DNA from: Sminthopsis crassicaudata
Lineage: Eukaryota
Reading direction: 5' to 3'
Assembly: GCF_048593235.1 (NCBI RefSeq)
Contig: NC_133617.1
Location: 669,332,958-669,396,957, forward strand
Length of the DNA stretch: 64,000 nt
Part shown: in pieces, positions 1 to 64,000 of the stretch
How the letters are laid out: the number at the start of each line of letters is the position of its first letter
Numbering within the stretch: position 1 is the first letter of the stretch
The notes under the pieces: generated by a model
What the model saw: the letters and a program-made list of their open reading frames with translations, nothing else
Told to the model about the DNA's origin: nothing
Databases searched by the model: none
Position numbers and translations under genes: made by a program

Positions 1-907
1 ACGTTAGAATCACTATTGATTCTTCATTCTCCATTATTCTCACAGCCAATTAGTTTTTACTAAATCTTGTCCTTTCGGCACTTTTTTTTTTTTCCCCCGG
101 CACTTTTTTACTGGCAATCTATCTTCTTCTTCACTCAAGGGAGCTTGGGAACATGTCATTCTGATATAGAAACTGACAAGCTATCTCATCCTAGCTCCCC
201 AGTACTTCCATTGCTCCATGGGGATGAAAGGAACAAAGGATGGGGATGTAGGATTCACCCTAGTCCAAGTTCTCACTGCTTCTCTGGACAATTGCAATAA
301 GCCTCCGAAGTGAACTTTCTGCCATTCTCAGATTCATCCTTTACACAGCTGTCAAAGTATCCTGTGGCACATGTCTGACCACATCACTGGTCAAGAATTG
401 TTCATGGCTCAGGCTCCTTGAAAAGCCCAACTCTCCAGCCTGGGACATAATGCTCTCATATTGCCCGTTTCTCCCATATAACAGCGCCCCCCCCCACCTT
501 GTTCTACATATATTTTCTGCTTCTGTTCTTAATCTTTGCCCAAAATACTTCCCTCTTTCCAAATCTTACATGTCCTTTAAAGTCCAAATGAGAAGCGGCA
601 CAGGATAATGCAAAGCATAAGGAGAGCTGGATGGCTCAGTTGACAGAGATCAGGAAGATCAGACACATACCAGCTGTGTGATCCTGGACAAGTCACTTAG
701 CCTCTGCCTTAATCCTCTGGAGAATTTACATGCTATGGTCCCAAGGATTACAAAGAGCTAGCACAACTGAATAACAACCAGCAATGATGGAGGCTAACAG
801 GTGGAGCAGTGGGTAGAGCACTGGCCTACAGTCAGGAGTTCCTGGGTTCAAATTCAGCCTCAGACACTTGGCACTAGTTGTGTGACCCCGACAACTCTTT
901 CCCCCGC

Positions 908-1038
908 CCTGAGGCTGGGGTTAAGTGACTTGCCCAGGGTCACACAGCTAGGAAGTGTTGTGTCTGAGACCAGATTTGAATTCAGATCCTCCTGAATTCA
1001 AAGCTGGTGCTCTATCCACTGCACCACCTACCTGCCCC
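908..1038 (-). mobile_element. Marsupial CORE-SINE (WSINE1-like)
   Basis: tRNA-derived head plus core GTGTGACCCTGGGCAAGTCACTTAACCCCAGCCTCA; near-identical copies elsewhere. Confidence 0.85.
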
Positions 1039-1513
1039 CCAGACAACTCATTTAACACTGACTGCCTCACCCTCCAAAAAAACCCCACCAAAATCTCACT
1101 ACCATGGCAAGAGTCAGAGTTCCTGGATGAAATCCCAGCTCTAAAACCTGAGTCACTTTGGGTAAGTCAGTCCACCTCACTGGTCTCAGTTTCTTCATAA
1201 ACAAAATGAGAAAGTTCAACTAAAAGATGATGGGGGTCCTTTCTAGCCCTAGAGCCATGAGCTGATACCGAAGATAGGTCCTTGCCTCCGGTGAACAAGG
1301 CTGCAGCAGAAGCTCCTTCCTTCAATCTCTAGTCTGTTACTCTCAGTGGGAGGCCCCCCCAAAAAATGAGCTCTGTGAAGGTAGGATCCTGGCCTCCAAG
1401 CTCATTGTGCTGAGCCTAATACTGGGCACAGTAAAGCTCAGGAAAACCTTGGGAAGAGAAGAGATATGCTGGGAGCCCTCAGTTTTAGGAGGCAGGGGTC
1501 CCCAAAGTCTTAC

Positions 1514-1634
1514 TGAGTCTAGCAGGATGGTTCCCTCAGGGAGGTTTCGTGTACTTGTCACTCGCTGTAGTCTCAAGGTCACCATGTATCTGGTTCCAGG
1601 TTCAAAGCAGAAGGGTTTAGACAGGACCACAGCT
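1514..1634 (-). CDS. LAMB2L: Laminin beta-2-like exon 17 (AVVLSKPFCFEPGTRY...GTILLDS); gene continues beyond window start
   Basis: AG/GTAAGA flanks, 121 nt; no further laminin exon recognised in 1-1513. Confidence 0.93.
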
Positions 1635-1748
1635 CTGCAAGGAAAGAGGTATTAATGCAAGGCACTGGTGCCTGGGTTCACCCACCCCCTAGTATCTTCC
1701 ACACCTGCATCCCCTAATGTTCCAGACTCCCCTTGACTGAACTCATAC

Positions 1749-1870
1749 CTATGCCTGGGGGGTAAGGCCACCTGATAGAGCTGCTCTGAGGGCAACACAT
1801 TGGCACAACGGCTGCTGCTGGGCAGGGAGTAGGCTCGGACACTGACAAGGGCCTCCCAGTCCTCGGGGGC
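1749..1870 (-). CDS. LAMB2L: Laminin beta-2-like exon 16 (APEDWEALVSV...SSRCANVLPSEQ)
   Basis: AG/GTATGA flanks, 122 nt. Confidence 0.93.
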
Positions 1871-1958
1871 CTGGGAGTGTCAAAAGATCAAAAGTGAAAG
1901 CATTTTACTCCCTCCCCACCCCCCAGTCTCCCCATAAACCCATAGTCATAGGCCTGAC

Positions 1959-2117
1959 CTGAGCTTCATAACGCAGCACAATGTCATATTCCATGGCTCG
2001 TGGCACTGGAGGGGCCTGGAGCATGAGGCCAGCCCTGTTCTCCACCCTGGCAAATCCAGGTCCAGTCCAGGAGGAGCCAGGAGGGCCTTTGCCCCAAAGC
2101 CGGGGCTCCACAACAGC
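1959..2117 (-). CDS. LAMB2L: Laminin beta-2-like exon 15 (domain IV/LF: AVVEPRLW...SWTGPGFARV...MEYDIVLRYEAQ)
   Basis: AG/GT flanks, 159 nt, SWTGxGF and MEYDIVLRYE motifs. Confidence 0.95.
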
Positions 2118-2269
2118 CTAGGAATCAGAGAAAAATAATGTCTTCCTCTAAACTTTGAGGTCTTCAAGGGAAACCTGGCTCTGCTTCTTCCCTATCTCCC
2201 TGGCCTGGGAGATCCCTGAGGGTAGGGCCCAAGGCTGTTGTTTGCTCTTGCCCTGGGAAGCTCCTTCAC

Positions 2270-2419
2270 CTTGAATGGTTGGTGGCTGGGGCGGCCATGT
2301 CGAGTAATGCGGGGAGGGCAGAGGCTGCTGCGATGGCGCCGGAGCCGGGCTCTAAGCCTCTTCTGCACAGGTCCTGTTGTTGGCAGGCAGTCAGAAGGGG
2401 CATCGGGTAGAGGGGCTCC
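2270..2419 (-). CDS. LAMB2L: Laminin beta-2-like exon 14, extra 50-aa Arg-rich exon (GAPLPDAPSDC...KRLRARLRRHRSSLC...QPFK)
   Basis: TCCTTCAG acceptor, AAG|GTGAAG donor, 150 nt, phase 0/0, open frame. Confidence 0.7.
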
Positions 2420-2814
2420 CTGAAGGACAGCAGGCCACAAGGTCCATGTCTCCCCCTTTGGACGTGGGCTCCCAAAGTCACCTCCTTCTCCTTTGGTTAA
2501 CTATTAAAATGCCAAAATACCAACCCCCCCCCATTCTTCTCCTTTTCAAATTCTCCCTTGCTGTCGGCTCAGATTCTCAAAATCTTCATGCCAGTGGGGA
2601 CCCCCCCATATGCCATGAGCAGCCAGTGCTGCCACAGTTTCCTGACCAGTGGAGATCTAGCTCCCATTTGGAGACTGTCTGTGGTGAGCAGCTCACCATC
2701 TTCTTGGTAACTATTCTATTCAAGTTCCTCCCCTAGAAAATCCTCCCTGACTGCTCCAGTCTTTTGCCACCTCGCTCTTCTCCGAGTTCCAACATCTGGG
2801 GCCCACATACTCAC

Positions 2815-2971
2815 AGGCAGCCGGGGGTCGGAGGGTCTGAGCCTCTGCCCAAGCTCCGCCTCAGCTACAGCCTGGTCCAGGGCTGCACAGAAGTAACCAG
2901 ACTGGAGCTCAAGGCAGTCTCGGCCTTGCAAGTGGGGGCGACAAGGACAAAGGCCCTCCCCTGATGAGCAC
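2815..2971 (-). CDS. LAMB2L: Laminin beta-2-like exon 13 (CSSGEGLCPCRPHLQGRDC...DPRLP)
   Basis: AG/GTGAGT flanks, 157 nt. Confidence 0.92.
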
Positions 2972-3075
2972 CTGGTGGCACAGCAAGTGGAGGGGGATAA
3001 GGTGAACCTCTCTCTTCTGGCCCTGGCCCCGCCTGGGAGCCCCCCTTCCCCTAGCTTCCAGCATCTTGACCAAAC

Positions 3076-3155
3076 CTGTTGCTATAGGCGCCACCAAAAT
3101 CACAATCACAAGGCCGGCAACCAGTGAAGTCGCTGCTCAGTCCCCAGAATTCTGG
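3076..3155 (-). CDS. LAMB2L: Laminin beta-2-like exon 12 ([26 protein letters not shown])
   Basis: AG/GT flanks, 80 nt. Confidence 0.93.
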
Positions 3156-4533
3156 CTGCAGGGAGAGAGGAAGGAGAAAAATCACCGATTACATGGCTCC
3201 TATTCCTGAAGGAGCTAAAACTTACAAAGAGCTTTCTTCTCCAGGTAGATGATATCTGGCTATGATCATGCCCATTTTACAAACTGGGCCACTGTGGCTA
3301 AGAGGAGTGAAATGATTGGCTAAGGACACACCTAGATCTCCTGTCTCTAAAGCCTAGCATGTGCCACCAGGTATGCCACGCTGTCTCCTCTCTGGGAGCC
3401 ACAGAGCAAGGTCTGCAATCTCAAGTAGATGACCAGGGTCAGCAGTTACAGTGCCAAGGAGGGACAGAGGTTGATATTTTTTAAAATGTTGAAAAGTTTT
3501 CTAGATTTGTCCATAAAAAAGTTAATCTCTATTTAGAGCTGTAACTAGGGTAAGATAACCAGAGCTTTTCCCATGGTGCTGACATGGCAGGGGGCATATT
3601 TTTACTTTGTGACAGTGAAGAGATTACTATCCTTGTCATCACCACCTGCATTCCAGTCTCCTCATCTCTTAAATGAGGGGGTGGGACTCAAAGTGATTTC
3701 TAAAGCCTTCCTGGTTCAGTTTTAGGATCTCCTAATCAGGCCTGAGTTAATCCAGAGGTAGATTTGATGGTATCCAATGGTACCTTAGAGTTCATTTCCT
3801 TGAAATACTTGCTCTCCACATATCATTTTTCAACTTAATATATAGTGATATTTAAATTCAATTTTCCAAAAATAAGAGCTACATTGAAAATATTTTTAAA
3901 ATGATGATTGGGGAAATAAATTCATCTAGAAGCAGTGTGGTTTAACAGAAAAAACGCTGGACTTGGAAGCAAAAGATATGGTTTGCAATCTGGTTGCTCT
4001 CACAAACTAGCCATGTGACCCTGGGCAAATCCCTTTTCTGAGAGTGTTTCCTATTTTCTACAATAATTCACACTATCATATCCTGTGGCCACTTCAGCAG
4101 ACAAAATATCTCGGGGGAAAATAAAAGCTTATTTAGAACCTTAGAAATCACTGACTTAAAAAGACCCTCAAAGCACAGAACTAAGATCTGGAACAGAGAA
4201 ACAGAAAATGCCAGAGGGCCCAGGGGAATCGGTGGGTACAACCTTCTCCTTTTTATAGTTGGGAAAGCTGAGAACTGGAGGTAGATCAACTATACAGTAG
4301 AATAGCTTCATCTTTGTTGAATTTGCCAGAATAAACTAAAGGTATTACAAAAATAAATGTACCAAGGGTCAAAGATGTGGAGTAAGGGCACAGACTCTGG
4401 GCTTAAGTGTATTGGGGACAAGGATTAGAGCCTAGAGTTCAGTTCAAGTCAGGGTTCTAGGTTGGAGATTAGATTTCAGTAGTCAAGAGCAGACTGGAAG
4501 AAGAGAGTCTGAGAATCTGAGTTAAGAGCTCAC

Positions 4534-4646
4534 CAAACACTGGTCACAGTTCTGTCCAGTGACAAAACGTTTGCAATAGCAGTTACCACTGATGGAGTCA
4601 CAAGGAGTATCACCTGGGACTGTGCCCCGAGGATCACACCTGCAGG
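4534..4646 (-). CDS. LAMB2L: Laminin beta-2-like exon 11 ([37 protein letters not shown])
   Basis: AG/GTGAGC flanks, 113 nt. Confidence 0.95.
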
Positions 4647-5234
4647 CTAAAGAAGCAAAGATGGTGTCAAATGATGGAAAGGATGGTCTGGAGGGAAGAG
4701 GGAGAGATGGTCACAGAAGCTGATTTTGGGAACAGTCCTCAAGCTCAGAGAACTGGGCTTAAATTATAGTGTCCTGGGCTAGGATTCACAGAGTCCTAAG
4801 TTGGGGATCAGAGAGTTCCCAAAGCCAAAGGGTCATTTACACAGACAGCCTTTATGTGGCATCCAGCTAGTCATAGTGACTAGGTTTATAAGTTTGAAGG
4901 TACTAGGGATCAGGGGATTAAGAGGTCCTGGGGTCACGAGTCACAAAACCCTGGATTTAGAGACTACTCATATAGGATCCCTTGGGTCCAAATGGACTCA
5001 AGCCATAGAGACTGAGTATCTTGGATTGATAGATCTTGAAGTCTTGAGTTGTGTCAAGGGATTTAAGAGATATGGAAGTTGGGGCTTCCTAAAGCCAGGG
5101 TCACATTCTGGACCTCTCAGGTCAAGAGGTCACAAGATAGGCTTTGGGCTCCATGAAGTTCAGGCTCTAGCCATCAGATATCCAAAGTTAAGAGGCTTGG
5201 GATCCAAAGTCATGAAGTTTCTGGGATCACTCAC

Positions 5235-5414
5235 ACAAACAACCTTCAGGTAATGCTGGGCTCAGGCCATAATAACCAGGACGACAAGTGTCACAGCGAG
5301 GTCCCCACACGTGGGCTTTGCAGCGACACTGCCCAGAGAGGAGCCCTCGGACCTCATCTGTGTGTGTGTCACACAGACCCCCATCCAGGGTGCCTGAAGG
5401 ATCACAGTCACACG
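5235..5414 (-). CDS. LAMB2L: Laminin beta-2-like exon 10 (LE repeat: [14 protein letters not shown]...)
   Basis: AG/GTGAGT flanks, 180 nt. Confidence 0.95.
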
Positions 5415-5550
5415 CTGGGAACACAGAAGCAGAGTTGGAACAAGGGGTCAGAAATGACAGGTGAAGTCAAGAGGTGAGGATTGGAATGGGGTGGCAAATA
5501 CCAGGATTAGGTTCATGGCTGAGGGCAGGGCTCATCATCTAAGGACTTAC

Positions 5551-5739
5551 GTTTACAGGTGTATGGGGAGCGGGGGTCTTCTCGGGGGTCCCGATGGTAG
5601 AAGGGCCGGCAGATCTCACAATGCCTCCCAGCTGTGTGGTGCTGACATGCGTCACACACACCTCCACTCACGTTGCCCGAGGCCATAAAAACAGCCATGT
5701 CAAAGTGGCAACTCCTGGCATGCTGGTGGCATTCACACT
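5551..5739 (-). CDS. LAMB2L: Laminin beta-2-like exon 9 (LE repeat: [28 protein letters not shown]...)
   Basis: AG/GTAAGT flanks, 189 nt. Confidence 0.95.
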
Positions 5740-5829
5740 CTGGGGGAAAGAGAAGGGATGTGGTGGGTCAGAGATACCCAGAGCACAGCAAGGGCACGTG
5801 GGTTAGGGAAGGCAGTGAGCAGCACATAC

Positions 5830-5950
5830 CCCGGCAGGCATGAGCATTCCCAGGCTCGGCTGGGCGCCAGGGCTGGTCATGGAATAGGTCCTGGCAGCGC
5901 TCACAGTGGGGTCCAGCTGTCTGGTGCTGACAAACACAAAGCCCATGGAC
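5830..5950 (-). CDS. LAMB2L: Laminin beta-2-like exon 8 (LE repeat: [19 protein letters not shown]...)
   Basis: AG/GTATGT flanks, 121 nt. Confidence 0.95.
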
Positions 5951-6159
5951 CTACAAATGGCAGAGCTGGTAAGACTTTAGGAACACTGCCTCAGAGAGGC
6001 ACCCCCCCCAAGACCTGAAGGGGAGGGGAGGACCTCTGACCACCACAAGGACTCCAGACTCCGTCTTCCAGAAGCAATAGCCTTCTCCACAGCCACCCAC
6101 TAAAGGTGATTCCCCTCCTTTACTCCTGACACTCTCTGCCCTCAGAGACTTCCACTCAC

Positions 6160-6365
6160 CATGCCCTCCACACTTGGTGGGGCACCAGGGGCAGGCGCAC
6201 ACTCAGAGGCATGTCCATGGCAGAGGCAACTTCCTCGGACCACAAGCTCATACAAGGCGTAGTAGTAGTGAGGTCCGTGACGGTGGCCCCAGCCCCCTAG
6301 GGGCCCATCTCCCAGCGTGTGTAGTTTAGAGAAATTCACCCTCAGATTGGTAACTCGAAGCAGCT
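6160..6365 (-). CDS. LAMB2L: Laminin beta-2-like exon 7 ([19 protein letters not shown]...[14 protein letters not shown])
   Basis: AG/GTGAGT flanks, 206 nt; LN end and first LE Cys pattern. Confidence 0.95.
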
Positions 6366-7137
6366 CTGGGGAGAATGGGGTAGTAAAGGCAGGGAGGATG
6401 GAGACTTAAGGTTGGACAACCCCCTCTCAAGTATCCCTGTTTCCCCAATCCATCTTTCTCTCCAAGCCATCCTTCACACGTTTGCTAAAGTAATGCAGAA
6501 ATATGACTAGGTTATTGCCTTACTCAGAAACTTTCAAGTAACTACAGAATATCTGAGACCATTATCGTGTAAATGCAGCCTCCTGAACTCTAAATGCCTT
6601 AAGGTTCATAAATCACTTTAACACTCTACGAATATTAGCATTGCTATTTTATAGCTGAAGAGGCAACAATGTGGCTGATAGAGAACTGGCCAAGACAGCA
6701 GGGTTCCAGTCCTGTTTCGGACATCCTGGCTCATTCATTATAGTTGGAAAAGCCTGGGCAGATCCCTCAGTCCATCAGGGTTCTGGGACTCCCTGAAGCC
6801 CTTAGGCTGCATCTGGAGAGTGTCTTCAGCTGGGAGTACAGGACGAGAAAAAGAGGTTCAGAGAAGGCGAATCACTTGTCTTTGGCCACAGGCCTAATGA
6901 GAGGCAGTGCTAGCTAGTTCTTAGCCCGTTCAACGGACCTGGAGGCTTTCTTAGAATATGCTCTGATAAAGCCCAGCTCCTCACTAGAACAAACCAGGCT
7001 CAGTCTGGGCTCAAGTCCTTTGTTCTCCCTCTGGAATGCTTAGTTCCCCTGCTCCCTCCCCCAACCAAATCCCACACTTATTGATCATTCCAGAGGAAGC
7101 TTAACCCCTTAGCTAAAGAGACCAAGACAGACTCCCC

Positions 7138-7326
7138 TTCCTGAGTTCAAATCTGACCTCAGACACTTAATTGCTGTGTGATCCTGGGCAAATCACTTCA
7201 TCCTGTTTGCCTCAGTTTCCTCATCTGTAAAATGAGCTGGAGAAGGAAATGGCAAACAACTACAGTATCTCTGCTGAGAAAATTCTAAATCTGGTTGAGA
7301 AGAGTATGATGAGACTGAAAAAACAA
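7138..7326 (+). mobile_element. MAR1-like CORE-SINE
   Basis: CCTCAGTTTCCTCATCTGTAAAATGAGCTGGAGAAGGAAATGGCAAAC core and tail. Confidence 0.8.
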
Positions 7327-7988
7327 GTTAACAATTCTTACTATGTCCACAGCTGTGTGCTATCCCTCCCTAAGAAAATATTGGCAAAGATACTTGACCT
7401 GAATTGGGCTCCCACCTCTACCACTGATTAGCTCTGGGCTAATTGCTTTCTCTCCATTTTTCAGTTTCTTCCCTTATGAGATTTGAACTATATGGTCTCT
7501 AAGATCCTTTCTGAATCTACACACCTAATCTTCCCATGAAGATGCTATGTAACTTTATTTAGAAAGTGTGACTAGTTTTCCTAGAAACAATTACTTAACA
7601 TGTTCATGGAAGAAAAAAAAAATGAGGCCCCTTTAAGAAACACGCTATTTGCTATACCATTTCATTAAATGCCTTTGCTTTAGGGAAGAAAAAAAGGGGG
7701 AGAAAAAACCTGCTGTCAAAAACATTGTAAAATGCTAATGCCTGGAAGGAAGCATTGATAGAGGTAGAGCAGCCGAGAATGATTTGGTTGTCAAGGAAAC
7801 CTTTTTCTGACTAGAAGCCCCTGTCTTGCTTTGTGCTCCTCTCAGGGGGGTCACAGAGAGCATGGTGGTGCCTACACAGGATCTCAGCTTCCAGGGAGGA
7901 AATATCCCAGTGGATGTGTGGGTTGGGAGGAGTCTCAGGGTGAGGGGTTTCCGAGGTCCTCGGCCTGGCCATCTGAAAAGTCACTTAC

Positions 7989-8052
7989 CTTGGATCTCTG
8001 GACTATAGGGATCCTCCACAGGGATGGCTGGGTCCAGAACTTTAAAAATTAC
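7989..8052 (-). CDS. LAMB2L: Laminin beta-2-like exon 6 ([21 protein letters not shown])
   Basis: AG/GTAAGT flanks, 64 nt. Confidence 0.95.
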
Positions 8053-8156
8053 CTGAGATTGGGGAAGGAAATAAGACCTGAAGTGCTAACCACTGAAGTC
8101 CAGCCCTTGACAACCCCCATCCCCAGTCCTAAGCCTTCTCTACTTAAGGGACTGAC

Positions 8157-8345
8157 CTCACCCTGGCTTGATGGCTCAATGTTTGAGTAACGCTGATCAC
8201 AAACGAGATCACTGACTTTTCGGCCAGGTGTAAGTGGAATTCCAGGGAAGAGGCCGGAACAGTTGTGAGCAAAGTATCGGTAAACTCTCCAGGAACGACC
8301 CCCATCTGCTGAACGCTCAATGAGAAGACCAGCAGGTCGAAAAGT
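8157..8345 (-). CDS. LAMB2L: Laminin beta-2-like exon 5 ([19 protein letters not shown]...IEPSSQGE)
   Basis: AG/GT flanks, 189 nt, no stops. Confidence 0.95.
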
Positions 8346-8489
8346 CTAGGGAAAGGTGTGTCAGGGTGTACAGGATCAAAGTATTCATATGGCTAGATGT
8401 CACTAGGGAGTCAGAGGTTAGGAAGTAACTGGATTTAGAAGCAGAATCCCCCTGGTTAGGTCATCTGGAATGGGATCATTTGTGTTAAT

Positions 8490-8740
8490 GTGTGTTAATA
8501 GCTATCAACATTTTTACCGAATTTACTCTGTCAGGTATTGTGCAAAGTACTTGCTTTACATCTCATTTGATCTTCACAACAACCCAGGGAGGTAGGTACT
8601 ATTATTATCCCCATTTTATAAATGAGGAAACTTGAGGCAAACACAGGTTGGGTGACTTGCCCGAGGTCTCATAGCTAGTAAGAGTATGAAGCAGGATTCA
8701 AACTAAGGTTTTTCTAGCTGCAAACCATCCATCATGCTAT
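8490..8740 (-). mobile_element. MIR-like SINE
   Basis: ATTATCCCCATTTTATAAATGAGGAAACT core. Confidence 0.7.
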
Positions 8741-8828
8741 CCATTGCCCAACCCAGGGGTCAAGAATCATATGAGGAAAAAAATACAGTGGTATCAAAAA
8801 AAACGAAGGAGAGGTATGTGTTCAGTAC

Positions 8829-8902
8829 CTTGAAGGTCATGATAAGGTGGGTGAAGTAGAATTCGCCCTCCAAGTTCAGCTGGATACTGACATTCTCCAC
8901 GC
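8829..8902 (-). CDS. LAMB2L: Laminin beta-2-like exon 4 (VENVSIQLNLEGEFYFTHLIMTFK)
   Basis: AG/GT flanks, 74 nt, LN motif THLIMTFK. Confidence 0.95.
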
Positions 8903-9040
8903 CTTGAACCAATAAAGACCTGGTCAGAGCAACCCTGTTGTCCTCTAATATCCCAAACCTACCCCCTGGCTCACAAGTTTTCCATTCCTGACTTTCCCTC
9001 CCTTTTCCTTCCATTGCCATCCAAAGCCTTTCCCCCTCAC

Positions 9041-9155
9041 CACTCTCAGCTTGCCACCATGTTCTTTCCCCATCAGGTCCACTGAGAGAGATCACATTCT
9101 TGATTTGGTGGCCTCCTTGACCTCTTGAGTCACAGAAGAAGCATTTCTCAGAGTC
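9041..9155 (-). CDS. LAMB2L: Laminin beta-2-like exon 3 (DSEKCFFCDSR...WWQAESG)
   Basis: AG/GT flanks, 115 nt, phase 0 to 1. Confidence 0.93.
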
Positions 9156-9369
9156 CTGAGGGAGGAGGGGTGTCAGGGTCTAAACAGCCTCCCCTCAGAA
9201 AAGTCCCTAAGTTCATTTTCCCTCCCAAGAGAAACCCCTTGGGATCCCCTGTAGAAGCTTTGGACCCCCATTATCCTCAACGGTCCCTTAGGAAACTTTG
9301 GCCTTCTTCCCTCTGCCAGACCTTATTCTCAAAGGCTCCAGAAGCAGAAAGGCCTGGCCCAATACACAC

Positions 9370-9551
9370 CTGCAAGTGGCTGACAATGCAGTAGGGTTCA
9401 GGTCCCCTCAAACCACAGGTGGATGAGGCATGGAGACTCTGGCTCCTGCCCACAACTAGATTGCCAGTGGGAGGATAACAGCTCCCTCCAGAGCAGCCAG
9501 GTGGGGGCAGAAGATCAGGTATTTCATGGGCACAGGCAGAAGGTATCTGTA
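9370..9551 (-). CDS. LAMB2L: Laminin beta-2-like exon 2 (LN domain start: [18 protein letters not shown]...CIVSHLQ)
   Basis: TTCTCAG acceptor, CAG|GTGTGT donor, 182 nt, laminin beta LN signature. Confidence 0.93.
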
Positions 9552-9685
9552 CTGAGAACCAGAGAAAAGGCAAGACCCTGAAAAACTTCCCACCCTTTTC
9601 AAGGACTACCCCCACCAAGGAATACACCCCCACCTAAGGTACAAAAAGCCCCCCCCATTCCTGCCTCATTGGCCACCCCCTTTAC

Positions 9686-9725
9686 TTAGCAGCAGTAGCA
9701 GCAGCACAATGAAGCCGTGGCCCAC
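9686..9725 (-). CDS. LAMB2L: Laminin beta-2-like exon 1, signal peptide (V/M)GHGFIVLLLLLL; start provisional (GTG)
   Basis: Leu-run hydrophobic core; donor A|GTAAAG in phase 1 joins exon 2 in frame; no in-frame ATG in the exon. Confidence 0.65.
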
Positions 9726-9928
9726 TTGGCTTGTGGCTGAGGGATGGGGAGCAGTGGTTATCCAGTACCGAAGGCTCAGGCTATCTGCTCCCTGGCTGGG
9801 CCTGGGAGGTGGGGGATGGGGAAGAGGTTGTGAGAGGCTTGCCTAGGCTAGGAGGTAAGGGGGACGACTCTACCTCCATCAGTTCCCCTTCCAGTCCTTC
9901 CTTCCCCAGATATCGCCTCCCCTCCCCA

Positions 9929-9937
9929 TCTTATAAT
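9929..9937 (-). promoter_or_regulatory. Candidate TATA box (TTATAAGA) of the laminin beta-2-like gene
   Basis: Only TATA-like motif ~200 nt upstream of the signal-peptide exon. Confidence 0.35.
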
Positions 9938-10995
9938 CTATCATGGAGGAGTAGAGAAAGCAGAGAACATGAGAGGTGGGGTGAGACAAGACTTATCCCT
10001 GGACCAGACTCTTCACCCCCCCCACCCAGGACCGGCAATTCAGACTCCGCACTTCTGGAGTCCAGCACAGATGGAGATGAGTCCTGGGGTGGGAATGGGG
10101 AGAAAAATCCTTTCACCCTCCTCTAATCTGGAACTGAGATGGGGGATTCCCCAGTGCTAGCCTCCTCACCCCCATAAAACCCTTCATCATACTCACATTT
10201 TGGGGCCCAGCATTGTCAGATCCTGGAGGGGTATGTTTGTATGTTCGGAGGTTAAGGCTGCAGAGACTTACGACTAGCTGTTTGGGGCAGGTGCTGGAGG
10301 CTTCTCCCAGACTGCCACTCCCCATCACCCCGCCCTAGCTCTTTGGGTTGAAAGGAGCAAATTCTCATTCAAATGAACCCCCTCCCCATCCAGCTCAGAA
10401 AAGCAGCGTCTCTAGGCACCTCAGGGGAATGTCATTCAGAGCTCGGGGCCCAGGGGAGGGGAGAGAAGCTGAGCTGTGAGAGGTCTGGGGCCAGGGAAGG
10501 GGATGGGAGCCAGGGAAAATTCTTAAACTGCCTCGGAAAAGCCTGGTGTCCTGGTGAAGATTGGGGGGAGCAGGGTCAGAAAAATGGAGGAGGTAGGGCC
10601 AGAGTATTCCTGCCTTAGACTGGCTCGGACTTCTCCCTACTTCACATTCCCAAGAGTTCCTGGGCACACTGGCCCCTGTGGCTCAATCTATGAGGCCCAC
10701 TTCCTCCCTTCTCTGGCGTTCCTATCTCCATTAGGCTAGCCCTTGGGCATTACCTGCCATTCCTCTAGGGAGAAAGAGAAAAGGGGGCTCCCATCTTTCT
10801 TCTAAAACCTTCTAGCCTTACGCTGCTGTCTCTGAGGATGAACTAGAGGGAAGGGGATATTCCTAAACTTTCCACTTCTGCCTTCTCACTTCCCATTCCC
10901 AGTCCGTTCCCCACTCCCTGCCCCCCAAACCCTTCCAATTCCAGTTCCTCTCTGGGAAAAAATACTCAGACACAGAAGCAGAGGATGAAGCACCA

Positions 10996-11001
10996 TTTAC
11001 T
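10996..11001 (-). terminator. Candidate variant polyadenylation signal AGTAAA of CCDC71
   Basis: Followed on the minus strand by a GU/U-rich tract (~10955-10975); no AATAAA noticed between it and the stop codon. Confidence 0.35.
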
Positions 11002-13247
11002 GAGGACAGCAGAACAAGTGGCCTGCAAGTGGTCAATAATTCCCATTTAACTTAAATGCTGGCAAGACCTCAGACCCCAGAGGCCTGAGGGCCTTTCCTT
11101 GAAGTCAGTTGCACTCTTCACAGGCCACACCTGCATACCGAACATCACAGATCCGCATCCGTGGAGACGTCACAAACAAACCAATGAACACGCAGCAGGG
11201 ATGAGGGTCTGGTCCTCGAGTTTCCCAAAGTCACAAAGGACACCAACCAGGGAAGGAATGGTGACCCACCTTCTAGGCTCCACCTCCACCATTGCCACTA
11301 TGGACTCCGAGGGACCCACAGACAGCAGAGGGCAAGGGTATGGTGGATGACTTGAGGGCAGGATGAAAGGGGAAGGAGACACTGTTTGGATTCAAATTTG
11401 GGGGGGGGAGTTCCAGCTCAGCCCCCCATCTGCGAGTCCGGGGTCCAATTGGGAAAGTATTTCCACTGCCATGGAAGTGACCAAGCTTTTCCGTCATTAC
11501 CCCATCCTCCCCAACTTCTACAAAAGTAATGATAGTAGACAACTTCTCCCACAGGCCCCAAGCCTACATCAACCCATCAGCAGAGGTCATTTTTGCAACC
11601 ACCATTGCCTGACTGGACTAGGAAGGGGCATGGCTTGACCTGGCTCAATAGCTTCCAGCTCTGTTCCACAGGCCCACAATAGGGTCTGAGGTGGATTAAG
11701 GCCTCAAAGTCTTGGTCCTGAGACACAATGACCACTGATACTCTAGGCCACTCCTATCTCCAACCATCCTTTTGTTCCAAGTGGGAAGAGGCTGAACATC
11801 TCTCTTCCCCCATTTCCCCTCCCTCAACATATACTCCCAGAGCTGAGACCCTAGAGTATAACTGGTAGAAAGAAAGGGAGGGGAGACCAGATTCTGGGGA
11901 TGGATGAAAGGAAAGAGGGGAAGAAAGGCTGGGGCTAGACAGCCACAATTCCTCAAGGTCTAGCTGCAGGGATTTAGAGATAAGGCCCTGGGGAGGAGAA
12001 ATAGCAGCCAGGAGGGAAACAGCAGCCCTGAGGAAAGGCCTTGAAGCTCTGGATGGTTGCCCACAGACTCATGGTGTGCAAGGATGGGAGACAAGGAGTC
12101 ACTGTCTGGTTCTGTCCCCCTGGGAAGAAGTAGACAAAAAAAAAAAAAAAAAAAAAAAAAATATCCTCTTTTCCTCTCTTGGCCTAGATATCAGCTCTAG
12201 GGTCACAACTCTATGCTCATTCACTTGGCAGGCTTCCCCAGGATCTTGCAGAAAGAAGGGCCTAGACACCTGATTTTCTATTTGCTCACAAGGCCCAAGT
12301 CCAGGCTGTCTCAGGACAGGGGAGTGATCTAGCCTCTAGCCAAATTAACCCCCAGAAGCAAACTCCAAGAAAGCAGAGATTCCCATAACCACTCAGAGGA
12401 AGTGAGAATCAATCCCAAAAACTAAATTACCTGTCAGTTTACACTCTGGCTCCCTCTGCTACACCCTTAATAGAACTTAGGAGGTGCCTCACTGAGTCGA
12501 TGTTCAGGTAGGCAGATAGCAGACCTTTCCCCTGGTATTAAGATTAAAAAGAATAAGCCAGGGGTTCTTGATTAACCTGTTCCTGAAACCAAACCACACT
12601 CTACTCCTTCAGTGGCAAGAACTTTCCTGGAAGCATGGAGATGACCCAAAAACAAGAGGAGTTGTAGATGCATTTTGAAAAGAGGGAGGAAACCCCAAGC
12701 TCTGACTACTGATGGAAGAGGCAGACACTGGGGGCCAGGGTGTGGGGTGGGAAAAAGGGGGCATATAAAGATATAAAACTTGATCAAAATGAAATCAGTA
12801 AACATAGAGCTTGGAAAATAACAAATCACAGTGCATCACGTCATGACAAAACTGCCTCCCCCAAGGGTTTGGGGAAGGTCTATTGGGGTAAAGCCGTAAG
12901 TGGCTCTTTGAGAGCAGGTAATAAGACCTGCTCTCTCCCTTGGGACGGGGGAGGCATCTCCCTGCATTTCTGAATGTGGCTCAGAGCCAGGCAGGCAGTC
13001 CCAAGAGCCTGGTGGCCAGAAAGCCTGAAACAGGAATGGAGCAAGCTGCCCAGAGTCTGCAGGTATCAGTTAACACACTGTCACCCAACACCCATACTGC
13101 TCCAGCCATCAGCAGGAGAATCAAAGTTTCTCACTCCCCCTTCCCACAGGGGAGGATGGACGAGTTGGGGGAGGGAGGGAAGGGGGCAGTGGTGTGTGGA
13201 CTGGCTGGGTCAGAGGGAAATGGGCCCTGGACTGGACCTTGAGTCAA

Positions 13248-14462
<1,215 letters not shown>

Positions 14463-15059
14463 TCACAGCCTCAGTGCAGCCTCCAGAAAGGATGTCTTCA
14501 GGAGATAACTCACTTACACTTATTAAGGGTCTAGTCCAGCCCTAGGGAGAGATTTAAACTGACAAGGGCCCTGCCCTTGAGGAGCTTACTTTCTAAGGGA
14601 AGGGAGGAAGGGAAAAGGAATCCCATGCCTGCAGGTCTCAAAGGCTCTCCCTCCTCACCTGTTCCTATGGGAACCCTCAGCTCTGTTCAAGTGTCATTTC
14701 TTTCAAGAGCCTTTTCCTCAGCCCCTCTCCCATCCCTTAATAACTACATATTTAGTTAAAATCTACCTTCCATGTATTTATCCATGGACATATTGGATTC
14801 CTAGCAGAATGCCTACTTTTTGAGGGCACAGACTATTTTTTTTTACCATCTCTAGTGGAAGGCACTTAAATGTTAATTATTTAAGATGTACATATTCTCC
14901 AAAGGCTCCAACATCCTCAGCTCAAATATCGTCTCAGCACCTTACTAGCTGTGGGATTAACTTCTCTGTGCCTCAGTTTCTTTACCAGTAAAATAATGGG
15001 GCTCAGTAGCCATGAAGACTTTTCTCCAAATCTAAATAGATGACCTATGGTATCTCCAA

Positions 15060-16470
15060 AACCCAATTTCCCAGTCTTTATTCTACTTACCATCCTGGCC
15101 AGTTTGGACCTGTTGACCTCCTCTGAAAAACTCTCCTCCCTAATGGTGCTCACTTAGTTTTTGTCCTTCTGGGCTGACAGCTACCCTCAGTCTCCTTGGC
15201 TGGATCACCTTGCCCAGTTCACTGGGAGCATTACTCATGCTTCTGTCCTGGGCCCCCTTCTCTTCTTTCTCAACACTCTCCCTTAGTGATCTCATCAGCA
15301 CCATGGCTTCAACTTTCATCCGTATGCAAATGACTCCCAAATTGGTATATCTAGCCCTGATCTTTCTCCTTAACTCTAGCCCTCATAATACAAACTAGAC
15401 TTACATTTTTGTTTATTCTGACATTAAAAATCTAATAAAAATGAGCATTCCCACATAATAGCAGGACACCAAAAGAGTACTGTATGAAACCTGAAGAGGT
15501 TTCTTTTTTAGCATACATTCCAAGATGTTCTTGTCTGCTTTTTTTTCTGGCCTTCCTTCTGTTCTCTTTGCATTAAAAAAAAAAAAAAAATCCTCAGCGA
15601 CCCTCTTTTGTTTCTTCCTGCAGGGACCTCTAATGTACCATTTCTACTACAGAACTCCTATTTCCCCCTGCATCCTGCATCAAAATTTCCCTACTTCTCT
15701 CCCACTTTATAGTCTCTTGACTTCTTTTCCCTCTCACACCTAATATCCAATCAGTTGCCCAAGGTTCTTTGAAATCGGTCATATCAGACTCCTATTTACT
15801 CAGCTCCCACCCTAATTCAGGCACTCCTCACTTCTAACCCACTCTCTCACTAATCTCCTAATGGTTCTCCTTCATTCTAAACTCTTTCTCCAAATTATCC
15901 TTCACAAAGTGGCCGGATTGAGATTCCTAAAATGTGTATCTGATCATACAACCCCCTACTCAGACCACCTTTATGAAATGGTTCCCTGTTGCCTCTAGGA
16001 CAAAATATAAATTTCTCAGCCCAGCACTTAAAAGGTCTCAAAAATCTAGATCCTTCCTATCCTTTCCAGTCTTATTTCATGGTCCTTCCATTATGGACTT
16101 TCTACCCCAAGTCAGCCTAGTAGCCTTCTTTGGTATATGACATTCCATCCCTCCTCCTCATACCTGTGAATATGTGATCCCCAGTATCAGGAATGGACTC
16201 TCTCCTTGTATCCACCTCCCAGAACCCCTTTATTCCTTTCAAGAACAGCTCTGGAGACAGATTCTGCCTGAAGTCTTTCCAAGTCACCCCATTGTTAGTG
16301 CTGTGTTCCTCTGGGCAAGACTTTATATATAACTTTTTGCTTGTTTATCTCTGTGCATGGCATATCCTTCATCAGATTATAAGATCCTTGAGAGGTTTTT
16401 TTTGTTGTTGTTGTTTTTTTTTCCCTCCCCAGCAATCCTTAGAACCCAATATAGTGCCTTACATATAGTT
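15060..16470 (+). mobile_element. Degraded LINE-2 fragments in CCDC71 intron 1
   Basis: Pyrimidine-rich L2 ORF2/3' patterns (GACCTGTTGACC, CCTCACTTCT). Confidence 0.55.
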
Positions 16471-17680
16471 AAGTCACATCTTTTGGCTTTAACTAAATAA
16501 TACAAGGTAAAGAGAAACTAGGATATAGGAGAGACCCAAACTATACACTCTAGAGGAAAAAGTTAAGAACACGTTTAACTGGAGAGATTCAGAGAAGACT
16601 GACACCTAAACTAGGTCTTGAGGAAAGTGAAGAACTTACAAGTGAAGAGGAATAGGTACTACAGCTCAAGGCTGAAGCATGATAGGCTAAGATTATGAAA
16701 CAGTAAATCCTCCCATATGGCTAGATTTTGGCTGGAGTGTGTAAAGAGAAACAGGATGAGACAGTATGAGAAAGGATGATGGTAACAAAATTATGGAAGG
16801 CCTTTCATGTTAAGACAGATTTCTCTTTTTTTCCTATACGCACTAGAAAGACCCTGAAGGTTTTTGAGAAGAGGAGTGATAAGGTTAGACTGCCTCATAG
16901 CAAAGTTTTTTTGGCATCTTTAAGAAAGATGAACTGGAGAAAAAAGCTCTGAAAAGCAGGAAGACTACTAAGAGGGTGGTTGGTTATCAACAGGACATGT
17001 GAGGGATAAGTAATGGAATGAGGGTCATGGCAATGCAGTGTTCAGGAAACAAGTTGAATACAGATCTTTGCTCCTCTTCAGGTGCTGCTAAACCATGCTG
17101 CAAGGATCCTTTACAAATCCATGCTATTTAATATCCACTTTAGCCCTCAAAGCAGCAAGGCAATCCTTTGGCTCTCACTTAATTTTTTATTGCACATCCC
17201 CAATGGTCCAAACTTAAATCTCTCAAACCATACTTCCTTTCTTTCCTTTGTCATACAAGACCTTAGCTTAAAAAAGACCAGGGTGTCCCATTTCATCCAG
17301 GGCCATCTCCAGTTGTCTTAATCTATACCTTGTTACTGGACCCAGATGACTCTGGAGGGGAAGGTGAAGTAGATGACCTTGATACATTCCTCCCTCACTT
17401 AAATTCAATTAACTAGCATGTCATGATGTCACCTCCCTGATGTCATGGTCATCTTCAAGAATGAAGGACAAACAACAGTCTATTGATAAAATAGAGCTAA
17501 TCTGGGTTTTCTTTTCTACCTCAAACTCACCAGATATTATGTTCCATTTTCTCTTTGCTCTAGTCTTGGATGAAGGCGTGTCTCTTTTCCTTGCTATGAC
17601 CAATACTACTTTTAATCCCTTATCTCATACTTTCCTATCTCCTTCCTTACAACCCCTCTTCATTTTCTTTCTTTCTTTTT

Positions 17681-17812
17681 TGAGGCTGGGGTTAAGTGAC
17701 TTGCCCAGGGTCACACAGCTAGGAAGTCTTAAGTGTCTAAGACCAGATTTGAACTCTGGTCCTCCTGAATTCAAGGCTGGTGCTCTATCCACTGCGTCAC
17801 CTAGCTGCGCCC
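17681..17812 (-). mobile_element. WSINE1-like SINE
   Basis: Near-identical to the 908-1038 copy; T-rich tail. Confidence 0.85.
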
Positions 17813-17959
17813 CCCCCCCTTCATTTTCAATCACTCCTTATATACTGGATACTTCTCTAACATCTACAAAAATGCTCACATTTTTATCCTTTAAAAAAAA
17901 AAAAACAACCTGTCAGATCCCATATTTCTACTATATATCTCCATCTTTTCACAACTAAA

Positions 17960-19260
17960 CTAGAAAAACTCAAGTCTATACTAACTCCCCTCTCACTCGC
18001 ATCTCAATCCTATGAAATCTGATTCTAACTTTATTACTCAAATGAAATTGGCTCTTTCCAAAATTACCAATGACTTCTCTTTTTAAAAAGTATGTCCTGA
18101 TAATTCAAGTCCCCTATTACTTCTACTTGTACAAGCCTGGCTTGTAATCTGTTTTCTGAACCCTGCACCTATTTATTCCTCTTTCTGTTCAAGTTAATTA
18201 CAATATTTATCTATTGTCAAATCTATTGGATTCTTCTCAGTGCTCAAACTCCTTGGTCCCTATGTAGAACTTAATTTTTTATTGTTTTTTGTGCGAGGAA
18301 ATTGCACTTACTTGCCCAGGGTCACACATCTAGCCTTAAGTATGTGAGGCCACATCTGAACTCAGGTCCTCCTGATTTCAGGACTGCTGCTCTATCCAAT
18401 ATGCTATCTAGCTGCCCCATCATGTACGTAATATTTTTGATCACCCTTTTGTGATGGATTTTCATGCCATCTCTTTCCTGATTCTCCTGCTACCAACTAG
18501 TAACTCTTCTTTACTTTCCTTAGTAGGCTCCTGGACTGCCTATGTGTAAATGTACCCTAAGGAGTTTCTCTCTAGGGCCCTTATTTCTTTGCTTACTCCC
18601 AGGAAATTCATTAGCTCCTCCATGTTCAATTGTCATCTATTTATATATGATTCTGAGATCTACAGTAGCCTCTCTCATGAGCCCCAGTCTTGCATCATGA
18701 GCTTACCCATTGGACATTTGCAAAGAGGTACCTTAGTAGTCATCTTAAAATCAGTATGTCCAATATGAAATTCATTTTTTTTCCCTAACTTCCCTGTTAG
18801 GATGGACACCACCATCCATTCTATTTACTCAAGTTCATAACCTCCATATAATCCCTCCTAAGTAGTTGCCAGATTTTATTTCTACTTCCACAGCATCTCT
18901 CATATCTATCCCCTTGTCTCTCTCCACACGGCCATCAACCTGATTCAGGCCCTCATTACCTATTACCTAGACTATTGCAGGTACATCCTAATTGTCCTCC
19001 ATACCCGAGTTATCTCTCCTCTTCAACATATCCTTCATAGAGCTGTCAAATTCAAAGGACTGACTGCTTAAGAAAATCTAGTGGCTACCTATTAACTCCA
19101 GAATCAAATACAAATTGTCAATTTGACATTTAAAGCCCTTCACAGTCTAGCTTAGCTTACCTTTATCTTATGTTCTCTCTTTTACCTACTCTTCATTTCA
19201 GCCAAAACGGCCTACTGATAAGCCCATCTCTGCACCTTTGTACAGCCGGGATGCAGGTGA
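17960..19260 (+). mobile_element. Degraded LINE-2 fragments with an inserted SINE (~18285-18418)
   Basis: L2-like pyrimidine-rich sequence; SINE core. Confidence 0.55.
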
Positions 19261-22200
19261 GAGTGCCAACTTGTGAGGTCTTTCCTGACCCTAGTCCCAG
19301 AGCCAAGATCCTTGTCCCCTGAAAAAGCCAATGTACTTACTTTATATACACTTTATAGCACTCATATGTGCTCAGGTTATTTATTCCCATTTTAATATAA
19401 ACCTGTGGAAGGCCAGGGCTGTTTATTCTCATCTTTGTATCCCTAGCACAGCACCTAGCACAGTACTGGACACATAGTGGACATTAAATACTTGCTGAAT
19501 GGACCTGGGAAATAAAGAAGAAGGCAAAGTCAAAATTGATTCTCATTCATGAGAGTAAAGGAAGGTGCCATGGAAGGGTCAATGGCAATGTGGGCTGGGA
19601 TTAGAAAGAGTTTACAGCTTGAGGAGGAAGTTGCTTACCATCTGTCAAACCAAGAAAGTCCATGCCTGGAAGTATCTAGAAGGAAGAATGTAAGAGGAGT
19701 CAAGAGTTGACGGAATGGGAATGAGTCTGCATTTCTTTTGTAAGACAAGGGCTCAAGAGACTTCCATTACCACAAACCCGGGAGGTAGGTAGTATATGTA
19801 TTATCCCCGTTTTAATGATGAAGGAATTGATGGACTGAGAAAAATGACTTGCCTGTGGTCACATAGTCAAGTTTTAAATGCTTGTTTCCTTACTTCTGTT
19901 TCAATGTTCTTTCCATTAATGTACAGTTATTTCTATAGCTCAAATTTATCCTCTCTATATCCCTGTGAGATATGTAGCATAAGAACCAATATCCCCATGT
20001 GACAAAAAAAGAGGAGAGGCCCAAAGGTATGCCATCTCTCTAGCAGACTTTTTTGTCTCCCTTCCCCTAACTCAGGGGAAAGAGTTATCTCATTGGGTCA
20101 GATTTAGAGTTGAAAGGGGCCTCAGGAACCTTTCATCTTTTCTTTTTTTTTCCAAAAAGGAAACTAAGACCTACAGTGAGGCTACTTAGAGAATCAGGAC
20201 TTAAACCTGTAAGAAATATTAGAAAATTCAGTTCTGTTACTTAAAACCAGAGTGATTTCAGAAAAGTCACTTGACTCTCAGATTTTTTTCCCTTAGTAAA
20301 ATGAGAGGATTGTGCTGGATGATTTCTGAGAAAGAATATTAGTTACAAGGGCTCAAAGAATAATAAATTTAGATGTGAAAGGAGCATCAGAGATCATCTA
20401 GTTCACCTCCTTATTCTACAAATGAGGAAACTGAGGTCCAATGAAGTCAAGTAATTTGTACAAGATCTTGTATCGAACAAAGACCTGAGACCCAAATTCA
20501 GGGCTTCTGTCTCTTAGCTGTTTAGCATATCTCTTAAGTCCTAGGGCTTAGGTTTTCCAGAGTCTGGCCAAAGGAAGCGAATGTGAAATCAAGGCTTTCT
20601 TATTCTTAAGGACCCCAAATTTATTTAGAAAGTGAATGGAAAGATAAGACTCTTTCAACCCTGGAAGAAACTGAGAAGTAAGCTATTTTGGCACTCCAGC
20701 CTGGCAATGGGAGGGGCCCTTGGTCTAAGGCTACATTTTGCCTTTTCATCCCTCTTCGAGGATGGCATCCACGGAAACCACCACCCCATTCCTCCCAAAA
20801 GAAACAAAAGCCAAGAGAGCTACAATTCACCCCATCATTCATAGGTTCCCATTCAAAGAGAGGCATGTAAGCAGGAAACTGTCTTCTCAACCCAAACCTC
20901 TCATCCTCTTCCAGGGCAAATTCAGAGCCAGGGAGACAATCAAAGGGCAGGCCTTCCAAAACCTGGCAGGAAGCTCTGGGCCTGGGCTTGGTCCAAAATC
21001 CTTTGCAGAAGAACCTCCTTAGGCCCAGTGGTTGGGACAGTGGAATGGGACTGAGACTTTCTTTTTCATTAGCAAATAGGAAATGTTTCCAACTTCTGCA
21101 ACATCTCAGCCCTCAGGTGGCTTTATTACCATCCCGAAAAGTACCAGCATTCCTGGGGGCAAAGGGGATTCCAACTGAAGACTCCTGCCTGGGCCATGGG
21201 TGGAGTGGCTGACTTCTTCAGCACTGACCACAGACAGACACAGCTTCCAGAAGGGAAGGAAAGGGAATTTGTGTAATACCAATGCTCCCAGGGGCCTGAA
21301 GACCCAGGGACAGGAGCAACCTCCCCAGGTGCAACTAACTCATTAAAAGATCAGTAGCAGCTTAGTGCTGAGGGATCTCAGGCAGAGCCCTAACTAAGTA
21401 GTATTCCCTATGCACATCAACACCAGGAGCAGTCTTTCCAGCATACACATACACTTCCCATAGTCCTAATAGGCTCAGGTAGCAATTTGAAAACTCCTGG
21501 TAGATTATCTTATTCCCAGAAGCAGCAATTGTCACCTCTTTGTTTAGAAACATTCCTTTAGGCTCAAGAAGCATGAAGAAGAACCGTGGTAGTGACACCC
21601 CACCCCACCCCCACCCCCATTAAACCACAAACAATCTTTTTTTCCTTCACAGGACCTTAGCCCTTTATTGGATCTGAATTTGGAGGTGGAAAAAGGGAAG
21701 GTTTGGGGTCTTGGGACTTGGCTTGTGAAGGGTGAAAAGGAAGGAGTCTTGGGTTTGCACGGGGTGTTTTGTCTGCCTGACCTCTGAGCTGAGGGTCATC
21801 CCATACAGGCTCTCCTACACCAGCATTTTCTCACTGTAGCTGATTTGGAGAGGATCCTGCCTTTCCAGAAGCCTGGACTATCACAACAGACTTCATTCCA
21901 AAGGAACTAGACACTTCAAGGTGCCTAAGGCCTTTCAATTAGACCTGTATTTTCCCACAGCCTCGAGAAGAGAAGGGAATGGGCTTGAGGTGTGAACATG
22001 TGGGAGGGCACAGAGATAGGGGCCAAAAATAGATCAGAACCAGTGAAAGGATCAAAAGAATCCTAGAAGGTATAAACTGGGAGATTAAAAAAGCCCAGAT
22101 TTTGAGCTGGATAGGACCTTCAAACCCCTATACTGCACACATGGGAAAACTGAGGCTCAGAAAAAGGAAGTTACTTACTTGCCCAAGGTCACAGAGGCAC

Positions 22201-22519
22201 AACTGGGAGGTTTGGTAGACTGGGGAGAACTCCCTGGGATAAGGAAAACTCAAGAGAGACAGTGGATGCTCTGTAGGGCTTGGTGAGAAATTGGGGGAGG
22301 GGCTGGTTCAGAAAACCTACACGAGAAGTAAATGAGGAAAAGCCTGGCCCGCGTTGTTTTGTTATGCTTTGGTTTTGAGGGGGTGTGACCTTGATGAATA
22401 TATGGAGTACTGAGAGAAGAAACCTAAGAAATAGAGGGCCCCAAGACTGAGGCACAGGGAATAAGGCAGGAAGCTGGGAGAGCTGGACTGTACTAATAGA
22501 GCAGGTTAGAGAATGGCAA

Positions 22520-23100
22520 GGATGGGGATGAAGATAGAGATGGGGTGGGGATGGAGATGGGAGTGGGGGTGGGGATGGAGATGAGAAGATGGGGGTGGGG
22601 GTGAGGATAGAGATGGGGTGGGGATGGAGATGGGGGTGGGGATGGAGATGAGAAGATGGGGGTGGGGATGAGGATAGAGATGGGGTGGGGATGGAGATGG
22701 GGGTGGGGATGGAGATGAGAAGATGGGGGTGGGGATGAGGATAGAGATGGGGTGGGGATGGAGATGAGAAGATGGGGGTGGGGGTGAGGATAGAGATGGG
22801 GTGGGGATGGAGATGGGGGTGGGGATGAGGATAGAATAGAGGTAGGGAAGAGGGCTGGAGATGGGGGGTGGGGATGAAGATAAGAGTAGAGGTGGGGAAG
22901 ACGATTGGAGAGGGGGGTGGGGATGGGGTAAGAATGGGGTGGGAATGAGGAAGATAGAGACGAGGATGGGGATGGAGTAGGGGAAGAGGATGGGAGTGTG
23001 GTGGGGATGAAAATGAGAGAATAGGGATAAAGATGAGGGTGGGGGTGGGGATGAAGACGGGGATAGGAATGGGGATGAAGAAGATAAAAAGAACGAAGCC
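22520..23100 (+). repeat. G-rich degenerate tandem repeat (GGGGTGGGGAT(G)GAGAT units; ~67-bp higher-order unit)
   Basis: Visible periodicity of G4-5 runs. Confidence 0.9.
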
Positions 23101-23149
23101 AGGGGAGTCTGGGGCAGTGGAACAGTAAAATATGTTTAAGTGTGTATGA

Positions 23150-24500
23150 TCGGAGAGTCCCAGAGCTTCTAAGTATGGGGTCAGCAAGATCTCGGTCCTG
23201 GGGCACCTGGTACGTATGAGAACGGTGGGATACGGTGGATAAAGAAGGGGGTGGGAGGGGCAGGGAACCTGGGGGTCGTGGGGGTTTCGGGCGGCTGGGG
23301 CGGAAGGCCCGAAAAGATGTAAGAATGGGAAAATTCTGGGTGGGGAGCTATGACTGTGGAGAGACTTATGAAAGGGAGGGTGGTGGGTGCAAGGGGTAGC
23401 TTGGGTCGGGAAAGGGAGGGGAGGGCAGGGCAGGAGAGGGCGGGAGGGGGAGGATTGGAGTGGGGGAGGGGCTCCGAGGAGCCCCCCAGCCCCGCCCCCT
23501 CGGCGCTGCCTCCGGCCCGGCCCGGCAGACTGAGCCGCCGACGCCGCCGCCGACGCCGCCATGGCCAGGCCCCGGGCCCAGCGCCCCCTCTGGACGACCC
23601 GGGCCGGCTCGGCCCCGCGGGCCCAACACCTACCGGCCGCCGCCGCGGGGACCCGGGACCAGCCTCTGCGCCGCCTCCGCCGCTCCAACATGGCCGCCCC
23701 GCTGAGGGCCGGAAGTGCAGCTCCACTTCCGCTTCCGGCCCCCCCCCTCCTCAGAGCCCCCCTCCCAGACTGGGGACCCCCGGCCCCTCCCCTACCCCCA
23801 GGGTCTCCGCCCCCTAGGGTCTCCCGCGCCCCCACGTGGCGGTTGCTGGTCCTATTTTAGCTCTAGTCCAGTTCAACTAGACTTTGGGGAGACCACAGCC
23901 CTGCCCTCAGGGAGCCTCCAGTTTGGGGGAAAAACCCAGGCCTACCTTTCGGGAGCCTCCAGATTGGGAGAGAAACTCCGCTCTAAGGGCTGGAAGGTCT
24001 CGATCTGAGGAGGGGATTGAAGCCCGCCCTCAGGGAGCCTTTATGTGGGGGGGAATTACAGCTCCCCGCTGGGAGCTCTGGGGGCAGGAGAGGAAGCTCC
24101 TACCCTAATCCTTTTAAGACCGTCTGTCGGAGGGACACTCCCCTGGCCTAACTCCCGAGGACGACGTTGGGCGCAGTAGCGCCCTCATGACCCCGACAGC
24201 GCGGACCTCGAGCCCTCACGTGGCGCGAGGACACAGCAATCGAAGCACGTGTGGCTCGGATGGCCTCCCCCTATTATCTTTTTCCCCCTGAGTTTTCTTA
24301 ACCCCTCCCTCTGACCGCTCAAGTCTCCTTGCCAGAAAATCGCCCACAACAGCTCTGGTTGTCCCCCAGGCGCTGTACTGAACCCTTTTCTCCGAGACCC
24401 TTTTCCTGGCCATTGCATCAGCCGCCTTCCACGAGTTCTCGTTCTCGCGCATTCTTTGTGCACGTGACTTCTTCTACAAGCTAATACTCTGAGTTCCAAT
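23150..24500. promoter_or_regulatory. CpG-island promoter of CCDC71 (ETS CCGGAAGT/CACTTCCGCTTCCGG, YY1-like AACATGGC, four CACGTG E-boxes)
   Basis: High GC/CpG density; motifs read directly. Confidence 0.8.
23634..23730 (-). other. CCDC71: CCDC71 5' exon 1 (TSS approximate)
   Basis: CCG|GTAGGT donor inside a CpG island, next to ETS and YY1 motifs. Confidence 0.55.
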
Positions 24501-26179
24501 CTCACTGCAACTGCCTTTTCCAGTAGCGTCTCAAATGCAACATGTCCCCAGGGGACTTATCTCCCCCACACACTTACCTAACACAGTCCTCCTGAAACTT
24601 GGCCCATCGCTCTGGGGGGTCCCTTGAAAATGACTCAGGAAAAAACCTTAAGATTTCCCCAAAAATGTGTAACGCGATCCCCAACTCCCGTAGAAACACT
24701 CCAGGCGCCAGGTGCATGCTGGGTACAGGACCCCTTTATTTCCCCTGTGTGACACGGGCCGGCCCATTTCTTCTGAGAGCTGTCTCAGGGCCTTAGTTTG
24801 CTTATGTGTAAAAATAAGATCACAGATTAGAGCTGGAAGAAACCGCAGATTTAGTCTAGTCCAACCCCCGCTTAGGATACACGAGGCAATTGAAACCCAG
24901 ACAGCTGAGAGAGCCAGTGTACCTAAAAAAAAAAAAAAATGTCCATGTGTTTCCACTCTCTCTCTCCCGCCCCCTCTAGTTTAGATCCCACTGAAGTTGA
25001 GAAAGATGGAAAAGGTCCAAAAATGTGGACAATAAGACAAAACTCAGCCCTGCCCCTCAGTTACCACTTTCCTTTTTTTCCTTTTCCTTGCGCTCCCTGG
25101 TTCTATCTCCTTGTCTCTGCTTCCTAAGTTGGTGATTTCCTCATCTTCTCCATCCAAAACGGCTGTCAAGTCTGGACAGATTCTCTCTCCATAGCTGTCA
25201 TACTTGTGTCTCCCCACTCAAATGGGCAATTGACCTCATTCAAATCATTTCCTACCAGGACTATTGCCTTAGGCTCCTAATTGTTCTTCTCTCAGATTCC
25301 TAACTCATGAGTTCCATCACTCTTGTCACTTTCCTGCTCAAAAGATCTTCTCTCCACCACACTACTGAGCCAGACTATTGCATTTCTTCTCTTCCTGACT
25401 TTGATATTGAGAGGAATGTCTATTACTTCCCTTTACAAATGATCTCTGTCCTGTTCTCTTGGCTGAGAGCTCAGATTTTTATGGTAGACCACAACCACTG
25501 GTGAGAGGAGACTGACGATCTTCATCAGTTTTAATATATCTTATTTTTCCAATTTCACTGAGTGACATCTTATTGTCATTATTTAATTAATCATAATTAT
25601 TAATTTAATTATTTAATCATTAATTAATTAATAATTAAACACATCGTGTTTCCCTTTTCATGACCCCATTTGGATGCTTTGGAGTAGTTTGCCATGTCCC
25701 TTTGCAACCCATTTCATAGATGAGGAAACTGAAGCAGAGAGAAAAGACTTGTCCAGACTTACACAGTAAGTATTTGAGGCCAGATTGAAATTGAGGTCAT
25801 TGAAAGTGGGGAATAAGAGTAGAATCTTAAAAGGAAGAAGAGAAAAGTCATGTTGATCAAGTTATGACAGGCATCTTTTAAACCCTGCGTCAAATAAGAA
25901 GTCCTAAATTAAATGAATCATTCAGAGCCTAGGCTAATGTACTAGGAAGTTGGAAATCATGGGAAAAACAGACCAAGTTGTGAGAGGGAGGGGATCAGGG
26001 ATCTGAAGCAACTCATACTCAGCTCAGAAGGTAATGCAGAGATCAAATTCTGAAAAAGTTTTCTAGTCTCCTTTCCTGGTAGGAACAGAGGCATCTTCTT
26101 GCCTTTCCATCATAGAAGTCCATATGAAGTTGGTGATACTATAAAAAAGAAAATAACTTGTAACCTTATACTTTGTATA

Positions 26180-28780
26180 TGATGATAATAATAATAATAG
26201 CTAAAGAATGTAGGAATAAAACATCTTTAAAATGATAAGAAGTTTCTATCTAAAATCATCAGGAACCATTATCTGTAATGAGGATGAGCTAGAAGCCTTT
26301 TCAGTAAGATGGGGTGAAGTAAGGATGCCCGTTATCACCACTGTCATTCAATATAATAATTCCTAAAAGTTCACTTTAGGGATAAGAGAAGATAAAGAGA
26401 TTAAAGGAATTTGAATAAGCAATGAGGAAATAATACTGTCACTCTTTGCAGATGGTATGATAGCATACTTAGAGAATTAACTGAAAAACTAGTTGGAATA
26501 ATTAACAACTTTAGTAAAGTAATGGAATATAAAAGAAACCCCATGAATCATCACCTTTTCTATACATTTCCAACAGAATCCATCAGCAAGAGATAGAGAA
26601 ATTCCATTTAAAATAACTACAGACAATATAAAATACTTGGGAATTTACCGTGAAGACAAGCCCAGGAACTAGAAAAATACAATTATAAAAAAGTTATATA
26701 AACAAAGTCAGATCTAAACCATTAGAAAAATATTAATAATTCATAGGTAGGCCAACTCAAGATAATAAAAAGTGACAATTCTACCTAAAATAATTTACTT
26801 ATTCAGTGCTATGCCAAAATTACCAAAAAATATTGTATAGAGCTATAAAAAATAACAAAATTAATTTAGAAGAACAAAAAGCCAAGAATATAAAAGGAAT
26901 TAATGAAAAAAATTTCAATCTAATACTGGCTAAGAAATTGAATGGTGGATTAGAATAGGTACATAGTATCCAGTAGTAACTATAGTAATCTAGTGTTCAA
27001 AGACCCAACTTTTTGACAACTACTGACAAAACTGGAAAACAGTGTGGAAGAAACTAAATATAGAGCAATATTTTACAATGTATACCAAGATAAAATCAAA
27101 ATGACTTAGACACAGTGTGATACTAAAAATAAATTAGGAAATAATGAAATAGTTTACCTATCATATCTATGGAAAAAGGAAAAATTTATGATGAAACAAA
27201 AGATAGCATTACAAGATCTTATTGATAAGATGACAAAACCAGTACAGCCAAAGCAGAAAGCTGGGGAAAATGTTTACAGAAGATGTCTCTGCTTATATGA
27301 ACTGACACTAAATGAAATGACCAGAATCAATTCTGATGAACATGACTCTTTACAACAATGAGATGACTGATGCCAGTTCCAATGATCTTGTGATGATGAG
27401 AGCCATCTACACCCAGAAAGAGGATTATGGGGACTGAGTGTGGAACACATAATATTCTCCCTCTTTTTCTTGTTGTTTGCTTGCATTTTACTCATTTACT
27501 TTCTTTTTTGATCTGATTTTTCTTGTGCAGCAAGAGAATTGGTTTAAGTATGTTTATACATTGAATTTAACATATATTTTAACATGTTTAACATGTATTG
27601 AATTGCTTTCCATCTAGGGGAGGGAGTGGGGGGAAGAGGAGAAAATCTAAAACACTAGGCTATGCAAGAGAGTCAATGTTGTCAAATTATCTGTGCATAT
27701 GTTTTGAAAATAAAAAGGTTTAAAACAATTTTTTAAAAAAAGAAAGAAAATGTCTCTGATAAAGATCTCGTTTCTCAAAAATGTAGAGAAATGAGTCAAA
27801 TTTATAAGAATATGTCGTTCTCCAATTGATAAATGGTCAAAAGATAAGAACAATCCATTTTCAGAAGAAATCAAAGCTATTTATGGTCATATGAAAAAAT
27901 GTTCTAAGTCACTATTGATTACAGACAAGTGAATTAAAACAAGGTTGAGGTATGAGCTCCCACCTATCAGATTGGTTAATATGACAGAGAAGGAAAATAA
28001 TAAAAATTGGAGATATTGGAAAATTGGAGCACTAATGCATCGTTGATAGAATTGTAAACTGATCCAAACCATTCTGGAGAGCAATTTGGAAATATACCCA
28101 AAGGACTATAAAACTGTACATACCTTTTCATCCAGTAATACTATTACCAGGTCTGTATTCCAAAAGAGATCATTAAAAAGGAAAAAGGATCCACATATTT
28201 AAAAAATATATTTATAGCAGATCTTTTAGTAATGGCAAAGAATTAGAAATTGAGGGGATGCCCATCAATTGAAGAATAACTGAACAAATTGTGATATATG
28301 TATGTAATATAAATAAGGAGCAGACAGATTTCAAAAAAAACTGGAAAGACAAAATTGATACTGAAGAAGTGAGCTAAACTAAGAGAACATTATACATAGT
28401 AGTAGCAATTTTGTGCAATAATCAATGATCCAAGACAATTCCAAGGCTTACAATAGAAAATGCTGTTCATATCCAGAGAAAGAACTATAGGAGCTGGATG
28501 CAAATCAAAGCATACTATTTTCATCTTTTTGGAATTTTTTTTCTCCTTTCTTATTTTTTTTTTCCCTTTTGTTCTAATTCTTCTTTCACAACATGACTAA
28601 TGTGGAAATATGTTTAACATTATTGTACATACAATCTATATCAGATGGCTTGTTATCTTGGGAAGGAGGAATGGGAGAAAGGGAGGGAAAAGAAATTTGG
28701 AATTCAAAATTTTATAAAAAATGAATATTGAAAACTATATTTACATGTAATTGGAAAAAATAATTTAAAAATTCAAAAGA
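26180..28780 (+). mobile_element. Degraded LINE-1 (ORF2 RT fragment and two 3' ends)
   Basis: Decayed GxxQGCPLSPLxFNI (~26310) and LFADxM (~26440) RT motifs; marsupial L1 3' UTR; A-rich. Confidence 0.85.
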
Positions 28781-29593
28781 AAAGTATCAGAAAAAATTGT
28801 TTACCATCTCAGGGACAAAGGAGAGAAAAAAGGGAGAGAATTTGGAATTAAAAATTTTTTTTAATGTTAAAAATTGTCTTTACATACAATTGGAAAAATA
28901 TTATTTAAAAAATAACTACTATTTATATAGCACTTTAAGGTTTGCAAAGAGCTTTACATATTTGTCATTATGTCCTCACAACAACCCTCCTGAGATAGGC
29001 ATTATGATTAACCCCATTTTATAGATAGAAAACTGAAGTTAAGAGGTTAGTTGAGTTGCCAAAAGTCATAGAATTAGTAAAAAGCTTGCCTGAGGCAAGG
29101 TCTGGTTCTTTATCTACTAAGCCACCAAGTTACCACATATATTTTGTATATATACAAAGGCAAGTATGAATAGAGGATTGGCTTCAAATTTCTGGAAGAC
29201 CTGAGTTCTATATTGGCTGAGAACTGGGCAAATTACTCACCTTTTCAGTGAATCAGGTAACCCTAATATTATAAATTAAAGAATAATTGCCAATTTCATT
29301 AGTAAAGAGGATTTCCATACACCAGTAAAAACACAGGTCTGAACAACAACAAAATTATACTTACTTTTTTTTGCATACCTGCCATTTCCTCCTAGCAGAA
29401 TATAAGCCTCTTGAGGAAAGGAATTTTTTTCCTTCAGTTTTTATCTTGGAATACCCATCATCTAATATAAGTCCTTAGTAAATGTTTGTCAAATTGAGTT
29501 AAATTTGTAACAATTACTCTGAGGATACTGACTAATGTCAGAGAATGAAAACAATAGGATTGTTCATGTTTTAGTTTTTTACTAAAACAAGGT

Positions 29594-29825
29594 CAGCTAG
29601 CAGTGCACCTGACTTGAAGTCTAGAAGACTCATTTATCTGAACTCAGATCTGGCTTCACATACTTATTAACTGTGTAATCCTGGGTAAATCATTTAACCC
29701 TGTTGCTTCAGTTTCCTCATCTGTAAAATGAGCTAGAGAAGGAAATGGCAAATCACTCCAATATTTTTGTCAAGAAAACCCCAAATAGGACTACAAAGAA
29801 TTGGAAACAACTGAAATACCAACAA
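29594..29825 (+). mobile_element. MAR1-like CORE-SINE
   Basis: Core plus GGAGAAGGAAATGGCAAATCACTCC tail. Confidence 0.8.
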
Positions 29826-30302
29826 TAACAAAAATATTTTCTATATGCTTAATCTGCTTGTCCTTATTTTCAGGGGTTTCCATGTTTGTAATTTTAGGTG
29901 ATTTTCTCCCATTGGTGAGCTTCATGTGACAGGTGATATGGCCTATGTATTTACCTTGTTAAAAGAAATTTAAAAGGATTTTGTTTAGACAGGAAGTCTT
30001 CAAGGCAATTGGAATAAGGCTGGCCTGGATTCAAACCTCAATCCTGTGCTGCTTTTATAGATAGGAGGAAACTACTTCCACATAAAGGTAAAAGCATTTC
30101 GATTGGTACATATAATTATGAGAAGAGGGATTAGTTGCTACCTCAACTCCTCCCTCATTACAGTATCACAGGGATATGGGATTAGTATTTATCAGCACAT
30201 TTCTCCTGCAGTCTATTTGCTCATGAGGCAGCTACCTCAAGAGCTTTTGCAAAACCGATCTTCTTCATTTAAATTCAATTAACTTTCTTTTTTTTTTTTT
30301 TC

Positions 30303-30435
30303 CCTGAGGCTGGGATTAAGTGACTTGCCCAAGGTCACACAGCTAGAAAGTGTTAAGTGTCTGAGACCAAATTTGAACTCAGATCCTCCTTAATTCAGGG
30401 CTGGTGTTCTATCCACTGCGCCACCTAGCTGCCCC
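30303..30435 (-). mobile_element. WSINE1-like SINE with poly(T) tail
   Basis: High identity to the other copies. Confidence 0.85.
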
Positions 30436-30514
30436 AATCCAATTTACTTTTAAGTCATGGCATCATCTTTTTGATATTATGATCCTCTTTAGAACTAAAG
30501 ACAAATAACTCATA

Positions 30515-30745
30515 CTCTCCTTCTTTCCCTTCTTTTCTTTCTCTCTTTTTCGCTTTCTTTCCTCTCCCTTTTCCCCTTCCCTTTTCCCCTTCCCTCTTTC
30601 TCTTTCCCTTTTCCTTTCCTTCCTTTTCCTTTTTTCTCTTCCCTTCCCCTTTCCCTTTCCTCCTTCCCTTCCTCTTTCTCTCCTACCTCTTCCCTTTCTT
30701 TTCCTTTTTTCCTTTTTTTCCATTTTCCCTTCCTTTACTTTCCCT
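30515..30745 (+). repeat. ~230-bp polypyrimidine/polypurine low-complexity tract (TTTCC-like)
   Basis: Almost no purines on the + strand. Confidence 0.9.
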
Positions 30746-31739
30746 GGAAAATTGTTTTGTCCCATCATTTTGAGGATTTTGCATCTCCAGAATTCATTTT
30801 GAGGTGTTACTTAGAGGTTTTGGAGGAGAATTGGAGAGAGCTCAGGCAAGTCTGCTTTTTCTCTGCCAAAGTGGCTCAACCCTTCATGATCATCTCAAAT
30901 TCTGAAGTAACTAAACTAAGTTTTTTTTTTTTTTAGTTATAAGAATAATTTTGATACTCTACTCAATTTAATCAGTTAAATACTGATTACTAATACTGAT
31001 TCAGTTTTTTGTGATTTAATGAGTGTTGATGATTATATCTGTGAGTTAAGTAGAATAAAGTTTTTTTAATTATAAAAATGAGTAATAATTAACTTATCAT
31101 GAACTGATAATAAAATTACTATTTGATTTATAGGATAAATTTATACTTTCTTAATTAGGCCTGGTCAAGGACTTATATTCTTACATAATATTATAATATA
31201 TATTTCTATTAGCAATATCCACCTCCCAAATCCCTCATCTCCACCTCAACTCTTATAAGAGAATTATGCTTGAAAAACCATGATTTCCTTTAATTGTTCC
31301 TATGCCACAAAATTTTTATGCCACTGACAATGTGGAAGTTCCCAGATTGCTGCTGCCAAGTACTATAGGTTGATGGACATCTCTCTGAGCAAATAATAGG
31401 AGTTCCCTGGTTTCTGAAGATGATCATGAAGGGTTGAGCCCCTTTGGCAGAAAAAAAGCAGACTTGCATGAGCTCTCCTCCAAATAGCTCTAAGTAACAC
31501 CTCAAAATGAATTCTGGAGATGCAAAATCCACTAAATGATAGGATAAAACAATTTTCCATTCCAATACAACATAGAAGGTAGACAGGAAAGGTCTGTTGC
31601 ATCAAGATGAGAATGATGTGCACTTCAGTGCAGGCTATGCCAGAAAAAGATGGTGCACCCCAGCAAACCAGCAGCAGGCCTTGGGGGTGATTAGATTAGT
31701 GGCTCAGCTATCTCTCCTGGGTCTATAAGCCAATGAGAT

Positions 31740-33440
31740 ATTTCACATTGTTTTCTATTTTTTTCATTCTTCTCCTTATTAACTTTTTGTATTTGCTTTT
31801 GCATCATTTTCATTTCTCTTCCCAATTTTCCCCCTCACTCTCAATTTTTAAAATCCCTTTGAGCTCTTCTACACCTCCAGAGCAGTCCTTAATTTTTTTC
31901 TTGGAAGCTTCTGATGTAGAAGCTTTGACTTTGTTATCTTCTGAGTGTGTGTTTTGATCTTTCTTGTCACTATAGTTACTCTCTATGGTCAGAATCTTTT
32001 TCTGTTGTTTGCTCATTGTCCTAGTCTATTACTTGACTTTTAATTTTGTGTTAAAGTGGGACTCTCTTTCCAGAGTAAATAGTACAATGCCCCATTATTC
32101 AGGGGTTTTGTGTAGCTCTTTTCAGAGATCGTTCTAAGGACCTGTAAGTTTTTAGTTCTTCCAAGATAGTATGATCCAAGGCAAGAAGTATGTTTTTCTT
32201 TCCTGATCTATGCTTTGGTCTTTGAGTGACCACAAGCACTCTCTTCTGCCCTAGAACTGTGAGGAGGGTCCTTGTTCCATTATGGCTGCAAGTTCTAGTG
32301 TGTTAGTGCTCCTCTTTATCCTGGGACTATGATGCAGGACTACATCCTGGAGCTGAGTATGGACAAAACAACAAAATCCTGTCTCAGGAGTAGTAAAGTG
32401 CTAGTAGAGACATCACTCTGACCAATTTTCCGCCCCCTTAATGTTGTGGGTTGTGTTCCCTGTAAGAAACTAATCCTTTCAGATTGATTTATTCCTTTCT
32501 GATTCTTAGCCCCTCCCTGTGATGCATTATCAATTTAAGAAGCTAGGACCCTAAATTCACAAGCACCTTTTTGAATTCCAATAGGAGATCCTGGCTCTCA
32601 CAACCCCCACCCAGATCTGAGCCAATTTGGGACATCAACCACAGGCCCCTTTAGCTAAATCTCTCATTATAAAAGAGCCAAACTGGAGCTCTCTCTTTGC
32701 AGAGGTTCCTAACATGGCAGTCTTATACTTGGCATGCCAAAGTTCTCTGGTCACTGGAATCCTATTTCTGGTGCCCTTTTATCTCTATCTTCACCTTTTA
32801 CTAACTAGACTTTAACTTTACTTCCAAACCCCATAATAAACCTCCTTTATCAATCTAGGTTTTTGGGTCTGTAAATTCCTTTACAGGGGACTCTGCACCG
32901 CCACTAGATCTCATTTAATTTTGTATCCTTGCGCCGAATCCAAAGAGGTTGCAGGGAAGCTCTATTTGACTTCCTGAACCCTGAACCTGCCACTAGACCT
33001 CATTTAAAGCTAATTTCATTCTAGACCTCATCATTACCATCTGTGGGCTAAGACCTCCACAAGCTACTGCTGCTGCTGCTGATTCAGTGATTCCCGCTGC
33101 CCATTCCTAGTTTGCTGGTTTTCAAAGGTCATCTCACCTTAGTGAGACAAATCTTTCGTGCCAACATTCCAAATTGTCTTTGATGTGTGTGGGCTGAGAG
33201 ATCTGGAAACTCACACTACTGCCATTGATTCAGAGGCCCAATGCCTGCTCCTGGTTTGCTAGAGCTAAGACTTTGCTGTTCTAACAAGACCTTTCCTGCT
33301 AATTTAAGTTGTTTTTGAAAGAAAAACCCATCATTCTGTGAGTTCTGATACTCTGAAATTTGTTTAGAGTCATTATTTAAAGGTATTTGGAGGGGCTTAG
33401 GGGACAGTTCAGTCCTGTACCTGACTTTATTCAGCCATTA
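31740..33440 (-). mobile_element. LINE-1 5' portion (ORF1 N-terminus MSKQQKKILTIES... and 5' UTR) interrupted by a solo LTR
   Basis: ORF 31810-32016 resembles the marsupial L1 ORF1 start; L1 sequence resumes after 33033. Confidence 0.75.
32442..33033 (+). mobile_element. Solo LTR (family A)
   Basis: TG...CA termini, TATAAAA and AATAAA, imperfect 4-bp TSD TTAA/TTAC. Confidence 0.85.
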
Positions 33441-33582
33441 TGAGTCTTCTTCAGTCCAACCATTCTTGAGAGCAATTTGGACCTATGCCCAAAGGCCTAT
33501 AAAACTGAATAGCTTTAATCCAGCAATATCACTACTAAGTCTGTATCCAAAAGAGATTAAAAAAAACAGCAAGGAAAAAGTT

Positions 33583-33604
33583 GTGTGTGTGTGTGTGCGC
33601 GCGC
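33583..33604 (+). repeat. (TG)n(CG)n alternating purine-pyrimidine tract
   Basis: Direct read. Confidence 0.85.
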
Positions 33605-33639
33605 ATGTGTTGTATACACACCTATTTTTTATGCTTCAA

Positions 33640-34870
33640 TCTTCATTCTGAGTTCAATTTTTTTTTCTTTTAATCAAAGCTTTTTATTTTCAAAATCTTA
33701 TGTATGGATAATTTTCAACAGTCAGCCTTGCAAAACTTTTGTTCCAAAATTTTTCCCTACCTTTCCCTCACCTCTTCTCCTAGATGGCAAGTAATCTAGC
33801 ATATGCTAAATGTGTGCAATTCTCTCATACATATTTCTACAATTATCAAATCAAAAGGGAAAAATAATGAGAAAGAAAACAATTCAAACAAACAACAAAA
33901 GGAATGAAAATACTATGTTGTGAACTACACTCCGTTCCCACAATCTTCTCTCTGGTCTAATCACAAGATCATTGGAACTAGTCTGAATTGTCTCATCTTT
34001 GAAAGAGCCACATCCATCAGAATTGAAAGTCAAATAATCTTGCTGTTGCCGTGTATAATATTGTCCTGGTTCTACTCATTTCACTTAGCATCAGTTCATG
34101 TAAGTCTCTCCCGGCCTCTCTGAAATTATCCTGCTGGTCATTTCTTACAGAACAATAATATTTCATTACATTCATACACCATAACTTATTCAACCATTCT
34201 CTAATTGATGGGCTTCCACTCAGTTTCCAGTTTCTTGCCACTACAAAAAGGACTGCCACAAACATTTTTGTACATGTGGGTTCCTTTCCTTCCTTTATGA
34301 TCTTTTTGGGATACAAACTCAGTAGAAAAGAAACAATGCTGGATCAGTGAATTAGTTCACAATTCTACCAACAATCTATCAGTGTCCCAGTTTCCCCTTG
34401 TGCCACAGTTATCTTTTAATGTCCTGACTCAGTTTCCCTAATTGTCCTATTTACTCTGCCTCAGGTTATAACCATTCCCTCTTAATGTTTGATAGGACAA
34501 AGGTCATATCTTAGACCTTAGGCTATACTAATTCCCTCTTTATGTTTAATGGGATAAAAGTCTTTATTAATTTTAGATGTTATTAGACTATCAGGTGTCT
34601 CTCCAGTACCTCCCCCATTAGGTCATCCCCATCCAGGTACCTCCTCCATTATGTCATTGTTCTTGTTATTCTATAAAAGAGTCTTTGCAGTTTGACATTC
34701 AGGGCTGGATACTTTGAGACAAGATACTGATCCAACCAATTGATTTACTCTCCAATAAATTAATAATCAAATTGTTCTTTAATCTCTATCCTGCCTCAGT
34801 TTTACATTACACCCACATCCCCTCCAATATTCATCATTATCTTTTTCTGTCATTTTAGCCAATTTGAGAG
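33640..34870 (-). mobile_element. LINE-1 3' fragment interrupted by a solo LTR
   Basis: Marsupial L1 3' end pattern on both sides of 34383-34811. Confidence 0.75.
34383..34811 (+). mobile_element. Solo LTR (family B)
   Basis: Reverse-complement homolog of 38047-38648; TATAAAA, AATAAA, ends CATTACA. Confidence 0.7.
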
Positions 34871-37800
34871 ATGACACATACATATATTTATAGGAGCTCT
34901 TTTAGTAGTTACAAAGAATTAGAATTTGAGGAATGGCTGAAGAAATTATGAGATATGATTGATAGAGTACTATAGTACTATAAGAAATGATGAGCAGGAT
35001 AATTCAGAAAAACATGGAAATATTTACATGAACTAATGTTGAATGAAATGAGCAGAACCAGGTAAACATTATTTTCATTAACAACAATATTGTGCAATGA
35101 TCAATGTGAATGACTTAAGCTATTCTCAGCAATACAGTGATCCAAGACAATTCCAAAGGACTTTTAAATTAAAATAAAATTTAAAAAAAAATATTATTCC
35201 TCTCCCTTGAAAGAACTAATGAGTCTGGATATAGATTAAAGTATATTTTATTTTTCTTGGGATTTGTGTGTGTCTTTTTCTTTCATATCATAACTAATAT
35301 CGAAATATATTTTATATTACTGCATATACAAAATTTTCATCAAATCTCTTGAGGGAAGAGAATTTCGAATTCAAAATTAAAAATAAAATAACTATTAAAA
35401 ATAATTTTTACATTTGAGGAAAAATATGTTAAATTAAAAAAACAGATGAGGAATCATGAATTATAGTTATCACTTTGACTTTCCAGGGTCAATAAAAGAG
35501 GTTATTGAGCAGGGCAATCCTTGACTTTGAGGAAGGTCTTGGATCCAGTTGTTTAACAACACCAGTCTCCCTGTGTTTAGATTGTATTTAGAGCTCTGCC
35601 TCAGTCCTCTTTAATGGCAGATTGAATTTTTGAGGTCCACAAAATCCAAGTTTAGCGCTCTTATCCTTTGGGCCACACAGCTACCTGTTTTCCCTTTGAG
35701 ATTATCCCCAATTTATCCCATGTGTATATTGACTGTAGATTGCAATTTTCATGGTGTTTTGTTTTTTTTTTTTTTTTTGCCTTGAGAGCAATTTGATTTG
35801 AGACTACTCTCCTTCCCTAATCTGTCCCATAGACACTTTTATAAGTGCCATAGGATTTTTATATAACCAGGAGTTGGACCTGAATATGTTAAAAATTTCC
35901 CATTTCTACCTTGAACTTCCATTCTGCTTCTTGGAAACCTCTCAATACTAATAGACTTTATTCATAAGATTTAATGTAATTTTAAGGGCCACTTGACTTA
36001 TTAAAATCTAATTAGATAATTTTTAAAAAAGCTTCCAGGGCATCCAGGTGGTACCTGACTTTGGAGTCAGGAGGACATGAACTCAAATGTGGCCTCAGAC
36101 ACTCACATGCCTTCAAAAACCATAAGGAGGAGGAGAAGAAAAGAACAGCAGTTTCCTCCAAATTGCAAAACTCTAATAAAAGTACTTCCTTTGATGGTCT
36201 TCTTACTCTCTGATCTTCTGAATGATTATTGTCACTTCTCAATGGAGAAGAGAATCAGGACCAAAAGTGGAGGATTTGGGAACTTGCTAGGATCTGTTTA
36301 GGAAAAACTTAAGAGAAAATGAGAAAAGTATTAGGATCTAGTAGGAGGGGGAGTGGTTCACTGCAGCTGCCAGACTTGTTGATCTGGTCCAGTGCTCCTG
36401 GAAACACCTGGTGCCATTGTGTTCCCCATCCCTCCAAAGCCATGCCAGTTTTCTAGCATCTGTCCCTGTGTCTAACTCATGTTACAGCAGCAAACTGAGC
36501 ATTATCCATCAGCAAGCAGTTGGCCACCAGCAGGGAGGGAATGGAATAGAAAGGTAGAGCAGGAATCTTCTTCCAGACAAAGGGGAGGAGGGTAAATTAG
36601 GGCTACATAGATAAAATTGTCATGTGCCTTTCTCCCTCTCCTAGAGTTCCTTTCTTATCTCAGACTCATTCCTAAATCCTTTGGGCTTTCTTCAGTAACT
36701 TCTGGGGCTTTCCCCCTCCATAGGGCAAAGGATCCCAGGGAACTTTCTTCCTCAGTAACATCTGGCACTTCCTTTCTCCCTCTAGGTCCCTTTGCAGCCA
36801 CCTTTGAGGCAGGCACTTTCTCTAGGGCTTCCTCCTTAATTCCTAGCCCAATTATAGAATTAAATATTGTATTACCTCGAGGGCAGGGCTGTTCTACTTG
36901 GCAATTAATGACCAAGCAGCTATGAGTAATCATAGCCTAGTACTTGATCTGGTTTCTGTATTCTGGTCCTCCACCTCCCTTTCCTTTCCCACCCTGGAGA
37001 GAGACCATGAAGGAAGAGGAAAAAACAAGAGGGAGGTTGAGAATAGCTTAAAGGGACAGCTTCTGTTATGTTTTTGTTTGTTTTTTAAATAGCTTTTTAT
37101 TTTTTCAAATACATGCAAAGTCGGTTAACATTCATCTTTGCAAAACCTTGTGTTTCAAAATTTTTCTCCCTTTCCTCCCCCCTCCCCAAGACAGGAAACA
37201 ATCCAATATAGGTTAAATGTGTGCAATTCTTCCCAACACATTTCCATATTTGTCACTGCTCAAGAAAAATCTGATCAAAAGGGAAAAAACATGAGAAAGA
37301 ACAAAAAACAATGACACAAAAAGTTGAAAATACTATGCTTCAATCCCCTTTCAGTCTCCATATTTCTCTTTCTGGCACTTTCTACTACAGGTCTATTGGA
37401 ATTGTCCTAGTTCTCATTATTGAAAAGAGCAAGATAATATTTGTCTTAATCTTTGTTTTCTTAGGCTAAACCTGAAGGAATTCATTAGAGACCTTTCCAG
37501 GTGCCAAAACAAAATTGGAAGGAAAGTTGTAGTGTTGATGAGGTCTAGAATTGGGTTGCCCAAATGAAATTAGGGTTTGAGATCTAGCAGCAGGTTCAGG
37601 GTACAGGGAGTCAAATGGAGCTCCCCTGCAACCCCTTTGGATTCAGTGCAAAGACAGGGAGTTAAATGAGGTCTAGTAGCAGCGCAAGAGTCCCCTGTAA
37701 AGGAATTTACAGACCTGGAAACCTAGATTGATAAAAGAGATTTATTATGGGGTTTGGAAGTAAGGTTAAAGTCTAGTTAGTAAAAGGTGTTAGGTAAAGA

Positions 37801-38046
37801 GAAGAGGGCACTGGAAATAGTATTCCAGTGGGCAGAAAGTCCTTGGTGCCAGGCGTAAGTCTGGCATGTCTTGACCCTCTGCAAAGAGAAGACTCCAGTT
37901 TGGCTCTTTTATAATGAGAGATTTAGCTAACAGGACCCGTGGGGTGGAGTCCCAAGTTGGCTCAGATCTGATGGGGGGCTGGGACAAGCCCGGATCTTCT
38001 ATTGGAATTCAAAGGGGTGCTTTTGACCGGGATTTGTGAATCAAAG

Positions 38047-38648
38047 TGTAATGCCAGAGAAACTGAGCAAGATAGAGATTAGAGAGTACTCAATACAGAA
38101 TTTATTAAATGGAGAGATTTACTGGGACCAATGGATTCATGGTTGGTCCCAGGGCTGAACTACACTATCATCTCAAAGAATCCAGCACCAAGGTCAGATA
38201 CACAAGATTCTTTATAGAGTAACAAGAACAATGACATCATGGGGGAGGTACCTGGATGGGGCTGACCAATGGGGGGTCACCTAGGATGACATAATGGGAA
38301 GTACTGGAGAGCCTCCTGATATTCTAATGATGTCTAAAATAGATAAAGACCTTTATCCTATCAAACATTAAGGGGGAATGCTTATAACCTGAGGCAAAAT
38401 AACTGAATGGGACAATTAGGGAAACTGGGTCAGGATATTAAAAGAAAACTGTGAGGGGCAGCTGGGTGGCGCAGTGGATAGAACACCAGCCCTGAATTCA
38501 AGAGGACCTGAGTTCAAATCAGGTCTCAGACACTTAACACCTTCTAGCTGTGTGACCCTGGGCAAGTCTCTTAACCCCAGCTTAAAAAAAAGAAAAAGGA
38601 AAAAAAAATGATAACTGTGACACTACAAGGGAAAACTGGGACACAACA
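38047..38648 (-). mobile_element. Nested solo LTR (family B)
   Basis: TG...CA termini; imperfect TSD AAAG/AATG. Confidence 0.75.
38455..38609 (+). mobile_element. WSINE1-like SINE nested in LTR B
   Basis: Full head to A-tail; TSD GAAAACTGTGA/GATAACTGTGA. Confidence 0.9.
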
Positions 38649-39112
38649 AATGGTCCTAACTTCTTGAATTAATGATGCATCAGCTAGGAGGGGCTGGGAA
38701 TGAGAAAGGAATAAATCAATCTGAAAGGACTAGTTTCTTAAAGGGACCACAACCCACATCAGTGTGACTTTTTGCATTCAGTGCAGGTTCTGAGACTGAG
38801 ATGCAATAATATATGGATTGGTTCTCTGCTGCTTGTGTTAACTTTGGCCTAACAATTAACAGGGGTTTGTGAGAGTTTCAAAGACCTCCAGTTCCAGATC
38901 AGCAGAAATATTGGACATGATCTTCCAGGATGTTTCATACATCTCAGAAAAAGTCCCTAGGAAAGATGAAAGAGGGATATCCCTACTGAAGGTTCATCTC
39001 CTTACCTTATTCTAGGATATAGAAGTGAAAGATCCTAAAGAAGCGCTGGGTATACATAATGGGAGAAACTGGTCTGCTCAAAATAGGACCAGTTTTGTCT
39101 GTGGTCAGTAAA

Positions 39113-39937
39113 TGTGATTCCTCTAATGTCTATCCCTCTGATCCTTTCTTTTGGGAAGTGGAAAATTCTATCTATAACTGACAAAGGAACCCTGAAACTC
39201 TCCAAAACTCCTTGAAGGAGAGATTCTCCTTGAACCCTGTGTCTGTGGGACCCTGCCCAAGGAAAATGAGATAAATAGCTTCATTCTGTTGTCTAAATGG
39301 GATTAGTTGAGTACAGAGCTGGAGAATTCCAACCCTATTGAATTAAAGAGACTCATTCAATTCTATTCAATTCCAGCTCAAACTCCACCCACAGCCCCCA
39401 TTGAGAGGGGAGCAGGCCTCAGCTTGTAGCTAAGGCTTCTACTATAAAAGAGCCAATCTTAAACTCACCCCCTTGCAAAGGACCTAACATGCCATGCTAT
39501 GCCAAGGAAACCTCTGCCTGCTACATTGATATTACCCTCTCTTTCTCTTTCTCACCTATTTTCCTATCTTGACTTTATATCTCTCTGTTGGGATTTCCCT
39601 ACTAGAAACTTTACTTCTCTGTCAGGTCCTTGCCATTAAGGAATTCAGCCTTTCTATTCATGCATAGCAAAGGCTGACTTCCCAATGCTTATAATAAATT
39701 TCTTTTTATCAGTCTAGCTTTTCGGGTTTGTAAATTTCTTTACGAAGGACCTCTGCACGGCCAGAAGGGGGTTCCCAAAAACTCCCTACCTTGCACCAAT
39801 CCTAAAGGGATTTAGAGGAGCCAAACCTCTTCATTTGGTTCCCTGAGCCTTGAACCTGCCACTAACCTCATCATCTAACTCCCTGACCACCAGGAACCCT
39901 AATCTCATCATTTGGTTCCCTGAATCTAATCTCATCA
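39113..39937 (+). mobile_element. Solo LTR related to family A
   Basis: TG...CA, TATAAAAGAGCCAA, AATAAA, shared GAACCTGCCACTA 3' block; TSD TAAA/TAAC. Confidence 0.75.
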
Positions 39938-41110
39938 TAACCAGTCAATGAATTTATACAGTCCTTCCTGGTCCCCAACTCTAGCTCAGAGACTGCAGGG
40001 TTTTGTCCTGGCAAGAACAATGAGTTCAAATTTTGGCTCTGTGACTTACCAGCTCCATGCCCATGGGAAAAACATCTAACCTCTCTGTGCCTTATTTGAT
40101 TTGTCTATAAGATTAGGGAGGTTAATTCCTTCCAGTTCTAAATTCTTTGATTTTTAAAGTCAAACTGCACAACTATTTAAGGGGAGGTCTGGTTAGACAG
40201 TAGTAGTTCCTATGAAGAGATTGCAGGATTTAATAGGCTACAAACAGATAAGAGATTTAGGGTTAAAAATCTTTGAAGTCATTTAGTCCATCTCTTTCCT
40301 CTTATTAGTTAGTGTTCATTAATGTGACATGGAAGTTAAAAAATATAACATCATTTTAAATTTCATCCTAAATTCACCCTAAATGTCCAGAACAGAAGGG
40401 AATGGGAGATCGTCTTCATAATCAGATCATATTGGATATATTGTGTTCAATTGTACCGACTACATTTTTAGGGAAGTTACTTGACCAACTGGAACACATC
40501 AGGATGGAAATGAGATTGGAGATCATCCATCTGAAAATAACCTGAAGGAACTGGGGATGCATAGCCAAGAAATAAGAAGACTCCAGAATCTCAAAAATAT
40601 AGTTCAGCTTCTTAAAGTGTGGTTTGCAACTCCATAGAGTCTTGTAACTGAATGTGGGAGTTGTGAAATTATGATTTATTATCAGTAACTGTTTGATTTA
40701 TATATCTCTTTTATATACTTATATACTTGGAGTCATGTAAAAATGTCTCAAGTACGAAAGAGTTGCTAATAGAAAAAATTTAAGAAGTCCTTATCTAGAA
40801 GATCCTAGTTTTGCTTGGTTCTACAGGGCAATGTTAGAGCAATAGATGGACAATACATGAAAACAGAGGCCTAACAGTAACAACTGCACAAAAATGGATA
40901 TGGGCTGTTTCAGTGAGTAGTGAATTCCCCATCATTGGTAATCTTCAGACAAAGTCTGGATATGCATTTCTTGGGAATGCTAGGTAAGAGACTACTGTTC
41001 ATAATATCATGGCTTAGATTAGATGCTCTTTGAGATTATCTTCTAGTTCGGAGATTCTGGAATTCTGTGGTTTTTTAAAAATCCTGAACTAAGGAAGACC
41101 CACATTCCCT

Positions 41111-41385
41111 TTAGTGACTTGTTCTCAGTCTGGGAACCCTAGCAACCTGGCTGGGGGTTCCTGCAAGCTTGACATGACCTGGAAGAAGCCCAGGCTTTGG
41201 GGCATGTTGAGGAAGCATTGCTCCTGTGGTTTCTTTGGTCTCTCCCTGATTCAGTCCCCGGAAATGGTTACGTAGCTCTCGAACACTGATGCCAGACCGA
41301 ACGATGGTATCAAATTTACGGAATTTGCTTGGAGTGGTCAAGGGTTGAGGCATTGTGCTCAGGGGTTTGTGCTCCATAGGACCAC
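41111..41385 (-). CDS. Unnamed 201-aa gene, last coding exon (…PSKFRKFDTIVRSGISVRELRNHF…RTSH*)
   Basis: CTTCCTTAG acceptor, phase 1 in frame, open to TAA. Confidence 0.7.
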
Positions 41386-41693
41386 CTAAGGAAGCAGGAG
41401 ATGGACAGGTTAGATTTATTAGTACTTACTCACTGCCACTTCTACCCCACCAACCCAAAATTTATATGAGAAAGAAATATTAGTTCAAGGTACCATGGAA
41501 AACCCTGAGCTAGGAGTCATATCTCTGCAACTTGGGAAATTATTGTTTGGGTCCCAGTGTCCCCTCCCAACCATATTGGATTCCATGCCCTCTAAAATTT
41601 CTGACAATTGATGTTCTAGGAAATGATGCACTGCTGGATTTCAATCTAAAATTCCTGGTCCATCTTAATGTGTTCCTGGATCCAGGATCTCAC

Positions 41694-41826
41694 CTGGTGC
41701 TGATGCCTGACTACTGTTTAGAGCCTCCATGTCTCTGTCTCCATCTCTATCTAGGGCAGCAATGGTATCCAAAAGGAACTTCAGGCTCTCCTGCTCCCTT
41801 GGACTTAGACCCTCCAGGTCTGGTTC
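41694..41826 (-). CDS. Unnamed 201-aa gene, exon 3 (EPDLEGLSPREQESLKFLLDTIAALDRD; SARG/PROSER2-like motif)
   Basis: TTCTTCTCCTTGCAG acceptor, CAG|GTGAGA donor, 133 nt, phases match both neighbours. Confidence 0.75.
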
Positions 41827-42304
41827 CTGCAAGGAGAAGAAGGAATCCAACATGGATACAATGCAACAAAGAGCTGTTAACGATCCTACTGTCCAAAAGC
41901 ACTCTACTAGGACCTTGAAGGGTCAAAACAACATCAATATCAAGCCACTTCACAAATAGTAAATTATTTAACTTGAAAAGTCTACAAGCCAAGATTGATG
42001 TAAAAGAAGAATTGTAGTATAACTTTTTGTTAGTTAGATGATCGTGCCTCCAGTGCAGGCTGAGACTGAGATGTCACAAAGTATGGACCAATTCTTTGTG
42101 CTTGTGCTAATTTGGGCCTGACAATTAACATTAAGACAGGAGAGGTTCTCCCCCAGTCAGCACTACATCATATGGTTACACTAAATGGAGAAATTTTAAA
42201 TTTACCTTGACAGTATACTTTCCAGGTTGTACCCATAAATACATGCACTGCCAGAGCTAGCTCCCTATTTGGAAGGCTGAAGACATGTTACATAATTATA
42301 TTAT

Positions 42305-43020
42305 ACTTTGGAACTATTTTCAAAGGGCTATAAAACTGTGCGTACCTTTTGATCCAGTAATGTCACTACTAGGTGTGTATCCCAAAGAGATCATAAAAGA
42401 GGGAAAAAGACTCACATGTTTGTAGCGGCCCTTTTGTAGTGTCAAGGAATTAAAAATGAATTGATGCCCATCAGTTGGGGAATGGCTGAATAAGTTATGG
42501 TATAAGAATACAATGGAATATTATTGTTCTATGAAAAATAATCAGCAAGATGATTTCAGGAAGGTCTGGAGAGACATGAACTGATGCTGAGTGAAGTGAG
42601 CAGAACTAAGGGAACATTGTATACAGTAACAGCAACATGGTGTAATGATTCACTATGATTACTTAACTCTTCTCAGCAATACAATGATCCAAGACAAGTC
42701 CAATAGACGTCGGTGAAAAATGACATCTGCATTCAGAAAGAGAACTATGGAGACTGAATGTGGATGGAAGCATACTTTTTTCATCTTTTTGTTTGTTTTT
42801 TCTTTCTTGTGGTTTTTCCCTTTTGTTCTGATTTTTCTTTCACATGACCAATGTGTAAATATATTTTAAATTATTATACATGTATAATCCATGTCAGAAT
42901 GCTTGCTGTTTTGAGGTGTAGAGGTAAGAAAGGAAGGGGAAAAAAATTGAAACTCAAAATCTTACCAAAAAAAAAATGAATTTTGAAAACAATTTTTACA
43001 TGTAATTGGAAAAAATAAAG
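42305..43020 (+). mobile_element. LINE-1 3' end in intron 2 of the unnamed gene
   Basis: Marsupial L1 3' consensus-like sequence, A-rich end. Confidence 0.8.
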
Positions 43021-43632
43021 TTATGTTACAGAGAAGGCACATTACACACATATGTCATGCAGCAAAATCTAAGTCCTGATTGAAGTCTTGAAGGAAGACT
43101 GGAGGAATCTGCAGAGTATTCATGGAACACGTAAAATTTTAGTTGGCTTTTAATAAGGTAACTTAGGAAGGGAGGTCTTTTAGATCTTAGGAAGAAGGGA
43201 AAATAGAAACAGAGGCTCAAAGATGGGATAAAATGGCAAATTCAGGGATCAGTAAAAAGTCAAAGGTCATAAGGAACAATAGATCCCAAAGGCATCTCAG
43301 GGAAAGTCAGATAGAAGTAACAGTGTTGGCCACAGCATTTCCCACCTGGGGATTCTGGCATTCGAACTGCCCTCCCTCTTCATCTGTATCCATCCTCTTG
43401 TCTCAGCCGGAATGGTTGGACTTCAGGATCCTGGGAATCATAAGCTGGGTTGGTGGACAGCCTGGAAAGTTCAGATCTCCTTATCTCCTCCCCTCCCCCC
43501 TTCTGTTCCCTATTTTTTACCTGGACAAAGCTTATAGTACTTTGACTCCTGTTGCAGCAAGGGATGTTCTAAGGAGCTTTCCAACTATAGCAATGCCAAC
43601 CTGTCCTAGAGGATACAGAAGGTGCCCATTAC

Positions 43633-43817
43633 CTGTTCAGCTTTCTGGCTATTCAGGAGACACTGGCCAGGCTCTGGCCGGATGCAGGATGCTGACCTGG
43701 GTCTTGCCCTCCAGTTGATGGATGCTTCTGTTCCTGCCCAGGATGCACCCCCTTGCACTAGACACCTGTCCTGGCCAAAGGTTAGCATGGGCAAGGGAGG
43801 GGCAGGCAGGTGATGTC
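43633..43817 (-). CDS. Unnamed 201-aa gene, exon 2 (HHLPAPPLPMLTFGQ...INWRARPRSASC...QKAEQ)
   Basis: TTGTTTACACAG acceptor, CAG|GTAATG donor, 185 nt open. Confidence 0.7.
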
Positions 43818-44657
43818 CTGTGTAAACAAGAGCTACTTCCCGGTGGTGACTAGTCGGGCAGCTGTGTCAACACTAACGCTTCTATGGAGAGAGGCTCCCC
43901 AACAGGAAAAAACCGAGCCCTTAGTCACCTTGTCTCCACCCACCCCTCCCCCAGGTCCTGATTAGATACACTTTCCCTTCTTCCCGTGCAGGGGTATCCC
44001 AGGTAGCTCGAGCCATCCCTGCTGGAGACATTGAGATGACCCATTCTGGGACAAATGTGAGAGGCAAAAACTAAGCCAGTCACTCCTCATCCCCCTTCAA
44101 ACCCCTTTGGCTTATCCAACAAAGGTCTTCATCCGCTCCGCCCTCCAGCCAAATTGGCCACTATCTACATCGACCACTAGACCTGCCATCTCTGATCTCC
44201 ACGTTTTTGACTGGGCCATGGCCTTTATCTGGAGAATCCTCAGTTTCCTTCAAGGTTCGGTTTAAGGGTCATCCCACGCATGAAGTCTTTCCAGATTTTT
44301 CCAGGTGATTAGCCCAGATTTCTCTCCTCCTTAATTATCTTGCCTTTACTTGTAGTAAATGTGGTGTTATAGCCTCCAGCTCAGTTAGGAACTTACATTC
44401 CTCTGGCACCTGGCTGAGTGTCTCATCCTTAGCAGACACTTCATAAATGTTTGTTGAACTGGATTTTAATTTGGTTAGAACCCACGGGAGGGTAGAACTG
44501 AGCTGGGGGCAGGAGATAGGACAGAGATTAGGTTAGAATTCTAAAAGTCATAACCATGATATATATGCACGTTTTACAAGTGTTATTTCATCTCGCCTCT
44601 CAACCCCTCCCCCAAAACACCCCCCCTCAAAAAAAAAACTCCAGACACTGGTTACTA

Positions 44658-44796
44658 NNNNNNNNNNNNNNNNNNNNNNNNNNNNNNNNNNNNNNNNNNN
44701 NNNNNNNNNNNNNNNNNNNNNNNNNNNNNNNNNNNNNNNNNNNNNNNNNNNNNNNNNNNNNNNNNNNNNNNNNNNNNNNNNNNNNNNNNNNNNNNN
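44658..44796. other. Assembly gap (139 N)
   Basis: N run. Confidence 1.
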
Positions 44797-45338
44797 GTTG
44801 AAGAAGTTGAGGTGCGAAGAAATTGTGCCAAGTCACCCAGTTACCAAGCGTCTGAGGCAGGAGATGGACCCCTCCCCCACGCCTTTTCAATAATGCAAAA
44901 TCCAGTCATCTGACTATTCCGCAATATTGTCCACGAAGGATCTTAAATGATCATAATTTAGTGTAAAAAGAAAGGCCCTCGGGGTCATCTGGTGCGACCC
45001 TACGGTTCTGTAGATTGCTTGAAGTCGCGCAGTTAGCAATCAGCGGGACTTCCCGGGGATTAGCAGGCTCGAGGCCAGAGATTACATGGCTATAGGGGCA
45101 GACTTAAAGGTCAGTGAATCTAAAGACCCAGAGGAATAAGGCTGGGTTGGAGTTAGGGCTTTAAGGGCCTGGGGGGGAGGGGAGTGCCCAAACAACCTGG
45201 AGTCGCGAGGAGAGTTAGGAGAGTGTGGAGAGGGAGGGGTGGGGGTTGGGAGAAGCTTCCTCTAGGAGGGGGAGGAGTCAGCTGTAGTTCTTGCCCCGCC
45301 CCCAAGTCGCACTGGAGGAACTGGCCAGAGCCGCTCAC

Positions 45339-45351
45339 CAGGGGGCGCCAT
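45339..45351 (-). CDS. Unnamed 201-aa gene, exon 1 coding part (MAPP)
   Basis: ATGGCG followed by CTG|GTGAGC donor; phase 1 joins exon 2 in frame. Confidence 0.6.
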
Positions 45352-45885
45352 AAGATTGGGGCCGGAATGCAGACACTCTAGCCCAGGCCTGGCGGCCAGT
45401 TCCGGTGTCCGTAGTGCCGGCAACCTGTGGCCGGAAGCCAGGAGCCGGGACAGCGCTGCTAAGGCTACTTGCTAGGCGGGCACTGGGACTGACCGCCCGC
45501 CCACCCAGCTGTGGGGAGCCGCGACCTGGCGCTGGCATGCCTCCAGGCCCCGAGGCCGCCACTTGGTCCTTCTCCTCCCGAGATGTCACGGACTGCTGAG
45601 TCCTGACCTCCGGTTCCCCCCGGCCCAGGCAGCTCTCCCCTCAGCCAGTCAGGTTCTTTCTCTCCTGGAGCGACCCGGACTCCTCACGCCTCGGACAGCC
45701 CCTCCCCCGTTAGCCCGTCTCTTGCGGGCCACAGAGACCCCGTGCAGACTCCCTGCAGCCCCTTGCCGACTTTCCCTCTTTAACCCTCCCCCTGCACCTG
45801 AAATCCCGCTCCTTCCCTAATCCCCAACTCCTTCCCCTCCTTAATCGGTTTTCCCCAAGTCTCAGCCCCTCCCCTCTCGCAAGGC

Positions 45886-46273
45886 ATGAGCGCGGAGGAG
45901 CTGGATGCTTGCTCGGGGGACCCAGACCCGAGCCGGCCCCCCGGCCCCCCGGCGGTGGCTGCAGGCGCAGAGCAGGATGGGAAGGCAGAGAGCCTCGAGG
46001 CCCCGAGGAGGACTCCTTCACCCTCGGGGAGCCCGGGCCGGGAGGAGCCCGGGAAGCCCCTGGGCCCCCGTCCCGCTGGAGGCCCGGGAGCTGAGGGTCG
46101 GGACTCTCCTGGCTCCCCTGAACATCCCCTCCCCGTGAGAACCAAAAAACTGGTCCTTCACATGGACATAAACAACACCATCTTCGTGTCTGACAGCGCC
46201 ACGGGGGAGGGGCCCAAAGCCGCCCTCAGCTCCTACTTGAGCTCCGTGTGTTGGGGGCATTTCAACCAGGAGG
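45886..46273 (+). CDS. Uncharacterised HAD-superfamily protein (418 aa), exon 1 (low-complexity N-terminus, motif I LVLHMDINNTI)
   Basis: GGCATGA start, GAGG|GTAAGA donor, 388 nt. Confidence 0.88.
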
Positions 46274-47697
46274 GTAAGAAGCATCCCGGGCTCCGCACCG
46301 GTGCCAGGGGCCCAGTGGTCTTAGGCGGCCTCCAGTTACCCCCGAGGGTGAGGGAGGGGGCCGAGGAAGGAGAGGCGCGGGTGGTCTGGAAGGAAATGCT
46401 GAGATGTGACCTAGGCTCAAACCGTAGAACTTCGCCGAGCTTCAGGTTCTGTTTCTGTAAAGGGGATTTTTAACACAGGGTTTTGTAATGCTCATGTGCC
46501 CTTTTTATCCTTTCTTCTTCCTTGATGGTGCAAGTCTAAAGTGTCCTAACCCCCTCCCCACCCCCGGTTTCTCTGGAGACACTCTCCCTCTTCCCTGGAG
46601 CTGGGTGGAGCCCGTGGAAGATTCTGGGTAGAAGTGGTCAGTGGGTCACTCCCTGTGGTCTTGAGCACGTTGCTGTGCTGTGACTCAAGCAGTTGTTCTG
46701 GAAACTGGAGGGTTCATAGCGTTATGGATTAATTGGTTGCAGGGATCTGGGAAAGAAAGTCATCTTACTCCACCACAAAGGAGTCAAGTAGGCGAGGGGC
46801 CGAGCCCAAAGTCCCGCCGGGAGGGACAGTAGTAACTATCTAGTTACTAGGGAACTCGAACTAGGCAGTCTTACTGACTGGCCTTTTCTCCACTTCCTGT
46901 GCCACTTCCTCAGATTCCTCAGTTAAGAGCTCTAGGGACTTTGGGCAGATCCCTACTTTAGTGAACCTCAGTTTGTCACCTCTGTCTGGAAGGCTGATAA
47001 CAACCACTACTTAGGTCACTGGGCTGTTGTGCAGAAATCATTTTGTATAAAGGCAATTGCTGATGCAGTGGTTAGAGCCCTGGGCCTGAAGTCAGGAAGA
47101 CCAGAGTTCAAATCAGCCTCAGACACTATTTGACTCTGAGCAAATCATTTTGCTTCTGTCTGCCTCGGTTTCCTCTCTACAAATGGAGATAATTATAGTA
47201 TCCACCTTTTGGGGTTGTTAGGATCAAATGAGATAATATTTCTAAAGTGCTTCACAAACCCTAAAGAACCATAGAAATACAAACTATCATTCCAAAGTGA
47301 CATAGAAATGGCTGTTATTATTCCCCTCTCAAAATAAATGGCCCTGGAAAAATCACTTAAACTCCTAATATTCTGTGCAACCCTTTTAAATTTTGAAGAT
47401 GATTGATAAAGGGAGTTTCCTTGCCTGAAATTCTCTACATGGATGAAATCACAAATTTATGTAGGAAAAAAAATCTGTCTTCATCTCAGTTTTATTTTCT
47501 GGGAAATGAAGGACTTGCAGTAGATAGATAAATCTAGGAACGCACTTCTGATTACTGACTGATCACTGGGTTTGGAGGGCTAGCCACCATTGAGCTCCAT
47601 GTCTGAGGGGGGTTAGAGAAATCCCCTCCATGATTTTTGGCCACATTCCATGTCTCATCTACTACATACCCCAACTCTGGATTCCTTTCTCTTTCAG

Positions 47698-48083
47698 GTA
47701 AGTGGCAGTGGCTGAGTGAGCTCCCTTCATTGCTGCCCCCTACCCCTGATGCCAGCAGCTTCTCCTCAATTTTTGGCCGGCACACCAAGTTTATATCGAG
47801 TACGCTGGGCCACCCCTTCCAGTCACTCTTCTCCTCCTACTTGCAGCTGTTGGAGTGGCCTGGCCAGCCGAACTCAGTTTTCTCTGTCCTAGGGGAGGAT
47901 GGCCGTCATTACCACCGGGTGTTGCCAGCCTTTTTCAAATTACTGGCTGGTCTTTCTCAGCAGGGCCGCCGCTTTGCCATCATTTTCCGCACCTTTGGCA
48001 AAGACTTGACCTCACTACTTCAGACCACACACAGTGCCCTTCAAGGCCAGCACCCGCAGTTCTCAGCCTTGAAAGAGGTGATG
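47698..48083 (+). CDS. HAD-like protein exon 2 (GKWQWLSELPSL...motif II AIIFRTFG...)
   Basis: TTTCTCTTTCAG acceptor, ATG|GTGAGC donor, 386 nt open. Confidence 0.9.
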
Positions 48084-48251
48084 GTGAGCAATTCTCTTAA
48101 GGGAAACCAGAGTAGGAGCTCCTCTGGAGAGATTCAGCAGTCTAGTGACTGAAGAGCAGCCATTCTGTCTTAGAACTGGGGGGAAGGGAAGCAGGGGAGA
48201 TGGGTAACACTTGGGATGTGGGTGGGCCTCAACCCCTCCCTGTCCCTGCAG

Positions 48252-48412
48252 CTCCCTGTGGACCTGCGACCTGGAAAGATCCGCTGCAGTTCAAATAAGG
48301 TGATGGTCAGTCGAGGGAAAGAATCTGTGTCCAGTTGGCCAGATGCAAGAGTTGTGTATGACTACTTCAGTGCCATGGAAGGCCTGGGGGGCTTTCAGGA
48401 CCACTTTGCTTG
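48252..48412 (+). CDS. HAD-like protein exon 3 (LPVDLRPGKIRCS...GLGGFQDHFAW)
   Basis: CCCTGCAG acceptor, TG|GTAATA donor, 161 nt. Confidence 0.9.
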
Positions 48413-49101
48413 GTAATAACAATAACAACCCAAAAGAGTTATTTAGCACTATCCATTTATAAAGTACTTTGCTCACAAAGCCTTAGAAGATAGGCAGTGC
48501 AAGTATTATTTTCAGCGTTTTACAGATGAAAATAAAGACTCAAAGAGAAGTAATTTGTTCAGTGTAACAGAACCAGTAAGTGGTAGAGCCCAATTTCAAA
48601 CCTCTGTTCTGGGCCTTCCAGATTTCTTTCTGTCCCCCTCTCTTCCCCTCTCCTCCCCCCCGCCCCCCGTTTCCCCATCCCCCTGAAAGCTACCCAGGAC
48701 CAAAGAAGGTAACTAGTAATCCAGTTTCTCCATAGAGCCCATTTTGGGCATCCATCCCCTCCAAAATACCTTGTCAGTATTATCCCCTCCATGAATGAAG
48801 CCTTCCCTGAACTCTTGGTGCATTGTAATTACTTAATATTTATTGTCTTGGCTTTGTGATTTGATGTCAGCAACTCTCATGCTAGATAGTCCAAACAGTA
48901 AAAGCTTATTTTGTGTCCTGTGGCTGATGGTCCTACCTTTGGATTGGATTTGGGTGAACCCAAGTAGAACTTTCATACTAGCTCACCTATCACTGGCATA
49001 AAGCCAGTTGGGATAGTGCTAATCTGAAGCTCCACCTAAGGACATTATGAGTTCCATGATTATCTCCCCTACAATATCCTCCATTTTCCCTTTCTCTCTA
49101 G

Positions 49102-49234
49102 GTGGTCCAGGAACAATTTCTCCAGTCAAGGTGGCAAGCCACTGTGGGTTGATCCCCATGATCCTGAAGTCCAACACATCTGTTTTGATGATAACATTCG
49201 ACTACAGGATAGGGAGAGCATCATCCACCCTCAG
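49102..49234 (+). CDS. HAD-like protein exon 4 (motif III GGKPLW, motif IV ICFDDNI)
   Basis: TTTCTCTCTAG acceptor, CAG|GTACAA donor, 133 nt. Confidence 0.9.
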
Positions 49235-50521
49235 GTACAAATAGAATGGAATATTGGGAGGGAGAGGAGATAGCCTTTATCTCACAGAGACATAGGGGCT
49301 TGGAGGCAGGAAAACTTGAATTCAAACCCACACTTCAGCCTCACACTTAGCTATGTGATCCTGGGTCAAGTTGAGTCAATAAGTCAACCAAAATTCACTT
49401 TTTAAGAAATGTTATTTCATTTTCAATTCTGAATTTTCCCTTTACTCCCACTCTCCCACACATTGAGGAGGCAAGAAAAACAAAACTCATTACAAATATA
49501 TGTAACCAAAGCTTTTTTTTACTAAAGTCCTTACTGTAGGTCAGACACTACTAAGTGCTAGGGGCATAAAGAAAGGCAAAAAATATCCCTGCTTTTAAGT
49601 GGCTCATACTTTAATGGAGGAAGCAACATGGGAACAACTGTGTGTAGAAATCAGATGTATTAGACATAATATTAAAGGAAAGTCACTAAAATTAAGGAGA
49701 ATCAAGAAAAGCTTTTTGCAGAAGATGGGTCATGAGGCTGAAATAAGGAGAGTTGTAAGGATGGAGCCCAGTCATTTAAAATGCTAAAATTTATACACTT
49801 GAGATGGAGAATTATTTGTGAGGAACAGTAAGGAGATCACTTGTTTTTGTGTTTTAAATAGTATTTTATTTTTTTCTATTTACATATAAAATCAATTTTT
49901 AACATTTAAAAATTTTTTTCAGTTCCAATTTTTTTCTCTCCCTTGCCTTCCCCTTCCCTGGGACAATAAAGTCATTTGATGTATGTCTTATGTTTAATCA
50001 TGTAAAACATTAAAAAGATTAGTCACTGGGTTCAGAGTATGTAGAAAGAAGTAAAGATATAATAAGACTGAAGAGGTAGGAGAGGTCCAGGTTAGAAAGC
50101 TTTAAAAGCCAAGCAGTGGATTTTATATTTGATCCTGAAGGTAGTAAGTCACTAGTAGATCTCTCTCAGCTTGTTTCTTCATCCATAAAATGAGGGAATT
50201 AGGCTTTTTTGCTTTCCTTCCAGCTTGAATTCAGTGATCCTATGAATGGAATCAACCTGAGTTCTTAACCCATCATAAAATTTGGGCCTGCCAAAAGTTA
50301 GTTATGCTAGGATTAGGTTGATTTCCAAGCCTCTGTCAGCATTGGCCTCTTTGGAAGGAACTGAAGATTGGAGTCTTCCCTGGTGGCTAAAGAATGGATG
50401 TGATTTTGTGCAGCATATTGCTGGGCAGAGACCCTCTTCCGAGTCTCATACAGAGATACCACTATATTCTATCCCCACGAGGTCTGTTTATGTGTGTATC
50501 CTATTATATTCTCGGCTACAG

Positions 50522-50710
50522 GTGTTTATGGGACAGGGAGGACAAGAATACTGTACAGTCCCTACCTCTGAACTCTACGGCATCTGCCTAGTGCAAAACG
50601 ATCTCCTTCAGGCCATTGCCAATCCTGACTACTTCTTGATGACTGTGAGCCAGTGTGAGGATCGGTATGACCAATACTTGTCAAAGGTCCAGGCAGACAA
50701 TGGCTATTGA
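50522..50710 (+). CDS. HAD-like protein last exon (VFMGQGG...LVQNDLLQAIANPDYF...GY*)
   Basis: CTACAG acceptor, phase 0, open to TGA; total CDS 1257 nt. Confidence 0.88.
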   Translation: MFMGQGGQEYCTVPTSELYGICLVQNDLLQAIANPDYFLMTVSQCEDRYDQYLSKVQADNGY

Positions 50711-51398
50711 GAAATCAATTCAGGTGACTAATGGACTTCCAGACCACTACAACAAATAGTGCTCCTGAACATCATGGCAAGTTGTCTGTTCCATTTTAAT
50801 CAGAATGGGGAGGGGGCACAAGGTAAGAAGAGTCTTTGTATCTGGCTTTTATCATTTCTGCAGTCTCTTTTGGCTTGGGCCAAGATGAGAGTTGTAAATG
50901 GAGAATTGATCTCCCCTTTCACTTCCAGGACCTTTGCACATGGACATTTGTCTTGGGTAGGGGGATTTAGCTCTACTTTGGCTTCTGTTACACAAAATGA
51001 TGCTTATGTGATTGGAATCTACACATTAAAATCCAGCTTCAATGCTGGGTCAAACACTGCTTCTCTCTTTTTCTCACTGGCTAGATGGAGTAGACCTATA
51101 GTTGGTACAGTTGGGTTCTGAGGGGAGGACTTGGGATGAGGTTAACTGTGGCTCAACCATTGCCAGCAGTAAAATGAAAGTGGGTCATCCCGATTTCCAC
51201 AGTAGGTCTAAGGTAAATATGGAATAGAATAGAAAACATTTATTAAGTCTTTACCATATGGCAAGCAGTATTGGGAAAGCAGTGATGATCCTGAGGATTA
51301 GAATAGTTAGGGTCTGTGTTATCTTATCAGAGGTTAGAATAGAGAAGTCAGTATCCAGTCAGAATTAGACATGGAAGTAGAACTCTGATGTACCAACT

Positions 51399-51521
51399 TG
51401 TCAGGAGCCAAAAACGTGAATATGTTTGGTGGTGTTATGGGAAAAACAGAGCCCTTGGCTCCTGACAGAACTCCTAGTATACTGTTTTTCCCATAACACC
51501 ATCAAACATATTCTTGTTTTT
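51399..51521. repeat. Two interleaved inverted repeats (13 bp perfect; 32 bp with one mismatch)
   Basis: A 51399-51411 / A' 51455-51467; B 51418-51449 / B' 51482-51513. Confidence 0.95.

Positions 51522-64000: not shown

Follow-up and report, generated by a model that had tools for sequence, protein, structure and literature searches.

The 5′ part of a probable LAMB2L orthologue, a laminin beta gene grouping with LAMB4, in the dunnart Sminthopsis crassicaudata

Gene model at the CCDC71 locus

The window analysed here, a 64,000-nucleotide stretch of the dunnart genome, carries the coding exon of CCDC71 and, downstream of it on the same strand as in the devil locus, the beginning of the laminin beta gene LAMB2L (Table 1). 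Seventeen minus-strand exons, running from 9801 to 1514, have GT-AG borders and an open frame; each of the 16 internal junctions follows the canonical GT-AG rule and has a good polypyrimidine tract. The earlier note had joined 754 codons here, and its exon model was right, since these codons are exactly exons 3 to 18 plus the last 40 nt of exon 2, with no stop or frameshift. The exons, frame and domains that it described therefore stand. Its start codon does not: at the claimed position, 9725, the minus strand (9725-9723) reads GTG, and the open frame from 9842 to 9686 is without any ATG. Exon 2 lies in that frame, bordered by an AG acceptor at 9803-9802 and a GT donor at 9685. In the devil model P0151, the ATG is placed in a separate 20-nt exon (L001:10001-10020); the same 20 nt, followed by a GT donor, occur in the dunnart at 11158-11139, within a block showing 98.7% identity between the two species. 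From homology with this predicted devil model, we infer that the LAMB2L ATG is located in the exon at 11158-11139. With exon 1 added, the dunnart frame comprises 18 exons and 2358 nt (786 codons), with no stop and no frameshift.

Table 1. LAMB2L exons and the upstream CCDC71 exon in the window
Feature	Position	Strand	Basis
Exon 1 (putative): ATG + 20 nt coding (MRICDV, first 2 nt of R), GT donor	11139..11158	-	homology to P0151 first coding exon
Exon 2: long N-terminal region and hydrophobic leader (…GHGFIVLLLLLL), without ATG	9686..9801	-	matches devil residues 7-43
Exon 3: predicted leader cleavage region, LN domain begins	9370..9551	-	Pfam Laminin_N 4.5e-08; junctions
Exon 4: LN domain	9041..9155	-	Pfam Laminin_N 3.8e-12 (stretch with exons 4 and 5); junctions
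Exon 5: LN domain (VENVSIQLNLEGEFYFTHLIMTFK)	8829..8902	-	Laminin_N stretch shared with exon 4; junctions
Exon 6: LN core	8157..8345	-	Pfam Laminin_N 1.6e-16; PDB laminin beta-1 match
Exon 7: LN domain	7989..8052	-	junctions
Exon 8: LN end with rebuilt, therian-specific loop; LE1 begins	6160..6365	-	Pfam Laminin_N 6.5e-07; loop alignment
Exon 9: LE1	5830..5950	-	EGF_laminin 2.6e-07
Exon 10: LE2	5551..5739	-	EGF_laminin 3.9e-10
Exon 11: LE3	5235..5414	-	EGF_laminin 6.5e-12
Exon 12: LE4, first part	4534..4646	-	EGF_laminin 1.6e-08
Exon 13: LE4 and LE5	3076..3155	-	junctions; 100% identity to devil protein
Exon 14: LE5, domain IV begins	2815..2971	-	weak EGF_laminin match 0.0046; junctions
Exon 15: domain IV, variable basic/proline-rich stretch, least conserved part	2270..2419	-	junctions; devil alignment
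Exon 16: domain IV type B	1959..2117	-	Pfam LAMININ_IV_B 1.9e-09
Exon 17: domain IV	1749..1870	-	junctions
Exon 18: domain IV, end …ILLDS|gtaaga; last exon in window	1514..1634	-	junctions
CCDC71 coding exon, upstream of LAMB2L	13251..14462	-	Pfam CCDC71L 9.9e-148

Devil LAMB2L is like the dunnart gene in exon structure, domain order and position on the CCDC71 side; exon lengths are the same in both except for 6 nt in exon 2, and the devil exons, when translated, give P0151 exactly. The window holds the 5′ part of the gene, about 43% (786 codons against the 1843 residues of the devil model). The other ~57% of the coding sequence, with all of the coiled coil, falls beyond the window start and was seen in other species only: the next devil exon maps to L001:21940-22215, past coordinate 1 of the window, which corresponds to L001:20819.

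Domains and selection

The encoded domains follow the order hydrophobic leader, LN, LE1-5 and domain IV. Pfam profiles were run on the exon-bearing stop-free stretches. Four pieces matched Laminin_N, jointly covering most of profile positions 1-233, five matched EGF_laminin, and a single LAMININ_IV_B match (1.9e-09) identifies domain IV as the beta type and not the alpha/gamma L4. Exon 6 matches the laminin beta-1 LN structures 8DMK (E 2.6e-23) and 4AQS (E 4.8e-23) and, in the representative search, has 95% identity to P0001. The dunnart protein keeps 184 of 192 near-invariant positions and, over the part encoded in the window, has a cysteine at all 48 positions where beta chains conserve one. 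The full-length devil and wallaby orthologues have 123 of the 125 invariant cysteines, retain the coiled coil and C-terminal cysteine, and end in …AHATC like other LAMB2L proteins.

The hydrophobic core, FIVLLLLLLIQIPSACA, spans residues 37-53 and is followed by SACA|HE. A long N-terminal extension ahead of the leader is a feature of marsupial LAMB2L, and secretion is not assured because the region of ~36 residues before the core is unusually long. The Gracilinanus model is shortened (1498 aa) and skips the hydrophobic exon. Zebrafish Lamb2l has been found by mass spectrometry in extracellular matrix (PMC3946537). We suggest that the dunnart protein would be secreted, that its coiled coil, encoded beyond the window, would join it to an alpha and a gamma chain, and that its LN domain would occupy the beta position in the nodes of the laminin polymer.

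Between dunnart and devil, the LAMB2L exons are 95.9% identical and the introns 90.3%. Over 784 codons, the N-terminal 43% of LAMB2L, dS is 0.127, dN is 0.014 and omega is 0.11 (bootstrap CI 0.064-0.176), with values by domain of 0.03 for LN, 0.02 for LE and 0.34 for domain IV. The dN/dS check thus agrees with an intact gene as the earlier note had it: the coding part of LAMB2L in the window has been under strong purifying selection since the dunnart and devil lineages split.

Orthology, synteny and retention

In a careful maximum likelihood (ML) tree, the window protein falls inside the LAMB2L clade (100/100) as sister to devil LAMB2L. The clade includes the fish 'laminin, beta 2-like' genes together with shark, amphibian, reptile, bird, platypus and other marsupial genes; zebrafish lamb2l and the genes that NCBI names 'laminin subunit beta-2-like' in Sarcophilus harrisii, Notamacropus eugenii, Gracilinanus agilis and Monodelphis domestica belong to this same orthology group. 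Identity to the window protein is 96.9% for devil LAMB2L, 91-92% for wallaby and Gracilinanus, 70-73% for placental LAMB2L, 69% for platypus, 62% for chicken and 59% for Lates lamb2l; LAMB1 stands at 55%. LAMB2 forms a separate clade (95/91, ML) that leaves out the window protein and groups with LAMB1, not with LAMB2L. LAMB2L, LAMB4 and one lamprey gene are united at 100/100 in the ML tree, and a site-mixture model gave the same splits, at 99. The name 'beta-2-like' is therefore misleading, because the nearest paralogue is LAMB4.

The order in the devil is CCDC71, LAMB2L (1843 aa) and, 2.2 kb further on and on the same strand, another laminin beta gene, 1794 aa in length. LAMB2L and LAMB2 also lie together on one contig in Gracilinanus, whose LAMB2 (P0366) is 1794 aa long. 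The earlier note had taken the window gene for an extra beta chain distinct from LAMB2, and had looked to a second copy downstream; the tree upholds the first, and the devil, the closest species at hand, the second. One could still argue that the gene is the ordinary dunnart LAMB2, marsupials having one gene at the locus, as its place immediately after CCDC71 is the one expected of LAMB2 if LAMB2L did not exist, and several databases call members of the clade 'laminin subunit beta 2'. However, its identity to marsupial LAMB2 (P0366) is 60.5% against 97% to devil LAMB2L, the LAMB2 and LAMB2L clades each track the species tree, and the second devil beta gene has the length of P0366. Identity with LAMB2 is contradicted by the clade that excludes the window gene and by this downstream gene, and we regard it as hardly credible.

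LAMB2, the Pierson syndrome gene, is nevertheless like LAMB2L in family and domain architecture, is its tandem neighbour and shares ~58-60% identity with it in the N-terminal half. LAMB4 resembles LAMB2L in being the upstream half of a tandem with a beta-1/beta-2-type gene, but it forms its own clade and has another chromosomal location; both genes occur in chicken and Danio aesculapii. Teleosts have the tandems lamb4-lamb1a and lamb2l-lamb2 (PMC9504374), and fused public gene models also point to such pairs. The LAMB4-LAMB1 and LAMB2L-LAMB2 tandems look like duplicates of a single ancestral pair. We conclude, with a probability of roughly 0.85, that the dunnart orthologue of LAMB2L, an ancient beta gene adjoining LAMB2 and sister to LAMB4, is represented in the window by its 5′ part (18 exons, 786 codons).

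Present from sharks to mammals, LAMB2L is an ancient pan-gnathostome laminin beta gene. According to a zebrafish review, lamb2l has 'no mammalian orthologs' (PMC7364686), and a teleost study regards the gene as an additional fish copy that arose in the third genome duplication (PMC9504374). Marsupials are not alone in retaining it: platypus, bats, ruminants and tenrec have long models that look intact, and hippo has a long one too. The suggestion that marsupials keep an extra beta chain is thus supported by the tree, the devil synteny and dN/dS, though not as something specific to them. LAMB2L is also prone to loss, since certain placental models carry a LOW QUALITY flag and that of Pteropus alecto (P0031), which has the therian form of the loop described below, is plainly decayed and illustrates how a placental copy degenerates. 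Human LAMB2P1 (formerly LAMB2L) is an unprocessed, transcribed pseudogene flanked by CCDC71 and LAMB2, as reportedly described by Durkin et al. in 1999 and reflected in the HGNC naming. By position it should be the remnant of LAMB2L, whereas the dunnart copy is open and constrained.

Such losses raise the question of whether dunnart LAMB2L is itself decaying or a silent relic, broken downstream or unexpressed, like human LAMB2P1 and the Pteropus copy. Repeated placental loss and a hydrophobic exon without an ATG would fit this. However, an omega of 0.11, falling to 0.02-0.03 in LN and LE, is incompatible with long-standing neutrality; moreover, the splice sites are all intact, no conserved cysteine is missing, the exon 1 region is strongly conserved and the devil, the sister species, has a complete model. 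We consider a relic quite improbable.

The LN loop and laminin polymerisation

Seven beta-1 LN residues at node-interface and Pierson-site positions (residues from PMC9852560) were mapped onto the dunnart protein. Six are kept (S68, L127, S200, E204, D218 and R234), and the seventh, R208, is replaced by lysine, the usual state in LAMB2L and LAMB4 (Dama has Q). The segment GDNLLDxRxExxxK hardly varies among beta-1, beta-2 and non-therian LAMB2L chains, and varies somewhat in LAMB4. All 12 therian LAMB2L sequences have a Gly/Pro-rich GD(G/R)P(L/P)GG(W/L)… stretch in its place; the fish, bird and platypus members do not have this change, and LAMB2, unlike therian LAMB2L, keeps the canonical GDNLLDPRREIREK loop. 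Mapped on sequence order and not on structure, the segment corresponds to the beta7-beta8 contact loop, and beta7-beta8 loops form one of two inter-subunit contact sets in the polymer node (PMC9852560). In LAMB2L, this link between the last two LN strands, which in beta-1 touches the adjacent subunit, was rebuilt in the therian ancestor and conserved since. It may change how the protein polymerises and, as a point against the ordinary beta position, could mean that normal polymerisation has been lost.

A stronger version of this idea is that LAMB2L is functional but not a standard polymerising beta chain, the rebuilt loop having changed or abolished its nodes so that it acts as a network modifier or with a new partner. 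The replacement in every therian sequence, the known node contacts of these loops and the long therian stem branch of LAMB2L in the trees (0.27-0.30) all speak for it. Against this, the mutationally defined beta-1 node residues are kept, the identity of the contact loop comes from sequence order (the AlphaFold model is too poor) and the very strong constraint on LN and LE fits a conserved interaction equally well. We view this version as unlikely, if still a serious alternative to a LAMB2L that takes the ordinary beta position.

Mammalian laminin biology is framed around beta-1 to beta-4. A marsupial keeps LAMB2L intact and under tight constraint, and public annotation shows it at full length in monotremes and in several orders of placentals; human and mouse would then be exceptional. 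Animals with the gene could, if its protein is made, build laminin trimers that the standard model species cannot. We propose, tentatively and as a reading that may well prove wrong, that many mammals (marsupials, monotremes, bats, ruminants and afrotherians) have an uncounted fifth long beta chain that is the sister of LAMB4 and not a copy of LAMB2, and that its node contact loop was rebuilt once in therians, over 150 million years ago, and stayed fixed thereafter. As LAMB2L is already publicly annotated under an uninformative name, this is a clarification and not a new kind of thing; it also tidies the family tree. The dunnart is a laboratory marsupial.

Gene model and leader exons

A scan of stop-free stretches, read together with the raw sequence, places laminin-like exons on the minus strand from about position 9800 down to 1514. 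Junctions were refined by scoring all GT or GC donors and AG acceptors in the vicinity of tblastn hits to the closest full-length relative. From 9801 to 1514, each of the 16 internal junctions is GT-AG, the acceptors are pyrimidine-rich, and the joined frame contains no stop, so the canonical splicing and open frame claimed in the earlier note stand. Its 754 codons are also correct: they comprise the final 40 nt of exon 2 and all of exons 3-18. Including exon 1, the gene model comprises 18 exons and 2358 nt, or 786 codons. The exons of the Tasmanian devil, mapped likewise, translate exactly to its "laminin subunit beta-2-like" model (P0151), and exon lengths are the same in both species save for exon 2, which differs by two leucines (6 nt). 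The window start truncates the gene: in the devil, the protein runs to 1843 residues and the next exon maps past coordinate 1. Searches were made exon by exon, and the joined model was confined to scripts for identity, trees and dN/dS.

Pfam, run on ten stop-free exon-bearing stretches, assigned Laminin_N to four pieces, EGF_laminin to five and LAMININ_IV_B to one. A PDB search with the exon 6 stretch returned the laminin beta-1 LN structures 8DMK and 4AQS (both ~1e-23) and, as a much weaker match, netrin-4. The encoded part represents a laminin beta short arm, with leader, LN domain, LE1-5 and a beta-type domain IV.

The start is the one element of the earlier model that had to be replaced. 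A start at 9725 is ruled out: the codon at 9725-9723 is GTG, and no ATG occurs anywhere in the exon's open frame. P0151 opens with a separate 20-nt coding exon (MRICDV…), and the dunnart carries an identical 20 nt with its GT donor, which we number as the predicted exon 1. Dunnart and devil share 98.7% identity over the 300-nt block, noncoding around the inferred exon, that holds this site, a level equal to that of the CCDC71 coding exon and far beyond the 90% background. The block probably comprises the promoter and first exon of LAMB2L; alternatively, it could be the end of the CCDC71 3' UTR. Two other starts were considered and rejected. The Gracilinanus LAMB2L model (P0001) skips the hydrophobic exon and opens with an exon whose match in the dunnart, the open stretch VVIVSQDQDFEALIHLRPYCGPVEQSWKLLSQ, begins GTG, not ATG. 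The ATGs between exons 2 and 3 open frames that are short or stopped and have no leader. The hydrophobic core of the dunnart leader, FIVLLLLLLIQIPSACA, begins at residue 37 and is a putative signal peptide. Wallaby LAMB2L has a similarly long N-terminal extension, unlike the placental and platypus models, which have ordinary leaders.

Features of the window and a related devil site
Feature	Position	Strand	Remark
LAMB2L exon 1	11158-11139	-	20 nt
LAMB2L exons 2-18	9801-1514	-	continues past coordinate 1
Open frame of exon 2	9842-9686	-	
Rebuilt LN segment	6230-6275	-	exon 8
Conserved block	11000-11299		holds exon 1
Gracilinanus-type first exon	11735-11640	-	rejected start
ATGs between exons 2 and 3	~9668 and 9657	-	rejected starts
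Repeat, two copies	800-1200 and 17650-17800		
Weak copy of the repeat	L001:2900-3015		devil locus sequence
GC-rich stretch	22189-23835		59% GC

Phylogenetic position and tandem neighbours

DNA identity to the devil locus is 90.5%. A representative search found P0001, named "laminin subunit beta-2-like", to be 95% identical to exon 6, and a word search with P0001 recovered this gene from opossum and wombat as well as from devil (1843 aa) and tammar wallaby (1851 aa). Matches at 58-65% identity came from platypus, the bats Rhinolophus, Phyllostomus, Eptesicus and Molossus, and from Dama, Bos, Ovis, Cervus, hippopotamus, Echinops and Rhynchocyon; lower matches extended to birds, reptiles, amphibians, coelacanth, sharks and teleosts, some named "laminin, beta 2-like". 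The true LAMB2 set, obtained with the LAMB2 portion of a swift fusion model as query, includes platypus, Cervus and Gracilinanus P0366 (1794 aa), whose contig also carries P0001; LAMB4 sequences were found by a profile built on the upstream halves of fused LAMB4-LAMB1 models. The dunnart model is 96.9% identical to devil LAMB2L, 91-92% to that of wallaby and Gracilinanus, 70-73% to placental, 69% to platypus and 62% to chicken LAMB2L; identity is 60.5% to marsupial LAMB2 and 55% to LAMB1.

For the trees, comparators were trimmed to ~950 N-terminal residues and rows were hand-picked from several hundred hits, with low-quality, partial or decayed sequences (Molossus, Rhynchocyon, Bos, Ovis, Cervus elaphus and Pteropus P0031) excluded. 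The quick trees (52 and 64 rows) and the careful tree (37 rows, 896 columns), built under LG+G4, are in agreement. Devil LAMB2L is the sister of the window gene (100/95), which falls within marsupials (100/100) and therians (100/100), inside a LAMB2L clade (100/100) that follows species-tree order from sharks to mammals; LAMB2 forms a separate clade (95/91). LAMB4, LAMB2L and one lamprey gene group together (100/100), leaving LAMB1, LAMB2 and another lamprey gene outside, and this split has a support of 99 in a 37-row tree under a site-mixture model. The nearest paralogue of LAMB2L is thus LAMB4, and "beta-2-like" is therefore a misnomer. Within the clade, NCBI names are inconsistent (beta-1-like, beta-2, beta-2-like and beta-4-like).

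The phylogeny agrees with the earlier proposal of an extra laminin beta chain retained in marsupials, but marsupials are not alone, since many mammals keep the gene. LAMB2L is an old gene, the sister of LAMB4, which many mammals keep and some have lost. By position, the human counterpart of dunnart LAMB2L should be LAMB2P1.

CCDC71 (Pfam CCDC71L, 9.9e-148) lies upstream of LAMB2L in the window, on the same strand. In the devil, CCDC71 (392 aa) is followed on one strand by LAMB2L (1843 aa) and, 2.2 kb beyond it, by another laminin beta gene (1794 aa), whose LN-domain exons are 75-88% identical to a bird LAMB2 fragment. The second laminin beta gene predicted downstream is thus present in the devil locus; the dunnart window ends before that point. 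Teleosts carry lamb4-lamb1a and lamb2l-lamb2 tandems (PMC9504374), and public gene models fuse upstream and downstream laminin beta neighbours; taken together, these suggest that LAMB4-LAMB1 and LAMB2L-LAMB2 derive from one ancestral tandem pair that was duplicated. Seven models (P0168, P0280, P0281, P0292, P0294, P0328 and P0337) are read-through fusions of 2300-3600 residues, either LAMB2L with LAMB2 or LAMB4 with LAMB1.

The gene lamb2l has been said to have no mammalian orthologue (PMC7364686) and has been treated as a teleost extra (PMC9504374). The LAMB2L trees contradict both statements. We found no report of mammalian LAMB2L in the searchable literature. NCBI and Ensembl already annotate the gene in other marsupials under an uninformative name; the dunnart member is new.

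Conservation of the encoded protein

Identity between dunnart and devil is 95.9% in exons vs 90.3% in introns. Nei-Gojobori distances, computed with our own script over 784 aligned codons of the two species, give a dN/dS of 0.11 (dS 0.127, dN 0.014; bootstrap CI 0.064-0.176), in keeping with the functional gene proposed earlier. By region, the ratio is 0.03 in LN, 0.02 in LE1-5, 0.34 in domain IV and 0.46 in the N-terminal 50 codons. Of 192 positions conserved to 95% or more in non-therian beta chains, the dunnart keeps 184, as well as every one of 48 conserved cysteine columns. Mutations of beta-1 residues S68, L127, S200, E204, D218 and R234 disrupt the polymer node or cause Pierson syndrome (PMC9852560), and the equivalents of all six are kept in dunnart LAMB2L; R208 of beta-1 is K, the usual state of LAMB2L and LAMB4. 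Extracellular matrix of zebrafish has been shown to contain Lamb2l protein (PMC3946537).

Beyond the window, 123 of 125 invariant cysteines are present in the devil and wallaby models, both of which end in …ATC. The two missing from P0151 and the wallaby model P0152, near residue 1496, are invariant in six comparator beta chains; guessing by position, we place them probably in the cysteine loop that interrupts the coiled coil.

The therian LN segment and other features

The motif GDNLLDxRxExxxK is near-invariant in beta-1, beta-2 and non-therian LAMB2L and varies somewhat in LAMB4. All 12 therian LAMB2L sequences have it replaced by a Gly/Pro-rich GD(G/R)P(L/P)GG(W/L)…, and marsupials are two residues longer there than placentals. 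Going by sequence order, the rebuilt segment would form the link between the last two LN strands. Subunits of the polymer node touch through two sets of contacts, one of them made by the loops that join beta7 to beta8 (PMC9852560); residues 246-257 go unmentioned in papers dealing with beta-1 residues in polymerisation. AlphaFold2, run on devil LN-LE1-2 (P0151:44-425) with a 34-row alignment, gave a mean pLDDT of 61.6 with the loop below 50, and the loop could not be placed on a model of this quality. One bat entry, P0031 from Pteropus alecto (428 aa), carries the name "laminin subunit beta-4"; it is pieced together from the translation of a decayed LAMB2L copy in which the therian loop survives, and it exemplifies loss of LAMB2L within bats, other bats having kept long models.

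Elsewhere in the window, the two copies of a repeat give similar translations, …GLSDLPRVTQLGS…CLRPDLNS.PPEFKAGALSTA…, with a further weak copy in the devil locus; this is probably a marsupial SINE-type element. The GC-rich stretch has a strong GC skew and a long open frame of Pro/His/Ser-rich low-complexity repeats, and looks like a CpG island with a simple repeat rather than a gene.

What the first reader, a model, noticed from the sequence alone, without database searches (positions are those of the whole stretch)
41111..45351. Hidden 4-exon, 201-aa gene with a SARG/PROSER2-like motif
Seen: four exons of 13+185+133+275 = 606 nt with strong splice sites, all phase-compatible, giving MAPPGHHL...INWRARPRSASC...EPDLEGLSPREQESLKFLLDTIAALDRD...KFRKFDTIVRSGISVRELRNHF...*. 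The ORF track shows only fragments. From memory, LSxxExExLxFLxxTIxxLD resembles the N-terminal motif of C1orf116/SARG and PROSER2, and VSVxExR resembles a later PROSER2 motif; RxRSxS is an Akt/14-3-3-type site. I know of no human coding gene at this position. Inference: an uncharacterised family member retained in marsupials (possibly orthologous to teleost zgc:158258-type genes; unverified recollection) and lost in humans.
Basis: partly seen in the sequence, partly recalled or inferred. Interest (0 to 1): 0.8.

Follow-up and report, generated by a model that had tools for sequence, protein, structure and literature searches.

The report
Small marsupial SARG/PROSER2-like gene, re-modelled

Summary

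Only exons 3 (41694-41826) and 4 (41111-41385) are conserved coding sequence. Exon 2 is broken by a 1-nt and a 35-nt deletion in Tasmanian devil, and by two in-frame stops plus indels in koala. The exon-1 ATG is absent in koala.

The conserved CDS is therefore 456 nt, 151 aa. Devil and koala share the same three exons and phases, and dN/dS is about 0.3.

Koala, tammar wallaby and devil annotations already carry the orthologues as "uncharacterized protein".

A marsupial profile finds about 35 unnamed proteins of 205-306 aa in squamates, frogs and a paddlefish (hhalign 98.7 %). Of 38 family members, 22 hit Pfam SARG (PF15385), and four frog members pass its threshold.

The predicted protein is mostly disordered, with two helical motifs.

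So the SARG/PROSER2 link holds. The N-terminus and the Akt/14-3-3 site do not. Loss in placentals was not tested.

Verdict: a new member of a known family, of moderate interest.

The parts
43346..43393 (-). Conserved first coding exon ('exon A'), 48 nt, 16 codons beginning MDTDEEGG, phase-0 donor CAG|gtggga.
   Evidence: ATG at 43393 with A at -3 and G at +4, and an in-frame TGA four codons upstream; the identical 48-nt exon with the same donor is the annotated start exon in devil (L001 10001-10048) and koala (L002 10001-10048).
43394..43430 (-). Probable 5'-UTR part of exon A, running up to a candidate acceptor (ttcccag|GATCC). Inferred only.
   Evidence: One search gives the upstream sequence; the tammar isoform X1 and the koala sequence extend the exon about 48 nt upstream of the ATG. 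In the window this stretch holds an in-frame stop, so it is non-coding here.
41694..41826 (-). It carries the N motif.
   Evidence: It is open only in the annotated frame in all three species. The splice sites are conserved.
41743..41817 (-). N motif, residues 20-44 (LEGLSPREQESLKFLLDTIAALDRD), a predicted amphipathic helix.
   Evidence: Pfam SARG profile positions 9-62; hhalign. AF2 helix 25-42 in the koala orthologue with pLDDT about 88; family-wide conservation.
41111..41385 (-). It starts with 2 nt of a split Gly codon.
   Evidence: The same split GGT Gly codon at a phase-1 intron is seen in squamate genes.
41261..41320 (-). Mid motif, residues 83-102 (RKFDTIVRSGISVRELRNHF), the most conserved element of the family.
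   Evidence: D, T, I, S, G, V, E and L are invariant in 38 sequences from marsupials to paddlefish; predicted helix-turn-helix (90-95, 99-107), pLDDT about 70-75.
41177..41203 (-). Degenerate remnant (APKPGLLPG) of the family's EALQKLGLL motif.
   Evidence: (columns about 330-345) aligns marsupial (A/S)(Q/S)KPGLLPG with EALQKLGLL. This is my own reading of the alignment. It was not picked up by Pfam.
43633..43817 (-). Not conserved as coding. It lies in a conserved non-coding block upstream of the start codon (possible promoter or 5' UTR).
   Evidence: frameshifting deletions in devil; two in-frame stops and indels in koala; the 400 nt upstream of the ATG are 83 % identical between window and koala, against 73-76 % for introns.
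45339..45351 (-). No support as coding. It lies in the GC-rich divergent promoter shared with the + strand gene that starts at 45886.
   Evidence: the ATG is present in devil but absent in koala. GC 0.61-0.69.
44658..44796 (.). Assembly gap (139 N), outside every exon of either model.
   Evidence: both flanks align collinearly to devil and koala. No attempt was made to fill it.

Best explanation
This is a genuine protein-coding gene on the minus strand with three coding exons: 43346-43393, 41694-41826 and 41111-41385. It encodes a 151-residue, largely disordered protein.

The protein is the marsupial member of an unnamed short subfamily (about 150-300 aa) of the SARG/PROSER2 family (Pfam PF15385). 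That subfamily is also present in squamates, frogs and a paddlefish.

The marsupial version is a trimmed form. It keeps the N-terminal amphipathic helix (LxGLSPxExExLxFLLxTIxxLD) and the nearly invariant RKFDTI[VM]RSG[IV]xVxELR helix-turn-helix. It has lost about 50 residues between them (the SKxKxIKSxSEE segment). Only a degenerate form of the EALQKLGLL motif remains.

Inferred mechanism, not shown: like its large relatives, it probably acts as a cytoplasmic adaptor whose short helical motifs fold on binding partner proteins. Human C1ORF116/SARG is reported to be a disordered putative autophagy receptor that binds GABARAPL2, thioredoxin and GCLC. PROSER2 is reported to bind STK25 and PDCD10. 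The marsupial protein lacks the aromatic residue at the position of SARG's reported N-terminal LIR (SSYDFL), so binding of LC3/GABARAP through that site is unlikely. The retained helices are the candidate binding modules.

For: Shown here:
- Exons 3 and 4 are 79-90 % identical to the annotated tammar, koala and devil proteins.
- The three-exon structure, phases and splice sites are identical in devil and koala.
- The start exon is intact in the window, with a strong Kozak context and an upstream in-frame stop.
- Pairwise dN/dS is 0.29-0.31. Fisher p is 2e-5 (window vs koala) and 7e-6 (devil vs koala).
- CDS identity between window and koala is 87 %, against 73-76 % in introns. All CDS indels are in frame.
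- A marsupial-only profile finds Pogona LOC110079944 at E 1.5e-5 against 5.8e9 sequences.
- A wider profile finds about 35 squamate, anuran and paddlefish proteins.
- hhalign of marsupials against non-marsupials gives probability 98.7 %, E 1.7e-16, over 91 columns covering both motifs.
- Squamate genes have the same three coding exons, with a phase-0 intron and then a phase-1 intron in a split Gly codon.
- PF15385 is hit by 22 of 38 members. Four frog members score above the 27-bit cut-off (28.4-35.6 bits). Frog C-terminal halves separately match profile positions 284-370.
- ESM-Atlas: the top 13 named clusters are all PF15385.
- AF2: mean pLDDT 57.9, with a confident helix at 25-42 and helices at 90-95 and 99-107.
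- A Logan contig carries an uninterrupted CDS of a frog-type member, presumably a spliced transcript, so the subfamily would be expressed somewhere.

From the literature: partner data for C1ORF116 (bioRxiv 10.1101/2025.02.09.636592) and for PROSER2 (PMC10913870).
Against: - There is no transcript evidence for any marsupial. Each marsupial protein is recorded on one genome contig only, with no Logan transcript.
- The direct Pfam match of the marsupial proteins is below threshold. Devil alone scores (13.3 bits); koala, tammar and the window's exon pieces give nothing.
- The marsupial form has lost a conserved segment and has a degraded third motif. The devil copy carries an earlier stop (139 aa), which could be read as relaxation of constraint.
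- Orthology to the squamate and frog genes rests on sequence and intron positions only. Synteny could not be checked.
- The mechanism is entirely by analogy. Which motifs of SARG or PROSER2 bind their partners is not known.
Confidence: 0.75

Rival explanations
1. The reader's four-exon, 201-aa product (exon 1 + exon 2 spliced directly to exon 3, skipping the MDTD exon) is the real protein, or an alternative one, in this species.
For: The ORF is open in the window and all four exons have strong GT-AG sites. The exon-2 splice-site dinucleotides are kept in devil and koala. The exon-1 ATG and donor are kept in devil.
Against: The exon-2 frame is destroyed in devil (1-nt and 35-nt deletions) and in koala (two stops plus indels). 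The exon-1 ATG is absent in koala. All three annotated orthologues start at the MDTD exon, which is intact with a good Kozak context in the window. If exon 2 spliced to exon A instead, the exon-1 ORF would end in a stop and act only as a uORF. That last point is my own reading of the sequence.
Confidence: 0.07
2. The locus is a decaying relic, either a transcribed pseudogene or a non-coding RNA, and the open frame is left over from an ancestral longer gene.
For: Marsupial proteins are half the length of the squamate and frog ones, lack the SKxKxIKSxSEE segment and have a degenerate EALQKLGLL motif. The devil copy has a premature TAG that removes the last 12-16 residues. No marsupial transcript contig was found.
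Against: The frame is intact in four marsupial species of two orders. dN/dS is about 0.3 with bootstrap upper bounds of 0.50-0.77. Indels are in frame only, and splice sites and phases are conserved. The two motifs are nearly unchanged from marsupials to paddlefish.
Confidence: 0.1
3. The resemblance to SARG/PROSER2 is convergent similarity of short acidic amphipathic helices in disordered proteins, and the small family is unrelated to PF15385.
For: The Pfam matches cover mainly about 50-100 N-terminal profile positions. Many members score below the gathering cut-off. Both families are low-complexity and disordered.
Against: Two separate, collinear segments of frog members match the SARG profile: positions about 10-100 and 284-370. 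Four members pass the curated cut-off. The language-model search independently ranks only PF15385 clusters in the top 13.
Confidence: 0.05

Closest known systems
Unnamed 'uncharacterized protein LOC...' family of squamates, anurans and paddlefish (e.g. Pogona vitticeps LOC110079944, Rhineura floridana LOC133380811, Polyodon spathula LOC121297867), and the marsupial models koala LOC144456625, tammar XP_072507478 and devil ACOB8E_006900
   Same: They share the N motif and a near-identical RKFDTI[MV]RSG..V.ELR motif. They share the three-coding-exon layout with a phase-0 intron followed by a phase-1 intron in a split Gly codon. The marsupial models have the same head-to-head neighbour gene.
   Different: Marsupial proteins are 139-152 aa against 205-306 aa. 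They lack the SKxKxIKSxSEE segment and have only a degenerate EALQKLGLL motif. Synteny with the non-marsupial genes was not established.
SARG / C1orf116 (Pfam PF15385)
   Same: The N-terminal helix motif maps to the start of the SARG profile. Family members also match profile positions 284-370, which hold an EALxKLGL-type motif. Both are disordered with a few helical islands: here, and bioRxiv 10.1101/2025.02.09.636592 for the human protein.
   Different: Human SARG has 601 aa (bait 1-601 in that preprint) against 151 aa here. The reported LIR SSYDFL has no aromatic counterpart here (EPDL; EDFL in squamates). The marsupial proteins do not reach the Pfam cut-off. The locus differs: here it lies between CCDC71 and KLHDC8B, whereas from my own knowledge human C1orf116 lies at 1q32.1 near KLHDC8A and LAMB3.
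PROSER2 (C10orf47; Pfam PF15385)
   Same: ESM-Atlas ranks 2 and 3 are PROSER2 clusters (0.88 and 0.87). It belongs to the same Pfam family. It is a cytoplasmic protein that binds STK25 and PDCD10 (PMC10913870).
   Different: PROSER2 is about three times longer and Pro/Ser-rich. It was not retrieved by the profile search even though proteins up to 465 aa were eligible. No direct alignment to PROSER2 could be made here.

Membership tests
SARG/PROSER2 (Pfam PF15385) | Direct match of the protein to the PF15385 profile at or above the gathering score (27 bits) | tested here: not met
   The devil orthologue scores 13.3 bits, E 0.045, at profile positions 9-62. Koala, tammar and the window's exon pieces give no hit.
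SARG/PROSER2 (Pfam PF15385) | Transitive membership: significant homology to proteins that themselves pass the PF15385 cut-off | tested here: met
   Marsupial against non-marsupial profiles: hhalign 98.7 %, E 1.7e-16. Frog members P0036, P0009, P0033 and P0021 score 35.6, 29.2, 28.8 and 28.4 bits. In all, 22 of 38 members hit at E <= 0.01.
SARG/PROSER2 (Pfam PF15385) | N-terminal amphipathic helix L-[ST]-x-E-E-x-E-x-L-x-[FY]-L-x-x-T-I-x-x-L-D | tested here: met
   The window has LSPREQESLKFLLDTIAALD. It aligns to the start of the SARG profile. AF2 predicts a helix with pLDDT about 88.
SARG/PROSER2 (Pfam PF15385) | EALxKLGL(L) motif | tested here: inconclusive
   It is clear in squamate, frog and paddlefish members, and the frog C-terminal halves hit profile positions 284-370. 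In marsupials only (A/S)xKPGLLPG remains, and Pfam gives no hit for the koala C-terminal half.
SARG/PROSER2 (Pfam PF15385) | Long Pro/Ser-rich disordered body (about 435-600 aa) | tested here: not met
   The protein has 151 aa, and the family ranges from 139 to 306 aa.
SARG/PROSER2 (Pfam PF15385) | N-terminal LC3-interacting region (SSYDFL in human C1ORF116, per bioRxiv 10.1101/2025.02.09.636592) | tested here: not met
   The residues just before the helix are QEPDLEGL in the window and EDEDFLSGL in squamates. Neither has an aromatic-x-x-[LIV] core at that place. The positional equivalence to SSYDFL rests on my memory of the human sequence.
Unnamed short SARG-like subfamily (squamates, anurans, paddlefish) | RKFDTI[MV]RSG[VI]xVxELR motif | tested here: met
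   The window has RKFDTIVRSGISVRELR. The eight columns that are invariant in 38 sequences are all present.
Unnamed short SARG-like subfamily (squamates, anurans, paddlefish) | Three coding exons: a phase-0 intron before the N-motif exon, then a phase-1 intron in a split Gly codon | tested here: met
   Seen in the window, devil and koala and in Rhineura, Pseudonaja and Anolis sagrei. The paddlefish gene has one extra 27-nt exon.
Unnamed short SARG-like subfamily (squamates, anurans, paddlefish) | Central SKxKxIKSxSEE segment | tested here: not met
   It is absent from all four marsupial sequences, through an in-frame loss of about 50 residues.
Unnamed short SARG-like subfamily (squamates, anurans, paddlefish) | Shared genomic neighbourhood (orthology by synteny) | not testable with these tools
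   The 10-kb flanks of four non-marsupial loci hold no called gene and give no tblastn hit to the window's neighbours.

The most novel reading that the evidence does not exclude
The gene is the marsupial survivor of a third, never-named vertebrate paralogue of SARG and PROSER2. It sits in the KLHDC8B-CCDC71-LAMB2 block, which is the paralogous counterpart of the KLHDC8A-C1orf116-LAMB3 block (human map positions from my own knowledge). On this reading it was lost in placentals and possibly in birds, turtles and teleosts. Its stripped-down 151-aa form would then mark the two helices as the minimal functional module of the whole family.
Probability: 0.45. Interest if true: 0.45.

Novelty: new member of a known kind. 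Interest (0 to 1): 0.35.

Why it matters
SARG/C1orf116 and PROSER2 are poorly understood disordered proteins. A recent preprint even states that C1ORF116 has no family members. A naturally minimised, selectively constrained relative that keeps only two short helices shows which parts of the family are likely to carry function, and it offers a small construct for binding studies. The case also has a practical lesson. The correct first exon is only 48 nt, and comparison with two other marsupials decided between gene models that looked equally good in one sequence. If loss in placentals is confirmed, it would add one lineage-specific gene loss at a well-mapped locus. Otherwise this is an ordinary uncharacterised gene that current annotation pipelines already predict in related species.

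Tried and rejected
- Pfam on the three exon translations separately found nothing useful.
- ESM-Atlas on exon 4 alone gave only weak hits to assorted disordered proteins.
- phmmer of exon 4 against 1.84 billion representatives found only the marsupial cluster. A single-sequence search is too weak to carry a 20-residue motif across to reptiles.
- Synteny outside marsupials: four loci (Rhineura, Polyodon, Pseudonaja, Anolis sagrei) have no neighbouring gene within 10 kb and no tblastn hit to the window's HAD-like, CCDC71 or KLHDC8B exons.
- The tammar isoform X1 N-terminal extension was considered as an alternative start. It was rejected because of stops in koala and in the window.
- The RxRSxS Akt/14-3-3 site was rejected because it lies in the non-conserved exon 2.
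- LC3 binding through an N-terminal LIR, as proposed for human C1ORF116, was considered. It is judged unlikely for lack of the aromatic residue.
- Literature searches for PF15385 and for this interval in marsupials found nothing.
- I could not obtain SARG or PROSER2 sequences from a tool, so no tree or direct alignment with them was made.
- The spliced 151-aa window protein has no reference form, so it was never submitted whole to a tool. The devil and koala orthologues stood in for it.
Full report
**1. The observation**

The finding lies on the minus strand.
- Exon 1 is 45339-45351 (13 nt, ATGGCGCCCCCTG|gtgagc).
- Exon 2 is 43633-43817 (185 nt).
- Exon 3 is 41694-41826 (133 nt).
- Exon 4 is 41111-41385 (275 nt including TAA).

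The sum is 606 nt and 201 codons. Every intron is GT-AG with strong sites. The description is therefore accurate.

The DNA on both sides aligns collinearly, on the same strand, to the orthologous devil and koala loci. Nothing suggests a misjoin, and the gap has no bearing on any reading frame. I did not try to fill it.

**2. Genomic setting**

Large ORFs identify the neighbours.
- A laminin-beta N-terminal exon lies at about 9.3 kb on the minus strand.
- CCDC71 is at 13248-14462 on the minus strand.
- A KLHDC8B kelch exon is at 60706-61110 on the plus strand.
- A plus-strand gene starts at 45886, head-to-head with the candidate across a GC-rich block (GC 0.61-0.69). Earlier notes of this scan describe that neighbour as a HAD-like protein and flag the head-to-head pair.

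**3. Relatives of the product**

phmmer of the exon-4 translation against 1.84 billion representative proteins gave one cluster (E 3.9e-34, 79 % identity). It holds two RefSeq models of tammar wallaby, XP_072507478 (152 aa) and XP_072507469 (212 aa), both named "uncharacterized protein".

A search with the longer model added koala LOC144456625 (152 aa) and Tasmanian devil ACOB8E_006900 (139 aa).

The window's exons 3 and 4 align to these over their whole length. The exon 3/4 junction is in the same place.

The non-coding DNA of the window is about 82-93 % identical to devil. The window therefore comes from a fairly close relative of the devil, not from the devil itself.

**4. The 5' end is wrong**

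I fetched the devil (L001) and koala (L002) loci and mapped the proteins.

The window has this exon intact at 43346-43393.
- It encodes 16 codons beginning MDTDEEGG.
- The ATG has A at -3 and G at +4.
- An in-frame TGA lies four codons upstream.
- The donor is CAG|gtggga, in phase 0, which fits exon 3.

Devil has a 1-nt and a 35-nt deletion. Koala has two in-frame stops plus a 1-nt deletion and a 4-nt insertion. The exon-1 ATG is present in devil but absent in koala.

The tammar X1 N-terminal extension is not conserved either. It has stops in koala and in the window.

The conserved CDS in the window is therefore 43346-43393 + 41694-41826 + 41111-41385. That is 456 nt and 151 residues.

They are better conserved between window and koala (83 %) than introns are (73-76 %). 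I read this as promoter or 5' UTR.

**5. Is it under selection?**

Devil and koala have the same three exons, the same phases and conserved splice sites. All length differences between the coding sequences are multiples of three.

Nei-Gojobori dN/dS values:

| Pair | dN/dS | Fisher p (syn vs nonsyn) | Bootstrap upper bound |
|---|---|---|---|
| window-devil | 0.31 | 0.008 | 0.77 |
| window-koala | 0.30 | 2e-5 | 0.55 |
| devil-koala | 0.29 | 7e-6 | 0.50 |

CDS identity between window and koala is 87 %. Introns are 73-76 % identical and have many indels.

Exon 3 is open only in the annotated frame in all three species. Exon 4 has only the terminal stop in its frame, except in devil, where a TAG ends the protein 12-16 residues early.

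This is the pattern of a constrained coding gene.

**6. A wider family**

A profile of the marsupial proteins found Pogona vitticeps LOC110079944 (266 aa, E 1.5e-5 for a database of 5.8e9 sequences).

A profile that included it found about 35 further proteins of 205-306 aa. They come from squamates, anurans and one paddlefish. All are unnamed, and many carry a precomputed PF15385 label. No placental, monotreme, bird, turtle, crocodilian or teleost protein appeared. That search is limited to candidates sharing exact 5-mers and to 146-465 aa, so absence is not shown.

The alignment (A4) shows three motifs:
- an N motif, (E)DFLSGLxPEEKECLEYLLQTIxxLDxD;
- a mid motif, RKFDTI[MV]RSG[VI]xVxELR, with eight invariant columns in 38 sequences;
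- a C motif, SPRDEALQKLGLLQ.

Marsupials keep the first two almost unchanged. They lack about 50 residues between them, including a SKxKxIKSxSEE segment. In place of the third motif they have only (A/S)xKPGLLPG.

hhalign of marsupial against non-marsupial profiles gives probability 98.7 %, E 1.7e-16, over 91 columns spanning both motifs.

Three squamate genes have the same three coding exons: a phase-0 intron, then a phase-1 intron that splits a GGT Gly codon, exactly as in marsupials.

A 1246-nt Logan contig (SRR3901722) holds an uninterrupted CDS of a frog-type member. In a family whose genes have introns, I take this to be a spliced transcript.

**7. Link to SARG/PROSER2**

- Direct Pfam scans of the window's exon pieces and of the koala and tammar proteins give nothing.
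- The devil protein hits PF15385 (SARG) at E 0.045, 13.3 bits, at profile positions 9-62. This is below the 27-bit cut-off.
- Across the family, 22 of 38 members hit PF15385 at E <= 0.01. Four frog members exceed the cut-off, at 28.4-35.6 bits.
- The frog C-terminal halves on their own match profile positions 284-370 at E 4e-4 to 5e-3. Two collinear segments therefore agree with the SARG model.
- Independently, the ESM-Atlas feature search with the koala protein ranks only PF15385 clusters in its first 13 named hits. The best is a 300-aa "SARG domain-containing" cluster (0.90, 187 shared features). PROSER2 clusters follow (0.88, 0.87).

I conclude that the gene belongs to the SARG/PROSER2 superfamily through a short, unnamed subfamily. 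The marsupial proteins themselves do not pass the curated Pfam test.

**8. Structure and likely mode of action**

AlphaFold2 on the koala orthologue with the family alignment gives mean pLDDT 57.9 and pTM 0.24. One confident helix covers residues 25-42, the N motif (pLDDT about 88). A helix-turn-helix covers 90-95 and 99-107, the mid motif (pLDDT about 70-75). The rest is predicted disordered.

This matches what a preprint reports for human C1ORF116: an intrinsically disordered protein with three conserved helical islands. It is described as a putative autophagy receptor with a best-scoring LIR, SSYDFL, that binds GABARAPL2, thioredoxin and GCLC (bioRxiv 10.1101/2025.02.09.636592).

PROSER2 is reported to be cytoplasmic and membrane-associated and to bind STK25 and PDCD10 (PMC10913870).

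By analogy, I infer that the 151-aa protein is a small cytoplasmic adaptor whose two helices fold on binding partners. The residues preceding the N helix are QEPDLEGL in the window and EDEDFLSGL in squamates. Neither has an aromatic-x-x-[LIV] core, so the LIR proposed for SARG is not conserved here. Nothing in this paragraph beyond the fold prediction is shown for this protein.

**9. Evolution**

From my own knowledge of human map positions, not tested here:
- KLHDC8A, C1orf116 and LAMB3 lie together at 1q32.
- KLHDC8B, CCDC71 and LAMB2 lie together at 3p21.31.
- CCDC71L and LAMB1 lie at 7q22-q31.

A SARG-like gene next to KLHDC8B, CCDC71 and a laminin-beta gene is what one would expect of a paralogue from the vertebrate genome duplications. 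Together with the taxon list, this makes "third paralogue, lost in placentals" plausible. Neither the loss nor the separate-clade status was tested.

**10. Verdict**

The exons are there, and exons 3-4 are real coding exons. Exons 1-2 are not coding, and a 48-nt start exon was missed.

The SARG/PROSER2 kinship holds. The 201-aa product, the kinase/14-3-3 site and the "hidden" label do not. Placental loss remains open.

The gene is already predicted as an uncharacterised protein in three other marsupials. It is therefore a new member of a known kind, of moderate interest.

Noticed in passing
window 45886-50710 (+); L001 2660-7818 (-); L002 2329-7506 (-): The head-to-head neighbour (the HAD-like gene of earlier notes) is conserved in devil (416 aa), koala (419 aa) and tammar (414 aa) in the same divergent arrangement. 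It has no Pfam hit on record. Its exons are 62-96 % identical at protein level to the window's ORFs.
   Followed up: partly
L001 12210-12212 (devil orthologue): The devil copy has a TAG where the window, koala and tammar have CAG (Gln). This shortens the protein to 139 aa and removes the QVARVP(K/R)L tail. The last 12-16 residues therefore seem dispensable.
   Followed up: partly
window 43394-43793 (-): The 400 nt upstream of the start codon are 83 % identical between window and koala, against 73-76 % for the gene's introns. This is possibly a proximal promoter or 5' UTR.
   Followed up: partly
window 44161-44253 (-): A 30-codon ORF (begins MKETEDSPDK) resembles the stretch of devil L001 (9179-9250) that matches the upstream exon of the tammar isoform X1 model. 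It ends in a stop here. It may be a 5'-UTR exon of the gene. The correspondence rests on comparing by eye; tblastn of the tammar N-terminus against the window did not report it.
   Followed up: partly
window 22189-23835 (-): A 548-codon ORF is made largely of Pro/His/Ser-rich repeats (PHPHLHPHP-type), next to a very GC-rich stretch. It is probably a low-complexity tandem repeat near a CpG island rather than a gene.
   Followed up: no
window 53839-53987: A second assembly gap (149 N) lies between the HAD-like gene and KLHDC8B.
   Followed up: no
L007 292-1035 (Logan SRR3901722): A short contig with an uninterrupted 247-codon CDS of a frog-type family member, presumably a spliced transcript. If so, it is direct evidence that this unnamed subfamily is transcribed and spliced in at least one species.
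   Followed up: partly
literature (bioRxiv 10.1101/2025.02.09.636592): The preprint states that C1ORF116 has no family members. Pfam PF15385 groups it with PROSER2, and the short family described here hits the same model.
   Followed up: partly
L004 10001-12480 (paddlefish P0039): The paddlefish member has two EAL(Q/E)KLGLL motifs, the second at the very C-terminus, and one extra 27-nt coding exon. It may be closer to the ancestral layout.
   Followed up: no

Follow-up and report, generated by a model that had tools for sequence, protein, structure and literature searches.

The locus between CCDC71 and KLHDC8B

We analyzed a 64,000-bp stretch of the genome of the fat-tailed dunnart Sminthopsis crassicaudata (hereafter the window). 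Two uncharacterised genes were located in it, a small gene on the minus strand and a gene on the plus strand designated here as gene X. According to the open reading frames and the annotation, both sit between CCDC71 and KLHDC8B, and their 5' ends face each other. The main features of the locus are listed below.

13248–14462, minus strand: CCDC71-like ORF, single exon, 404 aa
41111–43393, minus strand: small gene, coding region
44658–44796: run of N inside the spacer between the small gene and gene X
from 45886, plus strand: gene X
60706–61110 and 63680–63859, plus strand: first exons of the kelch-repeat gene KLHDC8B, present in the dunnart annotation

The head-to-head order is kept in dunnart, Tasmanian devil, koala, and opossum, representing four marsupials of three orders. 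The first-pass annotation, made from the dunnart sequence alone, had described a head-to-head pair of uncharacterised genes, and this description was borne out in all four species.

The surroundings of the pair contain several further features. A CpG-rich stretch at about 22900–24300 (GC 0.64, CpG o/e 0.59) may hold a 5' exon of the CCDC71-like gene; the chicken neighbour of gene X bears the Pfam domain CCDC71L. This stretch adjoins a long low-complexity tract at 22189–23835, which produces spurious ORFs with His-Pro and Pro-Ser repeats, and the GC skew over 22001–23000 is 0.68. The first exons of KLHDC8B lie inside a 2-kb CpG island (GC 0.68, o/e 0.65), and an intron of this gene contains a (CA)n/(TG)n microsatellite at 62451–62800. 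Copies of an interspersed element, presumably a marsupial SINE, were found at 955–1200, 17700–17960, 38416–38611, 52210–52441, and 57099–57414; their ORFs include GPEFKSGLRH and LDLNSGPPDFRAGALST. The Rfam search gave zero matches across the whole window.

Coding region and kinship of the small gene

The small gene is missing from the gene tables of the dunnart and opossum records, while its orthologues are annotated in Tasmanian devil (139 aa), koala (152 aa), and tammar wallaby (152 aa). All three proteins start with MDTDEEGG. The last exon of the dunnart gene, used as a query, matched three marsupial proteins at E values of 1e-33 to 8e-38, and tblastn of the devil, koala, and wallaby proteins mapped the MDTDEEGG start to the minus-strand ATG at 43393 of the window. 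The full-length protein comparisons were made with the annotated orthologues, and the dunnart exons were taken singly. The coding segments on the minus strand are as follows.

43346–43393: first coding segment, containing the genuine start codon (MDTDEEGGQFECQNPQ), residues 1–16, located by tblastn
41694–41826: second coding exon, encoding the N-terminal motif LSPREQESLKFLLDTIAALD, located by tblastn and splice sites
41111–41385: last coding exon with the motif RKFDTIVRSGISVRELRNHF and the stop codon

The corresponding segments were also located by tblastn in devil, koala, and opossum. The ATG at 43393 and its surroundings are kept in the alignment of the four marsupials, and the exon at 41694–41826 is identical in dunnart and devil at the protein level. 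The dN/dS ratios of the dunnart gene were 0.40 versus devil, 0.28 versus koala, and 0.27 versus opossum, and all indels across the four marsupials were multiples of three. The small gene is therefore a real, constrained coding gene. From this start codon, the dunnart product is predicted to be a protein of 151 aa. The exon carrying the ATG is preceded by a conserved acceptor AG at 43432–43431, and at least one non-coding exon should therefore be present upstream.

The first-pass annotation had instead proposed a 201-aa protein starting at a minus-strand ATG at 45351–45349, which is followed by GTGAGC 13 nt on. That model was assembled from 45351–45339, 43817–43633, 41826–41694, and 41385–41114 and skipped the true ATG exon. 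Its first piece was as follows.

45339–45351, minus strand: proposed 13-nt "coding exon 1"; all four species retain the GT that follows 45339

In the four-species alignment, the proposed ATG is present in dunnart and devil only, and GTA is found in its place in koala and opossum. The next piece of the model, the 185-nt exon at 43633–43817, has lost a net 32 nt in devil and gained 4 nt in koala, contains further small non-triplet gaps, and is also frameshifted in opossum. The 201-aa model was rejected, as the ATG at 45351 is not conserved and the 185-nt exon contains frameshifting indels; the orthologues start at the position corresponding to 43393. The first 66 codons of the model are thus not conserved as coding sequence. 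At best, a non-coding first exon would end with the segment 45339–45351, and together with 43633–43817 this segment could represent 5'UTR at most. The distance of 535 bp given earlier between the two start codons is exact for the ATGs at 45351 and 45886, but the real coding starts of the two genes are 2,493 bp apart in dunnart. In the other species this distance is about 2.5 kb (koala), 2.2 kb (devil), and 3.1 kb (opossum). The gene model should be corrected to 151 aa from the ATG at 43393, in place of 201 aa from 45351.

A profile built from the three marsupial proteins detected a homologue of 266 aa in the lizard Pogona (E 1e-5), which contains the same two motifs, including RLRKFDTIVRSGVNVQELRSRF. 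In the ESM Atlas, where matches below 0.9 were treated as leads only, the nearest clusters for the koala protein were all SARG/PROSER2 (0.90, 187 shared features). SARG/PROSER2 clusters were also nearest to the Pogona homologue (0.95, 215 features). Both queries lay below the recognition mark, which makes these two matches weak evidence. The small-gene relatives found among the ESM Atlas clusters come from chordates only. The devil protein matched the Pfam family PF15385 (SARG) over the N-terminal motif with 13.3 bits and an E value of 0.045, the gathering cut-off being 27, and no Pfam match was obtained for the koala, wallaby, or Pogona proteins.

The small protein shares with SARG (C1orf116) and PROSER2, the proteins of PF15385, an N-terminal motif of the type LSxEExExLxFLxxTIxxLD. 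Like them, it has a second motif around RSG, the rest of the chain being disordered. In contrast to SARG/PROSER2 proteins of 300–600 aa, it is only 151 aa long. Judged by its sequence, it resembles a short, largely disordered relative of this family. The first-pass description of the minus-strand gene as encoding an uncharacterised disordered protein with motifs thus held, with the addition that the gene is real and SARG/PROSER2-like. It may represent a third, short branch of SARG/PROSER2 proteins, present in marsupials and at least one lizard and perhaps worth attention in its own right.

Gene X, an uncharacterised family with HAD-like motifs

Gene X corresponds to LOC141551530 of S. crassicaudata. 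Its 416-aa product is 100% identical to isoform X2 of the RefSeq record, and the translation of each exon is a substring of the LOC141551530 protein. The five coding exons total 1251 nt, which equals 416 codons and a stop codon. All of them are on the plus strand.

45886–46273: coding exon 1 with the ATG, residues 1–129; GT donor after 46273
47698–48077: coding exon 2, residues 131–256; part of a cap-like insert and motif II (FRTFGxD)
48252–48412: coding exon 3, residues 257–310; donor TG/GTAATA
49102–49234: coding exon 4, residues 310–354; acceptor AG at 49100–49101, donor CAG/GTACAA
50522–50710: coding exon 5, residues 355–416 and the stop codon; acceptor CTACAG

The ATG at 45886, from which a HAD-like gene had been proposed to start, is the annotated start of LOC141551530, is followed in the same exon by the GT donor after 46273, and is kept in the alignment of the four marsupials. 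Exon 1 encodes a disordered Pro/Gly-rich N-terminus and the HAD-like motif I (LVLHMDINNT), and exon 4 encodes the motif III lysine (GGKPLW) and motif IV (FDDN). Two more isoforms are annotated. The locus recorded for isoform X1 is identical to the window, its position 10001 falling at 45886. Isoform X1 (418 aa) has a recorded range of 45886–56126, extending 5.4 kb beyond the stop codon at 50710, and isoform X3 comprises 365 aa; gene X therefore has alternative 3' exons.

Exon 2 as a query retrieved 305 homologues at E≤0.001. Gene X is an orthologue of zebrafish si:dkey-32e6.3 and chicken LOC416055. Orthologues, all annotated as uncharacterised, were found in seven other marsupials, platypus, echidna, turtles, lizards, tuatara, many birds, a ray, sturgeon, gar, many teleosts, and hagfish, and remoter homologues were detected in a flatworm, a sea slug (a gastropod), and the cryptophyte Guillardia. 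The family appears to be an ancient eukaryotic one. Placental mammals are missing from the best 120 of 194 matches, and gene X has apparently been lost in placentals. No literature was found under dkey-32e6.3, LOC416055, or six marsupial and monotreme LOC identifiers. No Pfam family was assigned to the exon translations, and four full-length family members gave none at E≤1.

Some records of gene X in other vertebrates can be added here. The chicken orthologue is transcribed, since about 100 short contigs of sequencing runs contain its intact spliced ORF. One of the chicken contigs (run SRR27537798, 8222 nt) contains the fully spliced coding sequence of X joined unbroken to 6.8 kb of upstream genomic DNA including CCDC71. 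In Polypterus senegalus, a 1438-aa protein annotated as "UBP19 hydrolase, partial" includes the X domain at residues 1154–1276 and probably reflects a gene model that merged the adjacent genes USP19 and X.

Conservation within the family was scored on an alignment of 40 sequences. The invariant or nearly invariant residues are the nucleophile Asp D94 and T98 (LVLHxDxxxT, both nearly invariant), T228 (RTFGxD), K322 (GGKPLW, invariant), and D339–D340 (FDDN), and they follow the order typical of HAD proteins, with motif I, the threonine of motif II, the lysine of motif III, and the acidic pair of motif IV. The canonical DxDx(T/V) form of motif I was not found, as the second Asp is missing family-wide. 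The +2 position, counted from D94, is Asn in vertebrates, Arg in most other homologues (those named are invertebrate), and never Asp in the 40 sequences. The AlphaFold model of X has a pLDDT of 83.6 and is confident except for the first ~80 residues. VIA-align returned mostly HAD-fold proteins, namely Fcp1, SCP1, UBLCP1, CTDNEP1, MDP-1, beta-phosphoglucomutases, and the P domains of P-type ATPases, at Z of 5.4–7.6, values below 8 not being decisive. Foldseek against the PDB found nothing for X at E≤0.001, and queries of PDB sequences, whether exon 1, exon 2, or the family profile, matched nothing above chance level; the profile retrieved no HAD protein.

The order of motifs (hhhhD...T, T, K, DD) is the same as in HAD proteins of the FCP1/SCP1/CTDNEP1, MDP-1, and beta-phosphoglucomutase types, and the Rossmann-like core of HAD phosphatases is tentatively predicted in X as well. 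The X family differs from HAD phosphatases in having Asn or Arg instead of the second Asp of motif I and in carrying large inserts between motifs I and II and between motifs II and III. It also has neither a Pfam model nor a PDB sequence match, and its Z is 7.6 at maximum. On the motifs and the middling fold scores (Z <8), we read gene X as encoding a HAD-like protein with an atypical motif I, in agreement with the earlier suggestion of an atypical phosphatase-fold protein. Most likely, this protein would act as an atypical phosphotransfer enzyme or bind phosphate. This ancient family with a HAD-like look, an unusual motif I, and no Pfam model may merit separate attention.

Promoter readings and history of the gene pair

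The two start codons had been placed on one bidirectional CpG island. The interval 45339–46273 has a GC content of 0.672 and a CpG o/e of 0.56, as compared with 0.23 for the whole window; local 200-bp windows within 45300–45900 gave 0.58–0.67, single ones reaching 0.62–0.67. In the window's two other CpG-rich stretches, o/e is 0.59 and 0.65. The criteria of Gardiner-Garden and Frommer (at least 200 bp, GC ≥0.5, o/e ≥0.6) were used to define CpG islands. The homologous 650 bp have o/e of 0.56 in devil, 0.42 in koala, and 0.30 in opossum. The CpG-island status of this interval is borderline and lineage-dependent. Enrichment in CpG relative to the background is real, but the o/e falls just below 0.6 in dunnart and is lower in koala and opossum.

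Comparison of the four marsupials revealed the following conserved non-coding blocks.

45290–45440: best-conserved block of the spacer, candidate core of a shared promoter, with ACTTCCGG, CACCGGAACTGG, and GGGGCGGGGC
45528–45625, plus strand: another conserved block, 5' of the X ATG, candidate TSS/5'UTR region of X, with GCCGCCAYTTGG and GATGTCACGGAC
43633–43817, minus strand: conserved non-coding block with a conserved AG and a conserved CAG/GTAAT donor

Identity to dunnart over 45286–45474, the best-conserved part of the spacer, is 0.89–0.92 in devil, 0.79–0.84 in koala, and 0.70–0.77 in opossum. We take ACTTCCGG and CACCGGAACTGG to be ETS-type sites and GGGGCGGGGC to be a GC box (Sp1). The CpG-enriched block with ETS/Sp1-type motifs at about 45290–45625 would serve as the promoter region of X. 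The role of this block for the small gene is less clear, and shared and separate promoters appear about equally probable.

With a shared promoter, a non-coding exon of the small gene would start in the X promoter block and end at the conserved GT after 45339, making the promoter bidirectional; the chances of this step are roughly balanced. Both transcripts would then start in the ETS/Sp1 block, a few hundred bases apart, and the genes would be co-regulated. The first-pass annotation had taken it as necessary that both TSSs lie in the interval 45339–46273; here this is one of two candidate arrangements. The short non-coding exon 1 ending at 45339 might be followed by a non-coding exon 2 (43817–43633) before the ATG exon. 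Such an arrangement, to which we assign just under an even chance, is consistent with the top spacer conservation of 45286–45474 and with the retention of the GT after 45339 in four species. It also fits 43817–43633, where acceptor and donor are both conserved as in an internal exon, and the conserved acceptor of the ATG exon, which demands an exon upstream. The ETS and GC-box motifs agree with it too, being typical of bidirectional promoters. However, the donor after 45339 is weaker in koala and opossum (GTGAC versus GTGAG), and the CpG enrichment fades in the same two species. A shared promoter alone would not prove a functional link between the genes.

The segment 43633–43817 can be read either as a 5'UTR exon or as the small gene's own CpG-poor promoter together with its first exon. 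Under the latter reading, which has a substantial though minority share of our confidence, the small gene would possess a tissue-restricted promoter at about 43820–43900, its first exon would end at the 43633 donor, and the CpG-enriched block would serve X only. Conservation runs for about 80 nt past the putative acceptor, to about 43900, and this upstream sequence includes E-box and forkhead-like motifs. The CpG o/e of 43600–43900 is 0.16, and this block lies 2 kb away from the CpG-rich region; these observations fit a separate promoter. Against it, the AG and the polypyrimidine run at 43818–43830 are conserved, as expected for an internal exon, and the conserved GT at 45339 would need another explanation.

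The history of the pair was followed in other vertebrates by reading 10 kb on each side of gene X. In chicken, the gene order is CCDC71(-), X(+), KLHDC8B(+), and IHO1(+), and the spacer between X and CCDC71 is 2.78 kb long with a CpG o/e of 0.64. In sculpin, X(+) is located 1.4 kb downstream of USP19(+). In gecko and anole, neither a listed gene nor a tblastn match of the small gene was found within 10 kb upstream of X. When the chicken, gecko, anole, and sculpin loci were searched by tblastn with the marsupial proteins and the Pogona homologue, the matches did not exceed chance level, although diverged orthologues of such a short, disordered protein may escape detection. No placental orthologue of the small gene was found in protein and profile searches. 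These results agree with an apparent absence of both genes from placentals, as no orthologue of either gene was matched (for X, among the best 120 of 194 matches), and both genes would be invisible to work confined to human and mouse.

The first-pass annotation went further and took joint retention and joint loss as a sign of a functional link. Since X is kept with other neighbours in chicken and a teleost, and nothing similar to the small gene was found within 10 kb upstream of it in two lizards, retention of the pair is not joint. In addition, the genes are adjacent, and one deletion between CCDC71 and KLHDC8B would therefore explain their joint absence from placentals while saying nothing of function. 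The proposed link is not upheld on either count. A module in which the HAD-like protein has the small disordered protein as its adaptor, regulator, or substrate, and in which both genes are retained and lost together, could account for the head-to-head order in four marsupials of three orders and for the failure to find either gene in placentals. It is nevertheless quite unlikely: X is retained next to CCDC71 (chicken) or USP19 (fish), and in two lizards no such gene lies within 10 kb of it, X predates animals while relatives of the small gene were found in chordates only, and adjacent genes can vanish in one deletion. Scarcely probable is a more elaborate version, in which X, devoid of the general-acid Asp, might keep its phospho-aspartate for long or do no more than bind phosphate, and X and the small protein would form a co-transcribed enzyme–partner pair dating back to early amniotes or mammals and jointly deleted in placentals.

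We consider it probable that the locus contains an ordinary divergent gene pair, with a promoter block belonging to X, a small gene whose coding region starts at 43393, and no evident functional link between the two. Gene pairs that diverge from a CpG-rich spacer are a common arrangement. The pairing would be a neighbourhood of the marsupial lineage rather than a conserved module, although a homologue of the small gene exists in Pogona and the pairing may be older, going back to amniotes. The pair as such has little significance, as there is no sign that it acts as a functional unit.

Among known systems, the spacer can be compared with vertebrate bidirectional CpG-island promoters. It differs from them in the distance between the coding starts, which is 2.49 kb in dunnart, and in an o/e of 0.56, under the classical cut-off, with still lower values in koala and opossum. 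The usual definition of such pairs refers to TSSs, less than about 1 kb apart. The X–CCDC71 spacer of chicken, 2.78 kb long, is also CpG-rich. In common with bidirectional CpG-island promoters, the dunnart pair has the head-to-head orientation, and its spacer is likewise CpG-enriched, contains conserved ETS-type and GC-box motifs, and has no TATA box.

What the first reader, a model, noticed from the sequence alone, without database searches (positions are those of the whole stretch)
45886..50710. Unnamed HAD-superfamily protein with a non-canonical DxNxT motif I
Seen: a 418-aa product with HAD motifs in the correct order: I hhhDINNT (46165-46179), II hhhhRTFG, III GKP, IV hhhDDN (49187-49192). 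Known: canonical HAD phosphatases have DxDx(T/V), where the second Asp is the general acid/base; Asp to Asn there slows turnover of the phospho-aspartate intermediate. From memory it resembles teleost si:dkey-32e6.3-type and protist proteins with the same DxN, and I know of no human counterpart. Inference: an ancient enzyme with unusual chemistry (or a substrate-binding pseudophosphatase) lost in the human lineage.
Basis: partly seen in the sequence, partly recalled or inferred. Interest (0 to 1): 0.8.

Follow-up and report, generated by a model that had tools for sequence, protein, structure and literature searches.

The report
Orphan HAD-fold gene absent from placentals
This is a real, expressed dunnart gene for an unstudied, very old protein family that has the shape and most of the active-site residues of a HAD phosphatase but never the usual second catalytic aspartate, and no placental mammal, humans included, turned up with a copy.

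Summary
A five-exon GT-AG gene on the + strand (45886-50710) encodes 418 aa. RNA-run contigs from three runs carry all four splice junctions. It is Sminthopsis crassicaudata LOC141551530, the orthologue of teleost si:dkey-32e6.3.

Listed orthologues come from marsupials, monotremes, birds, reptiles, a ray and bony fish. None is placental, and no human Swiss-Prot model resembles it. The gene lies between CCDC71 and KLHDC8B, as it does in chicken.

The nucleophile Asp94, Thr98, Thr228, Lys324 and Asp341-Asp342-Asn343 are invariant or nearly so. They sit at the strand ends expected for HAD motifs. In 298 family members the residue two after the nucleophile is Asn (181), Arg (115) or Gln (2), never Asp.

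My best reading is a catalytically competent Mg-dependent phospho-aspartyl enzyme with non-canonical acid/base chemistry. A pseudophosphatase is the main rival. Biochemistry is untested, and I found no literature on the family.

The parts
45000..46500 (.). GC-rich, moderately CpG-rich promoter and first-exon region
Evidence: GC 0.61-0.68 and CpG observed/expected 0.52-0.58, against 0.0-0.3 in the introns.
45886..46273 (+). Exon 1: ATG, about 88 aa of Pro/Gly/Ser-rich N-terminus, strand S1 and motif I
   Evidence: The junction 46273|47698 is in three RNA runs.
46165..46179 (+). Motif I, D94-I-N96-N-T98: nucleophile Asp, Asn at +2, Thr at +4
   Evidence: D is the last residue of the first strand of the model. 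D is kept in 70 of 72 and T in 70 of 72 aligned sequences.
47698..48083 (+). Exon 2: large insert after motif I, then strand S2 with motif II. An alternative donor at 48077 gives the 416-aa isoform.
47988..48005 (+). Motif II, R227-T228-F-G230-K-D232
   Evidence: T is the last residue of strand 139-145 of the model. R 74/75, T 73/75, G 75/75, D 74/75.
48252..48412 (+). Exon 3: three-stranded insert between motifs II and III, then strand S3 with the conserved D308
49102..49234 (+). Exon 4: motif III and motif IV
49130..49141 (+). Motif III, G-G-K324-P
   Evidence: K is invariant, 75/75.
49187..49195 (+). Motif IV, D341-D342-N343
   Evidence: All three are invariant, 75/75. The first D is the last residue of strand 250-256 of the model.
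50522..50710 (+). Exon 5: last strands, long C-terminal helix, stop codon TGA

Best explanation
The locus is a functional, spliced dunnart gene (LOC141551530). It belongs to an ancient, uncharacterised eukaryotic family seen in vertebrates other than placentals, in spiralian invertebrates and in protists.

The protein is a divergent HAD-superfamily domain of about 330 aa. It has a long insert of about 125 aa between motifs I and II and a second of about 55 aa between motifs II and III. A disordered, proline-rich N-terminus precedes the domain.

Shown here:
- The gene model and its transcription.
- The fold neighbourhood.
- Invariance of the nucleophile Asp, the phosphate-binding Thr and Lys, and the Mg-binding Asp-Asp.
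- The complete absence of Asp at the +2 position across the family.

Inferred: the site still binds Mg2+ and a phosphoryl group and forms a phospho-aspartate. The Asn (Arg in Spiralia) at +2 cannot shuttle protons. The enzyme would therefore either act on substrates whose leaving group needs no protonation (phosphoanhydrides such as nucleotides or pyrophosphate, or acyl phosphates), or hold a long-lived phospho-enzyme whose hydrolysis is helped by another conserved acidic residue (Asp103, Asp232 or Asp308).

No placental copy was found, so the gene was probably lost before the placental radiation.
For: Gene and transcripts.

Family and phyletic range.

Fold:
- AlphaFold model with pLDDT 96.1 and pTM 0.93.
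- The nearest non-family shapes in the ESM Atlas are NIF, DUF2608 and HAD hydrolase.
- The nearest named clusters by language-model features outside the family's own are mainly HAD families.

Motifs: they lie at the C-terminal ends of strands 5-11, 139-145 and 250-256. K324, D341, D342 and N343 are invariant and D94, T98, R227 and T228 are at least 90% conserved.

The +2 residue: N 181, R 115, Q 2, D 0 among 298 members. Arg forms one clade (support 96/85) and Asn occupies all the others.

Nucleotide hint: a fusion to adenylate kinase in two related proteins whose nearest named relatives are dinoflagellate, and to Dpy-30 in two ciliate clusters.

Absence from placentals and synteny.
Against: - No sequence model links the family to HAD. 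Pfam, NCBIfam and PHROGs at E up to 1-10 on all 75 members, an A1 profile against PDB, and hhalign against E. coli GmhB were all negative.
- Foldseek finds nothing significant outside the family.
- I had no model coordinates, so active-site geometry and the squiggle/flap elements could not be checked.
- Engineered Asp-to-Asn changes at +2 are what crystallographers use to trap HAD enzymes (entry titles; PMC12657724). A natural DxNxT NIF protein in fungi has been classed as a pseudophosphatase (PMC13216928).
- No activity data exist.
- The fusion hints are few and indirect.
Confidence: 0.55

Rival explanations
1. Pseudophosphatase. The HAD-like pocket binds a phosphorylated ligand or Mg-phosphate but does not turn it over, so the protein acts as a sensor, adaptor or sequestering module.
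For: The general acid/base Asp at +2 is missing in all 298 members examined. Engineered Asp-to-Asn variants are used to trap HAD enzymes (entry titles; PMC12657724). A natural DxNxT NIF protein in fungi was classed as a pseudophosphatase (PMC13216928).
Against: Every other catalytic residue (nucleophile Asp, Thr, Lys, Asp-Asp) is invariant or nearly so from vertebrates to dinoflagellates. Simple ligand binding would not require that. From general knowledge, P-type ATPases also lack Asp at +2 and are active.
Confidence: 0.27
2. HAD-fold enzyme with chemistry that is not phosphoryl transfer, for example attack of Asp94 on carbon as in haloacid dehalogenases, or another hydrolytic reaction.
For: The HAD superfamily contains such branches, and they also lack Asp at +2 (general knowledge). 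A 2-haloacid dehalogenase and a phosphonatase-like protein are among the fold neighbours.
Against: The invariant Asp-Asp of motif IV and the conserved Thr and Lys are the Mg/phosphate-binding set. From general knowledge, dehalogenases do not need the Mg-binding pair.
Confidence: 0.08
3. Not a HAD relative at all: a generic Rossmann-like alpha/beta protein in which four short motifs mimic the HAD order by chance.
Against: HAD proteins make up 40 of 50 and 50 of 50 of the best structural matches, although by my rough estimate they are only about one percent of PDB clusters. MDP-1 is covered almost end to end. The motifs sit exactly at the strand ends where HAD motifs lie and are the most conserved columns of the family. 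Two other methods, Atlas shape and language-model features, also return HAD families.
Confidence: 0.05

Closest known systems
Magnesium-dependent phosphatase 1 (MDP-1; Pfam Acid_PPase PF12689)
   Different: MDP-1 is a capless protein of about 165 aa with the canonical DxDxT. This protein has about 180 aa of inserts, a C-terminal helix and DxNxT. No member matches PF12689 even at E 10.
FCP1/SCP CTD phosphatases and relatives (NIF domain PF03031: Fcp1, Scp1, CTDNEP1, UBLCP1, TIM50)
   Different: No Pfam NIF match. The inserts differ. The +2 residue is Asn/Arg rather than Asp. TIM50, the family's pseudophosphatase, has also lost the nucleophile (general knowledge), unlike this family.
Phosphorylation (P) domain of P-type ATPases
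   Different: This is a soluble single-domain protein with no membrane, N or A domains. Motif IV is DD, not GDGxND. There is no sequence similarity.
Fungal NIF-domain protein with a natural DXNXT motif (PMC13216928)
   Same: A naturally occurring DxNxT in a HAD-fold protein, read there as a pseudophosphatase.
   Different: That protein is a recognisable NIF-domain member, while this family matches no Pfam model. Here DxN/R is fixed across a whole ancient family with all other catalytic residues intact.

Membership tests
HAD superfamily (Pfam clan CL0137) | Rossmannoid alpha/beta core resembling solved HAD structures | tested here: met
HAD superfamily (Pfam clan CL0137) | Squiggle and beta-hairpin flap directly after strand S1 | tested here: inconclusive
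   DSSP shows only isolated bridge residues at model positions 13-25.
HAD superfamily (Pfam clan CL0137) | Motif I: nucleophile Asp at the end of S1, followed by Thr/Val at +4 | tested here: met
   hhhhD94-I-N-N-T98. D is the last residue of strand 5-11. D 70/72 and T 70/72.
HAD superfamily (Pfam clan CL0137) | Motif I: second Asp at +2 (general acid/base of phosphatases and mutases) | tested here: not met
   Asn96 here. Across the family: N 181, R 115, Q 2, D 0. From general knowledge this is not universal in the superfamily, since P-type ATPases, dehalogenases and phosphonatase lack it.
HAD superfamily (Pfam clan CL0137) | Motif II: Ser/Thr at the end of S2 | tested here: met
   T228 ends strand 139-145. 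T 73/75, S 2/75.
HAD superfamily (Pfam clan CL0137) | Motif III Lys and motif IV acidic pair (DD) at the end of S4 | tested here: met
   K324, D341 and D342 are invariant, 75/75. D341 ends strand 250-256.
HAD superfamily (Pfam clan CL0137) | Significant match to a HAD sequence model | tested here: not met
   No HAD family in Pfam or NCBIfam for any of 75 members at E up to 10. The A1 profile against PDB gave no HAD hit. hhalign against E. coli GmhB gave probability 0.6%.
HAD superfamily (Pfam clan CL0137) | Mg2+-dependent phosphoryl transfer through a phospho-aspartate | not testable with these tools
   Needs biochemistry.
si:dkey-32e6.3 / LOC141551530 family (unnamed, no Pfam entry) | Full-length orthology with signature D-h-[N/R/Q]-x-T ... 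R-T-[FY]-G-x-D ... G-K-P ... F-D-D-N | tested here: met
   P0001 is 100% identical apart from the two-residue splice variant. Identity is 77-83% to other marsupials and 47-64% to monotreme, sauropsid and fish orthologues. The tree follows the species tree. Synteny matches chicken.
MDP-1 (PF12689) and NIF/FCP1 (PF03031) families | Match to the family model above its threshold | tested here: not met
   No hit at E up to 10. The resemblance is structural only.

The most novel reading that the evidence does not exclude
The family is a HAD branch that has replaced the proton-shuttling Asp with a hydrogen-bond or charge donor (Asn, or Arg in Spiralia). This would clamp an anionic leaving group, so that the protein works on adenine nucleotides or other phosphoanhydrides. 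It could be an ATP/ADP-driven, self-phosphorylating switch or a nucleotide phosphohydrolase coupled to adenylate-kinase systems. Independent fusions to adenylate kinase (in proteins nearest to dinoflagellate ones) and to the Dpy-30 docking domain (in ciliates) hint at this.
Probability: 0.15. Interest if true: 0.75.

Novelty: new variant of a known kind. Interest (0 to 1): 0.55.

Why it matters
HAD enzymes are among the best understood phosphotransferases, and the Asp at +2 is central to the textbook mechanism. This eukaryote-wide family keeps every other catalytic residue, has never used that Asp, has no Pfam model, and I found no paper on it. It is a natural experiment on how the fold works without its acid/base.

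It is also a clean case of a conserved vertebrate gene apparently missing from placentals. The syntenic slot is defined (CCDC71 to KLHDC8B). Zebrafish, chicken and marsupial models could show what function placentals dispensed with or replaced.

Tried and rejected
- Pfam on the five exon peptides and on full-length members: nothing.
- Pfam, NCBIfam and PHROGs on all 75 aligned members at permissive E: only scattered chance hits, no HAD family.
- phmmer of exon 2 and an hmmsearch of the family profile against PDB sequences: chance hits only, cytoglobin and xylanase.
- Foldseek against PDB, AFDB Swiss-Prot and AFDB clusters: significant only for the family's own clusters, then a cliff to E above 0.01.
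- hhalign of the family profile against the single E. coli GmhB sequence: no signal. I did not build deep HAD-family profiles because no seed sequences for MDP-1 or NIF were available from a tool.
- Literature searches for the gene symbols, LOC ids, and Dpy-30 + HAD + radial spoke: zero papers.
- Cluster look-ups of short high-scoring fragments, to find placental or amphibian copies: mostly unnamed run-derived ORFs, uninformative.
- A strictly ciliary role: rejected as a firm claim. From memory of the accession prefixes, members also occur in organisms without cilia (a pennate diatom, Capsaspora).
- The USP19 fusion in P0008: I read it as a read-through gene model, not a true architecture.
Full report
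**Observation.** The region 45886-50710 holds a five-exon gene on the + strand. Joining 45886-46273, 47698-48083, 48252-48412, 49102-49234 and 50522-50710 gives 1257 nt, which is 418 codons plus TGA. Every intron is GT-AG.

Contigs of three RNA runs carry all four junctions at word depths of about 11-19. One run also shows a minor donor six bases upstream, at 48077. That donor produces the 416-aa isoform held in the protein databases, which lacks Val-Met. Homologues have two residues at that point, so the 418-aa form is the conserved one.

- DINNT is residues 94-98 (46165-46179).
- RTFG is residues 227-230.
- GGKP is residues 322-325.
- FDDN is residues 340-343, with Asp-Asp at 49187-49192.

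The 5' end lies in a GC-rich, moderately CpG-rich stretch.

**Identity and distribution.** An exhaustive phmmer search with exon 2 found 313 cluster representatives at E up to 0.001. The full-length match, P0001, is 'uncharacterized protein LOC141551530 isoform X2 [Sminthopsis crassicaudata]'.

The 120 listed relatives all have E below 1e-99. They come from other marsupials (77-83% identity), platypus and echidna, birds, lizards, turtles, a ray, sturgeon, gar and many teleosts, where the name is si:dkey-32e6.3. No placental mammal and no amphibian is among them. An intact placental orthologue should score at least as well as the bird proteins, so its absence is meaningful.

A Foldseek search of all Swiss-Prot AlphaFold models, which include the human proteome, found nothing significant. 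The best human entry is PHOSPHO1 at E 0.17.

More distant members come from several groups:
- Annelids, molluscs, a brachiopod and a bryozoan.
- Dinoflagellates and bolidophytes.
- A cryptophyte and Symbiodinium.

All carry only 'hypothetical' or 'uncharacterized' names. Full-text searches for the gene symbols found no paper.

**Synteny.** In the window the gene lies between a CCDC71 ORF on the minus strand (13248-14462; Pfam CCDC71L, E 1e-147) and a kelch exon of KLHDC8B type (60706-61110). The chicken orthologue sits in the same slot: CCDC71 (-), the gene (+), a kelch gene (+), then IHO1 (+).

From memory, human CCDC71 and KLHDC8B are direct neighbours on 3p21.31. I could not check the human interval.

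**Fold.** No sequence model recognises the protein. Pfam, NCBIfam and PHROGs on all 75 aligned members at permissive thresholds, and the family profile against PDB sequences, returned no HAD family.

An AlphaFold model built on the 75-sequence alignment is very confident (pLDDT 96.1, pTM 0.93). Foldseek finds significant matches only to the family's own AlphaFold DB clusters, and E then jumps above 0.01.

- In the re-aligned Foldseek list all 50 are HAD proteins. MDP-1 is covered over 143-149 of its 162-164 residues.
- The ESM Atlas shape search gives a cluster partly annotated NIF, then DUF2608 and a HAD hydrolase, as the nearest non-family shapes.
- Language-model features give mainly HAD families (NIF, HAD_SAK, DUF2608, Acid_phosphat_B) as the nearest named clusters outside the family's own.

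**Active site.** In the model, Asp94 is the last residue of the first strand. Thr228 is the last residue of strand 139-145. Asp341 is the last residue of strand 250-256, and Lys324 lies 17 residues before it. These are the positions of HAD motifs I, II, IV and III.

Across the 75 sequences, Lys324, Asp341, Asp342 and Asn343 are invariant. Asp94, Thr98, Asp103, Arg227, Thr228 and Asp232 are at least 90% conserved.

The +2 residue is Asn in 181, Arg in 115 and Gln in 2 of 298 members with recognisable motifs. It is never Asp. On a maximum-likelihood tree the Arg form is a single clade (support 96/85). The named proteins that carry Arg are all spiralian. Asn is present in every other clade. Asn is therefore the likely original state of the family, not a recent substitution.

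About 125 residues are inserted between motifs I and II and about 55 between motifs II and III. The domain ends in a long helix.

**Mechanism.** The gene, the fold neighbourhood and the conservation pattern are shown. The rest is inferred.

A site that keeps the nucleophile, the phosphate-binding Thr and Lys and the Mg-binding Asp pair under long-term selection is probably still doing phosphoryl chemistry. Without a proton shuttle at +2 there are two plausible routes:
- Substrates whose leaving group needs no protonation, such as phosphoanhydrides or acyl phosphates.
- A long-lived phospho-enzyme, resolved by another conserved acid.

P-type ATPases, among the closest structural neighbours, work in this way with Thr at +2 (general knowledge).

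Two fusions hint at adenine nucleotides. Two related proteins, whose nearest named relatives are dinoflagellate, carry a C-terminal adenylate kinase domain. Two ciliate clusters carry a Dpy-30 docking domain. These hints are weak.

The main rival is a pseudophosphatase. Engineered Asp-to-Asn variants at +2 are used to trap HAD enzymes (PDB entry titles; PMC12657724). A natural DXNXT NIF protein in fungi has been called a pseudophosphatase (PMC13216928).

The family is a new variant of a known kind: a HAD-fold family with no sequence-model coverage, no literature that I could find, and a fixed non-Asp residue at +2.

My interest is moderate. The mechanism question is testable and the apparent loss in placentals is clean, but nothing here overturns current understanding until biochemistry is done.

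Noticed in passing
window 46969-47135 (intron 1); similar sequence near 49290-49370: A short element inside intron 1 has word depth of about 3,200-7,000 in two RNA runs, against about 10 in the flanks, with many contigs running off into unrelated sequence. This looks like a highly repeated, transcribed SINE-like element.
   Followed up: no
window 48077 / 48083: Two alternative GT donors six bases apart give the 416-aa and 418-aa isoforms. The database protein uses the minor one. Minor exon-skipping joints (46273 to 47964, and 48083 to 49102) also appear in single runs.
   Followed up: partly
window 13248-14462 (-) and 60706-61110 (+): There is a single-exon CCDC71 ORF (Pfam CCDC71L, E 1e-147) and a kelch exon of KLHDC8B type.
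   Followed up: partly
window 22189-23835 (-): A 548-aa ORF made largely of Pro/His/Leu/Ser repeats (PHPHLHPHP...) lies in a GC-rich stretch. It may be a low-complexity repeat or a CpG-island artefact rather than a gene.
   Followed up: no
P0008 (1438 aa): One database protein joins a USP19-type ubiquitin hydrolase to this family's domain at residues 1154-1277. This is probably a read-through gene model. From memory, USP19 lies in the same human 3p21.31 neighbourhood.
   Followed up: no
L003 (chicken run contig): An 8.2-kb run-derived contig carries CCDC71 and the 345-aa chicken orthologue as one uninterrupted ORF. The genomic copy (L002) spans 3.7 kb with introns, so this looks like a mixed spliced/unspliced assembly.
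   Followed up: no
P0129, P0275 and ciliate Atlas clusters: The family domain is fused to adenylate kinase in two proteins nearest to dinoflagellate ones, and to Dpy-30 in two ciliate clusters of 53 and 56 members (96% and 100% of members).
   Followed up: partly
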